Positions 1 through 44,479 of a stretch of DNA of 44,479 nucleotides are shown here, one piece after another. The notes below the pieces were generated by a model. It had not been told where the DNA came from. It made no database searches and saw nothing but the letters and a program-made list of their open reading frames with translations. Each line of letters opens with the position of its first letter. Positions within the stretch are counted from its first letter, which is position 1. Source of the stretch: a virus (taxonomy: Duplodnaviria > Heunggongvirae > Uroviricota > Caudoviricetes); the IMG/VR virus record IMGVR_UViG_2526164662_000049; one strand, given 5' to 3'. The translations under genes were made by a program, and so were the position numbers.

Positions 1-19775: not shown

Positions 19776-20549
19776 TCAGGCGGGATAAGATTGGGAGGTG
19801 GGAAAAACGATTTCTTTATAACAACGACAATTCGGGAGCTCGCCAGCGTGACCGGTCATGCCGTCAAGCGTTGGAGGTTTGCCCCATTCGACAAATTTAC
19901 CTTCCATTTCCCGATGAGAATGCCTGACGTCACCATCTTCGGCTGTACGCCAGATATAACCATTCGAACCAATTGACAGCGCACGCGCCTGATCCAGCGC
20001 GCCGGTTGCACGTCCAAGTTCAGTACGGGCAATCAGGTCAGCTCTGGACTTTGCTATATCACCCGATGCGGCTATTTCTTTAGCAAAATGTTCTGCTCTC
20101 CCACCGGTCACAACAGCTTCTATCGCCCGATTCTGGATGTCGTACACCCTGTCAGCCGCCTCGAGGGGGAGCGATTTGATGTACTTGACCTGTTCGGCGA
20201 TGATGGATTGCATCACCTGGCCCACAGGAGCGCTTTCCACAAGATTGCGGAGCTCGCGACTGATGTTCTTGCTGTGTTGCCGCCAAACTTTCTCGTTCTG
20301 CCGGGTTAGGTCCGCAGTAAAGTTTTCCGCGACCTTTGTCGCCCAGGGGGTGATGATTTCACTGTAGCGTTCCAGCGCCTCAATAATTTCCGTGATACTG
20401 TCATTTGAACCATCGTAGCGACCATTTACGATGTCTCCGACCGCCCGCGCTATCCTGCGTAGGCTGGTTCGATAGCGGATTTCCGCCTGACGGTTCCTGC
20501 GGTTCGTCATCAGGTTCGCCGATGCCGGGCGGCGCTTCATCTTCGGCAT
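19776..20549 (-). CDS. minor head morphogenesis protein (Mu F-like)
   Basis: 257 aa ORF downstream of portal; start uncertain because it overlaps portal 3' end. Confidence 0.55.
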   Translation of the reverse strand: MPKMKRRPASANLMTNRRNRQAEIRYRTSLRRIARAVGDIVNGRYDGSNDSITEIIEALERYSEIITPWATKVAENFTADLTRQNEKVWRQHSKNISRELRNLVESAPVGQVMQSIIAEQVKYIKSLPLEAADRVYDIQNRAIEAVVTGGRAEHFAKEIAASGDIAKSRADLIARTELGRATGALDQARALSIGSNGYIWRTAEDGDVRHSHREMEGKFVEWGKPPTLDGMTGHAGELPNCRCYKEIVFPTSQSYPA

Positions 20550-21867
20550 TCTCGATGTCCTCGTCGGTAATGGATGCCCCGATGCCGGTTACGTCAGAAT
20601 TTTCGCGCAAATCAGTCATAGCGGCTTTCAGTGTCATCAGACCATCACCCAGCGCTGTACTGATTGCGTTGGTGGTATTTAACGCCACCGTTGAACGATC
20701 GACATCAGACATTTGCCAGAGCGGGTTAAACTCAAACGTGAAATCATCCGGGAGCGGCTTGCCAAGTTCCGAACGATGCATGATGTCAAGTATCCGCCGC
20801 ACCGGAAGACGTAAACGTCTCTCCTGCAACGAACTGATGCGGTCGTAATAGTTGGCAAGGTCTGCATCACCGGTAGAAAATCCTTTCGGGGACTGTCCAA
20901 ACAGCCGCACCAGTGGGATACCAACAGCGCCACTAATCTGTTCTGCAAACTGTGAAAGGATGTCATCCAGACCACTGAAGCTGTACTGATGAGTTTCAAA
21001 CTTATCCCGCGAGTCCATGAGCGTCATGCCTTCATTGCTCTGGAACTGTCGAATCAGGTCAATATTCTTCAGCAACGCTTCATACGCAGGACCACCAAGT
21101 GCGATAAGCTCGCGTAGCTTCTCCACGCTGTAGGTGCGCAAATGCGCTTTGTAGACCAGCTGCGCCGCGCCGACAGTAGCGCTGTCGAACGCGGTAAGAC
21201 GATCCCAGATACGCTCTACAACCGACATTCCCCATTCGTTCTCGGTCATCTTCTGCTGAAATGGCAGCGTGACGCCATCAAAGCGAATCAGTCGACTGTG
21301 ATGAATGCGCCAGGCAGGAATTCCCGTTGCTGTGGTCACCACATCGTAAAACTCAGGTTTACCCAGGTCCGGCCCCATATCTTTAATGCGGCGGGTCAGT
21401 ACCGGGTCAATCATCCAGCGGTCGAGCGGGAGAATCCCCTTAAACTTGCCCTTACCGATGGTTTCGGGTCGCAGCGGGGTCATTGGTGCCTGCCCCTCAA
21501 TCATGATGAAACCCACCGCGCCGCCGTAGAGGCGCGACCATTTCAGCACGTCATTCAGCGCATCCCAGATTTGCAACTCATCCAGTTGTGATTCGAGAAT
21601 GCCACGATCTTTTGCATCAATTTCCGAAGTGATGCGAATGCCTTTGCGGGTCATATCATCCGGGATAGCATCGACTGCTTCGCCGATGATCCAGGATGAA
21701 CGATAGGACCATTCCACCAGCATGCGGTTACGACTGGTGAAATTAGCCCGGTAGGTAGATGCTGAGTGCTGGTTAGGTGTCTGCATCCCTACGCGGGCAA
21801 TAAAATTCTCATAACCATCAGCTGTGGCTTGCGCAGTTCTTCGCAGGGCTTGCTTGTTTCGTGCCAT
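20401..21867 (-). CDS. portal protein
   Basis: 488 aa, directly after terminase large subunit with overlapping stop/start. Confidence 0.75.
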   Translation of the reverse strand: MARNKQALRRTAQATADGYENFIARVGMQTPNQHSASTYRANFTSRNRMLVEWSYRSSWIIGEAVDAIPDDMTRKGIRITSEIDAKDRGILESQLDELQIWDALNDVLKWSRLYGGAVGFIMIEGQAPMTPLRPETIGKGKFKGILPLDRWMIDPVLTRRIKDMGPDLGKPEFYDVVTTATGIPAWRIHHSRLIRFDGVTLPFQQKMTENEWGMSVVERIWDRLTAFDSATVGAAQLVYKAHLRTYSVEKLRELIALGGPAYEALLKNIDLIRQFQSNEGMTLMDSRDKFETHQYSFSGLDDILSQFAEQISGAVGIPLVRLFGQSPKGFSTGDADLANYYDRISSLQERRLRLPVRRILDIMHRSELGKPLPDDFTFEFNPLWQMSDVDRSTVALNTTNAISTALGDGLMTLKAAMTDLRENSDVTGIGASITDEDIENAEDEAPPGIGEPDDEPQEPSGGNPLSNQPTQDSAGGRRHRKWSLRWFK

Positions 21868-23270
21868 CAGGCCTGTCTCCCCAGCTGTTCCCAGATATCC
21901 AGCGATGTATCAATTGGCGCGAAGGCCATAATGAATGCGTCAGCAACGTTTGGTGACGGTATCTCGCGTTTTGCGAGGTCTTTTTTACTTTCGACCATCA
22001 CACGTCCGTTACGGTCGAAATCACGATGAGGTGTTGTCAGTTCCAGTTTCAGCTTTTCAAGCAACGGACAACGAGAATCTATGCTGATCAGCTCATCCAC
22101 AGGATACTGTTCTCCGTTGTTAATGGCGTTAAACGTATTTCTGAAACGGTCAGCCACCAGCCACCATGCCTGAGCCTTAAGATTTGCGAAAAAGTCTTTG
22201 TTGGGGATGCCGTTGTATTCGTCATCTGGTTCATGCACACCAGCGCCGGCGTTAAACCTCTGGTAATTCACACGTCGCGCGTATGCATTCTCGCTCTTCC
22301 GGTCAGCGTTAATTTCAGAGAATTTAGCACCGGCAGACGCACCAACACCGATAGAGTCGTAAACAATATCTGCTTCACGCTCCAGCGCCGACTGATAAGT
22401 ACGCTGGCAGCTCTTCAGTAATTCATCTTCTTTGGCCTTCCATTCGTCGGCCCAGAAAACAACGGAACCGTGACGGTAAACGTTAGCGCACTTATCTGTA
22501 CCACTGTCAGCCACGTCAAAGCCAATACGCTTTCTTCCACTGGGTTCGAAATTTAACGTTTTGTGCGCATCCACTGCGGCTTCTATCCAGGACAGTTTGA
22601 TGATTGCCGCATCATCATCAGACTCCGGAACGCCCTCATACACATGTTTAAAACCATCAGGATCACGGCGTCGCGCCGCGTCGATAACCTTAAGCATGGT
22701 GTCAGACAGAAACGGATTTTCGTCATAGTTAATTTTGCGGATGAGAGTGCCTTCAGGCGGATCAACAACGAAGTTACGCCAGACGAAATCAGTAACAAGT
22801 CCGGGGTTGAATATGAACCAGCATTCCGAACCCTCTTTACGGATCGTTGGCTCCAGAATTTTCCACTGGTATTCAGTCAGTGCGTGGGCTTCTTCCAGCC
22901 ACAACACGTCGATCCCCTCCAGTGACTTAATTTCTTCGATGTTGCGCCATAATCCATAAAAAACAAATTCCGAGCCAGTAACCCGGTTAATGATTTTGTT
23001 GTTCAGAATCCGGAAACGGTGCCGCAGGCCAAACCTGTCTATCTGAATTTTGAGCAGGGTATACACCGACTCTTCGATTTTATTCTGGATCTGACGGGCA
23101 CAACAAAAACGCAGGGTGTATTTATTCGACAGAAATATGGCAATGCCAGCGGCATCCCATGATTTTGACGATGACCGGCCACCATAAAGCACTTTGTTAC
23201 GTGCCCGCGTAGTCCAGAAACTACGTAAAGCCGGATTAAGCGTCGGTTTGGATGTCAGAATAGAAGTCAT
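21867..23270 (-). CDS. terminase large subunit
   Basis: Walker A-like YGGRSSSKSW near N-terminus; about 467 aa from MTSILTSK; ORF in track extends to 23378. Confidence 0.8.
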   Translation of the reverse strand: MTSILTSKPTLNPALRSFWTTRARNKVLYGGRSSSKSWDAAGIAIFLSNKYTLRFCCARQIQNKIEESVYTLLKIQIDRFGLRHRFRILNNKIINRVTGSEFVFYGLWRNIEEIKSLEGIDVLWLEEAHALTEYQWKILEPTIRKEGSECWFIFNPGLVTDFVWRNFVVDPPEGTLIRKINYDENPFLSDTMLKVIDAARRRDPDGFKHVYEGVPESDDDAAIIKLSWIEAAVDAHKTLNFEPSGRKRIGFDVADSGTDKCANVYRHGSVVFWADEWKAKEDELLKSCQRTYQSALEREADIVYDSIGVGASAGAKFSEINADRKSENAYARRVNYQRFNAGAGVHEPDDEYNGIPNKDFFANLKAQAWWLVADRFRNTFNAINNGEQYPVDELISIDSRCPLLEKLKLELTTPHRDFDRNGRVMVESKKDLAKREIPSPNVADAFIMAFAPIDTSLDIWEQLGRQA

Positions 23271-23985
23271 TGAGGTCACGCTCTCCATTGCCATCATCAA
23301 TACCTGCATCACGGCGAAGACGATCAGCCTCCAGAGACACCTTATCAGTGGCGGCCTTGCGGTAGGCTGTATCAGCAAATATTTTTCCTACCGTCGCAAG
23401 CGTGCCAACGATGGACTCAATACGAACTGTATTGCGCATCATTGCTTTCTCGGCGGCGCTGATATTTTCCATCAGCATCTTCCTTTCCTGGTCCCCATTA
23501 GCATCTTCCAGCGACACCAGCCACCGACCGATATTCTCTGCAGCGACAAGGTTGTTAGCACGAAGGCGAAATAATTCGTCCTCGAGCGTCAACGCTTTAG
23601 CGTCCTCTATCACCTCATCTTTGAGCAGAAGGCGACGGGCATAACCACCGTGTTTTAATGCCTGTTGGTTACCGGGTTGGAATGGGTTAGTCGGGGGATC
23701 GGTACGCATTCCGCGTATCGGTTTCGTATCCAGTGTAGGTTCTGTTTTTAGTTGCGTACCTTTTTGTGTAAGGCCAGTAATGGCAGGCTTTCTGCTGGTA
23801 CGCACTTTTCTTTTTTGCGTACCATTTTTGCAAACCTGCGTACCGCCACTGCGTACCCAACCAAGCTTTTTGGCCCTCTTCCTGATAGCCCCTTCTGTAA
23901 CGCCGTATTTCTCGCCTATATCACGGAGGCTAAGGACTCCGGCCCGGTATGCCGATTCGATGGCCTCCCAGTCCGGTTTTGCCAT
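23236..23985 (-). CDS. terminase small subunit with N-terminal HTH
   Basis: 249 aa; N-terminus LSLRDIGEKYGVTEGAIRKRAKKLGW HTH; precedes large subunit. Confidence 0.7.
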   Translation of the reverse strand: MAKPDWEAIESAYRAGVLSLRDIGEKYGVTEGAIRKRAKKLGWVRSGGTQVCKNGTQKRKVRTSRKPAITGLTQKGTQLKTEPTLDTKPIRGMRTDPPTNPFQPGNQQALKHGGYARRLLLKDEVIEDAKALTLEDELFRLRANNLVAAENIGRWLVSLEDANGDQERKMLMENISAAEKAMMRNTVRIESIVGTLATVGKIFADTAYRKAATDKVSLEADRLRRDAGIDDGNGERDLNDFYSDIQTDA

Positions 23986-24042
23986 GAATTTTTCCTCTTA
24001 GTGACATTACAGAAGCCCCTTATCAAAGGAGCTTCTGTAATG

Positions 24043-24228
24043 TCAGTCCCGAACAAACGTAACCTTCGTGTTTGTCGCTCGCCTTACAAGGCGCGCCGCT
24101 TCGCGTTGCATTTCATCGATAACTTTTTGCGTCATCGGCTGATGCGCATATTTACGTTCAATCTCTGCAAAAATCCCGTTCATCGTTTCGCTGTCTGGTG
24201 GGATAACTTCAACGTTTAATCGTGCCAT
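24043..24228 (-). CDS. small hypothetical protein between lysis cassette and terminase
   Basis: about 61 aa from MARLNVEVIPP; stop lies inside a 14 bp perfect hairpin. Confidence 0.35.
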   Translation of the reverse strand: MARLNVEVIPPDSETMNGIFAEIERKYAHQPMTQKVIDEMQREAARLVRRATNTKVTFVRD

Positions 24229-24487
24229 TGGTTTGTGCTGCCCTGTTTTTCTCAAAAGTCCTGATATCGGCCTTATCCCTGTTGCACTGTGCTAACGCTG
24301 ACAACAACGCAACATTCAGGTTAAGGCTGGCTCCCCACGTAAACGGGTCGGGTAAATCTGGCTGGGGTGTTTCATCCGTCAGACTGGCTGGTAACGGAAC
24401 GACCGGCACCGACACGTATACCGTTCGCGTATTCGTGCAACCGCTTAACTGCGCCAGAAGGAACGATACGAACAGCACAATCATCAT
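24209..24487 (-). CDS. o-spanin lipoprotein (Rz1-like), overlapping Rz in another frame
   Basis: lipobox LSGC after hydrophobic signal, proline-rich mature part; starts within Rz and extends past its stop. Confidence 0.55.
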   Translation of the reverse strand: MMIVLFVSFLLAQLSGCTNTRTVYVSVPVVPLPASLTDETPQPDLPDPFTWGASLNLNVALLSALAQCNRDKADIRTFEKNRAAQTNGTIKR

Positions 24488-24764
24488 CCGCAACAGCCAC
24501 TTTGATATCTTCCTGGGTTCTCTGTGACTCCAGTGCGATCTGCTGTTTTGCATGCTGGTTAGCCTCTATAACTGTATTGATGATTTGCAGTGATTGCAGG
24601 ACGTTACTGGTAATGGCTGTTGCAGATTCAGCATTTCGTACAGCCTCATCAGCACGCTCCTTTTCGTGTTGATATTTGCTGTAGTAATGCCCGGCAGACC
24701 AGATAAAAGAACCGATGACGGTAACAAAGAAGGCAACAATAACCAGCTTATATCTCAGCTTCAT
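24372..24764 (-). CDS. i-spanin (Rz-like)
   Basis: 130 aa, N-terminal TM helix then coiled-coil; directly downstream of endolysin. Confidence 0.75.
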   Translation of the reverse strand: MKLRYKLVIVAFFVTVIGSFIWSAGHYYSKYQHEKERADEAVRNAESATAITSNVLQSLQIINTVIEANQHAKQQIALESQRTQEDIKVAVADDDCAVRIVPSGAVKRLHEYANGIRVGAGRSVTSQSDG

Positions 24765-25224
24765 TTACCACCCCACCAGCTTCTTTAAATCGGGAAATCA
24801 GGTCACCGATTCTATGTTCATACTGACCGTAACCTGCACCAGGTAACGACGCCCAGATATTGCTGCAACGGTCGATTGCCTGACGAATATCGCCGCGGTC
24901 AATCATCGGTAAAGCGCCACGCTCTTTAATCTGCTGCAGCGCTACAGCATCCTGGCTTTCTGGAGAAAAATCTTTCAGACCAAGTTGCTTGCGGTAGGCA
25001 TCCCACCAGCGTGAAAGAAGCTGGTAACGTCCGGCGGCTGTTGATTTGAGTTTCGGATTTAGCGTGACAAGTTTGCGAGGGTGATCGGAGTAATCAGTGA
25101 ACAGTTCGCCACCAACAATAACATCATAACCGTGGTTACGTGTCGGTTGTCGCCCGTTATCCGTTCCTTCTGACCATGCCACCATATCAAGGAAAGCTTT
25201 ACGCTGGGAATTAAGTGTCTGCAT
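24748..25224 (-). CDS. endolysin, lambda R-type lytic transglycosylase
   Basis: 158 aa; near-identical over long stretches to recalled lambda R (RKAFLDM.AWSEGTDNGRQ.TRNHGYDVIVGGELFTDYSDHPRKLV). Confidence 0.85.
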   Translation of the reverse strand: MQTLNSQRKAFLDMVAWSEGTDNGRQPTRNHGYDVIVGGELFTDYSDHPRKLVTLNPKLKSTAAGRYQLLSRWWDAYRKQLGLKDFSPESQDAVALQQIKERGALPMIDRGDIRQAIDRCSNIWASLPGAGYGQYEHRIGDLISRFKEAGGVVNEAEI

Positions 25225-25227
25225 TAA

Positions 25228-25578
25228 TTACTCCTTATGGGCACCGAACTTGTTACCGATGACCCTCATTGCCGCACCACGAATAGCATCAACACCAATC
25301 AGCCCCACCCCACCACCAATGGCAACAGAAAGTGATTTAGGCCATCCGACATACTCAAGCGCGGATGCAAAGGTCAGCGTCAGAGCACCACAAAGCAGAA
25401 TCTCAAGCGTTTTTCGTTTCCAGCCGCCGCCACCGCCAAAATAGGCAATGCGCAAACCAGCCATAATAATTGACATAACCACTGCACCCAGCGGCGTATC
25501 TCCACGCCACCAACTTTGTAAGAGTTCCAGTAAGTCAGGCCAGGAATGAGGGGCATTGTGCATTTTCATAAGCCTCAC
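25228..25578 (-). CDS. holin (possible dual-start holin/antiholin)
   Basis: 116 aa with hydrophobic helices, N-terminus MRLMKM with several in-frame Met; immediately upstream of endolysin. Confidence 0.7.
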   Translation of the reverse strand: MRLMKMHNAPHSWPDLLELLQSWWRGDTPLGAVVMSIIMAGLRIAYFGGGGGWKRKTLEILLCGALTLTFASALEYVGWPKSLSVAIGGGVGLIGVDAIRGAAMRVIGNKFGAHKE

Positions 25579-25786
25579 CTCCGAGAGTTCGGATGGTGCT
25601 AAGTGTAAGATTCAGGCTCTCAGGCTTGCTAACAAGAAGTCGAGGATGTTTCCGGAGCCTAACAACGAAAAAGCCCCGGGACATGCCGGGGCCAGATGGA
25701 GTGCCAGATTAAGCTTTTGGCGGTATATACTCGTGTTTGATATCGTTAAATCGCCAAAAGTAACAATTCAAACAAAGAGGATTTTT

Positions 25787-25948
25787 ATGTCTGAAAAAAA
25801 CAAGCCACAAGGTGAAAATAAACCTCAGCAACCCGTGGCACCAAAACCAACTCCAACACAAAGTACTGCAGACTTTGCTACACGTCGTGTTTTTGTTGGA
25901 GATTCTGCCGACTCAGTCATTGAACATATAAAAAAACAGCCGAGATAA
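25787..25948 (+). CDS. small hydrophilic protein (53 aa), convergent with and overlapping 3' end of membrane-protein gene
   Basis: ATG preceded by AGAGGA RBS; MSEKNKPQGENKPQQPVAPKPTPTQ...; unknown function. Confidence 0.35.
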   Translation: MSEKNKPQGENKPQQPVAPKPTPTQSTADFATRRVFVGDSADSVIEHIKKQPR

Positions 25949-26486
25949 ACATCGCCGCTACCGGAGCAAGGATAGTATACATCCTTGCTTTATCGAGACT
26001 CGTGCGGATTTTCTCATTTTCCAACAGTAACTCTCTTGCTGTATCACTCAAGTCAACAAGGCGATACCTTCGTATAAGCGGCAATAACTTATCAGGTCCT
26101 AAATATCCTGCATCAGCGAATATTTTAAAGCTCGAGGGCTCCATATCCTTATATTTTTCATGATATAGATGATCAGGAGGGGCATTGATCAGGCCCCTAA
26201 CCTTCACAGATAAACCAGTACATACCAAGTAAATGGCGCACCATGTCCATAGTAATGTAAATGTGGTAATTCCGGCGGTGAGAAAATCGAAATTAGTTTT
26301 CTGTGTCAGCAATAAAAAAGATGAGCCAATTCCAACAATCTGAATGTTCAGAAGTTTGTATCCATTCTCAACATTGGTTTTGTTAGAAAGATGAATCTCT
26401 CGTATCGTCTCTTCCCCTTGTTTTTCAAGATAATCGACGAGCTCATCATCTACTCCTAAAAAATAAACTTTAGGTAGTTCTCTCAT
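25917..26486 (-). CDS. AT-rich cargo gene: membrane protein (about 189 aa, 3 predicted TM helices)
   Basis: start MRELPKV preceded by GGAGGTGAG RBS; extended -10 promoter upstream; located between Q/pR' and lysis cassette. Confidence 0.55.
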   Translation of the reverse strand: MRELPKVYFLGVDDELVDYLEKQGEETIREIHLSNKTNVENGYKLLNIQIVGIGSSFLLLTQKTNFDFLTAGITTFTLLWTWCAIYLVCTGLSVKVRGLINAPPDHLYHEKYKDMEPSSFKIFADAGYLGPDKLLPLIRRYRLVDLSDTARELLLENEKIRTSLDKARMYTILAPVAAMFISAVFLYVQ

Positions 26487-26595
26487 CTCACCTCCACATC
26501 CTGTACTGAACACAATTTTACCAGAATGTCTCGATTCCAGGTATTCCGCCAGGAATCGCGCTCCAGAAATGAAACATCAGGTTCGCCAGTACCAG

Positions 26596-26621
26596 AAACA
26601 ACAAAACCCGCTCAATGGCGG
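26596..26621 (-). terminator. putative terminator between ORF6N-like gene and membrane-protein gene
   Basis: minus-strand hairpin cccgc/gcggg followed by T-rich run. Confidence 0.35.
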
Positions 26622-26719
26622 GTTCTGGTAAAGTTCATGCGCTTGGTTCGCCTCGCGATACAGCTTTGCGAAGCGTACCGGGATTGAAGCAGTTTATGGC
26701 TAAAATTGCAAGAACTTTT

Positions 26720-27331
26720 TTAAAGCTGCATCAGCCTTTCCACCAGTTTATCTCTGCGAACAACAAACCAACCATTGGCTCTCGCCAGTTCCAGCCATGA
26801 CTCAAGGGAAATAACAATATCATCATCCCGCAACTGAATTGTGGAAACAGTGACACCGCCTCGCTGATAACAGAGAACTCGCGTGTCGTAACTTTTCTGG
26901 CATGAAACTGGCGCTGACGGATCCTTTTGTCTGAAATAGCAGTCTTCCAGTCTTTCGAACACATCCCACGCCTGATCGGTTTCGAGCATTTTGGCATGAC
27001 GGCCTGCTCCGCGTTCTGTCCAGAGTATGAGGGAGCGGGCTTTCGGGGAAATTTGTAACCCTCTTAAAGATGGTTGCAAATTTTGTGAGTTACTTAAAGT
27101 AACCCGCAAATTTTGTGAGTAGTTTAAAGCTACCCGCAATTCTTTAAGGTCATTACCAACAACTTTGAAAAAGTGTTTCCCTTCAACGAAGCGTACTTTG
27201 TTCTCATGATGATTCTGGCGAATACGCACCGGCTCAGTGCCGTAAAGCTGCGCCAAAAGTTCGGTGGTAATAACAGGAATCTGGTTATGGGTGATCGGGG
27301 AGAGAGTTTCAACAGAAATTTGAGTTGTCAT
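26720..27331 (-). CDS. ORF6N/KilA-N-like DNA-binding domain protein (antirepressor-like)
   Basis: 203 aa; N-terminal ITTELLAQLYGTEPVRIRQNHHENKVRFVEGKHFFKV resembles ORF6N domain; contains internal tandem repeats. Confidence 0.55.
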   Translation of the reverse strand: MTTQISVETLSPITHNQIPVITTELLAQLYGTEPVRIRQNHHENKVRFVEGKHFFKVVGNDLKELRVALNYSQNLRVTLSNSQNLQPSLRGLQISPKARSLILWTERGAGRHAKMLETDQAWDVFERLEDCYFRQKDPSAPVSCQKSYDTRVLCYQRGGVTVSTIQLRDDDIVISLESWLELARANGWFVVRRDKLVERLMQL

Positions 27332-27490
27332 AATGACGCCCTCTGGTGGTTTCTTAATAACTCACCACCGACGACGCCAATCGTCTGGTGGTGAACTGTG
27401 CAGGGTTGGCGTAACCGGGAAACCGACCGGCGCGGATCTCTCCGCCCCCACACAGCCCACCATAATTCAGATGTGCGCGTGCATACGACA

Positions 27491-27514
27491 ATAAAAAACA
27501 CGCTCGCGGCGTGT
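27491..27514 (-). terminator. tR'-like terminator downstream of late promoter
   Basis: minus-strand hairpin acacgc-cgcga-gcgtgt followed by TTTTTTATTG. Confidence 0.45.
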
Positions 27515-27575
27515 ATCTGTCGCGGTCTCTATCCAGGACGCCAATCCCGACGCCAGATTTTGCTGGCGCGTGAGG

Positions 27576-27605
27576 AATATAGCCCCGGATAACAGATTGA
27601 GTCAA
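27576..27605 (-). promoter_or_regulatory. late promoter pR'-like (TTGACT-N18-TATATT) immediately after Q
   Basis: sigma70-like elements read on minus strand directly downstream of Q stop, as in lambdoid phages. Confidence 0.45.
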
Positions 27606-28156
27606 CAGACGGTTTTTAGATCCCCGGAAGAGAATGCATCACGCATCGGCAGATAGAGCATAAACTCTGCCATTTTCAACCACGCATCTATGCGATTACG
27701 GCACGTGGCGTAACACCACTCAGGGTGTGAATCATTCAGCAATTCAGCCATTTTTCGCTTAGTCATCCCCCGCCCTTCATATCGTTGCCGGAGGATACAA
27801 ATCAATCCTGGGTGTTCTGCCAGCACTTCACTAATCACCCGATCAATACATAACGCCTCTGCATCAGTACAATGCACCAGCCAGCTTTTTTGCTTGCCGT
27901 TGATCATATCCCGCAAAAAAGCCTCAAGTTCAGGTTTGTCCAGACCTGCTTTTTTCATCCTCCGGAGCGCCTCGTTAATTGCCGTTTTTGTCAGCTTTTT
28001 AGAGGTCAGCAACTGGTTGAACATATTTCCCGTCTTACCGCCGCCAATATACGACCAGCGCCCCCACATGCGCAGTTTTCCCTGAATCCAGACACTTTCC
28101 AGCGTGGTGAGACGAAGGTGTTCCCCGCTTTTGCCTGTATTTGTTGGGTAAATCAT
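27602..28156 (-). CDS. late antiterminator Q
   Basis: about 184 aa from MIYPTNTG; Cys-rich C-terminus; sits between nin-like genes and pR'/lysis genes; ATGA coupling to upstream gene. Confidence 0.7.
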   Translation of the reverse strand: MIYPTNTGKSGEHLRLTTLESVWIQGKLRMWGRWSYIGGGKTGNMFNQLLTSKKLTKTAINEALRRMKKAGLDKPELEAFLRDMINGKQKSWLVHCTDAEALCIDRVISEVLAEHPGLICILRQRYEGRGMTKRKMAELLNDSHPEWCYATCRNRIDAWLKMAEFMLYLPMRDAFSSGDLKTVC

Positions 28157-28443
28157 AAATAACCTTCCTTTCTCCAGATTTCTTGTGTGCGAAAAACACC
28201 TTCTGCATGCATCAGGCGTAATTCTTCTTTGGTGTAATCGCTGGTTTTTACCCGCCCGTCGATTAAATCGTGGCATGAGCTACAGGCAATCGCTGCCTGC
28301 ATATCGTGTGGTTTTGTCGCTGTTCCGCACGTCCCCGCCAGCCTGTAATGCGCCAGCACAGAAGTTTCGGGATTGTGATTGCAGTAGCCAGGAATTCTGA
28401 CGGTGCACATCTGCCCCCGCGCCGCTTTACGTAAATCCACCAT
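28153..28443 (-). CDS. DUF1364-like phage protein (YbcO-like, Cys-rich)
   Basis: 96 aa with CxxC...CxxC pattern; conserved position before Q. Confidence 0.55.
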   Translation of the reverse strand: MVDLRKAARGQMCTVRIPGYCNHNPETSVLAHYRLAGTCGTATKPHDMQAAIACSSCHDLIDGRVKTSDYTKEELRLMHAEGVFRTQEIWRKEGYL

Positions 28444-29042
28444 TACGCAAACTCCAGTAACTGCGCGGCCACATTTTCGACTTCCTCCGGAGAGGAAAAT
28501 TTACGGAACAGGATCCAGTTCCACAACACATTCAGTACAGATTTATAAACCTGCTGAAACACGGTTTCGTCCATGTTCGCAAATGCGATAGATTTTGCCC
28601 TGCGCCCACGACTACCATCAGGATAAATATGCTCGGTGTAAAATCCGGCCTGAATGGTTACCCACTCGCGGAAAGCGTCAAACGACTTTAGCAATGCCGT
28701 ATCCCGGGTTCTGCATGTCGCAACGGTATTAAGGTATTGCTCTGCGGCATCACTCAGGGCTGGAGTGTGTTCCCGACCTACTGATTCGCACAGGTAATCA
28801 ACGAAGCCCGATACCAGTTTTCGTTCGCGAGGCGTGATCGCCCCACCGACCGGAGTCCAGTAATCGAATCCCAGTTGCAGGAGTTTGAAAAAACGCTTGT
28901 GGAATGCGTAGTTACGCACACGCTTAAAGTCTGCGTGTATCCACTCACCTATTTTGATTTGATGCAAAAAATCGCAACTCTCCGGCGTCGCCGGGAGAAG
29001 TAATCCGGAAGAGGTTTGTTTGACCAGTTGTATATGCGCCAT
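28443..29042 (-). CDS. DUF1367-like phage protein (YdfU-like)
   Basis: 199 aa; position and recalled similarity to Qin prophage ydfU-type proteins. Confidence 0.55.
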   Translation of the reverse strand: MAHIQLVKQTSSGLLLPATPESCDFLHQIKIGEWIHADFKRVRNYAFHKRFFKLLQLGFDYWTPVGGAITPRERKLVSGFVDYLCESVGREHTPALSDAAEQYLNTVATCRTRDTALLKSFDAFREWVTIQAGFYTEHIYPDGSRGRRAKSIAFANMDETVFQQVYKSVLNVLWNWILFRKFSSPEEVENVAAQLLEFA

Positions 29043-29113
29043 CGTAGTTCTCCGCTGGCGCAGTAGAATGGGTGTTCAGCCCGTTATGTAGTATACCAGA
29101 ATTAATGCCAATA

Positions 29114-29365
29114 CTAACAGGATGCTCTGACTCGCAATTCATCCAGCAGTTTATCATTTCCCATAATGTCACTTACCCTCATCGGTAAAAAAATTGCCTT
29201 TCGACCATTACGATACATCATTGATTTTGGGATTTCAGGGAAGTAATCCATTTCGACTATAACTGACAGGTCATCACGACGTATGACTGCGTATTTGCTA
29301 CTAAATAGTTTCTTTATTTTTTCCACGATGCCTCCAGGTTTATAAGTACAAAAGGTTATATCCAC
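29114..29365 (-). CDS. Rem-like small protein
   Basis: 83 aa ORF between hokD and DUF1367-like gene, as in Qin prophage (hokD-rem-ydfU). Confidence 0.45.
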   Translation of the reverse strand: MDITFCTYKPGGIVEKIKKLFSSKYAVIRRDDLSVIVEMDYFPEIPKSMMYRNGRKAIFLPMRVSDIMGNDKLLDELRVRASC

Positions 29366-29601
29366 ATAGAGACAAAAATATTAATCTGAAAAATATTTAT
29401 TTCACGCCATATATTTGATTATTTAATGTGCAGGTACAATGACTTTTATTTTGTGTTGTGTATATAATCAAATATATGGTTATTTTTCACCCTGCGTATT
29501 CAGCGCGCAACAAAAAACCCGCCGAAACGGGTTAAGCGCGGGTGCGTTGAGGATGCCTGACTCATCAGAGGTGGCGAGGGATTTCTCCCCCGCCTGGTCT
29601 C

Positions 29602-29757
29602 TTACTCCTCAGGTTCGTAAGCTGTGAAGACAGCGACCTCCGTCTGGCCGGTTCGGATTCGTACCTCGCAGAGGTCTTTCCTCGTTACCAGTGCCGTCAC
29701 TATGACGGTTAAACAGATGACGATCAGGGCGATTAACATCGCCTTTTGCTGCTTCAT
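29602..29757 (-). CDS. hokD: Hok-family type I toxin (HokD/RelF-like)
   Basis: 51 aa MKQQKAMLIALIVICLTVIVTALVTRKDLCEVRIRTGQTEVAVFTAYEPEE; terminator hairpin downstream at 29513-29535. Confidence 0.8.
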   Translation of the reverse strand: MKQQKAMLIALIVICLTVIVTALVTRKDLCEVRIRTGQTEVAVFTAYEPEE

Positions 29758-30003
29758 AGCCTGCTTCTCCTTGCCTTTCGGCACGTAAGAGGCTAACCTA
29801 CATTTGTGAGACATAGATTGGGCCTCAGATTAATGTTAAGCGTCTTGCAGGACGCGTAATGTTAACTGGGGCTTTTCTCTATCTGCCTTTTGGTGTTCAT
29901 GCCTGAGACAGATAGCCTCAAGCACCCGCAGCAATTCTACTTAACTCTCCTTTTCCCGCAAACCGTTTTTACCCGATATGGGAATTCCCATATCGTAATG
30001 AAT

Positions 30004-30108
30004 TCAGTTCCCTAGTCGATCCATCAAAAACACAACCAGGCAGTAAACGCCCACAACAGCAACAACAGCCAGCGCACCTTCCATTGCCAGTGATATATCA
30101 TCCGACAT
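30004..30108 (-). CDS. small hydrophobic peptide (34 aa)
   Basis: ATG with strong AGGAGGG RBS; MSDDISLAMEGALAVVAVVGVYCLVVFLMDRLGN; not in ORF track (shorter than 60 aa). Confidence 0.25.
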   Translation of the reverse strand: MSDDISLAMEGALAVVAVVGVYCLVVFLMDRLGN

Positions 30109-30143
30109 ATTCCCTCCTTTGGTGTTAATCCCGGCGAACGTTT

Positions 30144-30227
30144 TTACCCCCACCGACAAATAACATATACTAAAAAAGCGATAGCCATAGCAACGCCTGT
30201 AATTGCAAATGCTTCAGGCCAGTTCAT
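30144..30227 (-). CDS. small hydrophobic peptide (27 aa), ATGA-coupled to upstream gene
   Basis: MNWPEAFAITGVAMAIAFLVYVICRWG; start overlaps stop of DUF551 gene. Confidence 0.25.
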   Translation of the reverse strand: MNWPEAFAITGVAMAIAFLVYVICRWG

Positions 30228-31093
30228 TGGCGCACCTCCTGCGGCGGTTCTGGTAGCGGCATCCAGTGTGACGGTTTCCACGACGCACCAGGAATTATCC
30301 ACCCATCATTAGCGTCAGGATGACCCGGGATGTAAGTCGCCCATTTCATTCGCCAGTCACCTTTCCTGTCAAACTCCACGGCAACAAGAACGGCTGTTTT
30401 GGTATCCGGCATTCGCTCACTACAGCTTATCCAACTATCCGGAGTTACCGGATAGTTGCCCGATAGTGCATTCTGCTCCAGTGATGCTTTTACAAACCAC
30501 GCTGCCTGAACTATAACGCCATGAATCCAGCGCAAATCAGCATCGCGATCTTTCTTTTTCATCTTTTCGCCACTTAAGGCCTTGCTTATGTGGCTGCGTA
30601 CCAGGTCTTCATGTAATTCCTTCGCCTCCTCAATGGTGAAACCACCAGGCAGAAGAGCCGGAGTTACCGGAGAGCTGGTTGACGCTTCCGGGATTTTCCG
30701 AAAATTATTGGTTGACGAATCTTTATTTTCCCGAAAGTTTCCGGACTGAAGCATGGCTTCGCGGCAATCGTTCCAGCCTGTAGCGTATGCAGCCGCTTTG
30801 CTGCTGCCTTCAACTGGCGCATCCTGCCAATACATTTCTTCCGGCACTATCGGCGCTGGAGGGGCGGCAAATAGATATCCGCCAAAGTCAGGAAGCTCTC
30901 TAATGGCCTGTACAAATTTTTGTTTGCCTACGTCAACCCCTAATGGGTAATGAGCTATAATCTTTGCCACCGGCTCTGCTTCCAGCGATGCCAGCGCAAT
31001 CCGTGCCAGTTCCATTTGTTCACCACGGGTAAGCCCGTTTTCAAGCGGATTTTTAATGAACAATTCAATACGTTCTTTGGTAATAGTGGTCAT
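30224..31093 (-). CDS. phage protein with C-terminal DUF551-like domain
   Basis: 289 aa; C-terminal region with W/P-rich ending typical of DUF551 nin-region proteins. Confidence 0.55.
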   Translation of the reverse strand: MTTITKERIELFIKNPLENGLTRGEQMELARIALASLEAEPVAKIIAHYPLGVDVGKQKFVQAIRELPDFGGYLFAAPPAPIVPEEMYWQDAPVEGSSKAAAYATGWNDCREAMLQSGNFRENKDSSTNNFRKIPEASTSSPVTPALLPGGFTIEEAKELHEDLVRSHISKALSGEKMKKKDRDADLRWIHGVIVQAAWFVKASLEQNALSGNYPVTPDSWISCSERMPDTKTAVLVAVEFDRKGDWRMKWATYIPGHPDANDGWIIPGASWKPSHWMPLPEPPQEVRQ

Positions 31094-31162
31094 GTGTTAC
31101 TCCTTAACCCGCAGTGCTTTCAACTGATGAGGGGAACAAAATCTTTTCATCAAACCCTGCAT

Positions 31163-31380
31163 TCATATCATGAACAGCAACACACCAATCCATCGACGAA
31201 CGATTATCAAGAGCCTCCATGATTTCATCCATGCGGCGTAGGTCATACAGGTAAATGCTTTTATCGCCAATGGTGTAAAAGCCAATGGTGTAAAAGCCAA
31301 TTTTTTCGGTGATGGACAGCGATCAAGAACTTCCTGTAATTCGTTTAACCATGCCCGTTCTTTTTTTGTCAAAGTTGCCA
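31163..31380 (-). CDS. small hypothetical protein containing tandem 15 bp repeat
   Basis: start MATLTKKERAW with AAGGA RBS; repeat encodes LAFTPLAFTPL. Confidence 0.3.
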
Positions 31381-31634
31381 TATCAGTTTTCCTTATACGG
31401 ATTAATTTTATTGTGCAGTGTGTTGAACGACGCTCATACAACGTCGTTATACAATTCAGTAACTGGCTCAATTATTTTCCCGATTGCCCAGACTAGGATT
31501 AGAGGGGATATCGGTATCATCAATACGATAAACAGAATGAGAAACAGAAATTCTGTCGTTCTACTCTTTCGCGGATATTCTTTTCTGAATAATGTAGTCC
31601 ATTCATTACCGCCCTTTCGGGCGGCCTCCTGACA

Positions 31635-31847
31635 TTAATCGTTGTGGTAACTCATGGCTTCATTTGCAGCATCAACTGGATCAACCTCCCACCAGCAATA
31701 ATTTGGTGCGTTTCCTTCAGGCGTCCATGGTTCTAATTCATTTTTTGCCACATTCTCGTCGCCAGTGATTTTAAGAATCTGCTCAGAGAATTTTCTTACC
31801 CACTCGTTATATTTTTCCGCATTAATGGCTTTCTGTGTATTTAACAT
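31635..31847 (-). CDS. small hypothetical phage protein
   Basis: 70 aa ORF in nin-like region. Confidence 0.4.
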   Translation of the reverse strand: MLNTQKAINAEKYNEWVRKFSEQILKITGDENVAKNELEPWTPEGNAPNYCWWEVDPVDAANEAMSYHND

Positions 31848-31952
31848 AGATACTCCTCCGGTTAAGGATTAAATTTTATTTACAGTGCTGAACTTAATTA
31901 TTCAGATTTGGATTATGCTTTCTCTTCACGAAGTTCCGATTGTTAATTTGGC

Positions 31953-32390
31953 TCACAACAGCACCTTCTGAAAATTACCCTGATAGAAAGCCAGTACACG
32001 CTGCATAGCTTCGCTCTTCCGGCACTCGCTACAGATTATGTTCAGACGCCTGTCGTAGCGGCGTATTTCTCCGTCTGGTAATGACCAGATAAGATCCGGA
32101 TCAACCACAGATGGTTTCTTCACCTTTGCCCTAGATAGTTTTTTGCGGGCATTTTGCCAGTCCTTACGAGCCTGTTCAGACGGGAATAACCCGTAACCAG
32201 AGTTGTATACATCGCCACTGGCAACCAGCTCTCTGGTGAGAACGCTCATCAGATATCTTGTCGCACCTGTCTTGGCTTCCAGTTGCCGTAACGTCTCGCG
32301 CCCACTCCGGCGTACTAGTTCAACAACCTGCCCTTTAATTTTTTCCCGCTCTTCTTGTGTAAATACTTTTGCCATAAGCGCCTCCGGCAA
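31953..32390 (-). CDS. hypothetical protein, possible winged-helix
   Basis: 145 aa ORF starting at stop of upstream gene. Confidence 0.45.
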   Translation of the reverse strand: MPEALMAKVFTQEEREKIKGQVVELVRRSGRETLRQLEAKTGATRYLMSVLTRELVASGDVYNSGYGLFPSEQARKDWQNARKKLSRAKVKKPSVVDPDLIWSLPDGEIRRYDRRLNIICSECRKSEAMQRVLAFYQGNFQKVLL

Positions 32391-33152
32391 TCACTTTTCC
32401 GATACAACACGGCGGGAAGAATCAGTAATCTGTCGAACAATATCCCGGTGCTTGTTCAGCTCCCGCAGCGCGGCGCAGACTCGCTCCCACTTCTGAACAT
32501 CACTTTTCGCCCTGCGCAGCGCCAGGTTTGCCCTGCGAAGGGACGGAAAAATCAGCTCATCTGCTTGCGTTTCGGTAAACGATGGCAACGGCTGCACAAT
32601 GTCCGCCACAGTTTCTGTTTTAATTTCTTCCTGTGTTGCGGCTTCCCGGACTGGTAACGCAGCACCTGCTGGCTGAGGAAAGGCCTTACCATCAGTTTCC
32701 GCTACCGATGCTGCTTTCGGCTCTGCTGGTAAATTATCGCCCGGTATGCAGTAACGAAATTTACCGCCCTGATTTACGCGAATCAGACGACCTTTGCTGA
32801 TTGCCATTGCCAGCGTTGAAGCCACTTTGCGTGATGTGGTACCAAACAATGTAGCCAGCTCATCAGCCGTTTGTGGTCCGCGTTGTTCAATCGTTGCGGT
32901 TAAATCGCACTCTGAGATTTTCGCTACTGTTGCTGTGGTGGTTTCTTCCGGCAGTTCTGCCTGCGCTGGCTGTTCCTGCTGAACGTTGTTATCAGCCACA
33001 CGCCAGGTGTACGCGCTTTTATCAACAAAACCAGCCTTTTTCAGTTCCCATAGTTCGTTCAGCACTTCTTCACGACTGATATCAAGTCGCGCAGCAAGTT
33101 CTATGGATGTGGCTTTTCCCATTGCTTTCAGTGCGTCAAAAACAGTCTCCAT
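32391..33152 (-). CDS. phage protein with N-terminal HTH-like region (DUF1627-like)
   Basis: about 253 aa from METVFDAL with GGGAGG RBS; follows DnaC-like gene. Confidence 0.5.
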
Positions 33153-33174
33153 TAAAATTTCCTCCCGGTAAAAA

Positions 33175-33921
33175 TTACTTCGCAATTCCTGGCTGACCAA
33201 CATTCGGACGCCAGCTCTCCCAGTTAAAATTCACCCATCGCCCGCCGTTCATGGTCATGCGATCCATAATCCGCTCGCCGAGCAATGTTTTCATGGCCTC
33301 ATAGTTCAGGTTTGTCAGCATCCCCACGCTGCGCATCGACGCTGTCCGGCGATCAACAATCTGGTGCAGCACCACCTGCTCGTTTTTCGTCTCGCGCTGA
33401 ATGCCAATTTCATCAAGAACCAGCAGATCCACTTCGCACAGCTCCCGCAAAAATTTTTCGCCTGACTGCCCGTCGTCATAGCTGGCGTGCAGGGCGCTCA
33501 TAACATCAGCCACGGTAACCACAATCACTGTCTGACCGTCTTTCAGCAGGCGATTCCCGATAGCTGCCGCTAAGTGATTCTTCCCGGTACCAGGTTTTCC
33601 GCTGAACGCAAAATTTGTACACCCGGTCATCAGTTCATCGGCGATGGATTTCGCCTGGCTTAACGCGTATCGCTGCCCTTCGTTCTGCACCTGGTAATTC
33701 GCAAACGAGCATTTGCGGTGCAACGGCTGGATGCCAGAGCGATTCAGGATTTTTTCCACCCGCAACTGACGATTCAGGCGGTTGATCTCCTCGCAACGTT
33801 TCTGGCCTTCAGCAAGTTGCCACTCGCGCCACTCCGCAACCGTTCTGAATGGGGCGGTTACATGTGGTGGGGTCAGTCTGCGGATACGCTCCAGAACGCC
33901 TCCTGTCGCAATATTTTTCAT
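33175..33921 (-). CDS. DnaC/IstB-like replication helicase loader (YdaV-like)
   Basis: 248 aa; Walker [16 protein letters not shown] and Walker B LLVLDEIG. Confidence 0.75.
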
Positions 33922-33927
33922 GGCCTG

Positions 33928-34716
33928 TTACCCCCTGAAGCCTGGCGGGATCGCACTGTCCGGCAACGAGACGGTGTTAACCTGTCGGAGCAACGTCTCA
34001 GGCCGAACACCTTTCGGCGCGAACAGGCCCTGGTATTCATTGGCGATACTGTGTCGAATCACCTGCTCAGGTGTAAAACCCTGCTGGCGGAATTTTTCCA
34101 GCTCCCGTATCGCCCCGTTAGCGCCCTGCTCCGTTCGAATCGGTTTTCGCAATGCCTGCCTGAACCGGACCCACTCATGCCAGAGTGTTTCCGGCAACCA
34201 ATCGGGCAGCTCAATAGCCTCCGGCTCAAATTTTTTAGACGCTCGTTTTTGGCGAGGGGGATTTAGGGGGAGATCAGTATTTATATCTTCCTCTTCCTCT
34301 TCCTCTGGTAACGCTTTTTGATCCATTTGTGTAACGCTGCCAGCGTTACCTTTTCGTTTCAGTTCGCGTATTTTTGTAACTCGCTCGTTTGTAACCGCCC
34401 GTTTTTTAGAGCTTTTCCCGTTATGACGTTCAAAGTTAGGTAGAGAAAGCCCACCGTCATTTTCGACCAGCCATCCAACCTGAATTAACGCATCAGCAAA
34501 ACCAGCCATAAAAGTGATGCGATCTATTGCACTTTTTGTAACGCCGCGAGCGTTACAATCTGCATTACCGTCTATCATTTGTTGATCCGCCCATGCCCAG
34601 AAGCGAATAACCTTCCCTAATGCGGCATCTGGATCAATATTCAGAATCTCAGCAAGCCTGAATATTTCCGGCTTATCCGGCGTAATAACCTCGAGCTTTA
34701 TCCAGTTTGAAGCCAT
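33928..34716 (-). CDS. replication initiator (O-like / YdaU-like) with acidic linker
   Basis: 262 aa; EEEEEE linker; gene contains 19 bp palindromic iterons; precedes DnaC-like gene. Confidence 0.7.
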   Translation of the reverse strand: MASNWIKLEVITPDKPEIFRLAEILNIDPDAALGKVIRFWAWADQQMIDGNADCNARGVTKSAIDRITFMAGFADALIQVGWLVENDGGLSLPNFERHNGKSSKKRAVTNERVTKIRELKRKGNAGSVTQMDQKALPEEEEEEDINTDLPLNPPRQKRASKKFEPEAIELPDWLPETLWHEWVRFRQALRKPIRTEQGANGAIRELEKFRQQGFTPEQVIRHSIANEYQGLFAPKGVRPETLLRQVNTVSLPDSAIPPGFRG

Positions 34717-34767
34717 TTGTTTTCACCTTGTAACGCTCGCAGCGTTACATTTAACTGATACCGAACA
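34331..34767. repeat. putative origin iterons: three 19 bp palindromes GTAACGC(N5)GCGTTAC
   Basis: copies at 34331-34349, 34548-34566, 34749-34767 with about 200 bp spacing, plus degenerate copy near 34377-34396. Confidence 0.45.
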
Positions 34768-34793
34768 AAACAATCCGGCACGATTAATTTCAA

Positions 34794-35216
34794 TCAATGC
34801 ACTACGACAGAATCGCCGGGCGACCCACCACCGCTGAAATGTGCTTTCCGGTAAACGGCCTGGACTGCATCATCATGCGCATCAATTGCCGTACTCAACG
34901 CTTCCTGCGCCGCTAGTAATGCACGGCGTTCCAGGGTATCGAAGATGCAGAGTCGGTGACGCAGCTCGCGCGGAAGAATTGCCAGAACCGCAGGGATCAG
35001 TTTCTGAATTTTTTCCCTTTGCGCTTTCGTTTCACCTTTCAACCAACGGTGATAGATATTCTGCTGATTGTTCCAGTCCTTGCCTGGTACAAGGGGCAAT
35101 TCGCCGCCCCCCTGGCGCAGATATTCTTCAGTAATTGCGTTAGCGACCCACGCCTGCCCTTTTTCGGCTGCCAGGGCTAACAACACTGATTCGATGTGCT
35201 CATGCCTGATTTTCAT
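34794..35216 (-). CDS. CII-like / YdaT-like regulator
   Basis: 140 aa ORF immediately downstream of cro-like gene, Rac-like arrangement. Confidence 0.55.
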   Translation of the reverse strand: MKIRHEHIESVLLALAAEKGQAWVANAITEEYLRQGGGELPLVPGKDWNNQQNIYHRWLKGETKAQREKIQKLIPAVLAILPRELRHRLCIFDTLERRALLAAQEALSTAIDAHDDAVQAVYRKAHFSGGGSPGDSVVVH

Positions 35217-35458
35217 GAATCAACCGCTCCTATGCTGTTTTCGCTATGCTTACCGTCTGGGGGGGGGAATACATCGTCAAGTCCACAATGAGCGCCAAGC
35301 CGATTAAGGGTAGAAACAATTTTTCTGCACTCCTCTAGTCCAGGGGTACGAAAATTTGCTTCGTAATTTGCCAGTCGGCTTTGTATCCACCCTAACTGAA
35401 CAGCAAGTTGTCTTTGAGACAGCCCAAGCTGTTTTCGATATGTTGAAATTTTGTTCAT
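35213..35458 (-). CDS. Cro-like HTH regulator (YdaS-like)
   Basis: 81 aa; HTH LGLSQRQLAVQLGWIQSRLANYE; divergent from repressor gene. Confidence 0.65.
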   Translation of the reverse strand: MNKISTYRKQLGLSQRQLAVQLGWIQSRLANYEANFRTPGLEECRKIVSTLNRLGAHCGLDDVFPPPDGKHSENSIGAVDS

Positions 35459-35477
35459 TGAAAACCTCCGATGACAA

Positions 35478-35542
35478 TTTTAAACACATCTTGTGTTATA
35501 TGGTCAAGCTGTTTTGTGTTTTATGTAAATCACGATTCGTGA
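35478..35542. promoter_or_regulatory. divergent promoter/operator region between cro-like and repressor genes
   Basis: palindromes AACACATCTTGTGTT (35482-35496) and TCACGATTCGTGA (35530-35542); minus-strand TTGACC-N17-TTTAAA with operator in spacer. Confidence 0.45.
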
Positions 35543-35554
35543 TACAAGGATGCA

Positions 35555-35974
35555 ATGGAAAAAGAAAACGAAAAAATTGCCGCTAGTAGGCTCAATGACA
35601 AAATTGCAATGCGTCTTAAAGAGCGCAGGCAGAAGCTTGGTTTATCTCAAGGAAAACTTGCTGAAATCTGCGGATGGACGCAATCGCGTATAGGTAACTA
35701 TGAGGCGGGCAGCAGAAATGTTGGAGTGCATGACGCTGTCGTATTGGGAAAGGCTCTTGGCATATCTCCTCCTGAGCTCCTCTTTGGAGAACAGGAATCT
35801 TCTGAATTGTGGTTAAATGAATCCCAACGAAAACTTCTTGAGTTGTTTAACCAGCTACCGGGCTCAGAACAACAACGAATGATTGAGCTATTTGAAGTCC
35901 GGCTAAAAGAAATCGATGAGTATGTAGAAAAATATTTGAGAGGCAGGCTTAAAGATAATCCCCCACCGGAGTAA
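35555..35974 (+). CDS. prophage repressor, DicA/RacR-type HTH (no S24 peptidase domain)
   Basis: 139 aa; HTH LGLSQGKLAEICGWTQSRIGNYE; followed by terminator. Confidence 0.75.
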   Translation: MEKENEKIAASRLNDKIAMRLKERRQKLGLSQGKLAEICGWTQSRIGNYEAGSRNVGVHDAVVLGKALGISPPELLFGEQESSELWLNESQRKLLELFNQLPGSEQQRMIELFEVRLKEIDEYVEKYLRGRLKDNPPPE

Positions 35975-36003
35975 TGATCTTGCTATCACAGTAATATGCC
36001 AAT

Positions 36004-36030
36004 CAGCCCGCTATCAGCGGGCTTTTTTTG
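36004..36030 (+). terminator. rho-independent terminator after repressor gene
   Basis: hairpin cagcccgct-atc-agcgggct followed by TTTTTTT. Confidence 0.55.
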
Positions 36031-36056
36031 TACCATCATCATATGACACCCACCAC

Positions 36057-36100
36057 AAAACACATTTCGTGTTGACACAAGAAAACACATTGTGTTTAAT
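36057..36100 (+). promoter_or_regulatory. pL-like early promoter with operator palindromes
   Basis: AACACATTTCGTGTT and AACACATTGTGTT flanking/overlapping TTGACA-N17-TTTAAT. Confidence 0.45.
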
Positions 36101-36280
36101 AGGCATATCCAAACAACGCCCCACCAGAGAACGGCAGGACAATACCTCGAGTTATCCAGCCACTGAACAGGGCTAAGTAGCCAGCCTGAGGCATACGAAC
36201 ATGACGGCAGTTGTTGATTGATACAAAGCGCAGTAGATAAAACGTTCCGCCACCCGGCGTTAAGGGGAAATGAGGTCAAC

Positions 36281-36433
36281 ATGGATACTATCGATCTTGG
36301 CAACAACGAATCTCTGGTATGTGGCGTGTTTCCCAATCAGAACGGCACATTCACCGCCATGACGTATACCAAAAGCAAATCGTTTAAAACCGAAGCTGGC
36401 GCACGTCGCTGGCTTGCCAAAAATACCAGCTAA
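36281..36433 (+). CDS. YdaF-like small protein (DUF1391-like)
   Basis: 50 aa from MDTIDLGNNESLVCGVF with GAGGT RBS; Rac-like position. Confidence 0.45.
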   Translation: MDTIDLGNNESLVCGVFPNQNGTFTAMTYTKSKSFKTEAGARRWLAKNTS

Positions 36434-36829
36434 ACCATTTATTGGATTAATTCAATATTCTTGCTGTAGGGGTATAGCCGAGGCCACCAAAGCCCGGAGG
36501 TGGTGAAATAAAACCGGGCACAACACGAAGGCGCATTTCCGGTATCCATAAAGAGTCGGTCTTGTCTGTTAAATTTAAATGGTGGGAGTGCGCCTCCGGT
36601 TGTAAATAACGACATTGCTATGTGTAGTCTTTGGCGGCATCAGTTCTACTCCGTGGCTGCCCTGCCGCCCCTTTTTAAAGTGAATTTTGTGATGCGGTGA
36701 ATGCGGCTAAGCGCACGCGGCACAGTTAAAAGCATCAGTGTTATGGGTGGATTATCCGGCGTTAATTGTTAACTGGTTAACGTCACCTGGAGGCACCAGG
36801 CACCGCATCGACAAAATTCATTTGTAAAA

Positions 36830-37063
36830 ATGGAGATAATTATGATTGCTCATCACTTCGGAACTGATGAAATACCACGTCAGTGTGTGACTCCTGGCGA
36901 TTATGTTCTTCATGAAGGTCGGACATATATCGCCTCGGCAAACAATATTAAAAAGCGAAAACTTTATATTCGTAACCTGACTACAAAAACATGCATTTCT
37001 GACTGCATGATTAAAGTCTTCCTCGGTCGTGATGGTTTACCTGTAAAGGCGGAGTCATGGTGA
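36830..37063 (+). CDS. kilR: KilR-like cell-division inhibitor
   Basis: 77 aa ORF ([21 protein letters not shown]...); recalled similarity to Rac KilR; upstream of ydaE-like and racC. Confidence 0.55.
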
Positions 37064-37233
37064 TGACTAAGAAAATAAAATGTGCTTATCACCTTTGCAA
37101 TAAAGAAATTGAAGAAAGCAAAATCATTACAAGACCACTTCATTTCATGCGTGGAGTTATACCAACGACGGAAATGAAAAAATATTGTAGTGAAATCTGT
37201 GCCGAAAAAGACCAGATGGCACACGAACTTTAA
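37063..37233 (+). CDS. ydaE: YdaE-like small Cys-rich (metal-binding) protein
   Basis: 56 aa [16 protein letters not shown]...YCSEICAEKDQMAHEL; start overlaps kilR stop; not in ORF track (shorter than 60 aa). Confidence 0.45.
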   Translation: MTKKIKCAYHLCNKEIEESKIITRPLHFMRGVIPTTEMKKYCSEICAEKDQMAHEL

Positions 37234-37307
37234 TTAACTGACTATCCGAAACTGAATTTATGCCAGCAATGGCAGGGATTCGCTCAACCTTAATTAAGGA
37301 GAAAAAC

Positions 37308-37583
37308 ATGATTACCAGTTATGAAGCCACTGTTGTTACTACTGATGACATTGTTCACGAAGTCAGCCTGGAAGGAAAGCGTATTGGCTACGTGATTAAA
37401 ACAGAAAATAAAGAAACCCCTTTCACTGTGGTTGATATCGACGGTCCATCAGGCAACGTTAAAACGCTTAACGAAGGCGTCAAAAAAATGTGCCTGGTGC
37501 ATATCGGAAAGAATCTGCCCGCAGAAAAAAAAGCCGAATTTCTGGCAACTCTGATTGCAATGAAATTAAAAGGTGAAATCTGA
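37308..37583 (+). CDS. racC: RacC-like protein
   Basis: 91 aa from MITSYEATVVTTDD with AGGAG RBS; matches recalled Rac RacC. Confidence 0.65.
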   Translation: MITSYEATVVTTDDIVHEVSLEGKRIGYVIKTENKETPFTVVDIDGPSGNVKTLNEGVKKMCLVHIGKNLPAEKKAEFLATLIAMKLKGEI

Positions 37584-37683
37584 AAGAAATAGCCTGCGTA
37601 TGGCGCAGGCTATGAACAGTGTGTATCCGGCAAGATTATTCACTGAACAAACGAATTTTAATCTGAGTTGAGGTTAAAAAACA

Positions 37684-40600
37684 ATGAGCACCGATAAACA
37701 AGTTTACCCACTGTATTACGAAGCAAAAAATGACAAAGTAAGAAAACGTCTCGGTATTAAAGGCGGTTTTTACTGGGCTGAAGCGAAAAAATTATCCATT
37801 GCCATCTCCCGTGGTGCTGTTGCGATTGACGATGCTGGCTACGATGAAGATGACTTCAAAAAACCTGTTCGCGTCAATTTGCCCGTTGTTGATGACCTCC
37901 CGCCAGAAGGCGTATTTGATACGGAATTCTGCAACCGTTACGAAAAAGGCGGGGAAGATGGCATCACAATGGTATTTATCGCGCCCTCACCCTCTGCGCA
38001 GGGCAAACCAGCCGGCACTGACAACACCAATGTTAATGGCGAAGACATGACGGAGATTGAGGAGAATATGCTACTCCCGATTTCTGGCCAGGAGCTGCCC
38101 ATTCGCTGGCTTGCTCAACACGGCAGCGAAAAACCGGTAACGCACGTTTCACGCGACGAACTCCAGGCATTACACATTGCACGGGCCGAGGAACTACCAG
38201 CTGTTACTGCCCTGGCTGTTTCCCACAAAACCAGCCTGCTCGATCCGCTGGAAATTCGCGATCTCCACAAACTGGTGCGTGATACTGACAGAGTTTTCCC
38301 TAATCCAGGCAATTCAAGCCTGGGGCTGATGACTGCTTTTTTCGAAGCATACATGAACGCAGACTACACCGATCGCGGTCTGCTGACAAAAGAGTGGATG
38401 AAAGAAAATCGTGTTTCACGCATCACGCGCACGGCTTCCTGCGCTAATGCTGGCGGCGGGAACCTCACCGATCGCGGCGAAGGTTTCGTTCACGATCTGA
38501 CGTCACTGGCGCGCGACGTAGCCACTGGCGTACTGGCTCGTTCAATGGACGTGGACATTTATAACCTTCATCCGGCACACGCTAAACGTGTCGAGGAAAT
38601 TATCGCTGAAAATAAACCGCCCTTTTCTGTTTTCCGCGACAAATTCATCACCATGCCTGGCGGGCTGGATTATTCCCGCGCCATCGTGGTTGCGTCCGTA
38701 AAAGAAGCACCAATTGGGATCGAGGTTATCCCCGCACACGTCACTGAATATCTGAACAAAGTACTGACTGAAACTGATCATGCCAACCCTGATCCGGAAA
38801 TCGTGGATATTGCCTGCGGTCGTTCCTCTGCCCCGATGCCGCAGCGTGTAACAGAAGAAGAAAAACAGGATGATGAAGAAAAACTGCAACCATCTTGCGC
38901 AATGGCAGATGAACAGGCAACGGCTGAAACAGTGGAACCGGATGCAACTGAACATCATCAGGACACGCAGCCGCTGGATGCTCAGTCACAGGTAAATTCT
39001 GTTGATGCGAAATATCAGAAACTGCGGGCAGAACTCCATGAAGCCCGGAAAAACATTCCGCCCAAAAATCCTGTCGATGCAGATAAATTACTGGCTGCCT
39101 CTCGCGGAGAATTTGTTGAAGGGATTAGCGACCCGAATGATCCGAAATGGGTTAAGGGGATCCAGACCCGCGACTCCGTGTACCAGAATCAGCCAGAAAC
39201 GGAACAGAACGACCCAAATACGCAACAAAACGAGCCAGAAACGAAACAGCCTGAGCCAGTAGTGCAACAACAGGAAACGGAGAAAGTTTGCACCGCCTGC
39301 GGTAAGGCTGGCGGCGGCAACTGTCCTGACTGTGGCGCGGTGATGGGCGACGCAACGTATCAGAAAACCTTTAATGAAGAAAATCAGAATGAATATCAGG
39401 AAAAAGGTCTGGAGGAAATGGAAGGTGCTGAACATCCGCACAAGGAGAACGCTGGCAGCAATCCGCATTGCGATTGCAGTGATGAAGCTGGTGAAGCGAC
39501 AGCACCTGTAGTAACTGAAATCATGTGGCCGTCATATTTCGAGCCTGGCCGCTATGAAAACCTCCCGAACGAGGTTTATCACTCCGCCAACGGAATAAGC
39601 AGCACAATGCTGAAGGATGCCCGCATCAGCCTGATGTATTACCACGGACGGCACATTGCCGGAACTATTCCGAGCGAGGAAAGTGATGCATTGCTGCGTG
39701 GGCGGATTATTCACAGCTATGTTCTGGAAACGGATAAATTCGCTGATGAGTATGCCATTCCGGTACCGGTTCCTGAATATGTGGTTACTACTTCTAACGA
39801 ACTGATCGCCATCATTAAAAAACACAATGCCAGTCTGCCAGCACCGATGACACCAGAGCAGATGAAAGAGTGGATCGAAAGCTACAACAGCACTCTTATA
39901 CAGCCACTGTCGGTAAGTGCCTGGGCCGAAGAAACAGGCATCCTTTACGGTTCGCTTCCGGAGGAATTCCGGCGTATTCCTGAGGGGGAAAAATACACAG
40001 CATCAGCAATGAAAGCCTGTATTAAAGAATACAACGCAAACCTCCCTCCTCTGTTGAAAACCAGTGGATCACGGGAGCAACTTCTGGAGCAAATTGAAAC
40101 TGTAGATCCAGAACTGGCAAAAAAAGAACGTGCTAAATCTTTGCCTTACAACATCAGTGGCACAAAAGAGCAATTAACCGAAATCGCACGGAAAATTCGC
40201 CCGGAACTGGTGACACTGGAAGACTGGCAAAAACGCCAGCAAGAAGAAAACGCCGGGAAAACGTTTATCAGTCCGGATATGTATGAACAGGCAAAAAATA
40301 TTCACGCTGCACTGCAAAACAATACCGATGCAGCAAGGCTACTCAACCACCCGGATCGCAAATCTGAAATCAGCTATTTCGGGTTTGATGAAGAAACCGG
40401 GCTGGAAATCAGGGTCCGTCCTGATATCGAAATCCGGCTGCCATACGAAAGCATTTGCGCCGACGTGAAGTCAGTCAGCCTCGGTTATGTGCGACAGGAA
40501 CGACTGAAAGATCGCCTGCACCGTGAAATTATTGAGCGTGATTATCACCTCAGCGCAGCAATGTATTGCGATGTGGCAAACCTGGACAAATTTTTCTGGA

Positions 40601-40812
40601 TCTTCGTCAACAAAGATGCTGGCTATCACTGGGTGGCCGTCGTGGAAGCCTCGCAGGAACTCCTGGAACTTGGTCGACAGGAATATCGCCGGACGCTACG
40701 ACAGATAAATGAAGCTCTGGAGACAAACAACTGGCCAGCACCGATTACCGAAAGTTATACCGACGAATTAAACGACTTTGATCTTCGTCGTCTTGAAGCA
40801 CTGAGCATCTGA
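37684..40812 (+). CDS. recE: exodeoxyribonuclease VIII (RecE-like), 1042 aa
   Basis: N-terminal 600 aa closely resemble recalled Rac RecE; C-terminal PD-(D/E)xK-like motifs ([19 protein letters not shown]) in a divergent, longer nuclease domain. Confidence 0.8.
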
Positions 40813-40823
40813 GGAAGGACACA

Positions 40824-41876
40824 ATGAACGAATTAACTCAACAAGAAAATATTAACTCTAATGTTGCGGTTTTCAGCCCTCAGTCCCTGGCTGCAATTCA
40901 GACATTTTCCCAGGTAATGGCTTCCGGCATGGCTACTGTACCGGAACACCTCCGGGGAAATCCATCAGACTGCATGGCCATCACCATGCAGGCGATGCAG
41001 TGGCAAATGAACCCTTACGCAGTAGCTCAGAAAACTTTCGTTGTGAATGGTGTGCTCGGATATGAAGCGCAACTGGTTAATGCCGTAATCAGTACTCGTG
41101 GGCCGCTAACCGGGCGTATTGAATATGACTGGTTCGGGCCGTGGGAAAAAATTATCGGGAAATTTGAAATCAGGAAGAACGACAAGGGGAAAGAATATCG
41201 TGTGCCTGGCTGGAAGCTGGCCGATGAAAACGGGATCGGTGTTCGCGTCCAGGCAACACTACGCGGAGAGAGCAAGCCACGCGTACTGGAGTTACTTCTG
41301 GCGCAGGCCAGAACACGTAACTCAACGTTATGGGCCGATGATCCTCGCCAGCAGCTTGCCTATCTGGCTCTGAAACGCTGGGCGCGCCTTTATTGCCCTG
41401 AAGTGATTCTTGGAGTGTACACCCGGGACGAACTGGACGAACCACAGGAAAAAATCATTAATCCGGTTCAGGAACATAAAAACACATCCGCCTGCCGTGC
41501 GGAACGTGAAACAACAATTATTGAGCAGGATGCCGGGGAAAACTGGATCAGTGCTTTCCGTGAACGTATTGAGCAGGCACAAAGCACCGGAGAAACAACG
41601 GCACTTCGCCAGGAAGTGGAAGATCATAAAAATACACTTGGCGCTCTCTACACAGAACTTAAAGGAAAAGTGGTTCAGCGTCATCACCGTCTCAATGCTA
41701 TTGCCCGTATTGAGAAGATGATAAATGACCTGCCTTCATCAGGTGATCCAGAAGCAGAACAAAAATTTATTGCTCTGGAAAATACGCTGAATGCTGCACG
41801 ACCACATCTGGGAGAATTATATGAGGCGTATAAAATGACACTGACAGATATGAAACCAGAATATATCGGCTCCTGA
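40824..41876 (+). CDS. single-strand annealing recombinase (RecT-family-like) with C-terminal extension
   Basis: 350 aa directly downstream of recE-like gene; N-terminal region compatible with RecT fold; not close to K-12 RecT. Confidence 0.55.
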   Translation: MNELTQQENINSNVAVFSPQSLAAIQTFSQVMASGMATVPEHLRGNPSDCMAITMQAMQWQMNPYAVAQKTFVVNGVLGYEAQLVNAVISTRGPLTGRIEYDWFGPWEKIIGKFEIRKNDKGKEYRVPGWKLADENGIGVRVQATLRGESKPRVLELLLAQARTRNSTLWADDPRQQLAYLALKRWARLYCPEVILGVYTRDELDEPQEKIINPVQEHKNTSACRAERETTIIEQDAGENWISAFRERIEQAQSTGETTALRQEVEDHKNTLGALYTELKGKVVQRHHRLNAIARIEKMINDLPSSGDPEAEQKFIALENTLNAARPHLGELYEAYKMTLTDMKPEYIGS

Positions 41877-41939
41877 TATTTACTATGGCGGTGTAGCCTC
41901 ACCGCCATAACAAAACTTTATTTTATGAGAGAAAAGACA

Positions 41940-42134
41940 ATGCGGTATGAAAAAGTCAAACCATGTCCGTTTTGTGGTTGTCCATCAGTAACGGTGAAAG
42001 CCATTTCAGGATATTACCGCGCAAAGTGTAACGGATGCGAATCCCGAACTGGCTATAGTGGAAGTGAAAAAGAAGCACTCGAAAGATGGAATAAACGAAC
42101 TACTGGAAATAATAATGGAGGTGTTCATGTATAA
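41940..42134 (+). CDS. ralR: Lar/RalR restriction-alleviation protein (type I toxin RalR-like)
   Basis: 64 aa MRYEKVKPCPFCGCPSVTVKAISGYYRAKCNGCESRTGY... Cys4 motif; matches recalled Rac RalR. Confidence 0.7.
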   Translation: MRYEKVKPCPFCGCPSVTVKAISGYYRAKCNGCESRTGYSGSEKEALERWNKRTTGNNNGGVHV

Positions 42135-42315
42135 AATTACTGCCACTATTGAAAAGGAAGGTGGCACTCCTACTAACTGGACAAGGTACTCAAAAACAAA
42201 ATTAACCAAATCAGAATGCGAAAAAATGCTCTCAGGGAAAAAAGAAGCAGGCGTTTCCAGAGAGCAGAAAGTAAAGCTGATAAATTTTAATTGCGAGAAG
42301 CTTCTGTCCTCGTGA
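42127..42315 (+). CDS. ydaC: YdaC-like protein (DUF1187-like)
   Basis: 62 aa MYKITATIEKEGGTPTNWTRY...; start overlaps ralR stop; Rac-like order. Confidence 0.5.
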   Translation: MYKITATIEKEGGTPTNWTRYSKTKLTKSECEKMLSGKKEAGVSREQKVKLINFNCEKLLSS

Positions 42316-42415
42316 GTTGCATTATATACAAATTAGAACTTCATAGCTGATTATTAAAAATCAACCACACCCGCCAGTATTCTGTATATTTACTGGCGGT
42401 CATATCGTAAGAGGT

Positions 42416-42703
42416 ATGGCAATGAATCTTGTGACACTCAAAACGTGGGGAAAACTCAGATATCCGGATAACCCACCATCAATATCAACGCTGAGACGAT
42501 GGGCAAGGAATGGAAACATTTATCCTGCACCTGAACTACACGGGAGGAGTTACAGAGTGGTTCCGGAGGCTTTCTATATCAACCCAAATAAGGTTGATAC
42601 CGATATAACACACCATCAGCCTAATGGGCGACAAGGGAGAGACAGTCCGTTACTGGAGAAGTTAAAACATGCAGCGGAAAAAATACGATCCCAATTTGCC
42701 TAA
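42416..42703 (+). CDS. xis: excisionase-like protein
   Basis: 95 aa ORF immediately upstream of and overlapping integrase start. Confidence 0.55.
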   Translation: MAMNLVTLKTWGKLRYPDNPPSISTLRRWARNGNIYPAPELHGRSYRVVPEAFYINPNKVDTDITHHQPNGRQGRDSPLLEKLKHAAEKIRSQFA

Positions 42704-43745
42704 AAACTTAACATATCGAAGGAGGGACAAAGCATATTACTGGCGCAACCCTCTGACGAAAGAAGAATTTACACTAGGTAAAATTTCAAGAAGAGATGCA
42801 GTAGCGCAGGCAATTGAAGCAAATCATTATATATACAAAAACTACTCTCCTGCTGCCTTAATTGAAAAGCTTAAAGGGTTCGACTCATTTACTATGGCAG
42901 ACTGGATTGAACGTTACAAAACGATTCTTATAAGGAGAAAAGTGTCCAGAAATACTTATAAAATTCGGGTAAATCAACTGGAGACAATAAAAGAAAAATT
43001 GGGAGGGATTTTACTGACAGAAATAACAACTCGCCATATTGCCGAGTTTCTTGATTTGTGGATTGAAGGAGGGAAAAACACAATGGCAGGATCAATGCGT
43101 TCTGTGTTGTCTGATATGTTTCGCGAGGCCATTGTTGAAGGACGTATATCTCAAAATCCAGTAACGCCAACAAGAGCACCGAAAATAGTAGTTACAAGAG
43201 AACGACTGAAACTAAAGACATACAACTGCATCAGGGAGGCAGCAGATCAACTTCCGGCATGGTTCCCATTAGCTATGGATTTAGCCCTTGTAACAGGACA
43301 ACGTCGCGAAGACATAACGAATATGCGGTTCAGTGATATTTATGATGATCGTCTCCACATCAGGCAAATTAAGACAGGAATGATGATTGCTATCCCCCTG
43401 TCACTCAGCCTTCCTGTCGCTGGTCTACGGCTTGGTACAGTAGTTGAACGGTGCCGCCTGGTAAGCCGGGGAGATTATCTAATCAGTGCCGGGATTAGAA
43501 AAAACAGCCCTGACGGCAGCATTCACCCGGATGGCCTGACAAAAAAATTTGTCGCAGCCAGAAAATTAACAGGTATCCAGTTCAGTGAAAACCCACCAAC
43601 TTTTCACGAGATCAGAAGTCTGGCTGGACGATTGTACAAAGAAACATGTGGAGAAGAATTTGCCCAGCGCCTACTTGGTCACACATCGGAGAAGACAACA
43701 AAAATGTATCTTGATGAGCGAGAAAAAACGTACTTACTGCTCTGA
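42669..43745 (+). CDS. int: lambda-family tyrosine integrase
   Basis: 358 aa; collinear similarity to lambda Int incl. HELRSL and LLGH..xxxY C-terminal motifs. Confidence 0.85.
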
Positions 43746-43865
43746 TTTTAACGTAAATGGATTGTTAAATGTGTTTTGGTTGTGATATAACCAAAAAAGA
43801 CCGGAATACAGAAATTCGAGTAAATTTCGGGGAATTTCGGGAAGACGTTTGCAACTGATTGATTT

Positions 43866-43900
43866 TAAATACAATTAAAAAAAGACCGAATACGATTCCT
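43866..43900. repeat. attR core region (sdsR 3' terminus reconstituted at prophage junction)
   Basis: aaaaaaagaccgaatacgattcctgtattcggtcc; direct repeat of 1067-1098; partial third copy at 43793-43815. Confidence 0.5.
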
Positions 43901-43979
43901 GTATTCGGTCCAGGGAAATGGCTCTTGGGAGAGAGCCGTGCGCTAAAAGTTGGCATTAATGCAGGCTTAGTTGCCTTGC
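43877..43979 (-). ncRNA. sdsR: SdsR (RyeB) small RNA
   Basis: minus-strand sequence GCAAGGCAACUAAGCCUGCAUUAAUGCC... ending in terminator hairpin plus U-run; matches recalled E. coli SdsR. Confidence 0.8.
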
Positions 43980-44137
43980 CCTTTAAGAATAGATGACGAC
44001 GCCAGGTTTTCCAGTTTGCGTGCAAAATGGTCAATAAAAAGCGTGGTGGTCATCAGCTGAAATGTTAAAAACCGCCCGTTCTGGTGAAAGAACTGAGGCG
44101 GTTTTTTTATTGGAAATCAAAAGGCTATTTTAGGTAA

Positions 44138-44479
44138 TTAACAGAGTTTTTCAGCTCGTTCTATAAACGGTGCCAGACTCATTTTTTCGCCGGGATTGTT
44201 AGGATCATCAATCTGAATCACCGAAATGGGTTGGGCTTTAGTCTTCCCACTGGCAACTTCCTTTTGTGCGATATCGTTTAAAGGATACTGCACGAGGGTA
44301 CTTGGGTTAATGACATACAAAGCATTACCCGGTCTGCAAGTCAGCATCACCTCTTCGCGATTAAACGCCCATTTGTCTTTACCCACTTCAAAACGACTGA
44401 CGGTAATCACCTGCGGTGCAGCCAGCGCCGCTGCAGAACTGGTGAGTAACAGAAACGTCAGAATACTTTTTTTCATCAT
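44138..44479 (-). CDS. yebY: YebY periplasmic protein (DUF2511)
   Basis: 113 aa with signal peptide [20 protein letters not shown]; recalled E. coli YebY; adjacent to sdsR as in K-12. Confidence 0.8.

Follow-up and report, generated by a model that had tools for sequence, protein, structure and literature searches.

The window analysed here, a stretch of 44,479 nucleotides, is a lambdoid prophage whose late genes lie on the minus strand. Between gene Q (27602-28156/28276) and the lambda-family holin gene S (25228-25578) lies an AT-rich cassette comprising a gene for a 189-aa membrane protein, here M189, and a convergent 53-aa open reading frame, here S53. The neighbours of the cassette in the window are an ORF6N gene, Q and the holin gene, and its G+C content is 0.38-0.43 vs. 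about 0.50 in the flanks. The original prediction had assigned the pair to the lambdoid cargo position, and its place between Q and the holin bears this out. The type I toxin gene hokD is also found within this prophage. In lambdoid loci generally, the M189 gene comes first after pR'-tR' and directly upstream of the holin gene. The cassette is present in 223 of 5426 E. coli genomes, a frequency of ~4% of complete E. coli genomes, and the flanks occur without it in 1121. It is also distributed across Enterobacterales prophages, most related prophages being devoid of it, and as a pair it is conserved in many prophages of gut bacteria.

The M189 gene (25917-26486, minus strand, from the ORF list; WP_001208724.1) encodes 189 aa from an ATG at 26486, and a GGAGG ribosome-binding site can be read at 26495-26491 on the same strand. 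The protein consists of an acidic N-terminal helix, a transmembrane (TM) hairpin, a helical cytoplasmic segment of ~70 aa and a C-terminal TM helix. Strongly hydrophobic segments are seen at residues 76-94 and 167-189 in a Kyte-Doolittle plot, and residues 45-62 form a conserved Gly/Ser-rich helix. An AF2 model (pLDDT 82.7) contains only helices: helices 14-62 and 68-92 form a hairpin (46-62/68-92), and a long helix makes up the C-terminus. Hydropathy and model are both as anticipated from the sequence at the outset, namely a soluble N-terminus, a central TM pair and a C-terminal TM helix. The soluble helices total about 120 aa, and the two soluble segments are placed in the cytoplasm because positive charges flank TM2 and TM3 on their side, where they could be within reach of a leaderless peptide.

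An intrinsic terminator detected by a terminator scan at 26602..26627 (minus strand) separates M189 from the ORF6N gene. Of 30 diverse loci, nearly all have a terminator at this position, the stems differing in sequence, and in L042, L085, L045 and L055 a lambda-like pR' motif, CAACGATGGGTTA, precedes it; by position, the terminator is the counterpart of tR' of the late promoter in relatives with Q directly upstream. Downstream of it is the extended -10 element TGgTAAAAT of M189 (26515..26523, minus strand; TG at 26523-26522 and hexamer at 26520-26515), which lies inside a conserved block, CATTC(A/T)GGTAAAAT. Across genera this block, with the consensus catT.aGgT...AAaAT, keeps a constant spacing to the start codon. 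Similar elements are seen in L100 and L013, two distant members, and we infer that the block acts as a promoter. The originally proposed 189-aa minus-strand gene with a strong ribosome-binding site, an extended -10 element and an upstream terminator is therefore all in place. The M189 unit ends at a second intrinsic terminator from the same scan (25672..25693, minus strand), which lies beyond S53 and its putative promoter; a hairpin and A-run are found at this position in almost all loci, again with varying stems.

The stretch between this downstream terminator and the S53 start codon contains further conserved DNA. An alignment of 29 loci places the inverted repeat CCAGA-N-T(C/T)TGG (25704..25720) between the terminator and the S53 promoter region. 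Upstream of S53, the block TGATATCGTTAAATCGCCAAAAGTAAC (25738..25764, plus strand) surpasses all other non-coding DNA of the module in its conservation across genera, and it stands in differing reading frames relative to the S53 ORF. It is probably the -10 element of the S53 promoter (TGaTATCGT or TTAAAT) together with the start of the 5' UTR. In the distant member L101, the motif GTAACCAC occurs twice around a TATAAT. A 9-bp inverted repeat, CTTTTGGCG/CGCCAAAAG (25714-25760), was considered as a structure and rejected, as it does not covary in other loci. An Rfam scan found nothing inside the module.

The S53 gene (25787-25948, plus strand; phrog_14506) converges on M189 and encodes a 53-aa protein which is hydrophilic, basic (pI 9.7) and Pro-rich (13% Pro). 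Its N-terminus is variable and P/Q/K-rich and its conserved core reads DFxxxRxxVGDSA(D/E)..(R/K)KK. The AGAGGA ribosome-binding site expected of it is present at 25776-25781 on the plus strand, and in 29 diverse loci the ATG is preceded, at 6-9 nt, by a conserved GGAG-like element. The RefSeq version of the gene has 71 aa from a GTG at 25733, a start that we reject as only the ATG at 25787 and its ribosome-binding site are conserved; the stretch upstream of this ATG is conserved as DNA, but the frames differ between loci. The homologues amount to 43 distinct proteins of 47-64 aa.

An ORF that is short, of low complexity and often missed by gene finders (S53-type ORFs form only 16 clusters in the protein database) might be a by-product of sequence constraints, with M189 alone being of importance. 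This reading is already disfavoured and is in our view very improbable. The frame stays open in all 43 versions, whose indels are of three nucleotides or multiples thereof. Site entropies at the three codon positions are 1.00/0.76/1.41, the third being the most variable. The median dN/dS of 0.34 indicates purifying selection, both the ribosome-binding site and the ATG are conserved, and the coding constraint of M189 cannot explain the conservation of the core because the core lies outside the overlap. In addition, of the 92 loci encoding an M189 homologue, 89 have an S53 homologue that overlaps the membrane gene at its 3' end. Sequence comparison confirms S53 as a real gene, paired with M189 well beyond chance.

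The two coding sequences overlap tail-to-tail by 32 bp (25917-25948), in agreement with the convergent overlap of about 32 bp noted initially. Beyond the S53 stop codon, by 10-25 nt, there is a stem-loop on the plus strand (25963..25991) that falls within the M189 codons for (A/V)R(M/I)xTIL(A/T)P and is predicted in 29 of 29 diverse loci. Covariation was counted in 37 distinct sequences over 14 pairs. Read on the S53 strand, there were 377 Watson-Crick cells and 87 of the G-U kind against only 17 A-C cells, with compensatory changes between GC and AT at two pairs and among CG, UG and UA at a third. The asymmetry between G-U and A-C indicates that the hairpin is selected on the plus-strand RNA. 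It is probably a terminator or 3' stabiliser of the S53 transcript, and its U-tract is weak in many loci. As the M189 terminator lies beyond the S53 promoter, the mRNA of M189 should include a sequence complementary to the entire S53 RNA. Antisense coupling, which the original prediction had put forward, thus appears to be built into the architecture through the positions of the terminator (25693..25672) and the hairpin (25963-25991), and the predicted RNAs are complementary over the whole S53 transcript.

Within the overlap there is also an A7/T7 homopolymer (25930..25936), in which a 1-nt deletion alters the C-termini of both proteins together. The deletion is found in at least seven complete E. 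coli genomes (H74-H80), which have an 820-nt match vs. 821 nt and in which one gene is annotated. The EC20 membrane protein has 190 aa and the small-protein cluster P0110 80 aa.

Homologues of M189 form 104 clusters in Enterobacterales, almost all of 189 aa. The wider family, clustered at 50% identity, has 103 clusters and extends to members of about 20% identity. Relatives of ~20-30% identity with an analogous Pro-rich ORF include L095, L098, L099, L101, L107, L108 and L109. The proposed two-component module is thus upheld as a conserved and autonomous pair, in the 89 of 92 loci as well as in distant relatives. In a second homology search, with a diverse alignment (A2), close relatives dominated the results and nothing new emerged. 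The slots occupied by the family include the Q-holin interval, the Mu tail region, positions beside cI and the P2 immunity region, a variety that fits a mobile accessory module as opposed to a part of the lysis or morphogenesis machinery.

The M189/S53 locus is best read as a moron of two genes, self-contained and resident in prophages, the only context in which the module was found. In keeping with the moron concept (PMC3594210), it has its own putative promoter and a terminator, lies between conserved phage genes, is variably present and is atypical in composition. Its independent promoter activity is suggested by the conserved -10 elements. The likeness to morons of the Q-to-S slot such as stx extends to the AT-rich insert, the promoter and terminator of its own and the variable presence among related phages; unlike these lambdoid morons, M189/S53 is a two-gene convergent unit which also occurs in other prophage types and slots. 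Lysogen-expressed morons at other positions include bor and lom.

The same distribution bears on a role in lysis timing, in which M189 made from Q-antiterminated transcription would modulate holin triggering by depolarisation or as a pro- or anti-holin. The lambdoid arrangement is suggestive here, with M189 first after pR'-tR' and immediately upstream of the holin gene, and with late read-through more M189 would be made and the convergent S53 gene would be occluded. However, the module also resides at sites far removed from the lysis genes, be it the tail region of Mu-like prophages, the immunity region of P2-like ones or the neighbourhood of cI. Most related prophages achieve lysis in its absence, and the module brings a putative promoter and flanking terminators of its own. 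Identity with a known lysis accessory was the outcome named beforehand as counting against a two-component module. M189 matched none of the holin or antiholin families of Pfam and PHROGs, and the S gene possesses an MKM dual start of its own. A lysis accessory is consequently rejected as the main explanation on account of the non-lysis positions, and we regard a contribution to lysis timing as quite improbable.

Neither protein was recognised when the locus was first described, and the database scans give the same picture. M189 has no match at E<=1 in Pfam or PADLOC and none in NCBIfam, and S53 has no match in Pfam, NCBIfam or PADLOC; the catalogued defence proteins of PADLOC-DB v2 therefore include neither. 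The PHROG match of M189 is full-length (phrog_11870, E=2e-107), and the PHROGs matched by the two proteins carry no function. A sequence profile search of the PDB gave nothing (best E=0.1) and fold searches nothing beyond generic long-helix bundles. Searching the literature by accession, PHROG identifier and topic returned no paper on M189 or S53. By these searches, the two are an uncharacterised pair with neither protein in a named family.

The only functional lead comes indirectly, from other members of the family. P0174, which is 31% identical to M189 (tblastn E=5e-10; profile E=7e-22), matches two effector models, PADLOC PycTM (PDLC02364; E=1.5e-8, 146 of 160 positions covered) and CBASS 2TM (PDLC00700; E=4e-5, 146 of 173 positions covered). 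P0240 matches the latter model with E=2e-3. Only these 2 of 64 family members match an effector model, and the Pfam PycTM family (PF18967) is hit by P0174 below threshold (E=0.016, 16 bits vs. a cutoff of 27) in the TM2 region only. M189 itself has no match to Pfam PF18967, PADLOC PycTM or a CBASS 2TM/SLATT effector model; the CBASS 2TM/SLATT feature that it does share is that of a small helical protein with a TM hairpin. On this basis, the M189 family appears distantly similar to Pycsar PycTM and to CBASS 2TM/SLATT-like small TM effectors. The resemblance lies in a size of about 160-190 aa, an all-helical build and a TM hairpin flanked by cytoplasmic helices. PycTM has been described as disrupting membrane integrity (PMC11224242) and SLATT 2TM proteins as predicted pore-forming toxins (bioRxiv 10.64898/2026.04.29.721553). 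By analogy, membrane disruption would be the expected activity of the M189 family.

The differences from these systems are equally clear. Unlike PycTM, M189 lacks a cyclic-nucleotide-binding domain and has an extra C-terminal TM helix, and no cNMP-binding Pfam domain was found in M189 or 64 family members. The partner of M189 is a convergent antisense mini-gene and not the signal-producing enzyme of Pycsar and CBASS. No PycC/cyclase neighbour is present in the window or beside P0174, P0240, P0180, P0184, P0192, P0237 or P0225, and none of the loci examined has a CD-NTase or RT gene as a neighbour. The PycTM papers retrieved by our literature search concern canonical cyclase-linked systems only.

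Small inner-membrane proteins of phages can also act without killing. P22 SieA, T4 Imm and HK97 gp15 are exclusion proteins of this type, and M189 might likewise block DNA entry or an early step from the inner membrane in non-suicidal superinfection exclusion, with S53 tuning its level. A moron with its own promoter, flanking terminators and a small inner-membrane product would suit such a role, and some family members lie beside cI and immunity regions, where lysogen-expressed genes lie. Variants without an intact small protein are also tolerated. The small protein is altered by a frameshift at codons 3-5 in L027, an IS insertion removes the small gene in L010, and the A7-deletion lineage has an altered small protein, the membrane gene being open in each case. 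A strictly essential protein antitoxin is doubtful because of these three variants. Exclusion, however, leaves unexplained why a coding antisense partner should be conserved under purifying selection down to ~20% identity. Moreover, M189 shows no similarity to the SieA, SieB or Imm families, and the sole family-level similarity is to suicide effectors. We consider exclusion of this kind unlikely.

The architecture of the locus invites comparison with toxin-antitoxin (TA) systems. Type I systems with a 3'-overlapping convergent antisense RNA include B. subtilis txpA/RatA and bsrG/SR4 and E. faecalis par. Shared with these are the convergent 3'-overlapping genes, the membrane-targeted product, the small transcript ending in a stem-loop and the prophage location, and at the level of genes and signals M189/S53 does consist of convergent units overlapping at their 3' ends. 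In contrast to type I systems, the putative toxin is 189 aa and not under 60 aa, and the predicted antisense transcript carries an ORF that is conserved, subject to purifying selection and preceded by a conserved ribosome-binding site, where type I systems have a non-coding RNA. The genes also differ from type II systems in being convergent and not operonic. A parallel in logic may be found in lambda/P22 SieB-Esc and lambda S107/S105, in which a lethal membrane effector is restrained by a small product of the same locus. By analogy, M189/S53 would pair a phage membrane protein with a small co-encoded inhibitor. The inhibitors of SieB-Esc and S107/S105 are in-frame N-terminal variants of the same gene, whereas S53 is on the opposite strand, and neither pair has sequence similarity to M189/S53.

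Selfish addiction of the TA kind, or another form of lysogenic conversion affecting stress or envelope physiology, would give the module no role in defence. The architectural evidence is common to this view and to that of a restrained effector, convergent 3'-overlapping toxin/antisense pairs of prophages exist (txpA/RatA, bsrG/SR4), and the same prophage carries the type I toxin hokD. Strong addiction is difficult to reconcile with the frequent pseudogenes and fragments of M189 (P0035, P0084 and the L011 frameshift), and nothing ties the family to any physiological pathway. These options together seem rather unlikely.

The reading we prefer, plausible though short of probable, is that M189 is a membrane effector restrained by the antisense-coupled small gene in a TA- or abortive-infection-like manner. 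It draws on the conservation of the pair, the purifying selection on S53, the conserved signals, the covarying hairpin and the effector matches of P0174. In a lysogen, each gene would be expressed from its own promoter, tR' insulating them from the late promoter. The S53 RNA would be short, start at its own promoter, encode a Pro-rich cytoplasmic peptide and end in the hairpin inside the M189 gene. The S53 gene would keep M189 harmless by interference through convergent transcription or antisense RNA, and the peptide would probably also bind the cytoplasmic helical domain of M189. Once the balance is tipped, M189 would permeabilise or depolarise the inner membrane. This may happen when an infecting phage shuts off host transcription or translation, or when Q-antiterminated late transcription floods the M189 gene and occludes the S53 gene. 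The outcome could be abortive infection, the exclusion of competitors or addiction to the prophage. The transcripts, the toxicity of M189, the contact between peptide and protein and the trigger are all, at this point, predicted from sequence.

A more far-reaching version, which we put forward as speculative and unlikely as it stands, is that of a new class of SLATT/PycTM-like pore-forming effector without a nucleotide sensor. Such an effector would be controlled by a dual-function convergent gene, acting as both antisense RNA and peptide antitoxin or sensor, within a prophage immune or addiction module. The S53 peptide could then possibly report the shut-off of transcription or translation, or polyproline/EF-P-dependent translation. 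The M189/S53 architecture is kept from the lambdoid prophages of Enterobacterales to Mu-like and P2-like ones at ~20% protein identity.

A conserved overlap is rare, as is an RNA hairpin that dictates codon choice and even amino-acid covariation within a coding sequence, and both are instructive for gene annotation and for the co-evolution of RNA and protein. If M189 is indeed a restrained membrane-killing effector, this small system of about 1 kb would add to the catalogues of defence or addiction systems, which at present lack it. It would also mean that small TM effectors of the CBASS and Pycsar type can be wired to a control element of an entirely different nature, an antisense-coupled, peptide-coding mini-gene.

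The late genes of the window lie on the minus strand of a lambdoid prophage, where a NinB-like DUF1367 gene (28443-29042) and a DUF1364 gene (28153-28443) are followed by a DUF1133-type Q antiterminator (27602-28156/28276), a sigma-70-like promoter (27605..27576), a terminator (27514..27498) upstream of an ORF6N anti-repressor-like gene (26720-27331), and another terminator (26627..26602) which separates the latter from the gene of the 189-aa membrane protein, M189 (25917-26486). The convergent 53-aa ORF, S53 (25787-25948), is on the plus strand, and between it and the lysis genes is a further minus-strand terminator (25693..25672), followed on the same strand by a lambda-family holin (25228-25578), an endolysin (24748-25224), and Rz (24372-24764). 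The near-identical prophage of E. coli strain 8178 (L001) carries the same annotation, with both cargo genes labeled “hypothetical protein.” Every sequence element behind the original prediction of a cargo pair was found in the window, namely the GGAGG ribosome-binding site, TGgTAAAAT element and upstream terminator of the 189-aa gene, the AGAGGA ribosome-binding site of the small ORF, the 32-bp overlap of the two ORFs, and the AT-richness of the cassette (G+C 0.38-0.43 vs. ~0.50 in the flanks).

Several other elements surround this pair. On the minus strand straight after Q and 5' of the ORF6N gene (27384-27582) are isrK (27493-27569; Rfam, 75.5 bits), a c4 a1/b1 target element (27530-27582; Rfam), and a C4 antisense RNA (27384-27467; Rfam, 66.7 bits). 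Together with the ORF6N gene, these have the look of an antisense-controlled anti-repressor unit, similar to P1 immI or Gifsy-1 IsrK/AnrP, that was inserted between Q and the cargo module; the unit is absent from related phages, e.g., vB_EcoS-473R12, in which the cassette directly follows Q. A second pR'-like promoter (TTGCAA-17-TTCAAT; 26683-26711, minus) with its terminator (26602-26627, minus) follows the ORF6N gene; this block is kept in two further loci (L067 and L081) and lies straight after Q in phages without the ORF6N unit, thus the window seems to have a tandem pair of late-promoter/terminator units. A hokD type I toxin gene annotated in the E. coli 8178 prophage (L001 10023-10178) maps to ~29604-29759 (minus) and therefore falls within the window, so this prophage also has a classical type I toxin-antitoxin locus. 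Three adjacent early-region genes of the closest relative, the E. coli 8178 prophage (L001 10576-12533), for an ATP-binding protein, a STAS-like-domain protein and a hypothetical protein, look like another accessory or defense cassette and are outside the region shared with the window, as the two diverge at that point.

For M189, hydropathy and an AlphaFold2 model (pLDDT 82.7, pTM 0.64) agree on the anticipated membrane-protein layout. An acidic N-terminal helix runs on into a conserved Gly/Ser-rich membrane helix (residues 45-62), followed by TM2 (~68-94), a ~70-residue helical segment, and then a long helix that closes in a C-terminal TM segment (167-189). Basic residues are clustered directly after TM2 and directly before TM3, which would place both soluble parts in the cytoplasm in the predicted topology.

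Pairing was assessed in 92 loci with a membrane-protein homolog, comprising 11 species-representative genomes (Trabulsiella, Serratia, Yersinia, Enterobacter, Leclercia, and Gilliamella), 80 IMG/VR viral contigs, and the window. In 89 of these, a small-protein profile detected a convergent S53-type ORF that runs ~20-35 nt into the 3' end of the membrane gene, the exceptions being L010 (IS insertion), L012 (truncated membrane gene), and Gilliamella (a shorter analog, MNKQKEQQPSPKPVPRFVGNEQEKKK). The 43 distinct versions (47-64 aa) differ in length in a frame-preserving manner, with site entropies of 1.00/0.76/1.41 at codon positions 1/2/3 and a median pairwise dN/dS of 0.34. The small ORF is a genuine gene, and the idea that it is non-functional is highly improbable given this selection analysis. 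Its N-terminal half is variable and Pro/Gln/Lys-rich, and a conserved core, DF(S/A/T)xxRxx(V/I)G(D/N)SA(D/E)xx(R/K)KK, is located immediately outside the overlap, which means that constraint on the membrane gene cannot account for its conservation. RefSeq/PGAP annotates the gene as 71 aa from GTG 25733 (25733-25948, plus; WP_071779784.1), and versions of 100 or 130 aa appear in other records. The conserved start is ATG 25787 with its ribosome-binding site, and the extra 5' stretch in RefSeq is a block conserved at DNA level in which the reading frame differs between loci; these comparative data support the 53-aa ATG start over the longer annotated versions.

An intrinsic terminator of variable stem sequence is found 5' of the membrane gene in nearly all loci and in several is clearly tR' after a lambda-like pR' (CAACGATGGGTTA motif). 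A conserved block, CATTC(A/T)GGTAAAAT, sits ~25 nt 5' of the membrane-gene ribosome-binding site, with comparable blocks in distant members. The terminator at 25693..25672, on the membrane-gene strand just past the upstream region of the small gene, is also conserved, and M189 mRNA should therefore be complementary to the whole of the small-gene RNA. The most conserved non-coding block 5' of the small gene, T(C/T)TGATATCGTTAAATCGCCAAAAGTAAC (25738-25764; candidate -10 TGaTATCGT or TTAAAT), was not called by a consensus promoter scan, so it is a putative small-gene promoter. In a distant module (P0174; L101 5538-6005), a ribbon-helix-helix gene precedes the small gene on the same strand, and a -10, TATAAT, lies there between the direct repeats GTTACCACAACTTATAA and GTAACCACAACTTATAA. 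In E. coli, the conserved block 5' of the small gene contains the GTAACCAC motif of this locus as well, a hint of an operator.

A predicted stem-loop follows the small-gene stop codon by 10-25 nt in 29/29 diverse loci and lies within the membrane-gene codons for (A/V)R(M/I)xTIL(A/T)P. Across 37 distinct sequences and 14 pairs, reading on the small-gene strand gives 377 Watson-Crick, 87 G-U, and only 17 A-C cells, with compensatory changes between GC and AT at two pairs and among CG/UG/UA at a third. Since a G-U pair on one strand is a C-A mismatch on the other, the stem-loop has been selected in the plus-strand RNA and is most simply interpreted as a putative terminator or 3' stabilizer of the small transcript. 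In many loci the stem-loop has a weak U-tract, so how efficiently it terminates is uncertain. The hairpin (25963-25991) corresponds to M189 residues ~166-175, where it fixes codon choice (Arg = AGG) and forces an apparent amino-acid covariation (Ala...Ala vs. Val...Thr), and is thus an RNA structure shaping protein sequence within an overlapping antisense setting.

An exhaustive profile search for relatives of M189 yielded 103 clusters (50% identity) of 160-200 aa, down to ~20% identity. Prophage genes adjoin seven of the nine relatives inspected. All eight with enough contig past the stop codon are paired with an ORF that encodes a short hydrophilic peptide, runs convergently, and overlaps at the 3' end; the remaining relative, P0184, is beside a portal gene on a contig that stops too early after the P0184 gene to display a partner. 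The peptide is Pro-rich in seven of the eight. These modules are found between DNA-circulation and baseplate genes in a Mu-like setting (P0240, L095; (V)SNSKNPVPNPQPIRRDTHDHNSKRPTPPSKPPKQ), beside cI (P0180, L099; MSNKKEKSPPPPPPPPPQKSG...) or downstream of it (P0174, L101; MSNQKSSQSKSPKSTKPAAPASPIPEQVRFFDS...) in lambdoid ones, near C, CP76, and Ogr in P2-like ones (P0192, L098; MLNRPDDEPETEEQDGPSYPIDDWQTDDFNDQSNDHITFTTE, acidic and not Pro-rich; P0237, L107; MSQSNIPVVPQPAPEQRDLPNTQPGQPKQ), and after the tape-measure gene in Gilliamella (L013). The neighbors of P0225 (L109; M(TRGF)MTNKNPVPATETERRNQVPVHDRKPVQPK) have no Pfam family, and those of P0212 (L108; MATKPSTPKPSPSPSPSTPSKSPVKGSVPGNNNGNTRGRYKGS) are not visible on its short contig. 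Such varied prophage contexts argue for a mobile accessory module rather than a part of the lysis cassette; that the module serves as a lysis-timing accessory is quite unlikely because it also occupies non-lysis positions. The full cassette is present in 223 of 5426 complete E. coli genomes (flanks only in 1121) and in only 5 of 50,697 deposited phage genomes.

Neither window protein matched Pfam, NCBIfam, or PADLOC, both fall into PHROGs families of unknown function, and a PDB sequence search and three fold searches returned nothing specific. When 64 diverse M189-family members were scanned, P0174, a full-length homolog of M189 (profile E = 7e-22; tblastn 31% identity, E = 5e-10), matched two PADLOC models, PycTM (E = 1.5e-8, positions 7-152 of 160) and the CBASS “2TM effector” (E = 4e-5, positions 23-168 of 173); P0240 matched the latter more weakly (E = 2e-3). 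A precomputed table flags P0174 as Pfam PycTM, the direct Pfam scan being sub-threshold and confined to TM2 (E = 0.016), and two other members gave faint YLATT matches. PycTM is reported to disrupt membrane integrity once activated (PMC11224242), and SLATT-type 2TM proteins have been described as predicted pore-forming toxins partnered with a variety of sensors (bioRxiv 10.64898/2026.04.29.721553). None of the inspected family members adjoins a cyclase, CD-NTase, or reverse transcriptase gene, and the family has no nucleotide-binding domain, so it does not qualify as Pycsar or CBASS. The M189 family may nonetheless act as the effectors of these systems do.

In the favored mechanism, M189 would be a potentially harmful inner-membrane effector, expressed in the lysogen from its own promoter. 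The S53 gene could restrain it on the RNA side, by complementarity over the full length and by head-on transcription, and the peptide probably contributes, as its conserved core and basic tail could bind the acidic cytoplasmic helices. The effector would be freed by loss of this partner, which could come from host shut-off by an infecting phage, or by a flood of Q-antiterminated late transcription through its gene. Type I toxin-antitoxin pairs such as txpA/RatA and bsrG/SR4 have 3'-overlapping antisense RNAs. The arrangement here resembles these pairs in its predicted 3'-overlapping antisense transcript, but it has a 189-aa “toxin,” and its antisense partner codes for a conserved peptide.

This toxin-antitoxin or abortive-infection-like reading is held tentatively, with somewhat less than even confidence, and is tempered by effector-model similarity being limited to 2 of 64 family members. 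It is also tempered by variants in which the small protein is changed and the membrane gene open. L027 has a 1-nt deletion, and hence a frameshift, in the A7 run at S53 codons 3-5 (25794-25800), and at least seven complete E. coli genomes have a 1-nt deletion in the A7/T7 run of the overlap (25930-25936), altering both C-termini to give a 190-aa membrane protein and a ~80-aa small protein; slip-strand switching at these runs is possible. In an Enterobacter MAG (L010 5594-6393), the small gene has been lost to an IS transposase inserted precisely at the membrane-gene 3' end. Membrane-gene pseudogenes and fragments, which likewise temper this reading, are common; in Leclercia (L011 5001-5572) the membrane gene is frameshifted and the small gene intact. 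The pair might instead mediate non-suicidal superinfection exclusion, which we consider rather unlikely, or selfish addiction or another lysogenic-conversion role, which we consider unlikely.

Overall, the original observation is borne out and strengthened, and its interpretation is supported in part: the idea of a two-component, antisense-coupled module stands, while the function assigned to it is unproven. The module is an uncharacterized variant of the prophage moron, or of toxin-antitoxin-like restraint of a membrane effector, with a predicted function. Pairs of this type are kept far outside the Enterobacterales, and within the prophages of this order the module is widespread and readily testable.

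Follow-up and report, generated by a model that had tools for sequence, protein, structure and literature searches.

The hok/sok (parB) system of plasmid R1, whose mechanism is outlined in passages of PMC8621323, combines a hok gene coupled to mok, a convergent Sok RNA with a single-stranded 5' tail and a long-range closure between the 5' and 3' ends of the mRNA. The hokW-mokW-sokW locus of the Stx2 phage 933W and of the Sakai prophage Sp5 (AF125520) was shown experimentally to be a functional type I toxin-antitoxin (TA) system: hokW is toxic, sokW neutralizes it, the -10 element of sokW was mutated in the course of the experiments (primer YO-421), and the pair affects phage release (Takada et al. 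2021, PMC8621323). In the Qin prophage of E. coli K-12, hokD (relF) belongs to the relBE-hokD operon. The window of this study (the whole stretch of 44,479 nucleotides that was analysed) carries a hok locus that shares features with all three systems, with two micro-genes upstream of it.

The region belongs to the early-right (replication-nin) operon of a lambdoid E. coli prophage of the Rac/Qin type and is a mosaic composed of three separate units. The neighbouring genes all lie on the minus strand and are of kinds typical of a Rac-like early-right operon, and a DUF551 gene closes the series of large coupled genes ahead of the micro-ORFs. The first-pass annotation had listed a HokD/RelF-type toxin followed by a terminator, the absence of relBE, and two short hydrophobic ORFs of 27 and 34 aa, one ATGA-coupled and one with a strong ribosome-binding site (RBS); all of these were borne out. 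Probably, the region joins a complete hok/sok system to a coupled 27-aa gene and a 34-aa cassette gene, the latter two encoding membrane peptides that are not toxins.

Anatomy of the hok/mok/sok cassette

The cassette presents the following elements (positions are those of the window).

About 29516-29961, minus strand: whole hok/mok/sok cassette, with hok promoter, closing helix, mok, Sok and terminator
29934-29961, minus strand: predicted hok/mok promoter by sequence reading, TTGCGG (29956-29961), 16 nt, TAGAAT (29934-29939)
29516-29927, minus strand: predicted full-length hok mRNA, from fold, terminator, Rfam and the 933W alignment
29602-29814, minus strand: mok frame, 70 aa, from the ORF list; overlaps hok, in the hok frame with its start 57 nt upstream
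29602-29757, minus strand: hok toxin gene, 51 aa (Pfam HOK_GEF PF01848, E=1.2e-23, residues 6-47; phrog_251, E=2.8e-33)
29771-29880, plus strand: sok antitoxin gene, from promoter identity with sokW and from the fold
29771-29799, plus strand: sok promoter, TTGCCT (29771-29776), 17 nt, TAACCT (29794-29799)
29516-29533, minus strand: terminator hairpin at the end of the hok mRNA, from the terminator scan

The Hok protein of the window is identical to HokD (RelF) of K-12, a sequence that is found exactly on about 1000 contigs, and the exact 70-aa Mok sequence sits in a 1137-member cluster named Hok family/HokC/D. By analogy with R1 and hokW-sokW, translation of hok should be coupled to that of mok. 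The predicted +1 of hok is near 29927, the position at which the Rfam model also starts, as the leader matches RF01794 at 120 bits over 29752-29927. Both the hok and the sok promoters are sub-consensus and were missed by the stricter consensus scan; the -10 block of the former is nearly invariant (diversity 0.003 over 63 haplotypes). The predicted fold of the hok mRNA has a minimum free energy (MFE) of -165.2 kcal/mol (z=-6.9) and brings the two ends of the molecule together: in the MFE and centroid folds alike, tac at the 5' end (29916-29927, GGGUGCUUGAGG) is base-paired with fbi at the 3' end (29540-29552, CCUCAACGCACCC). For the predicted Sok RNA (~29806-29877), a 14-nt single-stranded 5' tail is followed by a long hairpin and a U-rich tail, with a fold energy of -30.7 kcal/mol (z=-5.9). 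The annotated sokW of 933W aligns to 29806-29876 of the window, and the sok promoter segment is identical in the two.

Comparison with hokW-mokW-sokW gives 94% nucleotide identity over 442 nt (window 29530-29971). The hok promoter, tac, fbi, the mok frame, the sok promoter and the Sok hairpin are common to both, and 47 of the 51 Hok residues are identical. The terminators differ, and so do 7 of 17 nt in mok codons 2-4, which correspond to the Sok 5' tail; therefore the two Sok RNAs may not cross-react. The 933W cassette adjoins attR in the early-left/b region, whereas that of the window is found in the nin region. From R1 hok/sok the cassette departs by a sequence identity that is low (44% between HokW and R1 Hok), by a Sok/leader hairpin 18 nt longer than the Rfam consensus, and by its residence in a prophage instead of a plasmid.

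K-12 Qin hokD encodes the same 51-aa Hok, with 98% nucleotide identity over 259 nt, but its alignment is limited to 29513-29771 of the window, that is, to hok, the fbi element and the terminator. Only 16 nt are kept there 5' of the hok ATG, where relE-relB abut instead, and the mok start, the sok promoter or target, the tac element and the hok promoter, all present in the window, are missing. On this alignment the K-12 Qin relBE-hokD arrangement is a derived, 5'-truncated state and that of the window is the complete one. No RelB or RelE homologue was detected in the whole window by tblastn with the K-12 proteins (best E=0.23); relB and relE, which define the Qin-type operon by their position immediately 5' of hokD and their co-transcription with it, do not occupy that position here, and homology to Qin stops at 29771. 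The earlier proposal that the DUF551 gene and the micro-ORFs stand in place of relBE has to be turned around, since the K-12 form is the derived one and the arrangement of the window is common: the 269-nt micro-ORF region is present, over at least 80% of its length, in 673 of 5426 complete E. coli genomes.

The hok locus is not decayed, because none of its parts is broken: mok is intact, and so are the promoter and hairpin of Sok and the closing helix of tac and fbi. The first-pass annotation had asked whether Sok is intact and had named missing mok or sok elements as the mark of a decayed locus; each of them was found. By its sequence the locus is an ordinary and complete hok/mok/sok type I TA cassette of the hokW/hokD subfamily, and this part of the region is already known. 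What we document is anatomy alone, and activity would be expected by analogy with the 94%-identical hokW-sokW and from the identity of the toxin with HokD. A stable full-length hok mRNA would be held inert by the pairing of its two ends. Sok, whose convergent promoter is situated within the mok/hok leader, would pair with the mok initiation region and block translation of mok, and hence the coupled translation of hok. Once Sok falls, Hok would be made and the inner membrane depolarized.

The 27-aa gene coupled to DUF551

Two features upstream of the cassette are considered here.

30224-31093, minus strand: DUF551 (EaA-like) gene, 289 aa (Pfam PF04448, E=9.8e-21; phrog_60, E=4e-60)
30144-30227, minus strand: 27-aa micro-gene, MNWPEAFAITGVAMAIAFLVYVICRWG, whose ATG overlaps the DUF551 TGA (ATGA at 30224-30227)

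The 27-aa peptide is hydrophobic, with an M-x-WP[ED]A[FIL] start (WPEAFA motif here) that leads into one transmembrane helix. Its family was sought by a degenerate DNA pattern in viral contigs, and matches of the same pattern in genome contigs served as a negative control only, with no taxonomic census taken from them. The viral contigs gave 33 of 40 distinct peptides of 20-36 aa with a hydrophobic tail, against 3 of 114 among the control matches listed, which are mostly chance matches in unrelated phyla (Fisher p=2.5e-23 versus the viral set). An ATGA-coupled 27-aa ORF is carried by 67-69 of the 79 evaluable DUF551 homologue loci, and across the family the coupling to the preceding gene, usually DUF551, is almost always seen. 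The ORF shows a pN/pS of 0.30-0.59, the WPEAFA motif uses all synonymous codons, and codon 2 begins with A in 40 of 44 sequences. As judged from these sequence data, the 27-aa ORF is a real, conserved gene of a widespread and unannotated family of phage micro-proteins, and neither a chance ORF nor a remnant. Annotation pipelines skip the family because the ORF has only 84 nt. A member, MTWPEAFANVGTVMAVVLVVYSICRWR, is located directly upstream of hokW in 933W, where it is unannotated. A gene of the family was unknowingly part of the construct used to characterize hokW-sokW.

The first-pass annotation had also called for a check on translation of the two micro-ORFs. For the 34-aa gene, published Ribo-seq of the Sakai homologue bears on it. 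The only Ribo-seq study examined had a cut-off of 30 aa, and because the shorter ORF falls below it, we infer translation of the 27-aa gene from its evolution alone.

The 34-aa gene and its repeat-bounded module

The interval between the 27-aa gene and the hok promoter holds the following features.

30004-30108, minus strand: 34-aa micro-gene, MSDDISLAMEGALAVVAVVGVYCLVVFLMDRLGN, from selection and published Ribo-seq; RefSeq hypothetical WP_001278454.1
30113-30119, minus strand: Shine-Dalgarno (SD) sequence AAGGAGG of the 34-aa gene by sequence reading, 4 nt ahead of the ATG
30129-30149, no strand: upstream copy of a 21-nt imperfect direct repeat (D1; TCCCGGCGAACGTTTTTACCC on the plus strand), 81% identity, spacing 175
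29954-29974, no strand: downstream copy of the 21-nt repeat, right boundary of the module, holding the -35 region of the hok promoter
29974-29995, no strand: perfect 22-bp palindrome, CGATATGGGAATTCCCATATCG, with 11-nt arms of 100% complementarity, between the 34-aa stop and the hok promoter

The 34-aa ORF is a real, conserved gene for a small single-pass membrane protein, and not a chance ORF or a remnant. The exact sequence is present on about 1000 contigs. Overall dN/dS is 0.10-0.41, compared with ~1.0 in control frames, with values of 0.10 against locus L326 (78.6% identical), 0.14 against L091 and 0.31 against the L055 subtype. Among haplotypes, 12 synonymous and 9 nonsynonymous changes were counted (P=0.0045, in the annotated frame only), and start and stop are preserved through ATG-to-GTG and TGA-to-TAA changes. 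The SD is invariant even in L326 and is largely unpaired in the predicted fold (unpaired in the centroid), and variation in the 41-nt 5' part of the module is limited to 3 variant alleles. The promoter scan gave no convincing minus-strand promoter for this gene. Both micro-ORFs are thus kept as coding sequence across diverged loci, far beyond chance.

The gene corresponds to XECs145 of O157:H7 Sakai, whose 34 C-terminal residues differ by V16I. XECs145 was described as a 'novel small gene' for a predicted inner-membrane protein and was reported as translated (Huecker et al. 2017, PMC5597208); Ribo-seq in LB gave an RPKM of 346, an RCV of 4.35 and a coverage of 0.99, for a region that is multi-copy in Sakai. 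The ORF called there has 54 aa, because an alternative start further upstream was used that adds a 20-codon N-terminal extension, and the paper gave it no function, family or link to hok (PMC5597208).

The 34-aa gene resides in a 175-bp module bounded by the direct repeats. The upstream copy is the left boundary and overlaps the stop of the 27-aa ORF. In 933W a single repeat copy is present and both the 34-aa module and the palindrome are absent, as expected of an empty site. A second repeat, D2, relates the hok leader to the 34-aa 5' region (80% over 20 nt); it is not colinear with D1 and was treated as chance. The palindrome forms a hairpin in the predicted fold and might act as an RNA hairpin or an insulator. 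L326 has a degenerate form of it, the L055 and L331 subtypes lack it, and PPompW phages keep it as a 39-bp remnant.

Relatives of the 34-aa gene were sought via a 51-aa extended ORF and a profile search. Three diverged subtypes were found (50-60% amino-acid identity); each has a left-hand context of its own, and each directly precedes a hok promoter. The hok leader comes directly after the 34-aa gene in 57 of the 58 distinct contexts with enough downstream sequence, and in L331 the stop lies 40 nt ahead of the hok +1. All members that these searches found are in E. coli prophages; tblastn with the peptide gave no match in phage and plasmid collections, a result to which the low-complexity filter may contribute and with which a DNA search agrees. 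This nearly constant position beside hok, retained by three subtypes in differing left contexts and found in E. coli prophages as opposed to deposited phages or plasmids, is what would be seen if the 34-aa protein served prophage hok/sok as a functional accessory, for example as a membrane partner tempering or timing the action of Hok, or if its expression upstream tuned the hok promoter. We consider such a role rather unlikely. The hokW-sokW pair works, and affects phage release, in 933W/Sp5, which are devoid of the module; most hok loci are likewise without it (hok-like matches in 4970 genomes versus the micro-ORF region in 794); and the linkage could merely reflect the shared descent of closely related prophages. 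In its strongest form, the 34-aa family would be a protein component of prophage hok/sok that modulates Hok, giving a three-part timer of prophage induction, with the 34-aa protein contacting Hok in the membrane or coupling early-operon read-through to the loss of Sok; this also we regard as doubtful.

Alternative roles of the micro-genes and what they imply

Neither micro-peptide, nor any of ten diverged relatives, has a family in Pfam, PHROGs or NCBIfam. Full-text literature searches with the peptide strings returned nothing relevant. A scan that covered CPS-53 and a part of Qin in K-12 turned up no member of either family, and no link to the K-12 small proteome was made. The micro-genes are modestly new. 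E. coli small inner-membrane proteins (AcrZ, MgtS) and type I toxins (Ibs, Ldr, TisB) have fewer than 50 aa and a single hydrophobic helix, and the two peptides resemble both groups in these respects. The type I systems, however, have a dedicated antisense RNA or a structured leader, neither of which was found for the micro-ORFs.

That short membrane peptides can be type I toxins had been raised in the first-pass annotation. One or both micro-ORFs would then encode additional pore-forming toxins under an undetected antisense RNA, and the region would be a cluster of type I systems. Both peptides are indeed short and hydrophobic and adjoin a genuine type I locus, and, as a possible promoter of an RNA antisense to the 34-aa RBS region, there is a weak sigma-70-like match on the plus strand (TTGCCA, 16 nt, CATATT, 30084-30111). 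But this match scores 9/12, matches of this kind are nearly as dense in shuffled sequence (4 found against 1.6 expected), and no Rfam family, antisense RNA included, was detected over 29996-30230. The 34-aa gene has a strong SD that is not occluded in the predicted fold, and the Sakai homologue is reported to be translated efficiently in exponential, uninduced cells in LB, that is, in healthy growing lysogens. In almost all contexts an ordinary gene precedes the 27-aa gene and is coupled to it by ATGA. Type I toxins are cationic, unlike the 34-aa peptide, whose termini are acidic (MSDD...DRLGN) and whose net charge is -3. These observations make the toxin interpretation very improbable.

We give still less weight to the idea that the hok locus has decayed and lost its function in the manner of the chromosomal K-12 copies. 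Such K-12 loci have been reported inactive, as cited in a passage of bioRxiv 10.1101/2025.08.07.668861, and some related prophage copies do have insertions or truncations (e.g., L025, L039 and L256). In the window, however, every element is present and unbroken, Hok is identical to the toxic HokD/RelF, and the closest relative is experimentally active. It is extremely improbable that the 27- and 34-aa ORFs are halves of one 74-aa two-helix membrane protein, either broken into a pseudogene by a frameshift mutation or read as one through programmed -1 slippage at TGG GGG TAA. Rare database proteins do join the two (P0064, P0067, P0068 and P0069), and in the window there is a G5 run ahead of the stop and a shift of -1 from the 27-aa frame to the 34-aa frame. 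But these fusions come from three different +1 homopolymer insertions, against about 1000 contigs with the split form, L326 has both ORFs apart with a different spacer and no G-run, 933W has the 27-aa ORF alone, L325 and L331 have only the 34-aa family member beside hok, and the 34-aa gene keeps its own invariant SD. Programmed -1 frameshifting was rejected as a candidate on the lack of conservation of the slippery site and the frame relation (L326, varied insertions).

The reading that we prefer, a complete hok/sok system beside two non-toxin membrane peptides, suggests the following course. The 27-aa gene would be the translationally coupled tail of the DUF551 gene chain, outside the hok system, and the 34-aa gene would be translated from its own strong RBS. 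Both peptides may be small, non-lytic proteins of the inner membrane, each binding a partner in the membrane and modulating it, as opposed to pore-forming toxins. On prophage induction, sense read-through from the early operon might cross the micro-genes into hok; the convergent sok promoter would suffer interference from it, and this would contribute to the triggering of Hok.

The comparison with Qin corrects a K-12-centred view: the textbook hokD-relBE is truncated, and common E. coli prophages have its intact ancestor in their nin region. The two micro-genes enlarge the set of small phage proteins that are under-annotated. If the 34-aa protein were part of the induction timer, a classical system of two RNAs and one peptide would become a three-part one. 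If either peptide modulates membrane integrity or Hok, the role of prophage hok in lysis timing and phage release would have to be reinterpreted; if neither does, the micro-genes would be routine phage accessory genes.

The hok/mok/sok cassette in its prophage setting

The window is a lambdoid prophage resembling Rac and Qin, and its SraC/RyeA-SdsR/RyeB pair marks the chromosomal flank. Every gene between about 35.5 kb and 26.7 kb is on the minus strand; together these genes make up an early-right operon in the order cro-like HTH gene, YdaT, DnaC/IstB-like loader, DUF1627, DUF977, DUF551, the two micro-ORFs, hok, phrog_1813 gene, DUF1367 (NinB-like), YbcO, DUF1133/Q-like antiterminator and ORF6N. 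The same arrangement of DUF551, a hypothetical 34-aa protein (WP_001278454.1) and hokD is annotated by RefSeq in many E. coli chromosomes, and the micro-ORF region (269 nt, at least 80% present) occurs in 673 of 5426 complete genomes. The features are:

27384-27582, isrK with C4 antisense RNA and a1b1 targets (Rfam)
29516-29533, minus strand, intrinsic terminator
29602-29757, minus strand, hok ORF, 51 aa (Pfam HOK_GEF, E=1.2e-23)
29602-29814, minus strand, mok frame, 70 codons, overlapping hok
29771-29776 and 29794-29799, sok promoter (TTGCCT, 17 nt, TAACCT), a segment identical to that of sokW
29954-29974 and 30129-30149, 21-nt imperfect direct repeat bounding the 175-bp module that holds the 34-aa ORF
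30004-30108, minus strand, 34-aa ORF, AAGGAGG four nt before its ATG
30144-30227, minus strand, 27-aa ORF, its ATG overlapping the DUF551 stop as ATGA
30224-31093, minus strand, DUF551 gene
36619-36670, DicF (Rfam)
42133-42311, RalA, the RalR antitoxin RNA (Rfam)
43873-44017, SraC/RyeA-SdsR/RyeB pair (Rfam)

The first-pass annotation had placed here a HokD-type toxin gene with a downstream terminator, a DUF551 gene and two micro-ORFs, one ATGA-coupled and one with a strong RBS. All are present, and the hok product is identical to K-12 HokD. It had further proposed an alignment search for the sok promoter and mok frame, whose loss would indicate a decayed locus; both are in place, and the hok/mok/sok cassette is anatomically complete. 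The Rfam model RF01794 ('sok', spanning the hok leader) scores 120 bits at 29752-29927, a match that includes an 18-nt stem extension, and the sokW annotation projects onto 29806-29876. The predicted fold of Sok RNA leaves 14 nt free as a 5' tail, followed by a long hairpin and then a U-tail (z=-5.9). In that of the full-length hok mRNA (29927 to 29516), the 5' end GGGUGCUUGAGG pairs with the 3' element CCUCAACGCACCC (z=-6.9); this modeled pairing is the tac-fbi closure that holds hok mRNA inert.

The hokW/mokW/sokW locus of Stx2 phage 933W is 94% identical to the window over 442 nt (29530-29971), whereas hokD of K-12 Qin aligns over 29513-29771 only, beginning 16 nt 5' of the ATG, and therefore lacks the mok start, sok promoter and target, tac element and hok promoter. 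The alignments indicate that the window holds the complete hok locus and K-12 a truncated form. No RelB or RelE homologue was found across the whole window, but the lack of relBE is no anomaly. The first-pass observation is confirmed, and its interpretation holds in part: the micro-ORFs are genuine and Sok is intact, whereas relBE cannot be called 'missing' and toxin activity of the micro-ORFs is improbable. The hokW-sokW pair is a functional type I system with RecA-dependent HokW induction, its locus doubles phage release, and Takada et al. knocked out sokW through a mutation in the very -10 that the window shares, TAACCT (primer YO-421; PMC8621323). Enrichment of hok in prophages is documented too (bioRxiv 10.1101/2025.08.07.668861). 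The cassette thus belongs to known biology.

Several further features of the cassette were observed. Nucleotide diversity among 63 distinct haplotypes peaks sharply at 29796-29825 (minus strand, mok start/Sok 5' tail), reaching 0.31 at 29806-29815 versus <0.1 across most of the cassette; the peak coincides exactly with the single-stranded Sok 5' tail and its target. This suggests that Sok specificity has diversified among several hok copies sharing one genome. The hok Tyr46 codon (29619-29625, minus strand) lies in TTACGAA, the TadA A-to-I editing motif; according to a recent preprint, editing there recodes hokD Tyr46 to Cys. Some sister copies (in L025, L039, L072, L256 and L258) carry an insertion of ~1.1 kb or a truncation near the hok start codon and retain the leader and sok part; they illustrate the kind of decay from which the copy in the window has been spared. 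A 19-nt inverted repeat (29407-29425/29461-29479, 95% complementary, 35-nt spacer) lies in the AT-rich stretch that separates the hok terminator from the following gene, and it overlaps two plus-strand promoter-like matches.

Two conserved micro-genes encoding single-helix membrane proteins

Both micro-ORFs are conserved small genes, each encoding a membrane protein with a single helix. Among 13 DNA haplotypes of the 34-aa ORF, the annotated frame holds 12 synonymous and 9 nonsynonymous changes (expected synonymous fraction 0.28; P=0.0045), and the other five frames of the same haplotypes show no synonymous excess. Against the 78.6%-identical locus L326, dN/dS is 0.10, with control frames at about 1.0. 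The start is kept in one lineage by ATG -> GTG, the stop in another by TGA -> TAA, and the Shine-Dalgarno block is invariant. By this pattern of substitution, the 34-aa ORF is a coding gene. Its Sakai homologue (V16I) was reported by Huecker et al. 2017 as the translated novel gene XECs145, with RNA RPKM 79, ribosome RPKM 346, RCV 4.35 and coverage 0.99 in LB, compared with a mean RCV of 1.55 for short annotated genes (PMC5597208).

The hok leader lies directly 3' of the 34-aa gene in 57 of 58 distinct contexts. Two more subtypes, in L055 (MWEVIVLVLKCALAIVAVMAIYCLVIVLMDHLSD) and L331/P0096 (VLAALKGFVAILAVVAIYCLVVVLMDRLSD), each stand directly 5' of a hok promoter, with a different left-hand context in each case. 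Word-based and exhaustive profile searches returned only close, E. coli-type relatives, and none was found in the deposited phage and plasmid collections. While the window has the module between two repeats, 933W has a single repeat copy without it. In PPompW phages, nothing but a 39-bp remnant consisting of the last two codons of the ORF and the palindrome (L330, LC567832.1, phage PPompW_EH1992, 1501-1539; window 29972-30010) separates the paa/adfO virulence gene from gef (mok/hok), as though most of the module had given way to the moron.

The 27-aa ORF, at 84 nt, is overlooked by most gene callers; its exact sequence has one database entry, and Pfam, PHROG and NCBIfam models gave no match. 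A degenerate pattern for M-x-WPEAFA matched 120 stretches in viral contigs, yielding 40 distinct peptides; 33 of them have a length of 20-36 aa and a hydrophobic tail, versus 3/114 among the matches listed for a bacterial-genome control, mostly chance (Fisher p=2.5e-23). Every synonymous codon is in use in the motif, and in 40 of 44 sequences the first base of codon 2 is A, so that the ATGA overlap is maintained. In a motif-independent sample of 79 evaluable loci obtained through the DUF551 protein, 67-69 carry the ATGA-coupled ORF, motif variants such as MSWPDAIVTLGVVFAAAFVVFSICRWG included; pairwise pN/pS is 0.30-0.59. Some loci have hok downstream of the ORF and others do not, so the ORF is part of the upstream gene chain rather than of the toxin-antitoxin system. 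An unannotated homologue of equal length in 933W (L003 2950-3033, MTWPEAFANVGTVMAVVLVVYSICRWR) shares the ATGA coupling, its upstream partner being another gene (L0139), and directly abuts the hokW promoter. Since the forward cloning primer YO-432 starts at its ATG (PMC8621323), the hokW-sokW construct contained this ORF. A different hydrophobic ORF of 40 aa (MSKVNVLIFSAIVGFGFTAGVQIYITW.../MNKCNALLYAMVIGFGLAAGIRVYITW...) recurs at this position in other phages, following either a 27-aa family member or DUF551 (L026, L096 and L291); the region 3' of DUF551 seems to be a hotspot for genes of small membrane proteins.

Alternative readings and proposed mechanism

A role of the micro-ORFs as type I toxins is unlikely, and the hallmarks are lacking: Rfam detects no antisense RNA family over them (with promoter match at background level only), the 34-aa RBS is open rather than occluded, its homologue is efficiently translated in healthy cells (PMC5597208), the 34-aa termini are acidic, and the 27-aa ORF has an ordinary gene as its coupling partner. 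A single frameshifted or recoded gene split in halves was rejected, as 74-aa fusions are rare and trace to three distinct homopolymer insertions, L326 holds the two ORFs separate without a slippery run, and each occurs without the other.

By analogy with the validated homologue and the R1 model, Sok would block mok-coupled hok translation and, on Sok loss, Hok would depolarize the membrane. The sequence features of the micro-peptides point to non-lytic inner-membrane proteins that may act on a membrane partner. Because hok points the same way as the early operon, with translated ORFs extending as far as the hok promoter, read-through driven by induction could disturb the convergent sok promoter and yield a 5'-extended hok RNA. 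Such read-through would explain the RecA-dependent loss of sokW RNA reported by Takada et al. (PMC8621323). Beside the familiar hok/sok part, the micro-genes add new members to the little-explored class of small membrane proteins of phages.

What the first reader, a model, noticed from the sequence alone, without database searches (positions are those of the whole stretch)
31269..31300. Tandem duplication of a 15 bp unit inside a small nin-region ORF
ggtgtaaaagccaat occurs twice in tandem (with a partial third), giving LAFTPLAFTPL in the predicted 72 aa protein. It may be a slippage-prone tract or a recent duplication, and it casts doubt on whether this ORF is genuine.
Basis: seen in the sequence. 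Interest (0 to 1): 0.2.

Follow-up and report, generated by a model that had tools for sequence, protein, structure and literature searches.

The report
Frameshifted prophage gene with 15-bp duplication
The 15-base tandem repeat is real, but it sits in a small conserved prophage gene that has lost one base in the adjacent run of A's, so the "72 aa protein with LAFTPLAFTPL" is an out-of-frame reading of an ordinary pseudogene.

Summary
The repeat is real. It is 2.4 perfect copies of a 15-bp unit at 31266-31301, on the minus strand, and is far beyond chance.

The repeat lies in a conserved 87-aa gene of lambdoid prophages (PHROG family phrog_1714, function unknown). The family is found across Enterobacterales and always carries one copy of the motif RCPSPKKIGFYTIGD.

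Two changes separate the window from the usual form:
- **An in-frame 15-bp duplication.** In the native frame it reads IGFYT-IGFYT-IG. It was seeded by a pre-existing 6-bp repeat (ATTGGC, 15 bp apart). It occurs in only 2 of about 655 complete E. coli genomes that carry the gene, and there the gene is intact at 92 aa.
- **A one-base loss in the adjoining A7 run.** The run is A6 at 31301-31306, and this shifts the reading frame.

The 72-aa ORF therefore has 27 native residues followed by 45 out-of-frame residues. LAFTPLAFTPL is the wrong-frame reading. The true C-terminus survives as a 42-aa ORF at 31104-31232.

The same A7-to-A6 frameshift recurs in other lineages, where NCBI's PGAP annotation marks the gene "frameshifted". 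The upstream DUF4014 gene is also broken in this window.

Copy number is not hypervariable, and no 3-copy allele was found. This is ordinary prophage gene decay, or possibly a homopolymer sequencing error. Interest is low.

The parts
31266..31301 (-). Perfect tandem array, 2.4 copies of 15 bp. The gene-sense unit is ATTGGCTTTTACACC: copy 1 at 31301-31287, copy 2 at 31286-31272, partial ATTGGC at 31271-31266. In the native frame it encodes IGFYT-IGFYT-IG. In the frame actually open in this window it reads LAFTP-LAFTP-LA.
31301..31306 (-). Homopolymer A6 (T6 on the + strand), one base shorter than the A7 of every intact relative. This is the frameshift site, directly 5' of the repeat and sharing its first base with it.
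31104..31381 (-). Frameshifted pseudogene (278 nt) of the phrog_1714 family. With the missing A restored it is a 279-nt, 92-aa gene with the same sequence over its length as WP_000224234.1 of E. coli CD45.
31163..31381 (-). Residues 1-27 are native (MATLTKKERAWLNELQEVLDRCPSPKK). Residues 28-72 are out of frame.
   Evidence: The PHROG profile matches only residues 1-31. The exact sequence is absent from the 15-billion-protein collection.
31104..31232 (-). 42-aa ORF (MDEIMEALDNRSSMDWCVAVHDMNAGFDEKILFPSSVESTAG). This is the stranded native-frame C-terminal part of the gene.
31383..31601 (-). Neighbouring DUF4014 gene, also inactivated in this window. A 1-bp G insertion just after the ATG (about 31600) puts the start out of frame, and TGG to TGA at 31434 introduces a stop. 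In relatives its stop is 1 nt from the phrog_1714 start (TGAtATG).
30224..31093 (-). Downstream gene (289 aa, C-terminal DUF551 domain). Its start lies 10 nt after the native stop of the pseudogene. It appears intact.

Best explanation
The repeat is a derived, in-frame 15-bp tandem duplication inside a real, conserved small accessory gene of lambdoid prophages. The gene belongs to phrog_1714, is normally 87 aa, and has no known function.

The ancestral sequence already holds ATTGGC twice, 15 bp apart (ATTGGC-TTTTACACC-ATTGGC). Slipped-strand mispairing between these two copies during replication would add exactly one 15-bp unit. That mechanism is inferred. A GCTTTTA...TAAAAGC inverted repeat spanning the site may have helped, which is also inferred.

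The duplication repeats the family's first beta-strand (IGFYT). It is carried intact, as a 92-aa protein, by a few E. coli prophages. This is shown.

In this window the duplicated allele has also lost one A from the A7 run that abuts the repeat. This is shown. Translation from the correct ATG therefore leaves the native frame after Lys27, reads 45 unrelated residues (LAFTPLAFTPL...) and stops 59 nt before the native stop codon. The gene is a pseudogene, and the 72-aa ORF is not a genuine protein.

The adjacent DUF4014 gene is also broken, so this stretch of the prophage is probably decaying under relaxed selection. That is inferred. I put about 70% on the 1-bp loss being a real mutation and about 30% on a homopolymer sequencing error.
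For: 1. **Nearest relative.** In alignment A1 the window matches E. coli CD45 at every base of the gene apart from one missing A in the A-run. Both have two 15-bp units. LB858871, O157 PA20 and WP2-W18 have one unit and A7. Against CD45, over 3.2 kb, the only two indels are this one and one in DUF4014. Only 3 mismatches lie between 31433 and 29590.
3. **Profile match.** The repaired protein matches phrog_1714 end to end (1-92 against 1-87/87, E = 4e-50). The 72-aa ORF matches only profile positions 1-31.
4. **Family conservation.** There are 134 homologue clusters across Enterobacterales (E. coli, Salmonella, Klebsiella, Enterobacter, Edwardsiella, Tatumella, Pectobacterium, Serratia), with a modal length of 87 aa. 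RCPSPKKIGFYTIGD is the most conserved block and is single-copy everywhere except one E. coli cluster.
5. **Frequencies.** The gene segment occurs in 655 of 5426 complete E. coli genomes (775 places). The duplication junction occurs in 2 genomes (3 places). The junction is absent from the viral and metagenome contig collections.
6. **The A6 lesion elsewhere.** Four complete genomes, from Egypt, China, Laos and Korea, carry A6 in the single-copy gene on the same prophage backbone, flagged "frameshifted" by PGAP. The corresponding 67-aa product exists in 17 variants on several N-terminal haplotypes, including Salmonella. No A8 allele was found.
7. **Structure.** The AlphaFold2 model of the 87-aa form has pLDDT 93.9, with IGFYT forming strand 28-32. 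In the 92-aa form the second copy takes the strand and the first becomes a low-confidence loop.
8. **Neighbour.** DUF4014 carries a start-proximal insertion and a nonsense mutation.
Against: - The A6 state combined with the duplication is private to this window. No complete E. coli genome has it. Neither the 72-aa product nor its 102-aa TTG-start version is in the 15-billion-protein collection. A private single-base change in a homopolymer is also what a sequencing or assembly error looks like, and no reads are available to decide.
- The slippage mechanism for the duplication is inferred from the microhomology. It was not observed.
- The function of the gene family is unknown. There is no Pfam, NCBIfam, PADLOC or PDB match and no significant fold match. 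The consequence of losing the gene therefore cannot be stated.
Confidence: 0.9

Rival explanations
1. The 1-bp loss is a homopolymer sequencing or assembly error. In the real genome the gene is the intact 92-aa duplication allele, as in E. coli CD45. The repeat would still be a real, rare in-frame duplication.
For: The lesion sits in a homopolymer. It is private to this window in combination with the duplication. Apart from that base, the gene matches the intact CD45 allele.
Against: The same A7-to-A6 change is inherited in four independent complete genomes and occurs on many haplotypes, so it happens biologically. The neighbouring DUF4014 gene has a TGG-to-TGA substitution, which is not a homopolymer-type error. 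That suggests real decay of this stretch. Other A7, A8 and G9 runs exist in the window, but they were not checked against relatives.
Confidence: 0.28
2. The 72-aa ORF is a genuine small protein with a tandem LAFTP repeat. This is the reading implied by the first-stage gene call.
For: It is an open frame with a good ATG and a Shine-Dalgarno sequence.
Against: The start and ribosome-binding site belong to the conserved 87-aa gene. Only residues 1-31 match the family profile. The remainder is the -1 frame of a conserved coding sequence. The exact product is absent from 15 billion proteins. Similar out-of-frame tails (...AWMKSWRLLIIVRRWIGVLLFMI) appear only in scattered frameshifted alleles, with the frameshift at different positions (P0107, P0117, P0119).
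Confidence: 0.02
3. The tract is a contingency (phase-variation) locus. Either the 15-bp unit number or the A-run length switches the gene on and off at high frequency.
For: A perfect tandem repeat lies next to an A7 run. The A7-to-A6 change recurs on several haplotypes.
Against: The 15-bp unit changes length in frame, so it cannot switch expression. Its copy number is 1 in about 772 of 775 places and 2 in 3 places, and it is never 3. A6 occurs in only 4 of 655 genomes. A8 occurs in none. A7 is short for a bacterial phase-variation tract (general knowledge). The four A6 genomes share one prophage backbone that also carries other pseudogenes, which points to inheritance and decay rather than switching.
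Confidence: 0.05
4. The A6 allele is partly rescued by -1 ribosomal frameshifting or by transcriptional slippage on the A-run. A -1 slip after CCG AAA AAA would read ATT GGC ... and restore exactly the native 92-aa protein.
For: A -1 slip at AAA AAA gives the native sequence (direct reading). Lys-tRNA on A-runs is known to be slippery in E. coli, as in dnaX and IS1 (general knowledge). A predicted hairpin starts 3 nt after the run, with dG = -21.2 kcal/mol for the 98-nt stretch and z = -2.2.
Against: G AAA AAA is not a canonical X XXY YYZ heptamer. The 3-nt spacer is shorter than the usual 5-9 nt. No Shine-Dalgarno-like stimulator lies upstream. All intact relatives are simply in frame, so the arrangement is not conserved. 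A6 is below the length at which RNA polymerase slippage is appreciable (general knowledge). 5 of 200 shuffles fold as well as the native stretch.
Confidence: 0.03

Closest known systems
phrog_1714 / RefSeq WP_000224233.1 (87 aa) and WP_000224234.1 (92 aa), hypothetical proteins of lambdoid prophages of Enterobacterales
   Same: The gene has the same start, the same neighbours (DUF4014 upstream, DUF551 downstream) and the same sequence. With one A restored, the window gene has the same sequence as WP_000224234.1, duplication included.
   Different: The window copy lacks one A and is out of frame after residue 27. It cannot make the conserved beta1-beta2-alpha2-alpha3-beta3 part of the protein.
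Frameshifted single-copy alleles of the same gene in E. coli CFSAN061770, EC31, EF5-18-41 and A3176 (263-nt pseudogenes; 67-aa product such as ESD81538.1)
   Same: They carry the identical lesion (A7 to A6) at the identical site, with the same out-of-frame tail ending ...RRWIGVLLFMI.
   Different: Those alleles have one 15-bp unit. The window has two, so the frameshift arose on a different allele.
Microhomology-mediated tandem duplication by replication slippage (textbook mutational mechanism)
   Same: The copies are perfect and head to tail. The ancestral sequence has a 6-bp direct repeat (ATTGGC) exactly one unit length apart. Outgroups are single-copy.
   Different: Nothing differs in kind. 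The event itself is inferred, not observed.

Membership tests
phrog_1714 (conserved 87-aa prophage protein family) | Full-length match to the family profile | tested here: not met
   The ORF as it stands (72 aa) matches only profile positions 1-31 (E = 4.9e-13). The sequence with one A restored matches 1-87/87 (E = 4.1e-50). The locus is therefore a pseudogene of the family, not an intact member.
phrog_1714 (conserved 87-aa prophage protein family) | Conserved motifs RCPSPKKIGFYTIGD and C-terminal FPSxVESTAG in one reading frame | tested here: not met
   Both motifs are encoded, but in two different frames that meet at the A6 run. Invariant and near-invariant columns are listed.
phrog_1714 (conserved 87-aa prophage protein family) | Same genomic position as family members (after DUF4014, before the DUF551 gene, in the nin-equivalent region) | tested here: met
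Slippage-type tandem duplication | Perfect head-to-tail copies, flanking microhomology in the single-copy ancestor, and single-copy outgroups | tested here: met
   100% identical copies. ATTGGC lies 15 bp apart in single-copy relatives. Every one of the 66 full-length homologues aligned is single-copy.
Phase-variable simple-sequence contingency locus | Frequent copy-number or tract-length polymorphism among close relatives, in both directions | tested here: not met
   2 copies in 3 of 775 places and no 3-copy allele. A6 in 4 of 655 genomes and A8 in none.
Phase-variable simple-sequence contingency locus | Within-population heterogeneity at read level | not testable with these tools
   No reads are available.
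Programmed -1 ribosomal frameshift site | Canonical slippery heptamer X XXY YYZ in the zero frame | tested here: not met
   The sequence is CCG AAA AAA TTG. The heptamer G AAA AAA re-pairs fully only in the A site.
Programmed -1 ribosomal frameshift site | Downstream stimulatory structure at 5-9 nt | tested here: inconclusive
   A hairpin is predicted starting 3 nt after the run, with z = -2.2. 5 of 200 shuffles fold as well.
Programmed -1 ribosomal frameshift site | Two-frame arrangement conserved in relatives | tested here: not met
   Relatives are in a single frame with A7.

The most novel reading that the evidence does not exclude
The A7 run at the most conserved motif of this prophage gene could be a recurrent off-switch. 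On this reading, lineages repeatedly silence the gene by A7-to-A6 contraction, and low-level -1 slippage on the A6 run gives leaky full-length protein. The gene, perhaps together with the translationally coupled DUF4014 membrane protein that is also dead here, would then be conditionally costly to the lysogen.
Probability: 0.05. Interest if true: 0.3.

Novelty: already known. Interest (0 to 1): 0.07.

Why it matters
It matters mainly for annotation. The 72-aa ORF should not be called as a protein. The locus should be annotated as a frameshifted pseudogene of a conserved 87-aa prophage gene, as PGAP already does for single-copy alleles with the same lesion.

It is also a small textbook example of two slippage events side by side: a microhomology-seeded 15-bp duplication and a homopolymer contraction.

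The gene family itself is widespread, folds with high predicted confidence and has no detectable relative of known structure or function. That makes the family mildly more interesting than the repeat, but the repeat tells us nothing new about it.

Tried and rejected
- **More duplication alleles.** An exact junction scan of the IMG/VR viral contigs and the JGI metagenome contigs gave 0 hits each.
- **A 3-copy allele or the window's own products in public data.** The 72-aa, 102-aa and hypothetical 97-aa sequences are all absent.
- **A near-identical complete genome for the window.** None was found. The best match over 10 kb was 94-98% with partial coverage.
- **The repeat as a regulatory DNA element (iteron or operator).** Rejected without a dedicated test. 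The second copy is absent from almost all relatives, and the unit occurs nowhere else in the window on either strand.
- **Programmed frameshifting.** Considered and judged unlikely (see rival explanations).

Full report
**1. The observation**

The + strand at 31266-31301 reads GCCAAT GGTGTAAAAGCCAAT GGTGTAAAAGCCAAT. Tandem Repeats Finder gives period 15, 2.4 copies, 100% matches and score 72. The unit occurs nowhere else in the window on either strand.

The 21-base exact self-match at offset 15 is the longest in the window for any offset of 10-60. In 200 first-order Markov simulations the longest such run averaged 10.5 and never exceeded 14. The repeat is real and not chance.

The 72-aa ORF is also there, on the minus strand. 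Its ATG is at 31381, preceded by AAGGAAA, and its stop ends at 31163. The mechanical ORF list shows it as the 102-aa TTG-start ORF 31163..31471. It reads ...DRCPSPKKLAFTPLAFTPLAIKAF...

**2. What the relatives show**

A 391-bp query around the ORF hits 1355 of 5426 complete E. coli genomes, and 581 of them cover nearly its whole length. The best hit, strain CD45, spans 392 bases against the window's 391. Most others span 377 or 375.

Alignment A1 explains both differences:
- The common form has one 15-bp unit, inside ...CCG AAA AAA ATT GGC TTT TAC ACC ATT GGC GAT...
- CD45 and the window have two units.
- The window alone has six A's where every other sequence has seven.

The annotated products are:
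- 264 nt, 87 aa in the common form (WP_000224233.1, WP_000224216.1).
- 279 nt, 92 aa in CD45 (WP_000224234.1).

The CD45 protein reads MATLTKKERAWLNELQEVLDRCPSPKK-IGFYT-IGFYT-IGDKSIYLYDLRRMDEIMEALDNRSSMDWCVAVHDMNAGFDEKILFPSSVESTAG.

In the window the first 27 residues are the same. The missing A then puts the ribosome in the -1 frame. IGFYTIGFYTIG is read as LAFTPLAFTPLA, followed by an unrelated tail and a stop 59 nt before the native stop codon. The native C-terminal half survives as the separate 42-aa ORF at 31104..31232.

Over 3.2 kb (window 32831-29590) the window and CD45 are 98.3% identical. They differ by only two indels: this one and one in the neighbouring gene. Only three substitutions lie between 31433 and 29590.

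**3. The gene is genuine; the called ORF is not**

The repaired 92-aa sequence matches PHROG family phrog_1714 from end to end (1-87 of 87 profile positions, E = 4e-50). The 72-aa ORF matches only positions 1-31.

A search of 5.8 billion protein clusters returned 134 homologue clusters. They come from E. coli, Shigella, Salmonella, Klebsiella, Enterobacter, Kluyvera, Edwardsiella, Tatumella, Pectobacterium and Serratia. The modal length is 87 aa.

In a 66-sequence alignment, W11, C22, P23, G29, T32, G34, Y41 and G87 are invariant. The block RCPSPKKIGFYTIGD is the best conserved part. All full-length homologues carry IGFYT, or a close variant of it, once.

AlphaFold2 folds the 87-aa form with mean pLDDT 93.9 as alpha1(6-20), beta1(28-32), beta2(37-42), alpha2(43-54), alpha3(61-67), beta3(71-77). 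The duplicated unit IGFYT is therefore exactly strand beta1.

For the 92-aa allele the model keeps the fold, with mean pLDDT 83.4. The second copy serves as beta1 and the first becomes a low-confidence loop. This is consistent with the intact duplication allele being tolerated, but it is only a prediction.

**4. How common each change is**

- **Gene segment.** It is present in 655 complete genomes, at 775 places.
- **Intact 92-aa protein.** It is on record from 35 contigs.
- **Other collections.** The junction is absent from the IMG/VR viral contigs and the JGI metagenome contigs.
- **Three copies.** A 3-copy product is absent from the 15-billion-protein collection.

The duplication is thus a rare derived allele, probably of single origin. 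It is not a hypervariable tract. The alternative it offered, a recent duplication, holds.

**5. The frameshift**

The exact A6 version of the 54-mer occurs in four complete genomes: CFSAN061770, EC31, EF5-18-41 and A3176. They come from Egypt, China, Laos and Korea. All have a single-copy gene on the same prophage backbone, and all are annotated by PGAP as a 263-nt "frameshifted" pseudogene.

Their 67-aa product and 16 variants of it are on record from well over 100 contigs. These sit on several different N-terminal haplotypes and include Salmonella enterica. No A8 allele exists in the complete genomes.

A7-to-A6 contraction is therefore a recurrent, heritable way of killing this gene.

The combination of duplication plus A6 is private to the window. 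No complete genome has it. Neither the 72-aa product nor its 102-aa TTG-start version is in the protein collection.

A private homopolymer indel could equally be a sequencing error, and I cannot settle that without reads. Two things weigh toward a real mutation. The lesion recurs elsewhere. The gene immediately upstream (DUF4014, about 31383-31601) is also dead in this window, through a G inserted right after its ATG and a TGG-to-TGA nonsense change at 31434. That nonsense change is not a homopolymer-type error. These lesions are also not seen in the complete-genome set.

**6. Mechanism**

- **Shown.** The duplication is a precise, perfect, in-frame addition of one 15-bp unit, and the ancestral sequence has ATTGGC twice, 15 bp apart.
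- **Inferred.** Slipped-strand mispairing of the nascent strand between these two hexamers created the second unit.
- **A possible contributor.** The RNA or DNA around the site can form a GCUUUUA...UAAAAGC hairpin, which might favour pausing. The support is weak (z = -2.2).
- **Shown.** One A is lost from the run that shares its last base with the first repeat unit.
- **Inferred.** That loss was a replication slippage contraction.

The result is a truncated chimeric peptide with no conserved counterpart.

**7. Context**

The window is a Rac/Qin-like lambdoid prophage.

On the + strand it has:
- an integrase at 42669-43745, next to the ryeA/ryeB small RNA genes;
- recE-like and recT genes;
- RalA and DicF RNAs;
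- a cI-like repressor at 35555-35974.

On the minus strand the order is:
- a ydaT-like gene;
- replication genes, including a ydaV/IstB-like ATPase;
- DUF1627, DUF977, a 70-aa gene, DUF4014 and the phrog_1714 gene;
- a DUF551 gene and a hok/sok module;
- DUF1367, YbcO and a Q-like DUF1133 antiterminator.

"Nin region" is therefore a fair description. In free phages the same small gene also turns up among the ea genes, for example between EaA and Ea22 in phage vB_EcoS-689R5. BLAST boundaries fall at its gene borders, so it behaves as a mobile accessory module.

**8. Function of the family**

**9. Verdict**

The feature is an ordinary pseudogene, or at most an assembly error in an ordinary gene, of a known but uncharacterised prophage family that carries a rare duplication allele already present in public databases. 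Interest is low.

Noticed in passing
window 31383-31601 (minus strand): The DUF4014 gene directly upstream is also inactivated. In relatives it is translationally coupled to the phrog_1714 gene (TGAtATG). A 1-bp G insertion right after its ATG (about 31600) shifts the start out of frame, and TGG to TGA at 31434 introduces a stop. Both lesions are absent from the relatives examined, and the best full-length match in complete E. coli genomes is 95.4%. Two adjacent small genes are dead while the flanking genes stay intact.
   Followed up: partly
window 29752-29927 (minus strand): An Rfam sok antitoxin RNA match (120 bits) marks a hok/sok-type module just downstream of the DUF551 gene. Relatives annotate hokD at the same place.
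   Followed up: no
window 27384-27582 (minus strand): Rfam matches to isrK, C4 antisense RNA and the a1/b1 targets of C4 are clustered immediately downstream of the Q-like DUF1133 gene (27602-28276) and upstream of an ORF6N-domain gene.
   Followed up: no
window 42133-42311 (-), 36619-36670 (+), 43873-44017 (+/-): There is a RalA antitoxin sRNA (Rac-type RalR/RalA module) and a DicF sRNA. SraC/RyeA and SdsR/RyeB lie just beyond the integrase gene, so the prophage appears to sit next to the ryeA/ryeB locus.
   Followed up: no
window 27076-27139 and 39193-39249: Two other imperfect tandem repeats were found. One is 30 bp x 2.1 (85% matches) inside the ORF6N-domain gene 26720-27331. The other is 21 bp x 2.7 (75% matches) inside the recE-like gene 37684-40812.
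   Followed up: no
window 35259-35267: A G9 homopolymer lies in the region between the ydaT-like gene (34794-35216, minus) and the cI-like repressor gene (35555-35974, plus). It is the longest homopolymer in the window.
   Followed up: no
phrog_1714 family (proteins P0003-P0120): This is a widespread 87-aa family in Enterobacterales prophages. Its predicted alpha/beta fold has very high confidence (pLDDT 93.9), yet it has no detectable relative of known structure or function. C22 is invariant and the DWC cysteine nearly so, and there is a conserved C-terminal FPSxVESTAG. Public data hold many differently frameshifted or truncated versions of this small gene.
   Followed up: partly
L001 (E. coli CD45) 1889-2758, against window 30224-31093: The window has one open 289-aa ORF ending in a DUF551 domain. 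PGAP annotates the nearly identical DNA of CD45 as two partial pseudogene fragments plus a short 189-nt DUF551 gene. The annotation of this mosaic gene is inconsistent between records.
   Followed up: no

Follow-up and report, generated by a model that had tools for sequence, protein, structure and literature searches.

Dispersed palindromic sites within and just upstream of a Rac-like prophage initiator gene as a candidate replication origin

What purpose is served by perfect copies of a single 19-bp palindrome that lie both inside the coding sequence of a phage replication initiator and directly ahead of it? The question is raised by a Caudoviricetes virus record (IMGVR_UViG_2526164662_000049), the 44,479 nucleotides of which, analyzed as a whole, are referred to here as the window. 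An exact-match scan of the entire window locates GTAACGC-N5-GCGTTAC at 34331–34349, 34538–34556 and 34730–34748, with centre-to-centre spacings of 207 and 192 bp. Dinucleotide-preserving shuffles of the 44.5-kb window yielded no exact palindrome in 100 shuffles, as compared with the three real copies, and a search allowing up to three mismatches returns these same three and no others anywhere in the window. The 7-mer half-site is itself over-represented, with 14 copies against 4.7 expected, and seven of the 14 fall inside 34308–34748. A preliminary description of this DNA had reported three perfect copies, the first at 34331, and the exact matches bear this out; the starts it assigned to the other two, 34548 and 34749, are slips for 34538 and 34730, the base at 34749 being the one right after the third copy. 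The degenerate copy that it also claimed is represented by partial sites, namely a lone half-site at 34308–34314 and a half-site with six of seven matches at 34562–34568, but not by a further palindrome. The sites and the genes surrounding them are as follows.

34730–34748, no strand: palindrome 1, GTAACGCTCGCAGCGTTAC; intergenic; exact match
34562–34568, minus strand: degenerate direct half-site, GTAATGC on the minus strand (GCATTAC on the plus), six of seven matches; read from the sequence
34538–34556, no strand: palindrome 2, GTAACGCCGCGAGCGTTAC; codons 54–60 (CNARGVT) of the initiator; exact match
34331–34349, no strand: palindrome 3, GTAACGCTGCCAGCGTTAC; codons 123–129 (GNAGSVT), in the predicted disordered interdomain linker; exact match
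34308–34314, minus strand: lone half-site, GCGTTAC on the minus strand (GTAACGC on the plus), encoding A135-L136-P137; exact half-site
34286–34306, minus (coding) strand: homopurine tract, AGAGGAAGAGGAAGAGGAAGA; a 21-nt all-purine run, (GAGGAA)n, encoding EEEEEED
33928–34716, minus strand: replication initiator gene, 262 aa; phrog_2509 profile match
33175–33921, minus strand: gene for a DnaC-like helicase loader (YdaV type), directly downstream of the initiator
34794–35216: YdaT/CII-like gene of the replication module
35213–35458: Cro-like helix-turn-helix (HTH) gene of the replication module
35555–35974, plus strand: repressor of the replication module
Also in the replication module: DUF1627 and DUF977 genes

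The sites thus belong to the minus-strand replication module of a Rac-like prophage. Because the initiator gene occupies 33928–34716 on the minus strand, the copies at 34538 and 34331 lie inside its codons and that at 34730 is intergenic. In gene orientation the palindromes start at −32, +160 and +367, and the lone half-site at +402. Palindrome 1 spans 32 to 14 nt before the initiator ATG, directly 5′ of an AAGGTGA ribosome-binding site. Palindrome 2 encodes a low-confidence loop (residues 49–60) of the N-domain in an AlphaFold2 model, and the degenerate half-site one 12-bp step before it encodes G50-N51-A52. The lone half-site is found 23 bp past the inner arm of palindrome 3 and is followed immediately by the homopurine tract.

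The initiator matches the phrog_2509 ‘replication initiation protein’ profile over residues 1–262 (E=2.5e-89) and phrog_9474 over residues 4–130 (E=2.2e-26), and this full-length match places it among the PHROG 2509/9474 phage replication initiation proteins, the family with a ‘WIKxExxTPDKPE’ winged-helix N-domain. Its alignment to the epsilon15 replication protein has an hhalign probability of 99.1. No Pfam family, including the Phage_rep_O family of lambda O, matches the initiator at E≤0.01, and the ‘O-like’ phrog_678 profile covers residues 77–236 only. The AlphaFold2 model comprises a helical N-domain with a β-hairpin (residues ∼11–95), for which a winged-helix fold is predicted, a disordered linker (96–160; pLDDT below 50) and a three-helix C-domain (176–225); palindromes 2 and 3 fall where the loop and the disordered linker are encoded. 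The tail of the protein (244–262) weakly resembles residues 161–179 of DnaT (NCBIfam E=0.006; PDB DnaT chains E∼0.2), and a PDB sequence search with the initiator gave nothing beyond these weak DnaT-tail matches. For the epsilon15 homologue, Pfam gives a match to the DnaT DNA-binding domain (PF17948; E=1.4e-12), whereas the initiator of the window has no Pfam match. The product of the adjoining loader gene has matches to NCBIfam PRK12377 (E=1.7e-153) and DnaC (E=1e-90) and to Pfam IstB_IS21.

The three 19-bp palindromes are real DNA sites under strong selection. A scan of one genome per species gave 27 loci, from Enterobacterales to Planctomycetes together with assorted MAGs, and 25 of these plus the window made up the 26 sequences used for codon analysis. 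Identical arms recur at +148/160 and at +337 to +412 in nearly all relatives, and the spacers are unconstrained. The upstream copy is kept at −32 to −44 in most Enterobacterales relatives and is missing from planctomycete and other distant loci, which retain both intragenic copies. Within palindrome 2, N55 is encoded by AAC in 24 of 25 sequences and V59 by GTT in 22 of 23; the corresponding codons of palindrome 3 are nearly as uniform (N124 AAC, 20/21; V128 GTT, 19/20). The half-site 12 bp before palindrome 2 shows the same restriction at G50 (GGT in 20 of 23), as does the lone half-site at L136 (TTA, 19/19) and P137 (CCA, 18/19), although Leu at other conserved columns draws on five to six codons. 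Overall, the fraction taken by the most frequent codon is 0.87–1.0 at motif codons, compared with 0.55 (median) for 50 conserved columns outside the motif (Mann–Whitney p=2e-5). The residue preceding Asn varies among Cys, Gly and Ser and is mostly encoded by TGT, GGT or AGT, such that the DNA motif is kept, and Val is preceded in most cases by Ser (AGC) or Gly (GGC). Across the E. coli population (61 unique sequences), the upstream palindrome is variable at each of its five spacer positions and uniform in both arms.

Where the motif does differ, its symmetry may be preserved, as in two planctomycete loci, both copies of which have the arms changed to CTAACG...CGTTAG; a single degenerate variant, GTAATGC...GTATTAC, occurs in one enterobacterial locus. 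Relatives often add direct half-sites at a 12-bp (four-codon) period, for example 148> 160> 172< and 367> 379> 391> 403<, and these become visible in their proteins as additional four-residue ‘xNAx’ units. The first of these arrays is the product of a perfect GTAACGC that most relatives carry where the window has its half-site with six of seven matches. The distances between sites range from 189 to 300 bp across relatives and are always multiples of three. The possibility that the sites are strictly in helical phase was abandoned in view of this range, and, as no helical phase is conserved, a precise looping geometry is unsupported.

The sites also keep constant company with one protein domain. 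A protein-blind scan of IMG/VR for two palindromes 187–217 bp apart returned at least 120 loci, of which 80 were kept, and all 80 encode this N-domain (30–100% identity), with the sites at canonical offsets. Distant family members, found by tblastn in phages, carry other palindromes of like geometry, mostly twice per gene. These include GTCCGC-N7-GCGGAC at +65 and +344–365 in epsilon15, BUCT711, RPZH3 and phiPSA1, the same palindrome at +344 only in a Cobetia phage, GTAGACG-N6-CGTCTAC at +153 and +369 in Raharianne, and, in a Vibrio phage, one copy of GTCACA-N7-TGTGAC at +358. The whole of the epsilon15 genome (39.7 kb) contains its palindrome just twice, both times within the initiator gene and with additional half-sites beside each copy. 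The genes upstream vary among loci (YdaT, a C5-methylase, KilAC, a metallophosphoesterase or small unknown ORFs), and the partner gene downstream, where there is one, encodes a DnaC-like, P-like or DnaB replication protein, which leaves the initiator as the one candidate reader common to the loci. From comparison of these sequences, the sites go with this initiator family alone, and their motif switches as the N-domain does. The number of motif classes behind this association is small, and, since the sites sit within the gene of their proposed binder, physical linkage explains part of the co-occurrence.

The homopurine tract that follows the last half-site is likewise conserved as DNA. Of all 24-nt stretches in the gene, the one richest in purines contains it, and the counterpart of that stretch is 83–100% purine in 34 of 34 sequences (33 relatives and the window). 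In other clades its position is occupied by a near-invariant AGAGAAGAGAAGAGAAGAGAAGA encoding REEKRRE(D/E), the REEKRRE of which comes from an all-purine run beginning AGAGAAGAG; AGAGAAGAGAAGAGAAGAGAAGA is essentially identical across phages of Salmonella, Klebsiella, Xanthomonas, Ralstonia and Pseudomonas as well as MAGs. All 32 Arg codons of these tracts are AGA, as opposed to 44 AGR codons among 223 elsewhere in the same genes (Fisher p=5e-20), several of which are 58–65% GC. The acidic EEEEEE linker singled out in the preliminary description does exist (codons 138–143), but it is better read as the protein shadow of conserved homopurine DNA; because the encoded peptide switches charge between clades and the DNA stays homopurine, a DNA element is the simplest explanation of the acidic run. 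The ‘NAxSVT’, ‘ALP’ and ‘EEEEEE/REEKRRE’ peptides alike appear to be dictated by DNA rather than by protein function. The length of the tract is polymorphic in E. coli. H-DNA formation by mirror repeats was dropped as a property common to the tracts, as by inspection (AGAGA)n is mirror-symmetric and (GAGGAA)n is not. A search for a classical AT-rich unwinding element found no clear candidate, the maximum being 67% AT in 30-bp windows with several places tied, and the position that such an element takes in a lambda-type origin is occupied here by the homopurine tract; no DnaA boxes were found.

The reading favored here, to which a probability of roughly two in three (about 0.68) is attached, is that the palindromes would be initiator-dimer sites of a prophage origin located within, and directly ahead of, the gene for the initiator. 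Each palindrome, as double-stranded DNA, would be bound by a dimer of the winged-helix N-domain. The recognition unit would be the 7-bp half-site GTAACGC, two of which, head to head and 12 bp apart, would make up one dimer site, with the further half-sites of relatives added by 12-bp (four-codon) steps. The core of the putative origin would be the linker-coded cluster, consisting of the palindrome at 34331–34349 and the half-site at 34308–34314, beside the ∼21–24-nt homopurine tract. The tract could then serve as an unwinding or helicase-entry element, opened or captured by the bound initiator, and the C-domain might bring in host DnaB together with the adjacent DnaC-like loader. The palindromes at 34538–34556 and 34730–34748 would be auxiliary initiator sites, possibly cooperating by DNA looping or wrapping. 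In enterics the upstream site may add autoregulation, which is speculative because a promoter scan found no consensus sigma-70 promoter adjoining it. Initiator binding, the start of replication at this locus and the roles of the individual sites are what we infer from sequence.

The evidence can also be set against other readings. The palindromes might be operators only, by which the initiator or another phage regulator controls the replication operon, for instance through autorepression or as a roadblock at the site before the ribosome-binding site, with the origin situated elsewhere. The upstream copy, placed 14–32 nt from the ATG and against the ribosome-binding site, suits such a role; inverted repeats bound by Rep dimers in iteron plasmids such as pSC101, P1 and F are typically autoregulatory; and no clear AT-rich unwinding element was found. 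This reading is nonetheless unlikely. Planctomycete and many other relatives do without the upstream copy and keep both intragenic copies, a homopurine tract with DNA-level conservation invariably comes after the linker copy, a promoter consensus near the upstream site was not found, and no other repeat cluster in the module could serve as an origin. Action as hairpins in RNA or single-stranded DNA, whether as terminator or attenuator, mRNA stabilizer or primosome-assembly (ssi) signal, in place of duplex sites, is a still more distant prospect. Each copy does fold, with a 7–10-bp stem, a free energy of −10 to −12 kcal/mol and z-scores of −3.3 to −4.1; the copy at 34331, together with the CTTTTCGTTT that comes after it on the plus strand, receives a terminator-like score, antisense to the gene; and the C-terminal region of the initiator has a weak likeness to DnaT (‘primosomal’). 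An element selected for structure alone would, however, allow independent compensatory changes, whereas a single arm sequence is used per genome from E. coli to Planctomycetes, and the lone half-sites and 12-bp-period direct arrays cannot pair, yet are equally codon-frozen. An Rfam covariance-model search of 33800–35300 at E≤1 gave no relevant match.

That the sites are read by some other protein (YdaT, which is CII-like, Cro/CI-type repressors, the DUF1627 or DUF977 proteins, or a host protein) is about as improbable as the hairpins. Several HTH proteins are encoded nearby, and YdaT, which binds inverted repeats as a tetramer, is able to bridge two sites (PMC11879457). The published YdaT box, TTGATT-N6-AATCAA (PMC9986795, PMC11879457), is unrelated to the GTAACGC palindromes, and YdaT was rejected as the binder on this ground. 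More generally, the neighboring genes are wholly different among the loci that bear the sites (methylase, KilAC, metallophosphoesterase or none), and phages of the same hosts use different motif classes, making a host factor unlikely. Hardly credible is the last alternative, in which the DNA palindrome would be the by-product of a repeated protein motif (NAxSVT) required for protein function. N55, A56 and V128 are indeed invariant or nearly so in the protein alignment, and both intragenic copies share one reading frame. Against this, synonymous positions are frozen (AAC, GTT, TTA, CCA, AGC), flanking residues vary mostly among motif-preserving codons, an identical copy lies between genes, loop or disorder is predicted for the peptide segments concerned, and the palindromes of other clades encode unrelated peptides (ASALKAD, SASDADK).

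The preferred reading, of initiator-dimer sites at an origin, invokes an arrangement of an already known kind, as an origin embedded in an initiator gene is exemplified by lambda. In lambda, 19-bp inverted-repeat iterons bound by O dimers, together with an easily opened tract, occupy the middle of the O gene, and in Stx phages extra iterons lengthen the O protein, by 13 aa (PMC7466680). The candidate origin resembles those of lambda and the lambdoid Stx phages P27 and 933W in its position within the part of the initiator gene that encodes the interdomain region, a linker assigned here from the AlphaFold2 model, and in its repeated 19-bp dyad-symmetric sites inside the coding sequence. Further similarities to lambda are the strand-asymmetric tract beside the sites and the gene for a helicase-delivery protein immediately downstream, and, as in Stx O proteins, extra sites lengthen the protein, here by four-residue ‘xNAx’ units. 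There are also differences. The N-domain is not Phage_rep_O and the C-domain has a weak likeness to DnaT; the adjoining tract is homopurine, with GAR/AGA repeats, rather than AT-rich; and the partner gene encodes a DnaC-like protein, replaced in some relatives by DnaB or a P-like protein and lacking in others. Lambda groups four to six iterons within ∼100–150 bp, whereas the present sites are single or in small clusters 190–300 bp apart. The window itself has no tight cluster of four or more iterons, its single palindromes being accompanied by one lone and one degenerate half-site.

These comparisons bear on the suggestion in the preliminary description that the locus resembles an origin within the initiator gene, made unusual by perfect palindromes at wide spacing in place of tightly clustered direct iterons. 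As a whole the suggestion is supported in part. Its core, that initiator-related cis sites may form such an origin, has good comparative support from DNA-level selection on the arms, from the exclusive association with the N-domain and from the switching of the motif where that domain diverges or is swapped. Palindromy, on the other hand, does not set the locus apart, given that the 19-bp iterons to which O dimers bind in lambda are also inverted repeats, if imperfect ones (PMC7466680), and the contrast with direct iterons fades in the many relatives that carry the sites within arrays of 12-bp-spaced direct half-sites. The wide spacing, at ∼190–300 bp, truly differs from that of lambda and is conserved across the family.

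Other systems offer partial parallels. In iteron plasmids (pSC101, P1, F and R6K), a winged-helix Rep protein reads a single half-site, whether this occurs in direct arrays or within inverted repeats. The latter stand beside the start of the rep gene, and separated clusters flank or span rep and could loop. The family described here would share with these plasmids a winged-helix reader of one half-site in direct and inverted arrangement, an inverted repeat beside the gene start and the separation of clusters. It departs from them in that the initiator has no detectable Rep_3/RepA homology, the sites are inside coding sequence, and the setting is a prophage with a lytic-type replication module, for which handcuffing and copy-number control are not expected. 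A closer relation exists to YdaU of the Rac prophage of E. coli K-12. The order of genes is the same (repressor, Cro-like, YdaT, initiator and YdaV), the C-terminal half of the initiator is common to both at 86% nucleotide identity with the junction in the linker, and in YdaU too a single repeat (about +147) is combined with a cluster where the linker is encoded. Its N-domain is DUF1376, unlike that of the window initiator, and its repeats, TGTTCAAAC, are located at +147, +391 and +425 (direct) and +449 (inverted), with no GTAACGC in the K-12-type gene. The pair constitutes a natural domain swap, in which the same C-domain is joined to another N-domain and accompanied by other repeats. As K-12 Rac YdaU has this different N-domain and different repeats, published work on oriJ concerns a different origin-recognition module. 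A search of the literature on oriJ and Rac, YdaU, the motif string, and DnaT and iterons found passing mentions of oriJ and Rac only, and nothing relevant on these sites.

A further elaboration, possible but doubtful, treats the origin as having two parts, namely variable duplex iterons and, fused to them, a homopurine tract of nearly unchanging sequence, (AGAGA)n or (GAGGAA)n, which the putatively DnaT-like C-domain might engage as single-stranded DNA or as an R-loop. The iterons would be read by the winged-helix N-domain, and the R-loop could be formed by the purine-rich initiator mRNA. Constancy of the tract while the iterons change, in phages of Salmonella, Xanthomonas, Ralstonia and Pseudomonas and in uncultured ones, would then reflect a conserved reader, whether the C-domain or DnaB/DnaC. 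Such an initiator might act as a phage-encoded, PriA-independent primosome starter, with a logic like that of the DnaA box and DnaA-trios. In the basal unwinding unit of bacterial oriC, a DnaA box stands next to DnaA-trio repeats. The likeness is one of layout only, a duplex box adjoining a short-period purine-rich repeat that is possibly engaged as single-stranded DNA; the proteins are unrelated, the initiator has no AAA+ module, and the period of the repeat is 5–6 nt instead of 3.

In the literature searched, no reports of binding, footprinting, marker-frequency or ori-rescue work on this initiator family were found, nor any description of the family's sites, their dispersed bi- or tripartite layout, the motif classes or the invariant homopurine tract. 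Should the proposed origin prove correct, the family would gain a defined origin with rules both simple and predictable: a 7-bp half-site, a 12-bp step, two to three dispersed clusters and a homopurine tract. It would account for the joint exchange of the N-domain and its sites as a cassette, and would supply natural specificity classes for the study of co-evolution between initiator and site. The case also offers a clear example of a cis element shaping protein sequence. Origins would, moreover, become annotatable from sequence alone in hundreds of prophages. Of 5426 complete E. coli genomes, 679 have the full initiator gene, with no annotation other than ‘hypothetical protein’; in E. coli LWY24 the region is 100% identical to that of the window, and the family is also encountered in phages epsilon15, SPN1S, TL-2011b and Xanthomonas CP2.

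The Rac initiator gene of the K-12 type, ydaU, carries a repeated sequence, TGTTCAAAC, whose layout mirrors that of the palindromes in the initiator gene of the window.

1527-2384 of L241 (the locus from E. coli 8FA), minus strand: K-12-type ydaU gene, encoding a protein with a DUF1376 N-domain

In this locus the repeat occurs in direct orientation at +147, +391 and +425, and in inverted orientation at +449. Owing to this shared layout, the TGTTCAAAC repeats are candidate iterons of oriJ, the classical Rac origin.

The two initiator types also share an element that in the window lies approximately 15 nt past the homopurine tract.

34256-34270, C5-N5-C5 element GGGGGATTTAGGGGG: reads CCCCCTAAATCCCCC on the coding strand and encodes the peptide PLNPP

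This element recurs in many relatives, where it is sometimes followed by GGGGG to generate an inverted repeat, and in K-12-type ydaU it lies close to the start of the homology between both initiator types. It could mark a recombination junction or else function as a DNA element. Adjoining the proposed origin core, directly after the EEEEEEDINTDL segment, is an insertion of approximately 114 aa found in many relatives (proteins P0011-P0058, from E. coli and Salmonella; for example P0034, 376 aa), for which a Pfam search returned no match. The homopurine tract itself, (GAGGAA)n at 34286-34306, and its equivalents in the related loci L002-L081 differ in length by 6 nt between E. coli prophages, and the number of Glu residues in the initiator changes with them.

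Read antisense to the initiator gene, palindrome 3 and the sequence that follows it score as a site resembling an intrinsic terminator.

34331-34359, plus strand: terminator-like sequence, made up of palindrome 3 and then CTTTTCGTTT

The site could serve as a stop for antisense transcription, or its score could be a mere reflection of the Lys/Arg-rich codons upstream of it.

Between the YdaT-like gene and the initiator gene, a further sequence resembles the YdaT box, published as TTGATT-N6-AATCAA (PMC9986795, PMC11879457).

34780-34797, minus strand: YdaT-box-like sequence TTGATTGAAATTAATCGT, which extends into the end of the YdaT-like gene

Here the left arm is perfect and the spacer is 6 nt, while the right arm, AATCGT, matches at four of six positions. 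The sequence is nearly invariant across the 61 E. coli variants compared, and it is possibly a YdaT site located between ydaT and the initiator gene.

L082 (Shigella flexneri SFBU1023, from the species-representative genome set) retains the three palindromes intact, as does L083 (E. coli ECMA0423). In L082, however short of the usual 262 codons, the frame of the initiator stops after 210, and this locus is possibly a decaying prophage.

Among distant members of the initiator family, genes for cytosine methyltransferases recur beside initiator sites containing CG.

842-2011 of L109 (epsilon15): C-5 cytosine methyltransferase gene, overlapping the initiator gene start
1004-2008 of L113 (Vibrio phage 1.211.A): C-5 cytosine methyltransferase gene, overlapping the initiator gene start

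BUCT711 also possesses a DNA cytosine methyltransferase gene, situated farther downstream.

What the first reader, a model, noticed from the sequence alone, without database searches (positions are those of the whole stretch)
35478..36100. Immunity region with lambda-like operator logic but a DicA/RacR-type repressor
The repressor gene is flanked by related palindromes AACACA-N3/4-TGTGTT: one in the spacer of the cro-side promoter (35482-35496) and two at the rightward early promoter (36059-36073, 36084-36096). A different palindrome TCACGATTCGTGA sits near the repressor start. The repressor lacks an S24 autopeptidase domain, so induction probably needs an antirepressor or other trigger, and the ORF6N-like protein elsewhere in the prophage is one candidate.
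Basis: partly seen in the sequence, partly recalled or inferred. Interest (0 to 1): 0.4.

Follow-up and report, generated by a model that had tools for sequence, protein, structure and literature searches.

The report
Prophage immunity switch with phased operators
This is the on/off switch of a Rac-like lambdoid prophage of E. coli: a small DicA-like repressor that cannot cut itself, a Cro-like partner, and five evenly spaced operator sites. It is an uncharacterised specificity of an already well-described kind of switch.

Summary
The sequence elements are real, and comparison with relatives shows they are conserved. The description needs correcting.

**Operators.** They are 15-bp sites, AACAC-N5-GTGTT (equivalently AACACR-N3-YGTGTT), spaced 23 bp apart.
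- Three lie between the repressor and cro-like genes: O1, half-site O2, and O3.
- Two lie at the promoter downstream of the repressor gene.
- The "different" palindrome TCACGATTCGTGA is O3 of the same array. It overlaps a conserved extended -10 element that would start the repressor mRNA at its ATG.
The conserved site there is AAAAC-N5-GTGTT (36082-36096).

**Repressor.** It is 29% identical to DicA over its full length. It is unrelated to RacR, is modelled as all-alpha, and has no S24 domain.

**Induction.**
- The window has no LexA box, DinI homologue or Rem homologue.
- The ORF6N protein has a weakly Rem-like C-terminal domain.
- Its gene lies behind the Q-like gene's promoter and terminator, in a late position.
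- It was absent from that position in two of the three other prophages checked that have this repressor helix.

**Verdict.** This is a new member of the known Qin, Rac, CP-933P and Gifsy kind of switch. The most unusual feature is an identical Cro-like protein paired with two repressor and operator specificities.

The parts
35555..35974 (+). Repressor gene (139 aa). N-terminal 434/P22-c2-like HTH_3 domain plus a helical DicA-type C-terminal domain; no S24 peptidase domain.
   Evidence: Pfam HTH_3 4.7e-13 and no Peptidase_S24 hit. NCBIfam DicA model aligns at 15-133 of the protein and 4-131 of 135 in the profile, scoring 57 bits against a cut-off of 101. BLASTP to K-12 DicA gives 29% identity, E 2e-15. 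BLASTP to RacR gives E 2.1. AlphaFold2 model has pLDDT 87 and is all-alpha, with C-terminal helices at 89-100 and 103-134. Foldseek matches only the HTH domain.
35213..35458 (-). Cro-like gene (81 aa, HTH_3), transcribed divergently from the repressor. Recognition helix WIQSRLANYEAN.
   Evidence: Pfam HTH_3 7e-10. The protein is 100% identical over the aligned residues (one-proline length differences aside) in loci whose repressor is only 60% identical.
34794..35216 (-). YdaT/CII-like regulator gene (140 aa).
   Evidence: Pfam YdaT_toxin 5e-11. phrog_163 'CII-like transcriptional activator' 1.5e-36. PDB matches 8bt1 and 3c4r, the YdaT structures.
35206..35223 (.). YdaT box cTGATT-N6-AATCAA, straddling the cro stop codon and the ydaT start codon. 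Candidate CII-like site of a PRE-type promoter.
   Evidence: One mismatch to TTGATTN6AATCAA, with 2 matches in the window against 0.26 expected. The same motif, at the same position, is footprinted by YdaT in CP-933P (PMC9986795). Conserved in related loci, and perfect in one of them.
35483..35497 (.). O1: AACACA-TCT-TGTGTT, centre 35490. Lies in the spacer and -10 region of the cro-side promoter PR.
   Evidence: All 12 half-site columns are invariant apart from one change in 35 distinct sequences. The three central bases differ from the majority base in 6 to 23 of the 35.
35506..35520 (.). O2: AAGCT-GTTTT-GTGTT, centre 35513. Only the right half matches the consensus; the left half overlaps the -35 of PR.
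   Evidence: The right half TGTGTT is invariant and the left half is variable. It lies 23 bp from O1 and 23 bp from O3.
35529..35543 (.). O3: ATCACG-ATT-CGTGAT, centre 35536. It overlaps the extended -10 of the repressor promoter.
   Evidence: Both half-sites are invariant in 35 distinct sequences, and 2 of the 3 central bases vary. The right half (CGTGATA) is kept in the heteroimmune pPE4/E9 type, which has the same Cro-like protein.
35477..35507 (-). PR-like promoter for cro/ydaT and the replication genes. The -35 is TTGACC (35507->35502). The -10 is TTTAAA (35484->35479, 17-bp spacer) or TAAAAT (35482->35477, 19-bp spacer).
   Evidence: Read from the sequence. The elements are conserved across relatives. 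The consensus scan did not call it.
35540..35548 (+). Candidate PRM: extended -10 TG-a-TACAAG. It predicts a transcript starting at or next to the A of the ATG at 35555, i.e. a leaderless repressor mRNA.
   Evidence: TGnTAnAAn lies 6-7 nt before the ATG in four diverged types: TACAAG, TAAAAG, TAAAAT and TAGAAT. Leaderless repressor mRNA is shown for PaaR2 and lambda cI (PMC8630535). The start site here is inferred, not mapped.
36005..36030 (+). Intrinsic terminator after the repressor gene.
   Evidence: Stem of 8 pairs followed by a T run.
36059..36073 (.). OLa: AACAC-ATTTC-GTGTT, centre 36066. It abuts and overlaps the -35 of PL.
   Evidence: Present in 63 of 63 related loci, with 13 different central pentamers.
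36082..36096 (.). OLb: AAAAC-ACATT-GTGTT, centre 36089. Lies in the spacer and -10 region of PL, in the same register as O1 in PR.
Evidence: Kept in 38 of 40 type-A loci. Centre-to-centre distance to OLa is 23 bp.
36072..36100 (+). PL-like promoter: TTGACA, 17-bp spacer, TTTAAT. It drives the DUF1391 gene, DicF, and the recE/recT-like genes.
   Evidence: Read from the sequence. GTGTTGA and GTGTTTAATA are invariant among type-A loci. Downstream genes were identified. The consensus scan did not call it.
26720..27331 (-). ORF6N-domain protein (203 aa) with a remotely Rem-like C-terminal domain. It is an antirepressor candidate, placed in a late, Q-dependent position.
   Evidence: Pfam ORF6N 4.5e-18. 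phrog_2379 anti-repressor 5.9e-92, and phrog_340 (the family that Rem matches) at residues 147-197. hhalign against the Rem family gives E 2e-4, probability 47%. A promoter-like site at 27605->27576 and a terminator at 27514->27498 lie between the Q-like gene and this gene.

Best explanation
The region 35206-36104 is the lysis-lysogeny switch of a Rac-like lambdoid prophage. It is laid out like lambda OR/OL, but its repressor cannot cleave itself.

**Repressor and its operators.** The 139-aa DicA-like repressor most likely binds as a dimer or higher oligomer to 15-bp operators, AACAC-N5-GTGTT, spaced 23 bp apart.
- At OR, binding to O1 and the O2 half-site blocks the cro-side promoter PR. This keeps cro, the YdaT/CII-like gene and the replication genes off.
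- At OL, binding to OLa and OLb blocks PL. This keeps the DUF1391 gene, DicF and the recE/recT-like genes off.
- O2 is centred about 42 bp upstream of the repressor ATG, the position from which lambda CI activates PRM.
- O3 is ATCACG-N3-CGTGAT, differing at half-site positions 2 and 6. It overlaps an extended -10 element (TGaTACAAG) that would start the repressor mRNA at its own ATG, making it leaderless.

**Cro-like protein.** O3 is therefore the site through which repressor synthesis is shut off. The Cro-like protein probably uses it preferentially, and excess repressor may use it too.

**YdaT-like protein.** It probably binds the cTGATT-N6-AATCAA box at the cro/ydaT junction and drives a PRE-type transcript towards the repressor gene.

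**Induction.** With no S24 domain, induction cannot go through RecA-stimulated self-cleavage. It most likely depends on a protein antirepressor or on bistable flipping, as in Qin, Gifsy and CP-933P.

**Shown versus inferred.** Shown by sequence analysis here: the sites, their phasing and conservation, their covariation with the repressor helix, and the domain content. Inferred: which protein binds which site, the transcription start points, activation from O2, and the induction route.
For: Gene order and families match a Rac-like early region: DnaC-like, O-like, YdaT-like and cro-like genes on one strand, then the repressor, a terminator, the DUF1391 gene, DicF and RecE/RecT-like genes on the other. 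153 of 5426 complete E. coli genomes carry this immunity region at 95% identity or more.

Operators:
- Exact AACAC-N5-GTGTT occurs only at O1 and OLa in the 44 kb window.
- The centres lie at 35490, 35513 and 35536, and at 36066 and 36089, always 23 bp apart.
- O1 in PR and OLb in PL occupy the same register relative to TTGAC(C/A)-N17-TTTAA(A/T).

Phylogenetic footprint: 62 loci (35 distinct sequences) share the recognition helix WTQSRIGNYE. In them the O1, O3 and O2-right half-sites are invariant, while the operator centres and the inter-operator bases vary. OLa is present in 63 of 63 loci with 13 different centres.

Covariation with the repressor:
- Citrobacter prophages have a repressor 64-66% identical, with helix WAQSRIGNYE. 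They keep AACAC-N5-GTGTT at the same positions in otherwise diverged DNA.
- The pPE4/E9 type has helix WSGSSRIANYE. It has [C/T]TCAC-N5-GTGAG at the same positions.

PRM: TGnTAnAAn lies 6-7 nt before the ATG in four diverged types.

No S24 domain. A Proteus homologue of the same HTH domain does carry Peptidase_S24 (E 1.8e-26), so the absence here is a real difference in architecture.

YdaT box.

Experimental precedents for every step exist in relatives: CP-933P (PMC8630535 and PMC9986795), Rac (PMC9638921), Qin (PMC10448788) and Gifsy (PMC3121763).
Against: - There are no binding, footprint or transcript data for this element. All protein-to-site assignments are by analogy and covariation.
- The consensus promoter scan did not call PR, PL or PRM. 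The -10 of PR is ambiguous (TTTAAA with a 17-bp spacer, or TAAAAT with 19).
- AAGGA five bases before the ATG could act as a Shine-Dalgarno sequence, so the repressor mRNA need not be leaderless.
- Conservation of the right half of O3, and of GTGTT at PR and PL, may partly reflect promoter function (TGn and the -10 hexamer) rather than protein binding.
- In the Salmonella 84%-identical group, only the right half of OLb is conserved and the PL spacer is 18 bp. Two full sites at OL are therefore not universal.
- The Cro-like protein is identical in phages with different operator sets. Its target is therefore uncertain.
- In Rac itself, YdaS was reported not to repress racR.
- No trigger for induction was identified.
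Confidence: 0.75

Rival explanations
1. Split-operator model. The repressor binds only the AACAC-type sites (O1, O2, OLa, OLb). O3 (ATCAC type) is a dedicated operator for the Cro-like protein. The repressor cassette (operators, repressor gene and PL operators; 35459-36104) can then be exchanged between phages without exchanging cro.
For: The Cro-like protein is identical in the window type and in the pPE4/E9 type, although the repressors are only 60% identical and the main operators differ. A Cro-like protein with the same recognition helix also accompanies both repressor helix types in more diverged backgrounds (L084 and the Salmonella group). In both types O3 keeps an ATCAC half-site and the sequence TCGTGATA. 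Across six types, position 2 of the O3 half-site changes together with the first residue of the Cro-like helix, but the sample is small.
Against: The right half of O3 is also the TGnTA of the extended -10, so its conservation may be promoter-driven. The Cro-like helix (IQSR..NYE) is nearly the same as the window repressor's (TQSR..NYE), which argues for shared rather than separate targets. In lambda, 434, CP-933P and Qin, both proteins use the same operators. There are no binding data.
Confidence: 0.3
2. AACACA-N3/4-TGTGTT palindromes are the repressor sites, TCACGATTCGTGA belongs to an unrelated regulator, and the ORF6N protein is the inducer of this prophage.
For: O1 fits AACACA-N3-TGTGTT exactly, and positions 6 and 10 are mostly conserved. 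The ORF6N protein matches PHROG anti-repressor families, and its C-terminal domain is remotely related to Rem, the DicA antirepressor. An ORF6N gene sits behind the Q-like gene in a Salmonella prophage with an 84%-identical repressor.
Against: The 36084-36096 palindrome has N1 spacing and is kept in only 7 of 40 relatives. TCACGATTCGTGA lies exactly 23 bp from O2, shares the CAC-N5-GTG core, and is invariant like the other sites. The ORF6N gene is behind a late-type promoter and terminator. No LexA box is present. The gene is missing from that position in the APEC O1 and O157:H7 17B6-2 prophages, which have the same immunity region. Similarity to Rem is weak: BLASTP finds nothing and hhalign gives 47% probability.
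Confidence: 0.2
3. The switch is a domesticated remnant, as in Qin, Rac and CP-933P. It has no dedicated inducer. It flips stochastically or under protein-destabilising stress through the repressor/Cro-like balance.
For: The window has no LexA box, DinI homologue or Rem homologue. Qin dicBp switches on spontaneously in about 1% of cells, and with urea or heat, independently of Rem and RecA (PMC10448788). The CP-933P switch is bistable (PMC8630535).
Against: The window carries what looks like a complete set of replication, Q-like, lysis, structural and integration genes. The ORF6N protein with its Rem-like domain is a plausible antirepressor. A viable phage (pPE4) uses the sister cassette.
Confidence: 0.3

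Closest known systems
CP-933P immunity region of E. coli O157:H7 (PaaR2 / YdaS / YdaT; PMC8630535, PMC9986795)
   Same: Small non-S24 repressor divergent from a cro-like HTH gene and a YdaT (CII-like) gene. Evenly spaced operators overlap PR and PRM. A second operator set lies at a PL promoter beyond the repressor operon. The YdaT box TTGATT-N6-AATCAA sits at the cro/ydaT junction. The repressor mRNA is leaderless (shown there, inferred here).
   Different: The CP-933P operators are 18-bp repeats with consensus GTTTAGTAA, and there are four of them. A paaA2-parE2 toxin-antitoxin pair follows that repressor, whereas here a terminator follows directly. The window YdaT is only distantly related (E about 1e-6). 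PaaR2 itself could not be compared because its sequence was not obtained.
Qin prophage DicA / DicC / Rem switch of E. coli K-12 (PMC10448788)
   Same: The repressor is homologous over its whole length (29% identity), including the C-terminal LELFxxLPxSEQ helix motif. Gene order matches: cro-like gene, repressor, then a PL-type promoter with an operator in its spacer, the DUF1391 gene and DicF. The repressor is non-cleavable and is relieved by an antirepressor.
   Different: The operators differ (TGTTAG...CTAACA type), and so does the recognition helix. DicC is unrelated to the window's cro-like protein (22% in the alignment). Qin has no YdaT. The window has no stand-alone Rem homologue. The window repressor scores below the NCBIfam DicA cut-off (57 against 101 bits).
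Rac prophage RacR / YdaS / YdaT (PMC9638921, PMC5700373)
   Same: Same prophage family and early gene order (YdaT, O-like, DnaC-like, DUF1391, RecE/RecT). Three 6-N3-6 inverted repeats (O1-O3) lie in the intergenic region, with O1 on the ydaS promoter and O3 at the repressor start.
   Different: RacR is not detectably related to this repressor (E 2.1). Its operators are (T/A)TAGGC-N3-GCCTA(T/A). YdaS is only 19% identical to the window's cro-like protein in the alignment.
Gifsy-1/-2/-3 repressors GfoR, GfhR and GtgR with LexA-controlled antirepressors (PMC3121763)
   Same: Small lambdoid repressors that are not cleaved. Induction works by a small protein that strips the repressor from DNA. Heteroimmune repressors share an antirepressor. 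Salmonella homologues at 84% identity exist.
   Different: The dinI-antirepressor-irsA operon with its LexA box, downstream of the replication genes, is absent here. It is also absent in the Salmonella prophage that carries the 84%-identical repressor.
Phage lambda CI / Cro / CII with OR1-3 and OL
   Same: Divergent PR and PRM promoters with three operators about 23 bp apart. The middle operator is centred near -42 of PRM. The third operator lies on PRM. A second operator set sits at PL. A CII-type activator site lies at the cro/cII junction.
   Different: The operators are 15 bp, not 17 bp. O2 is only a half-site. Two sites were found at OL, not three. The repressor lacks the S24 domain, so there is no RecA-mediated cleavage. 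The CII analogue is a YdaT-family protein.

Membership tests
LexA/lambda-CI type autocleaving repressors (HTH + Peptidase_S24) | C-terminal Peptidase_S24 domain with the Ser/Lys dyad | tested here: not met
   No Pfam S24 hit. The protein is 139 aa. The AlphaFold2 model is all-alpha with no strands. Foldseek finds no S24 match. As a positive control, the Proteus homologue L009 gives Peptidase_S24 at 1.8e-26.
LexA/lambda-CI type autocleaving repressors (HTH + Peptidase_S24) | N-terminal 434/lambda-like HTH DNA-binding domain | tested here: met
   HTH_3 at 4.7e-13. PDB sequence matches to 434, P22 c2 and lambda repressor N-domains. Foldseek TM-score normalised to the target of 0.87-0.90 to P22 c2 and C.AhdI.
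DicA family (NCBIfam NF007257) | Whole-protein score above the curated cut-off of the DicA model | tested here: not met
   57.2 bits against a cut-off of 101. The alignment spans 4-131 of the 135 profile positions.
DicA family (NCBIfam NF007257) | Same two-domain architecture: HTH_3 plus a helical C-terminal domain with the LELFxxLPxSEQ motif; about 135 aa | tested here: met
   Full-length BLASTP alignment to K-12 DicA, 29% identity, E 2e-15. The motif is conserved in 34 homologues.
DicA family (NCBIfam NF007257) | Relief of repression by a Rem-type antirepressor | tested here: inconclusive
   tblastn finds no stand-alone Rem homologue. The C-terminal domain of the ORF6N protein matches the PHROG that Rem matches (phrog_340, E 1.3e-5) and aligns to the Rem family by hhalign (E 2e-4, probability 47%). 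Function is not testable with these tools.
RacR family | Sequence similarity to RacR | tested here: not met
   BLASTP E 2.1 and 10% identity in the alignment.
RacR family | Operators of the type TTAGGC-N3-GCCTAA | tested here: not met
   The operators here are AACACR-N3-YGTGTT. The RacR motif is taken from PMC9638921.
CP-933P-type switch (repressor / YdaS-like Cro / YdaT) | YdaT-family gene after the cro-like gene, with a TTGATT-N6-AATCAA box at their junction | tested here: met
   Pfam YdaT_toxin and phrog_163. The box lies at 35206-35223 with one mismatch and is conserved.
CP-933P-type switch (repressor / YdaS-like Cro / YdaT) | Repeated operators at OR and at a second promoter (PL) beyond the repressor gene | tested here: met
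   O1-O3 and OLa/OLb are phased at 23 bp and conserved.
CP-933P-type switch (repressor / YdaS-like Cro / YdaT) | Toxin-antitoxin pair co-transcribed with the repressor | tested here: not met
   A terminator at 36005-36030 follows the stop codon directly, and there is no ORF between the repressor gene and PL.
CP-933P-type switch (repressor / YdaS-like Cro / YdaT) | Binding of repressor and Cro-like protein to the operators; leaderless repressor mRNA | not testable with these tools
   Only inferred, from a conserved extended -10 element 6-7 nt before the ATG.
Gifsy-type SOS-linked antirepression | LexA box in front of a dinI-antirepressor operon downstream of the replication genes | tested here: not met
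   No exact CTGT-N8-ACAG. One-mismatch hits are at chance level (13 against 12.65 expected) and none lies in the nin region.

The most novel reading that the evidence does not exclude
The exchangeable immunity cassette of this phage group consists only of the repressor gene and its operators (35459-36104) and does not include cro. One and the same Cro-like protein serves at least two repressor and operator specificities. It would do so by acting through a dedicated, conserved operator (O3, ATCAC type) on the repressor promoter. A late-expressed ORF6N protein with a Rem-like domain would then lock in or spread derepression to other DicA-type prophages.
Probability: 0.25. Interest if true: 0.5.

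Novelty: new member of a known kind. Interest (0 to 1): 0.3.

Why it matters
About 3% of complete E. coli genomes, including O157:H7, O145 and APEC strains, carry this exact switch. Relatives are common in Salmonella, Klebsiella, Citrobacter and Serratia, and all are annotated only as 'helix-turn-helix protein'. Defining the operator (AACAC-N5-GTGTT, 23-bp phasing) and its sister specificity ([C/T]TCAC-N5-GTGAG) has three uses:
- It gives a ready pair for studying how repressor specificity changes with a few residues of the recognition helix.
- It allows immunity groups among Rac-like prophages to be predicted.
- It shows which genes the repressor silences: DicF, the recE/recT-like genes, and the replication genes.

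The concept itself is already established by work on Qin, Rac, CP-933P and the Gifsy phages, so the gain is incremental. The exception would be if the shared Cro-like protein proves to act through its own operator.

Tried and rejected
- **The N1 palindrome at 36084-36096 as an operator.** Rejected. It is intact in 7 of 40 relatives, whereas AAAAC-N5-GTGTT one register away is kept in 38 of 40.
- **A third OL site 23 bp either side of OLa/OLb.** Nothing in the window matches, although Citrobacter has one.
- **The AAAAC-TTCTT-GAGTT match inside the repressor gene (35830-35844).** Treated as chance. Two-mismatch hits are common, with 20 expected.
- **RacR relationship.** Rejected.
- **LexA boxes.** None.
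- **Rem and DinI homologues.** None by tblastn.
- **The 70-aa GTG-start ORF at 29114-29326.**
  - It lies downstream of the hok-like gene, the position of rem in Qin.
  - It is conserved in other type-A prophages.
  - MAFFT gave 29% identity to Rem, but BLASTP and hhalign show no significant similarity.
  - It is kept only as a candidate by position.
- **Rfam on 35000-37700.** Nothing in the immunity region except a sub-threshold Trp-leader hit on the terminator.
- **Consensus promoter scan.** It called neither PR nor PL.
- **Attempt to obtain PaaR2 through a phage with a CP-933P-like YdaT (phage Tritos).** That phage has a different repressor with no BLASTP similarity, so PaaR2 was not compared.
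- **Precomputed Pfam PF27490 (recorded for Rem homologues).** It is not recorded for the ORF6N C-terminal fragments.
Full report
**What is there.**
- The window is a Rac-like lambdoid prophage of E. coli.
- On the minus strand lie a DnaC-like gene (33175-33921), an O-like gene (33928-34716), a YdaT/CII-like gene (34794-35216) and an 81-aa HTH_3 cro-like gene (35213-35458).
- On the plus strand lie a 139-aa HTH_3 repressor gene (35555-35974) and an intrinsic terminator (36005-36030). After them come a DUF1391 gene, a DicF sRNA (36619-36670), and RecE- and RecT-like genes.
- The 681-bp immunity segment is present at 95% identity or more in 153 of 5426 complete E. coli genomes. These include O157:H7, O145 and APEC O1. 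It is annotated only as helix-turn-helix proteins.

**Check of the observation.**
- AACACA-TTT-CGTGTT is at 36059-36073.
- AACACA-T-TGTGTT is at 36084-36096, with spacing N1 rather than N3/4.
- TCACGATTCGTGA is at 35530-35542.
- AACACAN{1,4}TGTGTT occurs twice against 0.02 expected.
- Exact AACAC-N5-GTGTT occurs only at 35483 and 36059 in the whole window.
- Single 6-bp-arm palindromes are not rare: 13 were found against about 11 expected. The case therefore rests on phasing and conservation.

**Re-reading the sites.**
- Written as 15-mers, the sites are:
  - O1 AACAC-ATCTT-GTGTT, centre 35490;
  - O2 AAGCT-GTTTT-GTGTT, centre 35513, with only the right half good;
  - O3 ATCAC-GATTC-GTGAT, centre 35536;
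  - OLa AACAC-ATTTC-GTGTT, centre 36066;
  - OLb AAAAC-ACATT-GTGTT, centre 36089.
- All neighbouring centres are 23 bp apart.
- On the minus strand PR reads TTGACC ATAT-AACAC-AAGAT-GTG|TTTAAA. On the plus strand PL reads TTGACA CAAG-AAAAC-ACATT-GTG|TTTAAT. O1 and OLb therefore sit in the same register in the two promoters.
- O2 and OLa both end on the -35 hexamer.
- The promoter scan tool did not call these promoters because of its -10 rule. They rest on my reading and on conservation.

**Comparative evidence.**
- Scans of genome and viral collections gave 98 related loci.
- Sixty-two loci (35 distinct OR sequences) come from E. coli and from a Salmonella group whose repressor is 84% identical. 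All have the same recognition helix, WTQSRIGNYE.
  - In these, the O1 half-sites show one change in 12 columns. The O3 half-sites and the right half of O2 show none.
  - The central bases differ from the majority base in up to 23 of the 35 distinct sequences at a single column.
  - The left half of O2, which is the -35 of PR, also varies.
- OLa is intact in 63 of 63 loci, with 13 different central pentamers.
- At OLb, AAAAC-N5-GTGTT is kept in 38 of 40 type-A loci.
- In the Salmonella group only the right half of OLb is kept, and the PL spacer is 18 bp.
- Citrobacter prophages have a repressor 64-66% identical, with helix WAQSRIGNYE. They keep AACAC-N5-GTGTT at OR and OL with 23-bp spacing, in otherwise diverged DNA.
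- Phage pPE4 and E. coli E9 have a repressor 60% identical, with helix WSGSSRIANYE. They have [C/T]TCAC-N5-GTGAG at the same positions.
- Operator sequence thus follows the repressor helix. This is the strongest available argument that these are the repressor's sites.

**O3 and the repressor promoter.**
- O3 differs from the other sites at half-site position 2 (T for A) and position 6 (G for A). Position 6 is A or G at the other sites, so position 2 is the main difference.
- O3 overlaps TG-a-TACAAG (35540-35548).
- Relatives have TG-a-TAAAAG, TG-a-TAAAAT and TG-g-TAGAAT, always 6-7 nt before the ATG.
- This looks like an extended -10 promoter whose transcript begins at the start codon. That has been shown for PaaR2 and lambda cI (PMC8630535).
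- Relative to that start, O2 is centred at -42 and O3 at -19, the lambda OR2/OR3 geometry. This is inferred, and an AAGGA upstream of the ATG leaves a leadered mRNA possible.

**The repressor.**
- It aligns with K-12 DicA over its whole length (29% identity, E 2e-15), including the C-terminal LELFxxLPxSEQ helix.
- It scores below the NCBIfam DicA cut-off, at 57 against 101 bits.
- It has no similarity to RacR.
- The AlphaFold2 model has pLDDT 87 and is entirely helical. It shows a five-helix HTH domain, a linker, and two C-terminal helices.
- Structure search matches only the HTH domain.
- A Proteus homologue of the same HTH domain (51% identity) carries a Peptidase_S24 domain instead. The family therefore exists in cleavable and non-cleavable forms, and this one is non-cleavable.

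**The CII arm.**
- cTGATT-TTCATG-AATCAA (35206-35223) straddles the cro stop codon and the ydaT start codon.
- TTGATT-N6-AATCAA at the end of ydaS is the site footprinted by YdaT in CP-933P (PMC9986795).
- The box is conserved in relatives.

**Induction.**
- The window has no LexA box, no DinI homologue and no stand-alone Rem homologue.
- The ORF6N protein (26720-27331) matches PHROG anti-repressor families.
  - Its last 60 or so residues hit phrog_340, the family that Rem matches. Rem is the experimentally shown antirepressor of DicA (PMC10448788).
  - A profile of that domain aligns with a Rem profile at E 2e-4 and probability 47%. BLASTP finds nothing.
- Against a role as primary trigger:
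  - The gene lies directly behind the Q-like gene, a promoter-like site and a terminator.
  - It is absent from that position in the APEC O1 and O157:H7 17B6-2 prophages, which have the same immunity region.
  - It is present in a Salmonella prophage with the 84%-identical repressor.
- I rate it a reasonable antirepressor candidate. It would act late, as reinforcement or as cross-talk to other DicA-type prophages.
- Stochastic or stress-driven flipping, as in Qin and CP-933P, is an equally good alternative.

**An unexpected point.**
- The cro-like protein is identical, apart from one-proline length differences, in the window type and the pPE4/E9 type.
- The diverged cassette runs exactly from the cro start codon (35459) to just past the PL -10 (36104).
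- A Cro-like protein with the same helix also accompanies both repressor helices in more diverged backgrounds.
- Either this protein recognises what the two operator sets share (the CAC-N5-GTG core), or it acts mainly at O3, which keeps an ATCAC half-site in both types.
- This is the most novel reading. It is untested, and conservation of the right half of O3 may simply reflect the promoter.

**Comparison with what is known.**
- The same design has been dissected in several relatives:
  - CP-933P (PaaR2/YdaS/YdaT, with PR, PRM, PL and PRE);
  - Rac (RacR, with three 6-N3-6 operators);
  - Qin (DicA/DicC/Rem; searches show the same layout with TGTTAG-type operators);
  - the Gifsy phages (non-cleavable repressors plus antirepressors).
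- The element here is an uncharacterised specificity within that kind, not a new kind.

Noticed in passing
window 35213-35458 (cro-like gene); cassette boundaries 35459 and 36104; loci L001, L004, L084: The cro-like protein is identical (apart from one-proline length differences) in prophages whose repressors are only 60% identical and whose operators differ. The diverged cassette starts exactly at the cro start codon and ends just after the PL -10. The immunity module that gets exchanged therefore excludes cro.
   Followed up: partly
L009 1510-2154 (Proteus myxofaciens): A repressor with a homologous HTH domain (51% identity) carries a Peptidase_S24 C-terminal domain in place of the DicA-type helices. 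It has ATCAC/AACAC-type operators and a related cro-like gene. This is a domain swap between cleavable and non-cleavable forms within one operator family.
   Followed up: partly
window 35206-35223: The YdaT (CII-like) box cTGATT-N6-AATCAA lies at the cro/ydaT junction. A further CTGATT lies 29 bp away on the ydaT side (lower coordinates), at about 35177. This suggests a PRE-type promoter region like that of CP-933P.
   Followed up: partly
window 36619-36670 (+) and 36660-36849 (+): A DicF sRNA lies in the PL operon (Rfam 60.9 bits, above the gathering score). It is followed by an STnc100-like match just below threshold (44.3 against 47 bits).
   Followed up: no
window 35259-35267: The cro-like gene contains a G9 run (C9 on the coding strand). 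Forty related loci have G6, one other has G9, and one has G5, which shifts the frame. The homopolymer is slippage-prone and changes or truncates the C-terminus of the Cro-like protein.
   Followed up: partly
window 26720-27331 (-), especially residues 147-197; about 27075-27140: The ORF6N protein is a fusion of an ORF6N domain with a domain remotely related to Rem, the DicA antirepressor. It also contains a 30-bp tandem duplication (LRVALNYSQN / LRVTLSNSQN) that is absent from a 99%-identical homologue.
   Followed up: partly
window 29114-29326 (-), next to the hok-like gene at 29602-29814 (-): A conserved 70-aa ORF with a GTG start and a good Shine-Dalgarno sequence (phrog_1813, unknown function) sits downstream of a Hok/Gef gene. 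This is the position rem occupies in Qin. It is 96-97% identical in other prophages with this immunity region, but has no significant similarity to Rem.
   Followed up: partly
window 36105-36280; hairpin 36141->36117 (-): The PL leader is 100% identical between the two immunity types. It contains a terminator-like hairpin on the minus strand just after the predicted PL start. Its function is unknown. It may insulate against leftward transcription, for example from sieB in relatives.
   Followed up: no
window 35401-35430 and 35634-35663: A 30-nt inverted repeat (83% complementary) links the cro-like and repressor genes. It reflects near-identical coding of their helix-turn-helix segments (LGLSQ...GW.QSR..NYEA), so the two DNA-binding domains are paralogous.
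   Followed up: partly
L007 and L008, downstream of the repressor gene (Citrobacter): The Citrobacter relatives have three 23-bp-phased AACAC sites at OL, the third lying downstream of the -10. The window has two.
   Followed up: no

Follow-up and report, generated by a model that had tools for sequence, protein, structure and literature searches.

Prophage context and organization of the region

The window analysed here (the whole stretch of 44,479 nucleotides recorded as viral sequence IMGVR_UViG_2526164662_000049) represents a complete Rac-like prophage, and genome sequence comparison revealed E. coli 2013C-4974 to be 100 % identical to it across the region studied. The genes are arranged in the order HTH repressor (35555-35974), DUF1391/YdaF-like gene (36281-36433), a gap of 396 bp, kilR (36842-37063), ydaE, racC and recE. 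An earlier note on this DNA had described the gap as a structured non-coding region between a ydaF-like gene and kilR, devoid of ORFs of 60 aa or more. The identity of both flanking genes was confirmed by matches to Pfam PF07151 and to Kil phrog_294, respectively. No ORF within 36434-36829 exceeds 58 aa (36439-36615, minus strand), and neither this ORF nor the next largest (30 aa) has a match in Pfam or PHROGs. The layout is the same as that of the Qin dicBF operon (dicA, the DUF1391 gene ydfA, ..., dicF, dicB), except that kilR replaces dicB; the DUF1391 gene of the window corresponds to ydfA, with which the Qin operon begins. Four RNA modules are located on the plus strand of this dicBF-like early operon. 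The following features were assigned:

36281..36433, plus strand: DUF1391 (YdaF/YdfA-family) gene (Pfam PF07151, 96.2 bits; RefSeq annotation of the identical locus)
36484..36503, plus strand: hairpin ccacc (36484-88) / ggtgg (36499-503) in the spacer 3' of the DUF1391 gene
36520..36605, plus strand: long hairpin of ~22 bp with two small internal irregularities (predicted fold, window and Qin)
36567..36575, plus strand: candidate extended -10 promoter TGtTAAATT, ending 7 nt before g36582 (proposed from the sequence and the KilS 5' end)
~36582..36676, plus strand: sRNA gene, KilS/DicF mosaic, primary transcript of ~95 nt (Rfam DicF; K-12 KilS homology)
36603..36632, plus strand: single-stranded 5' arm AAATAACGACATTGCTATGTGTAGTCTTTG, corresponding to RprA nt 51-79 (27/29 positions, one gap)
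36633..36676, plus strand: DicF-type stem-loop and intrinsic terminator, stem 36633-39 / 36663-69, T-run 36672-76 (Rfam, sequence)
36670..36699, plus strand: 5' arm of the stalk (extended P1), predicted RNase III cut after t36690 by homology to the 72-nt DicF of Qin
36689..36813, plus strand: STnc100/PasD-type core (Rfam STnc100 and own covariance model)
36703-36718, plus strand: hairpin H1, loop UAAGC
36723-36729 (CAGUUAA) with H4 loop 36769-36775 (UUAACUG), plus strand: pseudoknot (pairing test)
36760-36782, plus strand: hairpin H4, including cgttaa (36760-65) / ttaacg (36777-82)
36786-36800, plus strand: hairpin H5, loop AGGCA, cctgg (36786-90) / ccagg (36796-800)
36801..36833, plus strand: 3' arm of the stalk, predicted partner cut near c36812/a36813; base overlaps GG of the kilR SD
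36832..37063, plus strand: kilR, RBS GGAG 36832-35, start codon 36842, coding sequence to 37063 (phrog_294, E = 2e-36)

The three local hairpins named in the earlier note (ccacc/ggtgg, cctgg/ccagg and cgttaa/ttaacg) were all located in the sequence at the coordinates listed above.

Upstream of the operon, past the repressor gene and its terminator (36005-36023), the sequence TTGACA, 17 nt, TTTAAT is found at ~36060-36105, with inverted repeats (acacatttcgtgt / acacattgtgt) on both sides. This element probably corresponds to dicBp and serves as the early-left promoter under control of the repressor; its absence from the list of the promoter scan is due to the T at position 2 of the -10 element. 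Elsewhere in the prophage, further Rfam matches above threshold are located at 27384-27582, 29752-29927 and 42133-42311 (all on the minus strand) and at 43873-44017. The families concerned are C4, c4-a1b1 and isrK (antirepressor-control module), sok and RalA, as well as SraC/RyeA and SdsR/RyeB at the far end of the window, where the latter two probably mark host DNA adjoining the integrase gene.

The proposal that the region occupies the position used by Rac-type phages for sieB could not be upheld, as the Rac prophage of K-12 possesses both sieB and the homologous region upstream of kilR. This K-12 region of ~370 bp is located directly upstream of kilR and is 88 % identical to window 36459-36829, with sieB placed between ydaF and the RNA region. 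The prophage of the window lacks sieB. Homology to K-12 Rac is missing from only the first 25 bases past the DUF1391 stop codon (36434-36458); at this junction, sieB and the sequence preceding it are found in K-12. Of the 5426 complete E. coli genomes, 4624 contain the spacer. Copies of dicF and spacer with 88–90 % identity were also found in MT713136.1 (Aeromonas phage AP1) and PP818812.1 (an Actinobacillus phage), which suggests E. coli prophage DNA in these assemblies or misassigned hosts.

A mosaic small RNA of KilS and DicF type

The Rfam search proposed in the earlier note yielded DicF above threshold and STnc100 just below. The DicF match (RF00039) is full-length, extends over 36619-36670 and scores 60.9 bits versus a gathering score of 48. 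Together with the relation to the K-12 sRNA KilS, of which the RNA encoded here is the counterpart, it substantiates one of the functions the earlier note had considered, i.e. an sRNA. KilS (b4833) is a 98-nt sRNA from K-12 Rac that was found by Hfq RIL-seq and verified by northern blot; it has been named 'kilR 5' UTR', and an independent promoter is considered possible (Bar et al. 2021). In the MG1655 annotation KilS is located at 1418405-1418502, the homologous place in Rac, and the alignment of Rac with the window projects it onto 36582-36676, with g36582 aligning to the mapped KilS 5' end. KilS is placed between ydaF/sieB and kilR, on the strand of kilR, with its end ~175 nt from the kilR start; the homologue has this orthologous position, upstream of the kilR ATG at 36842. 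Upstream hairpin and 5' arm are identical in both prophages, and an alignment of the two sRNAs showed near-identity over the 5' 50 nt and different terminator hairpins.

The candidate extended -10 promoter TGtTAAATT is weak by consensus and has no -35 element. The promoter scan reported no plus-strand site by its own rule, TGtTAAATT not being listed; a promoter-like site on the minus strand (36780-36751) was disregarded, as it is one of two scan matches versus 2.5 expected. In Qin, CG is present in place of the TG of this element, and an internal promoter of Qin dicF was not found (PMC10448788). The window differs from Qin in its candidate own promoter.

The single-stranded 5' arm resembles RprA. 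Over the 29 nt immediately preceding the terminator hairpin the two RNAs hardly differ, with a local alignment score of 43 versus a maximum of 30 in 2000 shuffles, and this stretch covers the RprA processing site (processed RprA begins with AUUGCUG...; the processed active form consists of the last 47 nt). Cleavage at a predicted RprA-like RNase E site near 36613/36614 would yield a shorter form of the window sRNA with ~63 nt. The 5' two thirds and the terminator of RprA are unrelated to the window RNA, and the rpoS-pairing sequence AACGAAUU of RprA is broken by an extra C in the window. The arm stretch 36603-36632 accounts for the weak Rfam match to RprA (RF00034), with a covariance-model score of 30.5 bits, below the gathering score of 70. 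Membership in the RprA family was rejected on this score and because the shared part comprises only nt 51-79; by sequence, the RprA-like stretch is rather a shared module. A derivation of RprA as a whole from an STnc100-type RNA was likewise dismissed, since the 5' half of RprA shows no significant resemblance to the 5' part of the STnc100-type family (best score 19, equalled by 7 % of shuffles, p ~0.07). The literature search retrieved no paper tying RprA to DicF or KilS by sequence.

The terminator-like hairpin recognized in the earlier note (ggcggca, 36633-36639; tgccgcc, 36663-36669; T-run 36672-36676) is genuine, and its inner part was also found by the terminator scan. Its loop contains CUACUCCGU, complementary to the ftsZ SD region. 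The predicted duplex with ftsZ -36..+11 amounts to -31.4 kcal/mol (K-12 DicF, -28.4 kcal/mol), a value that exceeds shuffled sequences only modestly (fraction 0.036). The DicF-type stem is supported by covariation, being GGUGG/CCACC in copy L134. In contrast to the window with its DicF-type loop, the KilS terminator hairpin of K-12 Rac is perfectly paired (GGCGGCAUCAG...CUGAUGUCCGCC) and has lost the anti-SD loop of DicF; it scores 39.1 bits against the DicF gathering score of 48.

Compared to DicF of Qin (RF00039), the window sRNA has the same operon position, 3' of a DUF1391 gene and 5' of a cell-division inhibitor gene, the same upstream hairpin of RNase III type, and the same stem-loop/terminator with a loop complementary to the ftsZ RBS. 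The downstream spacer is ~90 % identical over window 36630-36822. Differences concern the 5' arm (UUUCUGGUGACG in Qin, used for xylR and other targets; AUUGCUAUGUGUAGUC of KilS/RprA type in the window), a stretch of ~107 nt between hairpin and sRNA that is present in Qin and missing in the window, and the downstream gene (dicB in Qin, kilR in the window). Among copies from other genomes, two kinds of 5' arm (Qin type and Rac type) are freely combined with at least four kinds of terminator hairpin. By sequence, the window sRNA is accordingly a mosaic of a Rac-type (KilS/processed RprA) arm and a DicF-type stem-loop. This hybrid occurs in ~85–93 of the 5426 complete E. coli genomes and is annotated in none of them.

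In functional terms, the sRNA would repress ftsZ translation in the manner of DicF, and its 5' arm would provide it with a target set other than that of canonical DicF. The DicF stem-loop would at the same time serve as a leaky intrinsic terminator.

Hairpins upstream of the sRNA

The hairpin at 36520-36605 is predicted in all but two of 44 distinct upstream variants. Rac and Qin types differ by compensatory changes (e.g., GAAGGCGCAUUUCC/GGGAGUGCGCCUCC versus GAAAGCGCACGGCG/CGACCGUGCGCUUCC), and with ~22 bp the hairpin reaches the duplex length of ~20 bp or more typical of RNase III substrates. The 190-nt DicF precursor of Qin is RNase III-dependent (PMC10448788), and its 5' end, Qin position ~1446, falls into the 3' arm of the upstream hairpin of Qin. 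Judged by sequence, the hairpin of the window is homologous to the RNase III-cut hairpin upstream of Qin DicF.

Further upstream, hairpins similar to ccacc/ggtgg (ACCACC...GUGGU) occur in a Shigella copy (L026) and in the L128-type copies described below. The segment 36469-36492 is 75 % complementary over 24 nt to DicF 36629-36652 (the 5' half of the stem-loop), and the two segments are paired when the precursor is folded to its minimum energy. A functional pairing was rejected, because K-12 Rac retains the upstream arm despite its different hairpin and no covariation is apparent; the complementarity is unexplained or due to chance.

The STnc100/PasD-type core

The segment between sRNA terminator and kilR matches Rfam STnc100 (RF02076) with 44.3 bits (E = 5.7e-8), just under the gathering score of 47. 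Related embedded copies score 28–47.8 bits and stand-alone copies 70–89 bits, the latter constituting most of the matches listed. A scan of one genome per species for the 21-nt motif TCACCNGGAGGCACCNGGCAC yielded at least 120 loci across Enterobacterales. A covariance model built from 87 stand-alone members only recognized 36689-36813, and no other site in the 44-kb window, with a score of 73.5 bits (E = 2e-18) to which the 21-nt motif used for collecting the family members contributes in part. Besides the hairpins listed above, the core contains a 3-bp junction helix and a variable hairpin.

The covariation analysis envisaged in the earlier note was based on an alignment of 109 distinct copies and on five helices, and it revealed a conserved, covarying fold. 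Paired cells account for 95.4 % versus 81.0 % in shuffles, and the covariation score is 0.421 versus 0.151 in shuffles (reached by 0 of 500) and 0.06–0.11 with slid partners. For the pseudoknot, which is not drawn in the Rfam STnc100 consensus line, a copy's own pairing averages -8.7 kcal/mol versus -5.3 kcal/mol for cross pairing (92 distinct pairings; p = 6e-34). What the inverted repeat forms together with the inner hairpins is thus the conserved fold of a widespread STnc100/PasD-type family and not a kilR-specific device.

Elsewhere, members of the STnc100/PasD family are stand-alone, Hfq-associated prophage sRNAs; PasD and STnc100 are abundant, and PasD was found by Hfq RIL-seq. The 2026 preprint on PasD/STnc100 makes no mention of dicB, kilR, RprA or RNase III. 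The window copy shares with these RNAs the helices P1, H1 (UNNGC-type loop), the junction helix, H4 and H5 (AGGCA loop), as well as the invariant stretches GGUGAAU and UCACCNGGAGGCACCNGGCACC. In contrast to the stand-alone members with their own promoter and terminator, it is embedded in an mRNA, with the sRNA terminator before it, the kilR SD after it, and neither promoter nor terminator of its own. Moreover, P1 comprises 6–12 bp in STnc100/PasD and 19–30 bp in the window, and the H1 stem CCCCC/GGGG is changed to GCGGC/GC-CGC.

Family members were also encountered in other arrangements. In Shigella flexneri (L026 and L117, ~3018-3424 and ~6515-6917) the long-stalk domain is followed by a small ORF (MLNVAIENQ...), which also occurs in L134 and L229, and then by isrK and C4 RNAs instead of a division inhibitor, so that the spread of the embedded domain is not tied to kilR or dicB. 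A third arrangement is found in L128 (~11000-11240, minus strand), L130, L135, L148 and ~20 more viral contigs, where an STnc100-like core with a 12-bp P1 is directly followed by UUUA, an RprA/KilS-type seed (UGCUGUGUGUAGUC) and a terminator hairpin. From its sequence, this arrangement would represent one fused sRNA of ~200 nt. Stand-alone STnc100-type units occur in tandem pairs 180–630 bp apart (L043, L056, L083, L122) and directly 5' of prophage tRNA genes (L087, L112, L009).

The stalk as a putative RNase III processing site

The long-range inverted repeat reported in the earlier note exists, with its arms at 36682-36699 and 36801-36819, shifted by 5 and 2 nt from the positions given there. 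Pairing continues beyond these arms, so that 36670-36699 and 36801-36833 together make up a helix of 30 pairs interrupted by three single-base bulges. The base of this helix reaches as far as the two leading G residues of the kilR SD. The segment 36671-36860 folds at -63.2 kcal/mol (z = -4.56), with none of 200 shuffles being as good. A check for conservation of the inverted repeat in related prophages showed pairing to be kept by compensatory changes in L021, L167 and L161, and the long stalk is also maintained with unrelated sequence in L005 and L070.

The length of P1 follows the context of the domain. Comparison of 181 distinct copies showed a P1 of 5–14 bp in those followed by a terminator, none of 64 reaching 16 bp, as opposed to more than 20 bp in 22 of the 28 copies directly followed by an ORF; the p-value of this association (9e-9) is overstated, as related sequences were counted as independent. 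The stalk of the window, with 19–30 bp, attains the duplex length of RNase III sites (~20 bp or more). According to two reviews of the work of Faubladier et al. (1990), it is RNase III that creates the 3' terminus of the 72-nt Qin DicF. On the end described there, it maps to AAUUUUGU/GAUG, 19 nt past the 53-nt end and in the middle of the 5' arm, with an uncertainty of a few nt. Since P1 length follows context, the stalk is conserved and the 72-nt DicF end lies inside the arm, the stalk is interpreted as a putative RNase III processing site. As reviewed, cleavage pertains to the Qin homologue and to the 5' arm, and the sites given for the window are predictions.

In RNase III stalks such as those of rRNA operons, T7 early mRNA and the lambda N leader, the flanks pair over about two helical turns, whereby the RNA between them is excised or a downstream message is set free. 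The enclosed RNA is here a 120-nt pseudoknotted phage RNA.

Cleavage in the window phage, promoter use, targets and the net effect on KilR are what we infer from these comparisons, and the course of events may be pictured as follows. The sRNA would have two sources, namely transcription from an extended -10 promoter of its own and maturation of operon transcripts by RNase III/RNase E. In transcripts reading through the sRNA terminator, the stalk would form with 19–30 pairs. An RNase III cut in the stalk would disconnect sRNA and kilR message, set free the enclosed ~120-nt pseudoknotted STnc100/PasD RNA as the fourth module, and leave a kilR mRNA with a 5'-monophosphate leader of ~29 nt. As to the net effect on KilR, one may guess that KilR expression would be uncoupled from, and dampened relative to, sRNA read-through.

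Alternative explanations

The earlier note had also considered a cis-regulatory fold limiting KilR translation, an effect that the region may or may not have. In its strict form, this would render 36677-36833 a purely cis-acting 5' leader that hides the kilR RBS and has neither processing nor a function of its own. The base of the 30-pair helix indeed takes in the GG of the kilR SD, the equivalent arm in Qin covers the dicB SD (GAGGA), and the kilR SD is 63 % paired in the read-through model. However, the folding predictions give an SD pairing of 0.63 for read-through RNA but of 0.84 once the predicted cut has been made, and the drop in pairing required if such a fold limited KilR translation is not seen. 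In the accessibility test for SD and start codon, the SD was 0.6–0.8 paired in every construct with or without stalk, which speaks neither for nor against a translational switch; the pairing is similar or higher without the stalk (0.71–0.84). Furthermore, the core fold recurs in over 60 stand-alone units with a terminator behind each of them, a conservation that kilR does not explain; the embedded copies L005, L021, L026 and L167 end 10–20 nt before their own SD; and the reviewed literature on Qin reports RNase III cleavage within the arm. A purely cis-acting leader is therefore regarded as unlikely.

Improbable to a like degree is an STnc100-like domain that acts in trans as an Hfq sRNA, or as a platform for a protein or ligand, with a stalk that merely insulates its folding and is not cut by RNase III. 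The abundant sRNAs among its relatives (PasD, found by Hfq RIL-seq, and STnc100) and the strong structural selection on the core including the pseudoknot speak in its favour. Against it, a duplex of 22–30 bp is a classic RNase III substrate, inside which the 72-nt DicF end maps as far as described in the reviews, and the P1 of 6–12 bp in stand-alone members indicates that 20–30 bp are not needed for folding.

The region may further be viewed as a decaying recombination remnant without function, composed of a sieB deletion scar and a dead dicF copy. This would accord with the degenerate DicF hairpin of K-12 Rac (by Rfam score) and with the evident shuffling of modules among prophages. Yet the window copy scores above the DicF threshold and retains the anti-ftsZ loop, all helices covary across genera, the spacer is kept in the large majority of complete E. 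coli genomes (4624/5426), and KilS of K-12 is expressed and Hfq-bound (Bar et al. 2021), rendering a mere remnant very unlikely.

Scarcely credible is the third option of the earlier note, an antitermination site of nut or put type acting processively on the early-left operon. The region does lie in an early operon downstream of a repressor-controlled promoter and beside a terminator, and put RNAs are multi-stem structures too. Yet the fold is 3' of the terminator that would have to be overcome first, and in 64 cases an intrinsic terminator is located no more than ~100 nt past a stand-alone member, although an antiterminator RNA would override such terminators. The Rfam search of the region matched no antitermination family, leaving a nut-like site with no support.

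The reading preferred here is a string of RNA modules in a dicBF-like operon, consisting of upstream hairpin, DicF/KilS sRNA, RNase III stalk and STnc100/PasD RNA. It is considered probable, and it draws on the family matches, the conservation and covariation of the helices, the link between stalk length and context and the complementarity to ftsZ.

Conclusions

DicF, KilS, STnc100/PasD and RNase III stalks are each of an already known kind, and it is their combination that is unannotated. New with respect to the literature searched are the hybrid of RprA/KilS arm and DicF loop, the dicF-dicB and kilS-kilR spacer as an embedded STnc100-type domain, the pseudoknot, and the split between short and long P1; none of these points appears in the preprint on PasD/STnc100. 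Taken jointly, they allow for the tentative view, possible though somewhat doubtful, that the dicF-dicB/kilS-kilR spacer of ~85 % of the genomes is a stalk-excised STnc100/PasD RNA, and that phages shuffle RprA-seed and anti-ftsZ modules.

The region accounts for the way in which a Rac-like prophage combines two FtsZ inhibitors, KilR as a protein and the other as an sRNA, within a single transcription unit and yet keeps them separable. It ties DicF, KilS and STnc100/PasD, which have been annotated or studied apart, into one modular system, and it concerns a stretch common to most E. coli genomes that has been left unannotated. If the joint view is true, the STnc100/PasD class would exist in two forms, stand-alone and excised in an rRNA-like manner, and a single phage RNA could act on RprA targets and on cell division. 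Should the mosaic sRNA carry both seeds, its carriers, including some O157:H7 and O55:H7, would possess a DicF with an altered target range.

Follow-up and report, generated by a model that had tools for sequence, protein, structure and literature searches.

The recE-recT gene pair in the 44,479-nucleotide stretch of prophage DNA analysed here (the window) is the product of a module swap with sharp breakpoints at positions 39497 and 41918. Both flanks are about 90-93% identical in nucleotides to the Rac prophage of Escherichia coli K-12, and the similarity is undetectable in between. A swap of this kind had been suggested by an earlier sequence-only reading of the same DNA, and the nucleotide comparison bears it out. 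The gene pair is a case of ordinary phage mosaicism in which some details of the domains had not been described, and not a new kind of system. Among related loci, the pattern of co-variation suggests that the C-terminal domain (CTD) of the RecT protein, rather than its annealing core, stays matched to the nuclease domain of RecE.

The gene pair and its prophage

Both open reading frames are full length and intact, with exactly the coordinates previously read from the sequence (Table 1). In RefSeq, a 99.9%-identical locus correctly carries the names recE and RecT family recombinase. RecE matched the NCBIfam model NF007259 over its full length (1563.7 bits; cutoff 1269) and contains the Pfam domains Exonuc_VIII and DUF3799, the latter (PF12684) on aa 855-1019 with 50.2 bits against a curated cutoff of 26 bits. 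The operon has the Rac-like early-left order kilR-ydaE-racC-recE-recT-ralR-xis-int. The host prophage is near-complete, with structural, lysis and replication gene sets all present, and its integration site adjoins yebY and ryeA/sdsR, whereas K-12 Rac is integrated at ttcA. A near-identical genome has racC, located just 5' of recE, annotated as frameshifted, and its prophage differs from this one at 29.9-32.0 kb of the window.

Table 1. Features of the recE-recT region, in window coordinates
Feature	Position	Strand	Remarks
recE	37684..40812	+	1042 aa; ORF; chimeric exonuclease VIII
RecE aa 1-112, not K-12-like	37684..38019	+	24-31% aa identity to K-12 RecE
RecE aa 113-605, Rac K-12-like, function not assigned	38020..39498	+	88-94% aa, 89.8% nt identity to K-12 recE
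Swapped cassette (nuclease domain, recT, 3' spacer)	39497..41918	+	No nt similarity to K-12 Rac; flanks 90-93% identical
Nuclease domain, N-terminal part, aa 606-693, with His677	39499..39762	+	Aligns to K-12 RecE 589-667, ~31-32% identity
Helical repeat insert, 162 aa, aa 694-855	39763..40248	+	In the place of the K-12 RecE DNA-capture loop
Catalytic PD-(D/E)XK core, aa 856-1042 (E895, D914, D927, K929)	40249..40812	+	
recT Shine-Dalgarno, GGAAGGA	40813..40819	+	Sequence reading; directly after recE stop, 4 nt before ATG 40824
recT	40824..41876	+	350 aa; ORF, stop codon included
RecT annealing core, aa 1-193	40824..41402	+	Pfam RecT; AlphaFold2 pLDDT ~70-80
RecT linker, predicted disordered, aa 194-237	41403..41534	+	pLDDT <50; poorly conserved, 25-36%
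RecT C-terminal helical domain (CTD), aa 238-350 and stop	41535..41876	+	All-helical, pLDDT 81-89

Breakpoints and distribution of the cassette

The left flank (38022-39496) lies within recE and is ~90% identical in nucleotides to K-12 Rac, and the right flank (41919-42365), covering ralR and ydaC, is ~92% identical. The left junction coincides with RecE codon 605/606, which is a domain boundary. The proposal that the first 600 residues of RecE track Rac RecE held only from residue 113 onwards. Against K-12 RecE (866 aa), BLASTP and alignment gave 94% identity for aa 113-229 and 88% for aa 230-605, but the first 112 residues are dissimilar, and no nucleotide match to K-12 Rac was found for 37692-38021. 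E. coli proteins that end in a DnaQ-like exonuclease have this version of aa 1-112 too, with 81% identity over aa 1-610. The region shared with K-12 RecE includes a CxxC...CxxC motif (aa 536-550; 39289-39333) that is present in both.

By a criterion of at least 95% nucleotide identity and at least 80% coverage, the cassette was found in 159 of 5426 complete E. coli genomes, with 95-99% nucleotide identity among the copies; the K-12 type is present in 1728. All five domain profiles matched Gifsy-1, mEp237 and Rac-SA53, with identities of 42-63%, and the Gifsy-type layout is present, namely a long insert-bearing nuclease domain followed directly by a RecT with the same CTD. Its domain content places the cassette in the Gifsy-1/mEp237/HK225/Rac-SA53 type of RecET, which is common and already catalogued; Gifsy-1 is the prototype of class B among lambdoid Rec modules (Genome Res 2025, PMC12315714). 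The RecET pairs of Gifsy-1/Gifsy-2 and mEp237/HK225 have the same architecture with a RecT of 350-370 aa. Identity between the Gifsy/mEp237/HK225 modules and the one here is ~52% for the nuclease and ~50% for RecT, and all of them lack an anti-RecBCD gene, but their RecE N-terminal regions are just 27-31% identical to the Rac-type region here. The Gifsy-1 and Gifsy-2 recET orthologues are genetically functional, since they suppress recombination defects when de-repressed (PMC3121763).

Escherichia phage Rac-SA53 (KU052037) also has a Rac-like operon, and its nuclease and CTD are 97% and 81% identical to those here. It differs in RecE aa 1-229 and in most of the RecT core (57% by BLASTP), and it is integrated at ttcA. 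A literature search on Rac-SA53 found no relevant paper.

The nuclease domain and its helical insert

The sequence-only reading had described the C-terminal part of RecE as longer and divergent with PD-(D/E)xK motifs kept, and this was correct: it is ~150 aa larger than that of K-12 (nuclease structure PDB 3H4R) and 30-32% identical (30% for aa 856-1042), with the catalytic residues conserved. Across 31 homologues, H677, E895, D914, D927 and K929 do not vary, and they align to H652, E729, D748, D759 and K761 of K-12 RecE. The domain has the RecE fold, and it is assigned to the RecE/exonuclease VIII family. It is not an orthologue of the K-12-type nuclease (RecE 606-866), given the low identity, the lack of nucleotide similarity and an insert of 162 aa where the K-12 protein has 22 aa. 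The alignments to K-12 RecE and RecT accordingly showed more than minor C-terminal divergence.

The nuclease domain is larger mostly because of a single insertion. Residues 694-855 stand opposite just 22 residues of K-12 RecE (669-690), inside the segment 665-698 that forms a disordered rim loop; a review calls these loops DNA-capture loops (PMC11611040). In the AlphaFold2 model the insert consists of eight helices (pLDDT 82-96), and hhalign detected internal repeats with E = 6e-11 and 2e-10. Natural inserts fall into length classes of ~65, ~160 and ~210 aa. The net charge is acidic, -5 here and -8 as the family median, and basic residues are conserved at K777, K781, K792, R797, K828 and R836. 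The modelled fold bears a weak resemblance to that of small helical modules that bind DNA, a SAP domain among them, and SAP/HeH profiles stayed below threshold on the insert (Ish1, E = 0.051; SAP_new25, E = 0.059; 13-14 bits against ~26).

Two candidate roles for the insert were considered and set aside. A generic basic DNA-binding domain is unsupported, as the insert is net acidic and matches no such family above threshold. Docking of the RecT CTD on the insert repeats was rejected, as loci L114, L115, L117, L129, L154 and L174, in which just ~65 aa (one unit) separate the two nuclease halves, keep the same CTD. Since the CTD is retained with one or three repeats, the insert is not an obligatory CTD dock.

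The RecT annealase

The annealase had been described as about 80 aa longer than K-12 RecT with an unrelated tail. The length was right (350 against 269 aa, 81 aa longer), but the difference is not confined to the tail, as BLASTP found no significant similarity to K-12 RecT over the whole protein (E = 0.35). Pfam RecT (PF03837) matched aa 30-209 with 147.9 bits against a 24-bit cutoff (E = 3.5e-43), and it matches K-12 RecT, too; no NCBIfam model matched at E <= 0.01. We classify the protein from its profile match as a RecT family annealase. Its AlphaFold2 model shows a RecT core that a disordered linker connects to a helical CTD of ~110 aa, whose confidently modelled helices span aa 238-347. 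The tethered helical CTD distinguishes it from K-12 RecT.

The core is 53-57% identical by BLASTP to those of Rac-SA53, mEp237 and Gifsy-1. In 15-aa windows along aa 91-165, identity to Rac-SA53 is mostly 27-47%, with one window at 67%. The CTD is 36% identical to that of the annealase of Aeromonas phage pAEv1818, whose core differs.

Lambda Exo and Red-beta likewise form an exonuclease-annealase pair, and in Red-beta a flexible linker joins the N-terminal DNA-binding core to a helical CTD. Lambda Exo belongs to the YqaJ/lambda Exo family, whereas the nuclease here is of the RecE/DUF3799 family, and no sequence or fold match was detected between the two CTDs. The RecT model had no Foldseek match in the PDB at E <= 0.001, and phmmer found nothing significant among PDB sequences; because both searches came up empty, the CTD could not be related to that of Red-beta.

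Co-variation of the CTD with the nuclease domain

We compared pairwise identities across 119 non-identical loci, found by searches with RecT and the CTD; most come from Enterobacterales prophages, and phylogenetically the sequences are not independent. Nuclease-domain identity correlated with CTD identity at r = 0.86, as against r = 0.37 for nuclease domain and RecT core and r = 0.34 for core and CTD. None of 999 permutations in a Mantel test reached the observed value. With 67 non-redundant domain combinations, the correlations were 0.81 (nuclease-CTD), 0.20 (nuclease-core) and 0.17 (core-CTD). Linkage alone predicts the opposite ranking, because the RecT core sits between nuclease domain and CTD in the DNA.

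Individual loci show the same exchange of parts. In loci of the pAEv1818 type, a different RecT core goes with the same CTD and the long nuclease. XM1, TL-2011b, Tyrion and SPN9TCW resemble the present pair in the RecT core, differ from it in the C-terminus and lack the insert in their nuclease; these cases lacking the CTD were taken from individual phage records. In a RecT-based viral scan, the CTD was present in 80 of the best 80 loci, and the scan therefore probed one direction of the association only. The co-variation data fit the view that the CTD may be a partner-specificity module.

Discussion

Very probably, the gene pair encodes a two-gene single-strand-annealing recombinase of the Gifsy-1/mEp237 type, judged by sequence, that phage recombination has put in a Rac-like operon. 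The crossover would have taken place within recE at codon 605/606 and, falling on a domain boundary, would have put a different PD-(D/E)XK nuclease of the RecE fold in frame behind the Rac-type N-terminal region. Homology suggests that the nuclease domain, which presumably forms a ring oligomer as K-12 RecE does, would degrade the 5' strand at a double-strand end, and that RecT would cover the 3' overhang and then anneal it to complementary DNA. The insert is a variable-copy helical repeat elaborating the loop that protrudes at the channel rim of K-12 RecE and captures DNA there, and this position suggests that it most likely acts in substrate engagement. Co-inheritance suggests that the linker-tethered CTD most likely couples RecT to its cognate nuclease, by analogy with the Red-beta CTD and lambda Exo.

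We regard it as scarcely credible that no swap occurred and that recT and the C-terminal half of recE descend from the K-12 Rac genes by fast divergence. The two nucleases do agree in their RecE fold and in their catalytic residues, and Pfam RecT matches both annealases. However, identity steps from ~90% to undetectable at two sharp points and returns to ~92% downstream, the cassette is 52% identical to Gifsy-1/mEp237 and just ~30% to K-12, and this N-terminal region occurs joined to an unrelated DnaQ-like exonuclease as well. It is very unlikely, too, that the prophage is decaying and that recE and recT no longer function as a recombinase. Decay would be suggested by the state of K-12 Rac, a defective prophage with silent recET genes, by the racC frameshift annotated in the near-identical genome and by decayed cassettes in other species such as the recE-N::recT-C deletion fusion in locus L098. 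Against this stand the full-length reading frames, the complete set of catalytic residues, the intact Shine-Dalgarno sequence, the retention of the cassette in 159 genomes and a prophage with full structural, lysis and replication genes.

Two further alternatives concern the roles of CTD and insert. The CTD might mainly couple RecT to the host, through the C-terminal tail of SSB or a different factor of host or phage, in which case its co-inheritance with the nuclease would reflect shared history or host range. The Red-beta CTD binds SSB besides lambda Exo (PMC11611040), and a 2026 study proposes several coupling modes, SSB included, for RecT C-terminal helical bundles (PMC13490951). Nearly all sampled hosts are Enterobacterales, with conserved SSB tails, yet the CTD tracks the nuclease and the core does not, and we consider host coupling unlikely as its main role. 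Rather unlikely, too, is an insert that serves as a protein-interaction or regulatory module or as an acidic DNA mimic and does not engage DNA. Its acidic charge across the family, the lack of a DNA-binding family match above threshold and the natural variation in repeat number with the rest of the system retained would agree with such a role. Its location exactly at the K-12 DNA-capture loops, the conserved basic positions and the weak resemblance to helical DNA-binding modules, SAP included, argue for contact with DNA, and the CTD retained with one or three repeats speaks against an interaction module for that domain. We tentatively entertain a combined picture for long-type RecET, in which the CTD could be a portable specificity module that stays with the nuclease while cores are exchanged, and the DNA-capture loop could have grown into a one-, three- or four-unit helical repeat that alters how the ring engages DNA ends.

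The cassette type was already known, and the value of the present case is modest. Proteins that go by the name RecE in E. coli genomes form a family of chimeras sharing one conserved N-terminal region, to which at least three C-terminal nuclease cassettes are joined: the short K-12 type, the long Gifsy type and a DnaQ-like 3'-5' exonuclease. The CTD data bear on a point left open by a recent survey of lambdoid Rec modules, the "shuffling of partner interaction domains", and the matching of CTD and nuclease offers a practical hint for mixing exonuclease-annealase pairs in recombineering. If the portable CTD and the grown capture loop are real, the natural chimeras would supply boundaries, at RecE codon 605 and in the RecT linker at 194-237, for orthogonal recombineering pairs.

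Exchange of a Nuclease-recT Cassette in a Rac-like Operon

Both open reading frames were found exactly where the sequence-only reading had placed them (see the table). GGAAGGA directly follows the recE stop codon, with the recT ATG 4 nt further on. RecE matched the NCBIfam exonuclease VIII equivalog NF007259 end to end and above the cutoff, and contains the Pfam domains Exonuc_VIII (aa 52-189) and DUF3799, of the RecE-type PD-(D/E)XK class (aa 855-1019). RecT matched Pfam RecT over aa 30-209 (E = 3.5e-43) and no model in NCBIfam; its cluster holds 855 member sequences. A 99.9%-identical locus bears the RefSeq names 'recE: exodeoxyribonuclease VIII' and 'RecT family recombinase'.

We compared both proteins with RecE and RecT of K-12 Rac. 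The first ~600 residues of RecE had been described as K-12-like, which holds for aa 113-229 (94% identity) and 230-605 (88%) but not for aa 1-57 (24%) and 58-112 (31%). The catalytic region is, as had been stated, longer and divergent: its two parts are 32% (aa 606-693) and 30% (aa 856-1042) identical to K-12, and the insert between them (aa 694-855) has only 22 K-12 residues (669-690) as its counterpart. The PD-(D/E)xK-like residues H677/E895/D914/D927/K929 are retained, corresponding to K-12 H652/E729/D748/D759/K761, and are invariant across 31 diverse homologues. RecT had been regarded as unlike K-12 RecT in its C-terminal tail; the tail does differ, but so does the entire protein, with no significant BLASTP similarity (E = 0.35), and the two share the Pfam family RecT. 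With these two corrections the observation was right, and the alignments revealed more than minor divergence of the C-terminal domains.

Breakpoint mapping by blastn of the window against K-12 Rac supported the suspected module swap. A segment comprising the nuclease domain and recT, without any match, lies between well-conserved flanks and has been exchanged between them. On the left, the junction falls at RecE codon 605/606; on the right, the flank is the ralR/RalA region. The RecET cassette was put into a Rac-like operon through ordinary lambdoid mosaicism.

Features of the recET region and its surroundings in the window
Feature	Coordinates	Strand	Description	blastn to K-12 Rac
Variable slot	29946-31980		289-aa DUF551 protein	
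DicF sRNA	36619-36670	+	Rfam, 60.9 bits	
kilR to racC, first recE codons	36801-37691			93%
racC-like ORF	37260-37583		107 aa	
recE	37684-40812	+	ORF, 1042 aa	
recE 5' stretch	37692-38021			no match
recE inner stretch	38022-39496			89.8%
CxxC-x7-CxxC motif	39289-39333		RecE aa 536-550	
Nuclease domain + recT cassette	39497-41918			no match
recT	40824-41876	+	ORF, 350 aa	
ralR, ydaC	41919-42365			92%
RalR/Lar gene	41925-42134	+	restriction-alleviation toxin	
RalA sRNA	42133-42311	-	antitoxin, 212 bits	
int	42669-43745		integrase	
SraC/RyeA; SdsR/RyeB	43873-44017	+; -	Rfam sRNA pair	

The RecT C-terminal Domain Tracks the Nuclease

The AlphaFold2 model of RecT (38-sequence alignment, pLDDT 70) consists of a core (aa ~12-193), a disordered linker (aa 194-237, pLDDT <50) and a helical C-terminal domain (CTD; aa 238-347, pLDDT 81-89). 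RecT had no match in the PDB, either by sequence or by Foldseek. We built profiles for both nuclease halves, the insert, the RecT core and the CTD, and scanned them over the best 80 viral loci, 80 species-representative genome loci and individual phage records. Every intact CTD-bearing locus had the long-type nuclease upstream; CTD loci without it were truncated contigs or decayed prophages. One of these, Citrobacter braakii L098, has a 474-aa ORF (4840-6264) with the RecE N-terminus at its start and the RecT CTD at its end, which is a recE-N::recT-C deletion fusion from prophage decay. It exemplifies cassette erosion, and such remnants can mislead domain-architecture surveys.

A different RecT core accompanies the long nuclease and the CTD in Aeromonas phage pAEv1818 and at five genome loci. 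Vibrio phage XM1 and the Uetakevirus-like TL-2011b, Tyrion and SPN9TCW have a similar core (48-63% identical) with a different RecT C-terminus and a nuclease lacking the insert. Among 119 non-identical loci, sampled via RecT and the CTD and related to one another, Pearson correlations of pairwise identities were 0.96 for nuclease and insert, 0.86 for nuclease and CTD, 0.37 for nuclease and core, and 0.34 for core and CTD. The observed value was reached in 0/999 Mantel permutations, and nuclease-CTD exceeded nuclease-core by 0.49 (0.41-0.56 under subsampling). With 67 non-redundant domain combinations, the values were 0.81 for nuclease-CTD, 0.20 for nuclease-core and 0.17 for core-CTD. Simple linkage predicts the opposite ranking, because the core lies between the nuclease segment and the CTD in the DNA. 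We read this co-variation as a sign that the RecT CTD is probably coupled functionally to the nuclease, like the Red-beta CTD with lambda Exo. We could not find a published description of this quantitative tracking of the nuclease by the CTD rather than the core. Docking of the CTD on the insert repeats was rejected as an explanation, since the CTD is the same in single-unit variants.

A Repeat-containing Insert in the Nuclease Domain

The insert, with eight confident helices in the predicted structure, stands in place of residues within the K-12 RecE loop 665-698, for which a review uses the term DNA-capture loops (PMC11611040). Profile-profile comparison detected internal duplication, with 698-742 matching 766-812 (E = 6e-11) and 787-812 matching 818-843 (E = 2e-10). 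Across loci, the segment between the nuclease halves falls into classes of ~65 aa (6), ~160 aa (137) and ~210 aa (2 loci), consistent with variation in how many repeat units are present; we could not find this repeat nature and variable copy number described in the literature. The insert has a net acidic composition and a few conserved basic positions, and its only Pfam matches, to two HeH/SAP-type families, were sub-threshold. Any role in DNA engagement would therefore be deduced purely from its position in the K-12 loop.

Other Pairings and Distribution

Elsewhere among E. coli prophages, an 81%-identical version of the N-terminal ~600 aa runs across the same joint into a DnaQ-like Rv2179c-type 3'-5' exonuclease, and recT is absent downstream. 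For example, an 800-aa protein of E. coli OkiPb01696 (L006 4001-6403; compare window 37684-39498) is 81% identical over RecE aa 1-610 and continues from about aa 610 as PF16473. The RecE N-terminal region therefore carries at least three C-terminal nuclease cassettes at the same joint. An exhaustive profile search yielded 3660 nuclease-domain relatives. Among them, the long domain is complete in about 25 clusters (at 50% identity), and stand-alone ~430-aa versions also occur. Enterobacter phage Arya encodes a stand-alone 458-aa long-type nuclease (L009 2501-4913) weakly matching the insert profile, followed by an AAA_24 (Sak4-like) protein instead of RecT, so the long form pairs with a different recombinase class too.

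As a RecET type, the cassette is fairly common, has been catalogued before and carries a correct annotation. It was found in 159 of 5426 complete E. coli genomes, against 1728 with the K-12-type cassette and 4706 with sequence like the recE N-terminal region. The nuclease domain of Escherichia phage Rac-SA53 is 97% identical; in 15-aa windows, its RecT is 93-100% identical over aa 286-350 but 27-47% over most of aa 91-165, a further mosaic patch. In mEp237, HK225, Gifsy-1 and Klebsiella prophages the cassette is ~52% identical, each with an adjacent RecT of 367-370 aa. Lambdoid Rec modules were surveyed in 2025 in a study that takes Gifsy-1 as prototype of a class having a nuclease and an annealase but no anti-RecBCD gene, lists DnaQ-like nucleases among Rec-module components, and names 'shuffling of partner interaction domains' as the probable basis of the many combinations, an analysis left open there (PMC12315714). 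Once activated, the recET orthologues of Gifsy-1 and Gifsy-2 suppress recombination defects (PMC3121763).

Prophage Surroundings and Minor Features

The CxxC-x7-CxxC motif, within the RecE N-terminal region of unknown function, is also conserved in K-12 RecE (CNACGQTGGDNCPDCG). The motif resembles a small zinc ribbon, for which the sole profile hint was a weak NCBIfam zinc-ribbon match (E = 0.009). The racC-like ORF directly upstream of recE had no Pfam match; in genome NZ_CP054556 (99.8% identical) it carries a frameshift annotation. DicF belongs to the early-left operon and precedes kilR, and RalA is antisense and downstream of the RalR/Lar gene. The small-RNA pair immediately outside the integrase end adjoins int, and therefore places the insertion at the ryeA/ryeB locus between pphA and yebY, unlike K-12 Rac and Rac-SA53, which are inserted at ttcA. 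E. coli LWY24 has a prophage that is near-identical elsewhere but encodes an ATP-binding protein and a STAS-like protein in place of the DUF551 protein, which marks a variable accessory slot.

Follow-up and report, generated by a model that had tools for sequence, protein, structure and literature searches.

What occupies the 130 bp that separate the integrase stop codon from the 3' end of sdsR in this prophage, debris of earlier insertions at the same locus or part of the attachment site of the phage itself? The stretch of DNA analysed here (the window, 44,479 bp) is an E. coli chromosome segment with a lambdoid prophage of ~42.8 kb, which sits between pphA and the small RNA pair sdsR (ryeB) and ryeA. 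Copies of the att sequence are located at 1062-1098 and 43871-43907. The int-att junction is found in ~228 of 5,426 complete E. coli genomes (about 4%), and the sdsR part in all 5,426. Rfam families in the window include RalA, DicF, sok, isrK and C4. The last phage genes, both on the plus strand, are an Xis-like ORF and then the integrase gene, whose stop codon is at 43743-43745. The genes that border the region are as follows.

42416-42703, plus strand: xis-like excisionase gene (Pfam PF07825 Exc, E = 6.5e-14)
42669-43745, plus strand: lambda-family tyrosine integrase gene (Pfam PF09003, E = 2.1e-6; PF22022, E = 4.7e-10; PF00589, E = 9.6e-17)
43877-43976, minus strand: SdsR_RyeB (Rfam RF00111, 118 bits)
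43873-44017, plus strand: SraC_RyeA (Rfam)

Residues 8-353 of the integrase align with residues 10-348 of lambda Int (structures 5j0n and 1z1g; E = 3.6e-72), with an identity of only ~39%, and the arm-binding N-domain is matched by structure 1kjk (E = 4e-4). By these alignments the protein is a full-length homologue of lambda Int, with a predicted arm-DNA-binding N-domain followed by core-binding and catalytic domains. The 3' end of the xis-like gene overlaps the start of int, as in lambda, and places a putative directionality factor (the PF07825 ORF) directly beside the integrase; an xis-like gene is also found upstream of int in the relatives L085-L088. In lambda, the N-domain of Int binds arm-type sites and the C-terminal domains bind core-type sites, and the bends made by IHF join both (PMC4880445).

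The part of the region between the int stop and the core contains the following elements.

43763-43791, plus strand: two subclade-conserved blocks, TGTTAAA (43763-43769) and TGTGATATAAC (43781-43791), from the alignment of relatives
43793-43809, plus strand: extra copy, an A-run then GACCGGAATAC (43799-43809), a direct repeat of the arm-adjacent core half-site GACCGAATAC, from repeat counts and conservation
43811-43821, plus strand: predicted arm-type unit 1, GAAATTCGAGT (gaaattcgagt), degenerate; AATTCG has a majority fraction of 0.94 in 34 arms
43822-43832, plus strand: predicted arm-type unit 2, AAATTTCGGGG, exact match to AATTTCGGG; unit core majority fraction 0.97
43833-43842, plus strand: predicted arm-type unit 3, AATTTCGGGA, exact match to AATTTCGGG; unit core majority fraction 0.95
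43852-43864, minus strand: IHF consensus site AATCAATCAGTTG, perfect match to WATCAANNNNTTR, the putative equivalent of lambda H'

The three units form a tandem array (43811-43842) with the invariant part WWTTTCG and TTCG cores 11 and 10 bp apart. The sequence-only reading of this DNA had described two copies of aatttcggg between the int stop and sdsR, and these are indeed present at 43823-43831 and 43833-43841, within units 2 and 3. AATTTCGGG has three matches in the 44,479-bp window (1229, 43823 and 43833; 0.56 expected), each of them in an att arm and on the plus strand. The match at 1229 belongs to the other end of the prophage, where the arm distal to int carries three elements that were located by alignment of five intact attP with the window and by exact motif match.

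1184-1237, plus strand: distal (P-type) arm elements
1184-1205, plus strand: conserved TAATGCATTCAATTAGTTACCA (TAATnnATTCAATTAGTTAYCA), IHF-like with 1 mismatch
1206-1216, plus strand: TTTTTTTCGAG (TTTTTnCG), candidate site
1228-1237, plus strand: exact arm-type unit AAATTTCGGG (nATTTCGRR), conserved in the five intact attP and the window

The distal unit is ~140-150 bp from the core, which is comparable to lambda P1. Repeated sequences of the predicted arm type are thus found in both arms, and they share just the 5-mer ATTCG with the core half-site. The tails of the units are alike within the array of one phage (GAGT, GGAC, GTGT, GATA and GGGA in different phages) and unlike the tail of the distal-arm unit of that phage, which points to slippage or unequal exchange inside the array rather than recognition of the tail. 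WATCAANNNNTTR matches twice in the whole window, and the match at 43852-43864, which lies between the arm units and the core, is the sole IHF consensus near att. Many relatives keep the consensus with other N bases or in the flipped orientation; in the arms of some, the motif is partial or an A/T-rich sequence takes its place. The degenerate unit at 43811-43821, the fourth copy at 1228-1237 and the IHF consensus at 43852-43864 had all been overlooked in the sequence-only reading.

The core was delimited by comparison of attB, attP and both junctions, together with a terminator scan.

43877-43910, plus strand: int-side att junction
43884-43893, plus strand: left stem arm GACCGAATAC which, with the A-run, makes up the phage part of the int-side junction
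43894-43900, plus strand: loop GATTCCT of the int-side junction, the likely overlap
43901-43910, plus strand: bacterial right arm GTATTCGGTC of the int-side junction
1075-1101, plus strand: pphA-side att junction, with the bacterial left arm GACCGAACAC, the loop GATTCCT and the degenerate phage half-site GTTTTCGTCA

The unoccupied attB (E. coli Nissle, L218) is AAAAAGAGACCGAACACGATTCCTGTATTCGGTCC and attP (pPE4) is AAAAAAAGACCGAATACGATTCCTGTTTTCGTCAAC. The pphA-side junction retains the G and C of attB together with the right side of the phage, and the int-side junction retains the A and T of the phage together with the bacterial right side; the pattern of bases in attB, attP and the two junctions therefore puts the exchange within ACGATTCCTGT (43892-43902). 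On this comparison, the crossover falls in the 7-nt loop GATTCCT of the sdsR terminator, give or take 2 nt. The C at 1082 was considered as drift and this was rejected, as E. coli attB natively has C there, and the base is itself useful for mapping the crossover. In the attP of L082, compared without the attB of its own host, identity with the common GTATTCGG-type right arm ends immediately after GATTCCT. L097 and L200 have the phage left arm GACCCAATAC in common and diverge after it. GACCGAATAC and GTATTCGGTC, the stem arms of 10 bp each, have the placement of predicted inverted core-type half-sites; the short overlap that they flank has the same sequence in attP and attB and contains the crossover, which is placed to ACGATTCCTGT rather than to a cleavage base. 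Integrases that target tRNA genes use the anticodon stem-loop, and the targeting of the sdsR terminator hairpin is similar. The int-side copy had been named attR; by the lambda convention it is attL (B-O-P').

As the left arm at the int-side junction comes from the phage, SdsR in lysogens has a 3' stem arm and a U-tract of phage origin. In this phage-made terminator, a U-A pair replaces the native U.G wobble and U7 replaces UCUCUUUUU. The terminator scan found the genuine sdsR terminator only (43911-43883). RNAalifold of 28 arms gave the sdsR terminator hairpin and a weak, non-covarying hairpin within the tandem units, and nothing else; two compensatory changes in the terminator hairpin couple the phage-made arm with the bacterial arm (L162 and L200).

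The spacing of these elements was compared with that in lambda attP (J02459), which was re-examined: H' is TATCAATTTGTTG, P'1-P'3 are three tandem ~10-bp units and the int stop overlaps P'3. The distance between the centre of the IHF site and that of the terminator loop (43897) is 39 bp, and the distance between H' and the core centre in lambda is also 39 bp. The IHF motif is directed away from the core in both phages. The tandem units lie at +55 to +86 from the crossover centre and lambda P'1-P'3 at ~+53 to +83. Since the IHF centre is the same 39 bp out in the same orientation and the units occupy +55 to +86, the geometry is lambda-like, with agreement within ~2 bp.

Relatives were gathered by integrase homology, by the DNA pattern of the tandem units in IMG/VR and by protein search of phage genomes; a search of genome contigs with a single protein gave two near-identical loci only. 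The resulting set, made up of prophages beside sdsR/yebY and of IMG/VR contigs, has 114 distinct arms, 35 of them non-redundant. The relatives adjacent to sdsR/yebY are in E. coli, Salmonella, Serratia, Yersinia and Pantoea, and the set includes Salmonella prophages whose Int is 72-75% identical and whose arms share the layout (L002, L062-L084). The tandem-unit pattern served as a search criterion for part of the set, and the occurrence of units in the arms is to that extent built in; the pattern did not include the extra copy, the spacer motif or the core. All 35 non-redundant arms have a common layout. The int stop is followed by GRCCG(G)RRTAY, a linker of 1-6 nt and three units of WWTTTCG plus tail (five in the array of L172), then by an A/T-rich spacer of ~40 nt, usually with an IHF-like motif, and by AAAAA(A/G)AGACCGAATAC GATTCCT. 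The fraction of arms with the majority base, calculated for 34 arms, differs among the parts.

Core: 0.98-0.99
Unit cores: 0.94-0.97
Extra copy: 0.82
Spacer: 0.54
Unit tails: 0.45-0.47

The blocks TGTTAAA and TGTGATATAAC are kept in the E. coli-type relatives and in those of 70-75% identity. They are missing in the Serratia, Yersinia and Pantoea relatives, in which the extra copy abuts the int stop.

Excised, contiguous attP (int-side arm, core, other arm) that carry the block are found in two phage records, PP818812 (L001; 97% identical) and Salmonella phage ZC-S1_prp, OK490361 (L002; int DNA 72% identical), and in three IMG/VR contigs (L044, L065 and L082). Comparison with the attP of related phages had been proposed as a check, and all five intact attP contain the same block. 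Judged from these records, the repeat block is owned by the phage and is not chromosomal. It had also been considered that the motifs might be unconserved in relatives and occur at chance frequency; they are conserved in the 35 non-redundant arms, and their counts in the window are above expectation. The alignments show the units, the distal unit and the IHF consensus to be phage-owned, conserved across genera and at lambda-like distances from the crossover centre.

Our analysis suggests that 43793-43910 is, quite probably, the int-proximal (lambda P'-like) arm of attP together with the core, from a temperate phage of the lambda family, and that it carries arm-type sites. The assignment of arm-type, core-type and IHF sites draws on homology, position and conservation. 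The aatttcggg repeats are well supported as the predicted arm-type Int sites of this integrase lineage, and other lambda-family phages also have three tandem units near the int stop. In phage 21, HK022, HK97, Klebsiella ST13-OXA48phi12.4 and Burkholderia CB2a, three tandem units of 10-12 bp are located 0-55 bp from the int stop, for example GTTTTGGGGAA three times in phage 21 and AATTTTGGnnG in CB2a. These phages differ from the present one in unit sequence and integration target, and no half-site copy was found in them. That the repeats might be arm-type binding sites of the integrase was one of two suggestions in the sequence-only reading, and the conserved array, the recurrence in the distal arm, the lambda-like distances and the N-domain of Int all argue for it. 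Against the attP-arm reading, the 5-mer ATTCG common to the arm units and the core half-site makes the site classes less distinct than those of lambda. By analogy with lambda, the N-terminal arm-binding domain of Int would bind the tandem units, IHF would fold the arm back and bring the C-terminal domains of those Int molecules to the core, and Xis would set the directionality. The target of this temperate phage is the terminator hairpin of sdsR, an sRNA gene.

The element between the int stop and unit 1 had been described as a third partial att match at 43793-43812. The match is present, as aaaaaagaccggaataca, and starts at 43793 as described; its end is 43810. The 11-mer AAAAAAGACCG has exactly two matches in the 44,479 bp (43793 and 43878; 0.07 expected), a number reached in 0 of 100 shuffles. 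Alignment of GACCGGAATAC with the core GACCGAATAC needs a 1-nt indel, as the window copy has an additional G without counterpart in the core. The consensus GRCCG(G)RRTAY of the extra copy is found in 35 of 35 non-redundant arms, and the copy is present in all five intact attP. The A-run is common and not universal; the conserved part is the 10-11-mer that matches the arm-adjacent half-site. In Flyfo Tbat2_3 (50% Int identity), the 10-mer AGACCGAATA occurs at the int stop and again in the core, 85 bp apart, with the loop CAATCCT. The placement of the copy is fixed relative to unit 1 and variable relative to int. Its first bases overlap the int stop (TAG-type) in L132, L189 and Flyfo, it directly abuts the int stop (TAA) in the Serratia and Yersinia relatives, and it is 48-54 bp past the stop in E. 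coli. In lambda, HK022, HK97, Hafnia Pocitis76, phage 21, Klebsiella phi12.4 and Burkholderia CB2a, an exact-repeat scan (at least 8 nt) detected no half-site copy in the interval from the int stop to the units, and the extra copy appears to be specific to this Int clade.

Three other assignments of the same bases were considered and rejected. The copy is core-like and not an inverted arm-type unit, because its conserved GRCC falls where true units have a freely varying tail. A pseudo-core or hairpin made of the copy and unit 1 has complementarity in the invariant 5-mers CGAAT/ATTCG only, with no covariation; its half-sites would be ~5 bp closer than those of the real core, and RNAalifold gives nothing there. 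The core-like 9-mer beyond P'3 of lambda (CAATTTTGT) has the wrong orientation and could be a chance match.

One IMG/VR contig (L011) has an exact 85-bp deletion between the extra copy and the core, in which the IHF site and the whole unit array are lost. Recombination between the extra copy and the core half-site can occur. The L011 prophage should be unable to excise. Among complete E. coli genomes, the top matches to this junction are all of the undeleted two-piece form.

The extra copy had been put forward as one of several stacked att-like remnants of repeated integration and excision, that is, as the decayed junction of an earlier element left beside the present prophage at the same hot spot. 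The accounts of the Salmonella locus in PMC7380047 and PMC3333887 do document repeated insertion at the sdsR/ryeB 3' end, and the copy is imperfect, with its 1-nt indel. A chromosomal remnant would be owned by the host, absent from attP, outside the arms and in neutral decay, and the copy is none of these: it lies within the attP of excised or circular phage records, between int and the arm sites of that int, where a chromosomal scar cannot be (a remnant is expected outside the arm sites), and it is kept in 35 of 35 non-redundant arms down to 50% Int identity next to a spacer that has diverged. The window itself contains only the two expected att junctions. We regard stacked remnants as extremely improbable; the copy lies inside the phage's own attP and appears to be under purifying selection across genera. 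A functionless relic of the phage itself is a different matter, and here the same L011 deletion is relevant, since it shows the copy and the core recombining. A single duplication or aberrant recombination in the clade ancestor, maintained by hitch-hiking beside the units or by gene conversion from the core, would also agree with the restriction of the copy to one clade, with other lambda-family phages that do without it and with an A-run that is not universal (L094, L099, L091). This explanation is unlikely, as the 10-11-bp element has a majority identity of 0.82 versus ~0.45-0.54 for the 3-nt unit tails and the 37-bp spacer, survives in rearranged contexts (overlapping the int stop, abutting it or 48-54 bp away) and, as a direct repeat that promotes deletion, should be counter-selected unless useful. 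Judged by this conservation, the extra copy is a phage-borne direct repeat of the arm-adjacent half-site that is selectively maintained; it is neither a scar nor a second att site.

Two explanations that place the function in transcription were also weighed. On the minus strand the copy resembles the end of the sdsR terminator, its 3' arm with the U-tract (GTATTCCGGTCTTTTTT), and the E. coli- and Salmonella-type copies are followed there by a T-run; on the plus strand, the copy is part of the int 3' UTR. It might then be a back-up terminator for sdsR read-through into int, or a site of SdsR/RyeA pairing; read-through transcripts of sdsR occur in K-12 (PMC6610125), and in lysogens they would run antisense into int. 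The terminator scan, which detects the sdsR terminator alone and no intrinsic terminator at the extra copy, speaks against this, as do the missing upstream partner arm, the unpaired state of the copy in RNAalifold of the 28 arms and the arms of the L132, L189 and L114 type that have no T-run, and an RNA-level role is very unlikely. The conserved blocks could alternatively be parts of a phage promoter that stands in for the displaced one of ryeA, with transcription running through the core into what is left of ryeA. In E. coli K-12 the promoter and transcription start of ryeA lie upstream of the sdsR 3' end (PMC6610125), and the primer sequences given there place them at ~1016-1030 of the window; the prophage therefore stands between the body of ryeA on one side and the promoter with the first ~55 nt on the other. 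PhiW104 lysogeny is reported, as summarised in PMC7380047, to alter the 5' part and the level of ryeA. TGTGATATAAC looks like an extended -10, and the consensus scan accepts TTTGCA-16-TACAAT (43848-43875). As an extended -10 promoter, TGTGATATAAC was nevertheless rejected: at -7 the TGTGRTATAAN block has C, G or A in the relatives and T in none, and the more distant Serratia, Yersinia and Pantoea arms retain the repeats without the block. The TACAAT hexamer is conserved in the E. coli type only, and a promoter leaves the three-unit array and the fourth copy in the other arm unexplained. We give this possibility hardly any weight.

On the reading of the block as a lambda-type attP arm, the extra copy may be an accessory core-type docking site for Int beside arm unit 1, which we put forward tentatively. 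The C-terminal domain of an Int monomer could dock there while its N-domain occupies unit 1, and this would help to load Int on the arm. As a fifth, core-type docking site, the copy could allow bivalent binding in cis that nucleates Int loading or biases integration versus excision, a proposal that is possible and rather less than probable. Parallel changes of the extra copy and the core in L162 and L200 are suggestive; elsewhere the covariation is weak, with GACCGAGTAT copies also paired with GACCGAATAC cores (L091, L103 and L197) and a core and copy in L097 that do not co-vary. The arms of lambda have no core-type site, which also speaks against docking, and no precedent was found in the literature search or in lambda attP. 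If true, such bivalent docking would be confined to the clade with the sdsR terminator hairpin as its target and would have no described counterpart in lambda.

The closest model is the P' arm of lambda attP (C'-H'-P'1-P'2-P'3, then the int stop), with homologous heterobivalent Int and Xis. Both phages have three tandem arm-type sites at ~10-bp spacing beside the int 3' end and one or two more ~120-150 bp out in the other arm. They differ in the arm-type sequence, which is unrelated (WWTTTCG here versus C/AAGTCACTAT in lambda), and in the core, which is here the terminator hairpin of an sRNA gene with a 7-nt loop as the likely overlap. The half-site repeat beyond the third arm unit is another difference, as the lambda int stop overlaps P'3 and there is no such copy. 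The same target, the last ~23 bp of ryeB/sdsR, is used by Salmonella PhiW104, for which att is reported as the last 23 bp of ryeB, internal to ryeA (Balbontin et al. 2008, J Bacteriol 190:4075, as related in PMC7380047 and PMC3333887); according to the same citing papers, lysogeny replaces the ryeA 5' part and changes the levels of both sRNAs. The PhiW104 work, in the form in which those papers present it, defines the core and the sRNA effect, and arm-type sites were not found described there. In the literature searched, which covers Balbontin et al. 2008 through citing papers, neither the arm-type and IHF sites of this integrase lineage nor its extra half-site was found described, and a prior description is possible.

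Overall, the block has the ordinary anatomy of a lambda-type attachment site with one modest curiosity, the extra half-site copy. It is an uncharacterised example of a well-known attP architecture, to which the half-site repeat at the outer end of the arm is a clade-specific addition. What looked like vague att-like debris becomes a defined and testable attP map for a widespread integrase lineage. The map raises a small mechanistic question, the role of a core-like half-site in the arm, to which the lambda paradigm gives no answer. It also predicts locked-in prophages, such as the arm-deleted L011, and gives a minimal site for building integration vectors for the sdsR locus. For the host, integration by this lineage means a rewritten 3' end of the stress sRNA SdsR and an antisense partner, RyeA, that is severed from its promoter.

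Beyond the stop codon of int, two short blocks are kept in the E. coli-type phages and in relatives of 70-75% identity:

43763-43769 of the window, TGTTAAA
43781-43791 of the window, TGTGRTATAA

The relatives from Serratia, Yersinia and Pantoea have neither block. As a -10 element they are unconvincing, because the base at -7 is never T.

The arm array varies in length. In the relative L172 (751-893, minus strand), it contains five tandem ATTTCGATAA units, as compared to the usual three. The expansion fits slippage, a process that would also account for the homogenisation of the unit tails within each phage. In the IMG/VR contig IMGVR_UViG_2728369554_000022 (L011), the counterpart of window 43793-43877 (L011:2262-2380) carries an 85-bp deletion that spans exactly the interval separating the direct repeats AAAAAAGACCG. 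The deletion takes out the IHF site and the three arm-type units, and int is intact; this prophage is a candidate for a locked-in state.

The integrase-family relative L097 (1912-2035, minus strand) has a same-family integrase and the phage-side half-site GACCCAATAC, shared with the relative L200. The half-site is joined to non-sdsR DNA (junction GCATTCA GTATCCGACC), with a glyoxalase/FosA-like ORF coming next, and the Rfam search found no SdsR at the junction. Integration here may have used a secondary or alternative att site. The phage record PP818812.1 (L001), 'Actinobacillus phage vB_Apl-pPE4', gives Actinobacillus pleuropneumoniae as the host. Its int has 98% amino-acid identity to that of the E. 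coli prophage of the window, the region is ~97% identical to this prophage and its attP is specific for the enterobacterial sdsR terminator. The Actinobacillus host label looks doubtful.

The prophage also carries regulatory RNAs matched by Rfam (window 27384-27582, 29752-29927, 36619-36670 and 42133-42311), namely C4 and its a1/b1 targets, isrK, sok, DicF and RalA, the antitoxin of RalR.

Integration splits ryeA. The native promoter and the first ~55 nt are stranded on the pphA side (window 1016-1084), with the remainder 42.8 kb away across the prophage. Immediately upstream of the int-side core lies a sigma-70-like TTTGCA-16-TACAAT (window 43848-43875, plus strand), which could drive a truncated RyeA; its conservation is confined to the E. 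coli type.

In the lysogen, the SdsR terminator takes its 3' stem arm and its U-tract from the phage (window 43877-43910 compared with the unoccupied attB of E. coli Nissle, L218:251-300). The native TCTCTTTTT becomes TCTTTTTTT, and a U-A pair replaces the native U.G wobble. A higher RyeB/SdsR level is reported for lysogens of the Salmonella phage PhiW104 (PMC7380047), and such phage-made changes may contribute to it. At the int-side junctions of the relatives L162 and L200, the host sdsR terminator stem is a variant (ATACTCGGTC and GTATCGGGTC, respectively), and the phage-supplied arm has the compensating base (GACCGAGTAC and GACCCAATAC, respectively). Given these compensating bases, both phages appear to be adapted to restoring the SdsR terminator of their own host.
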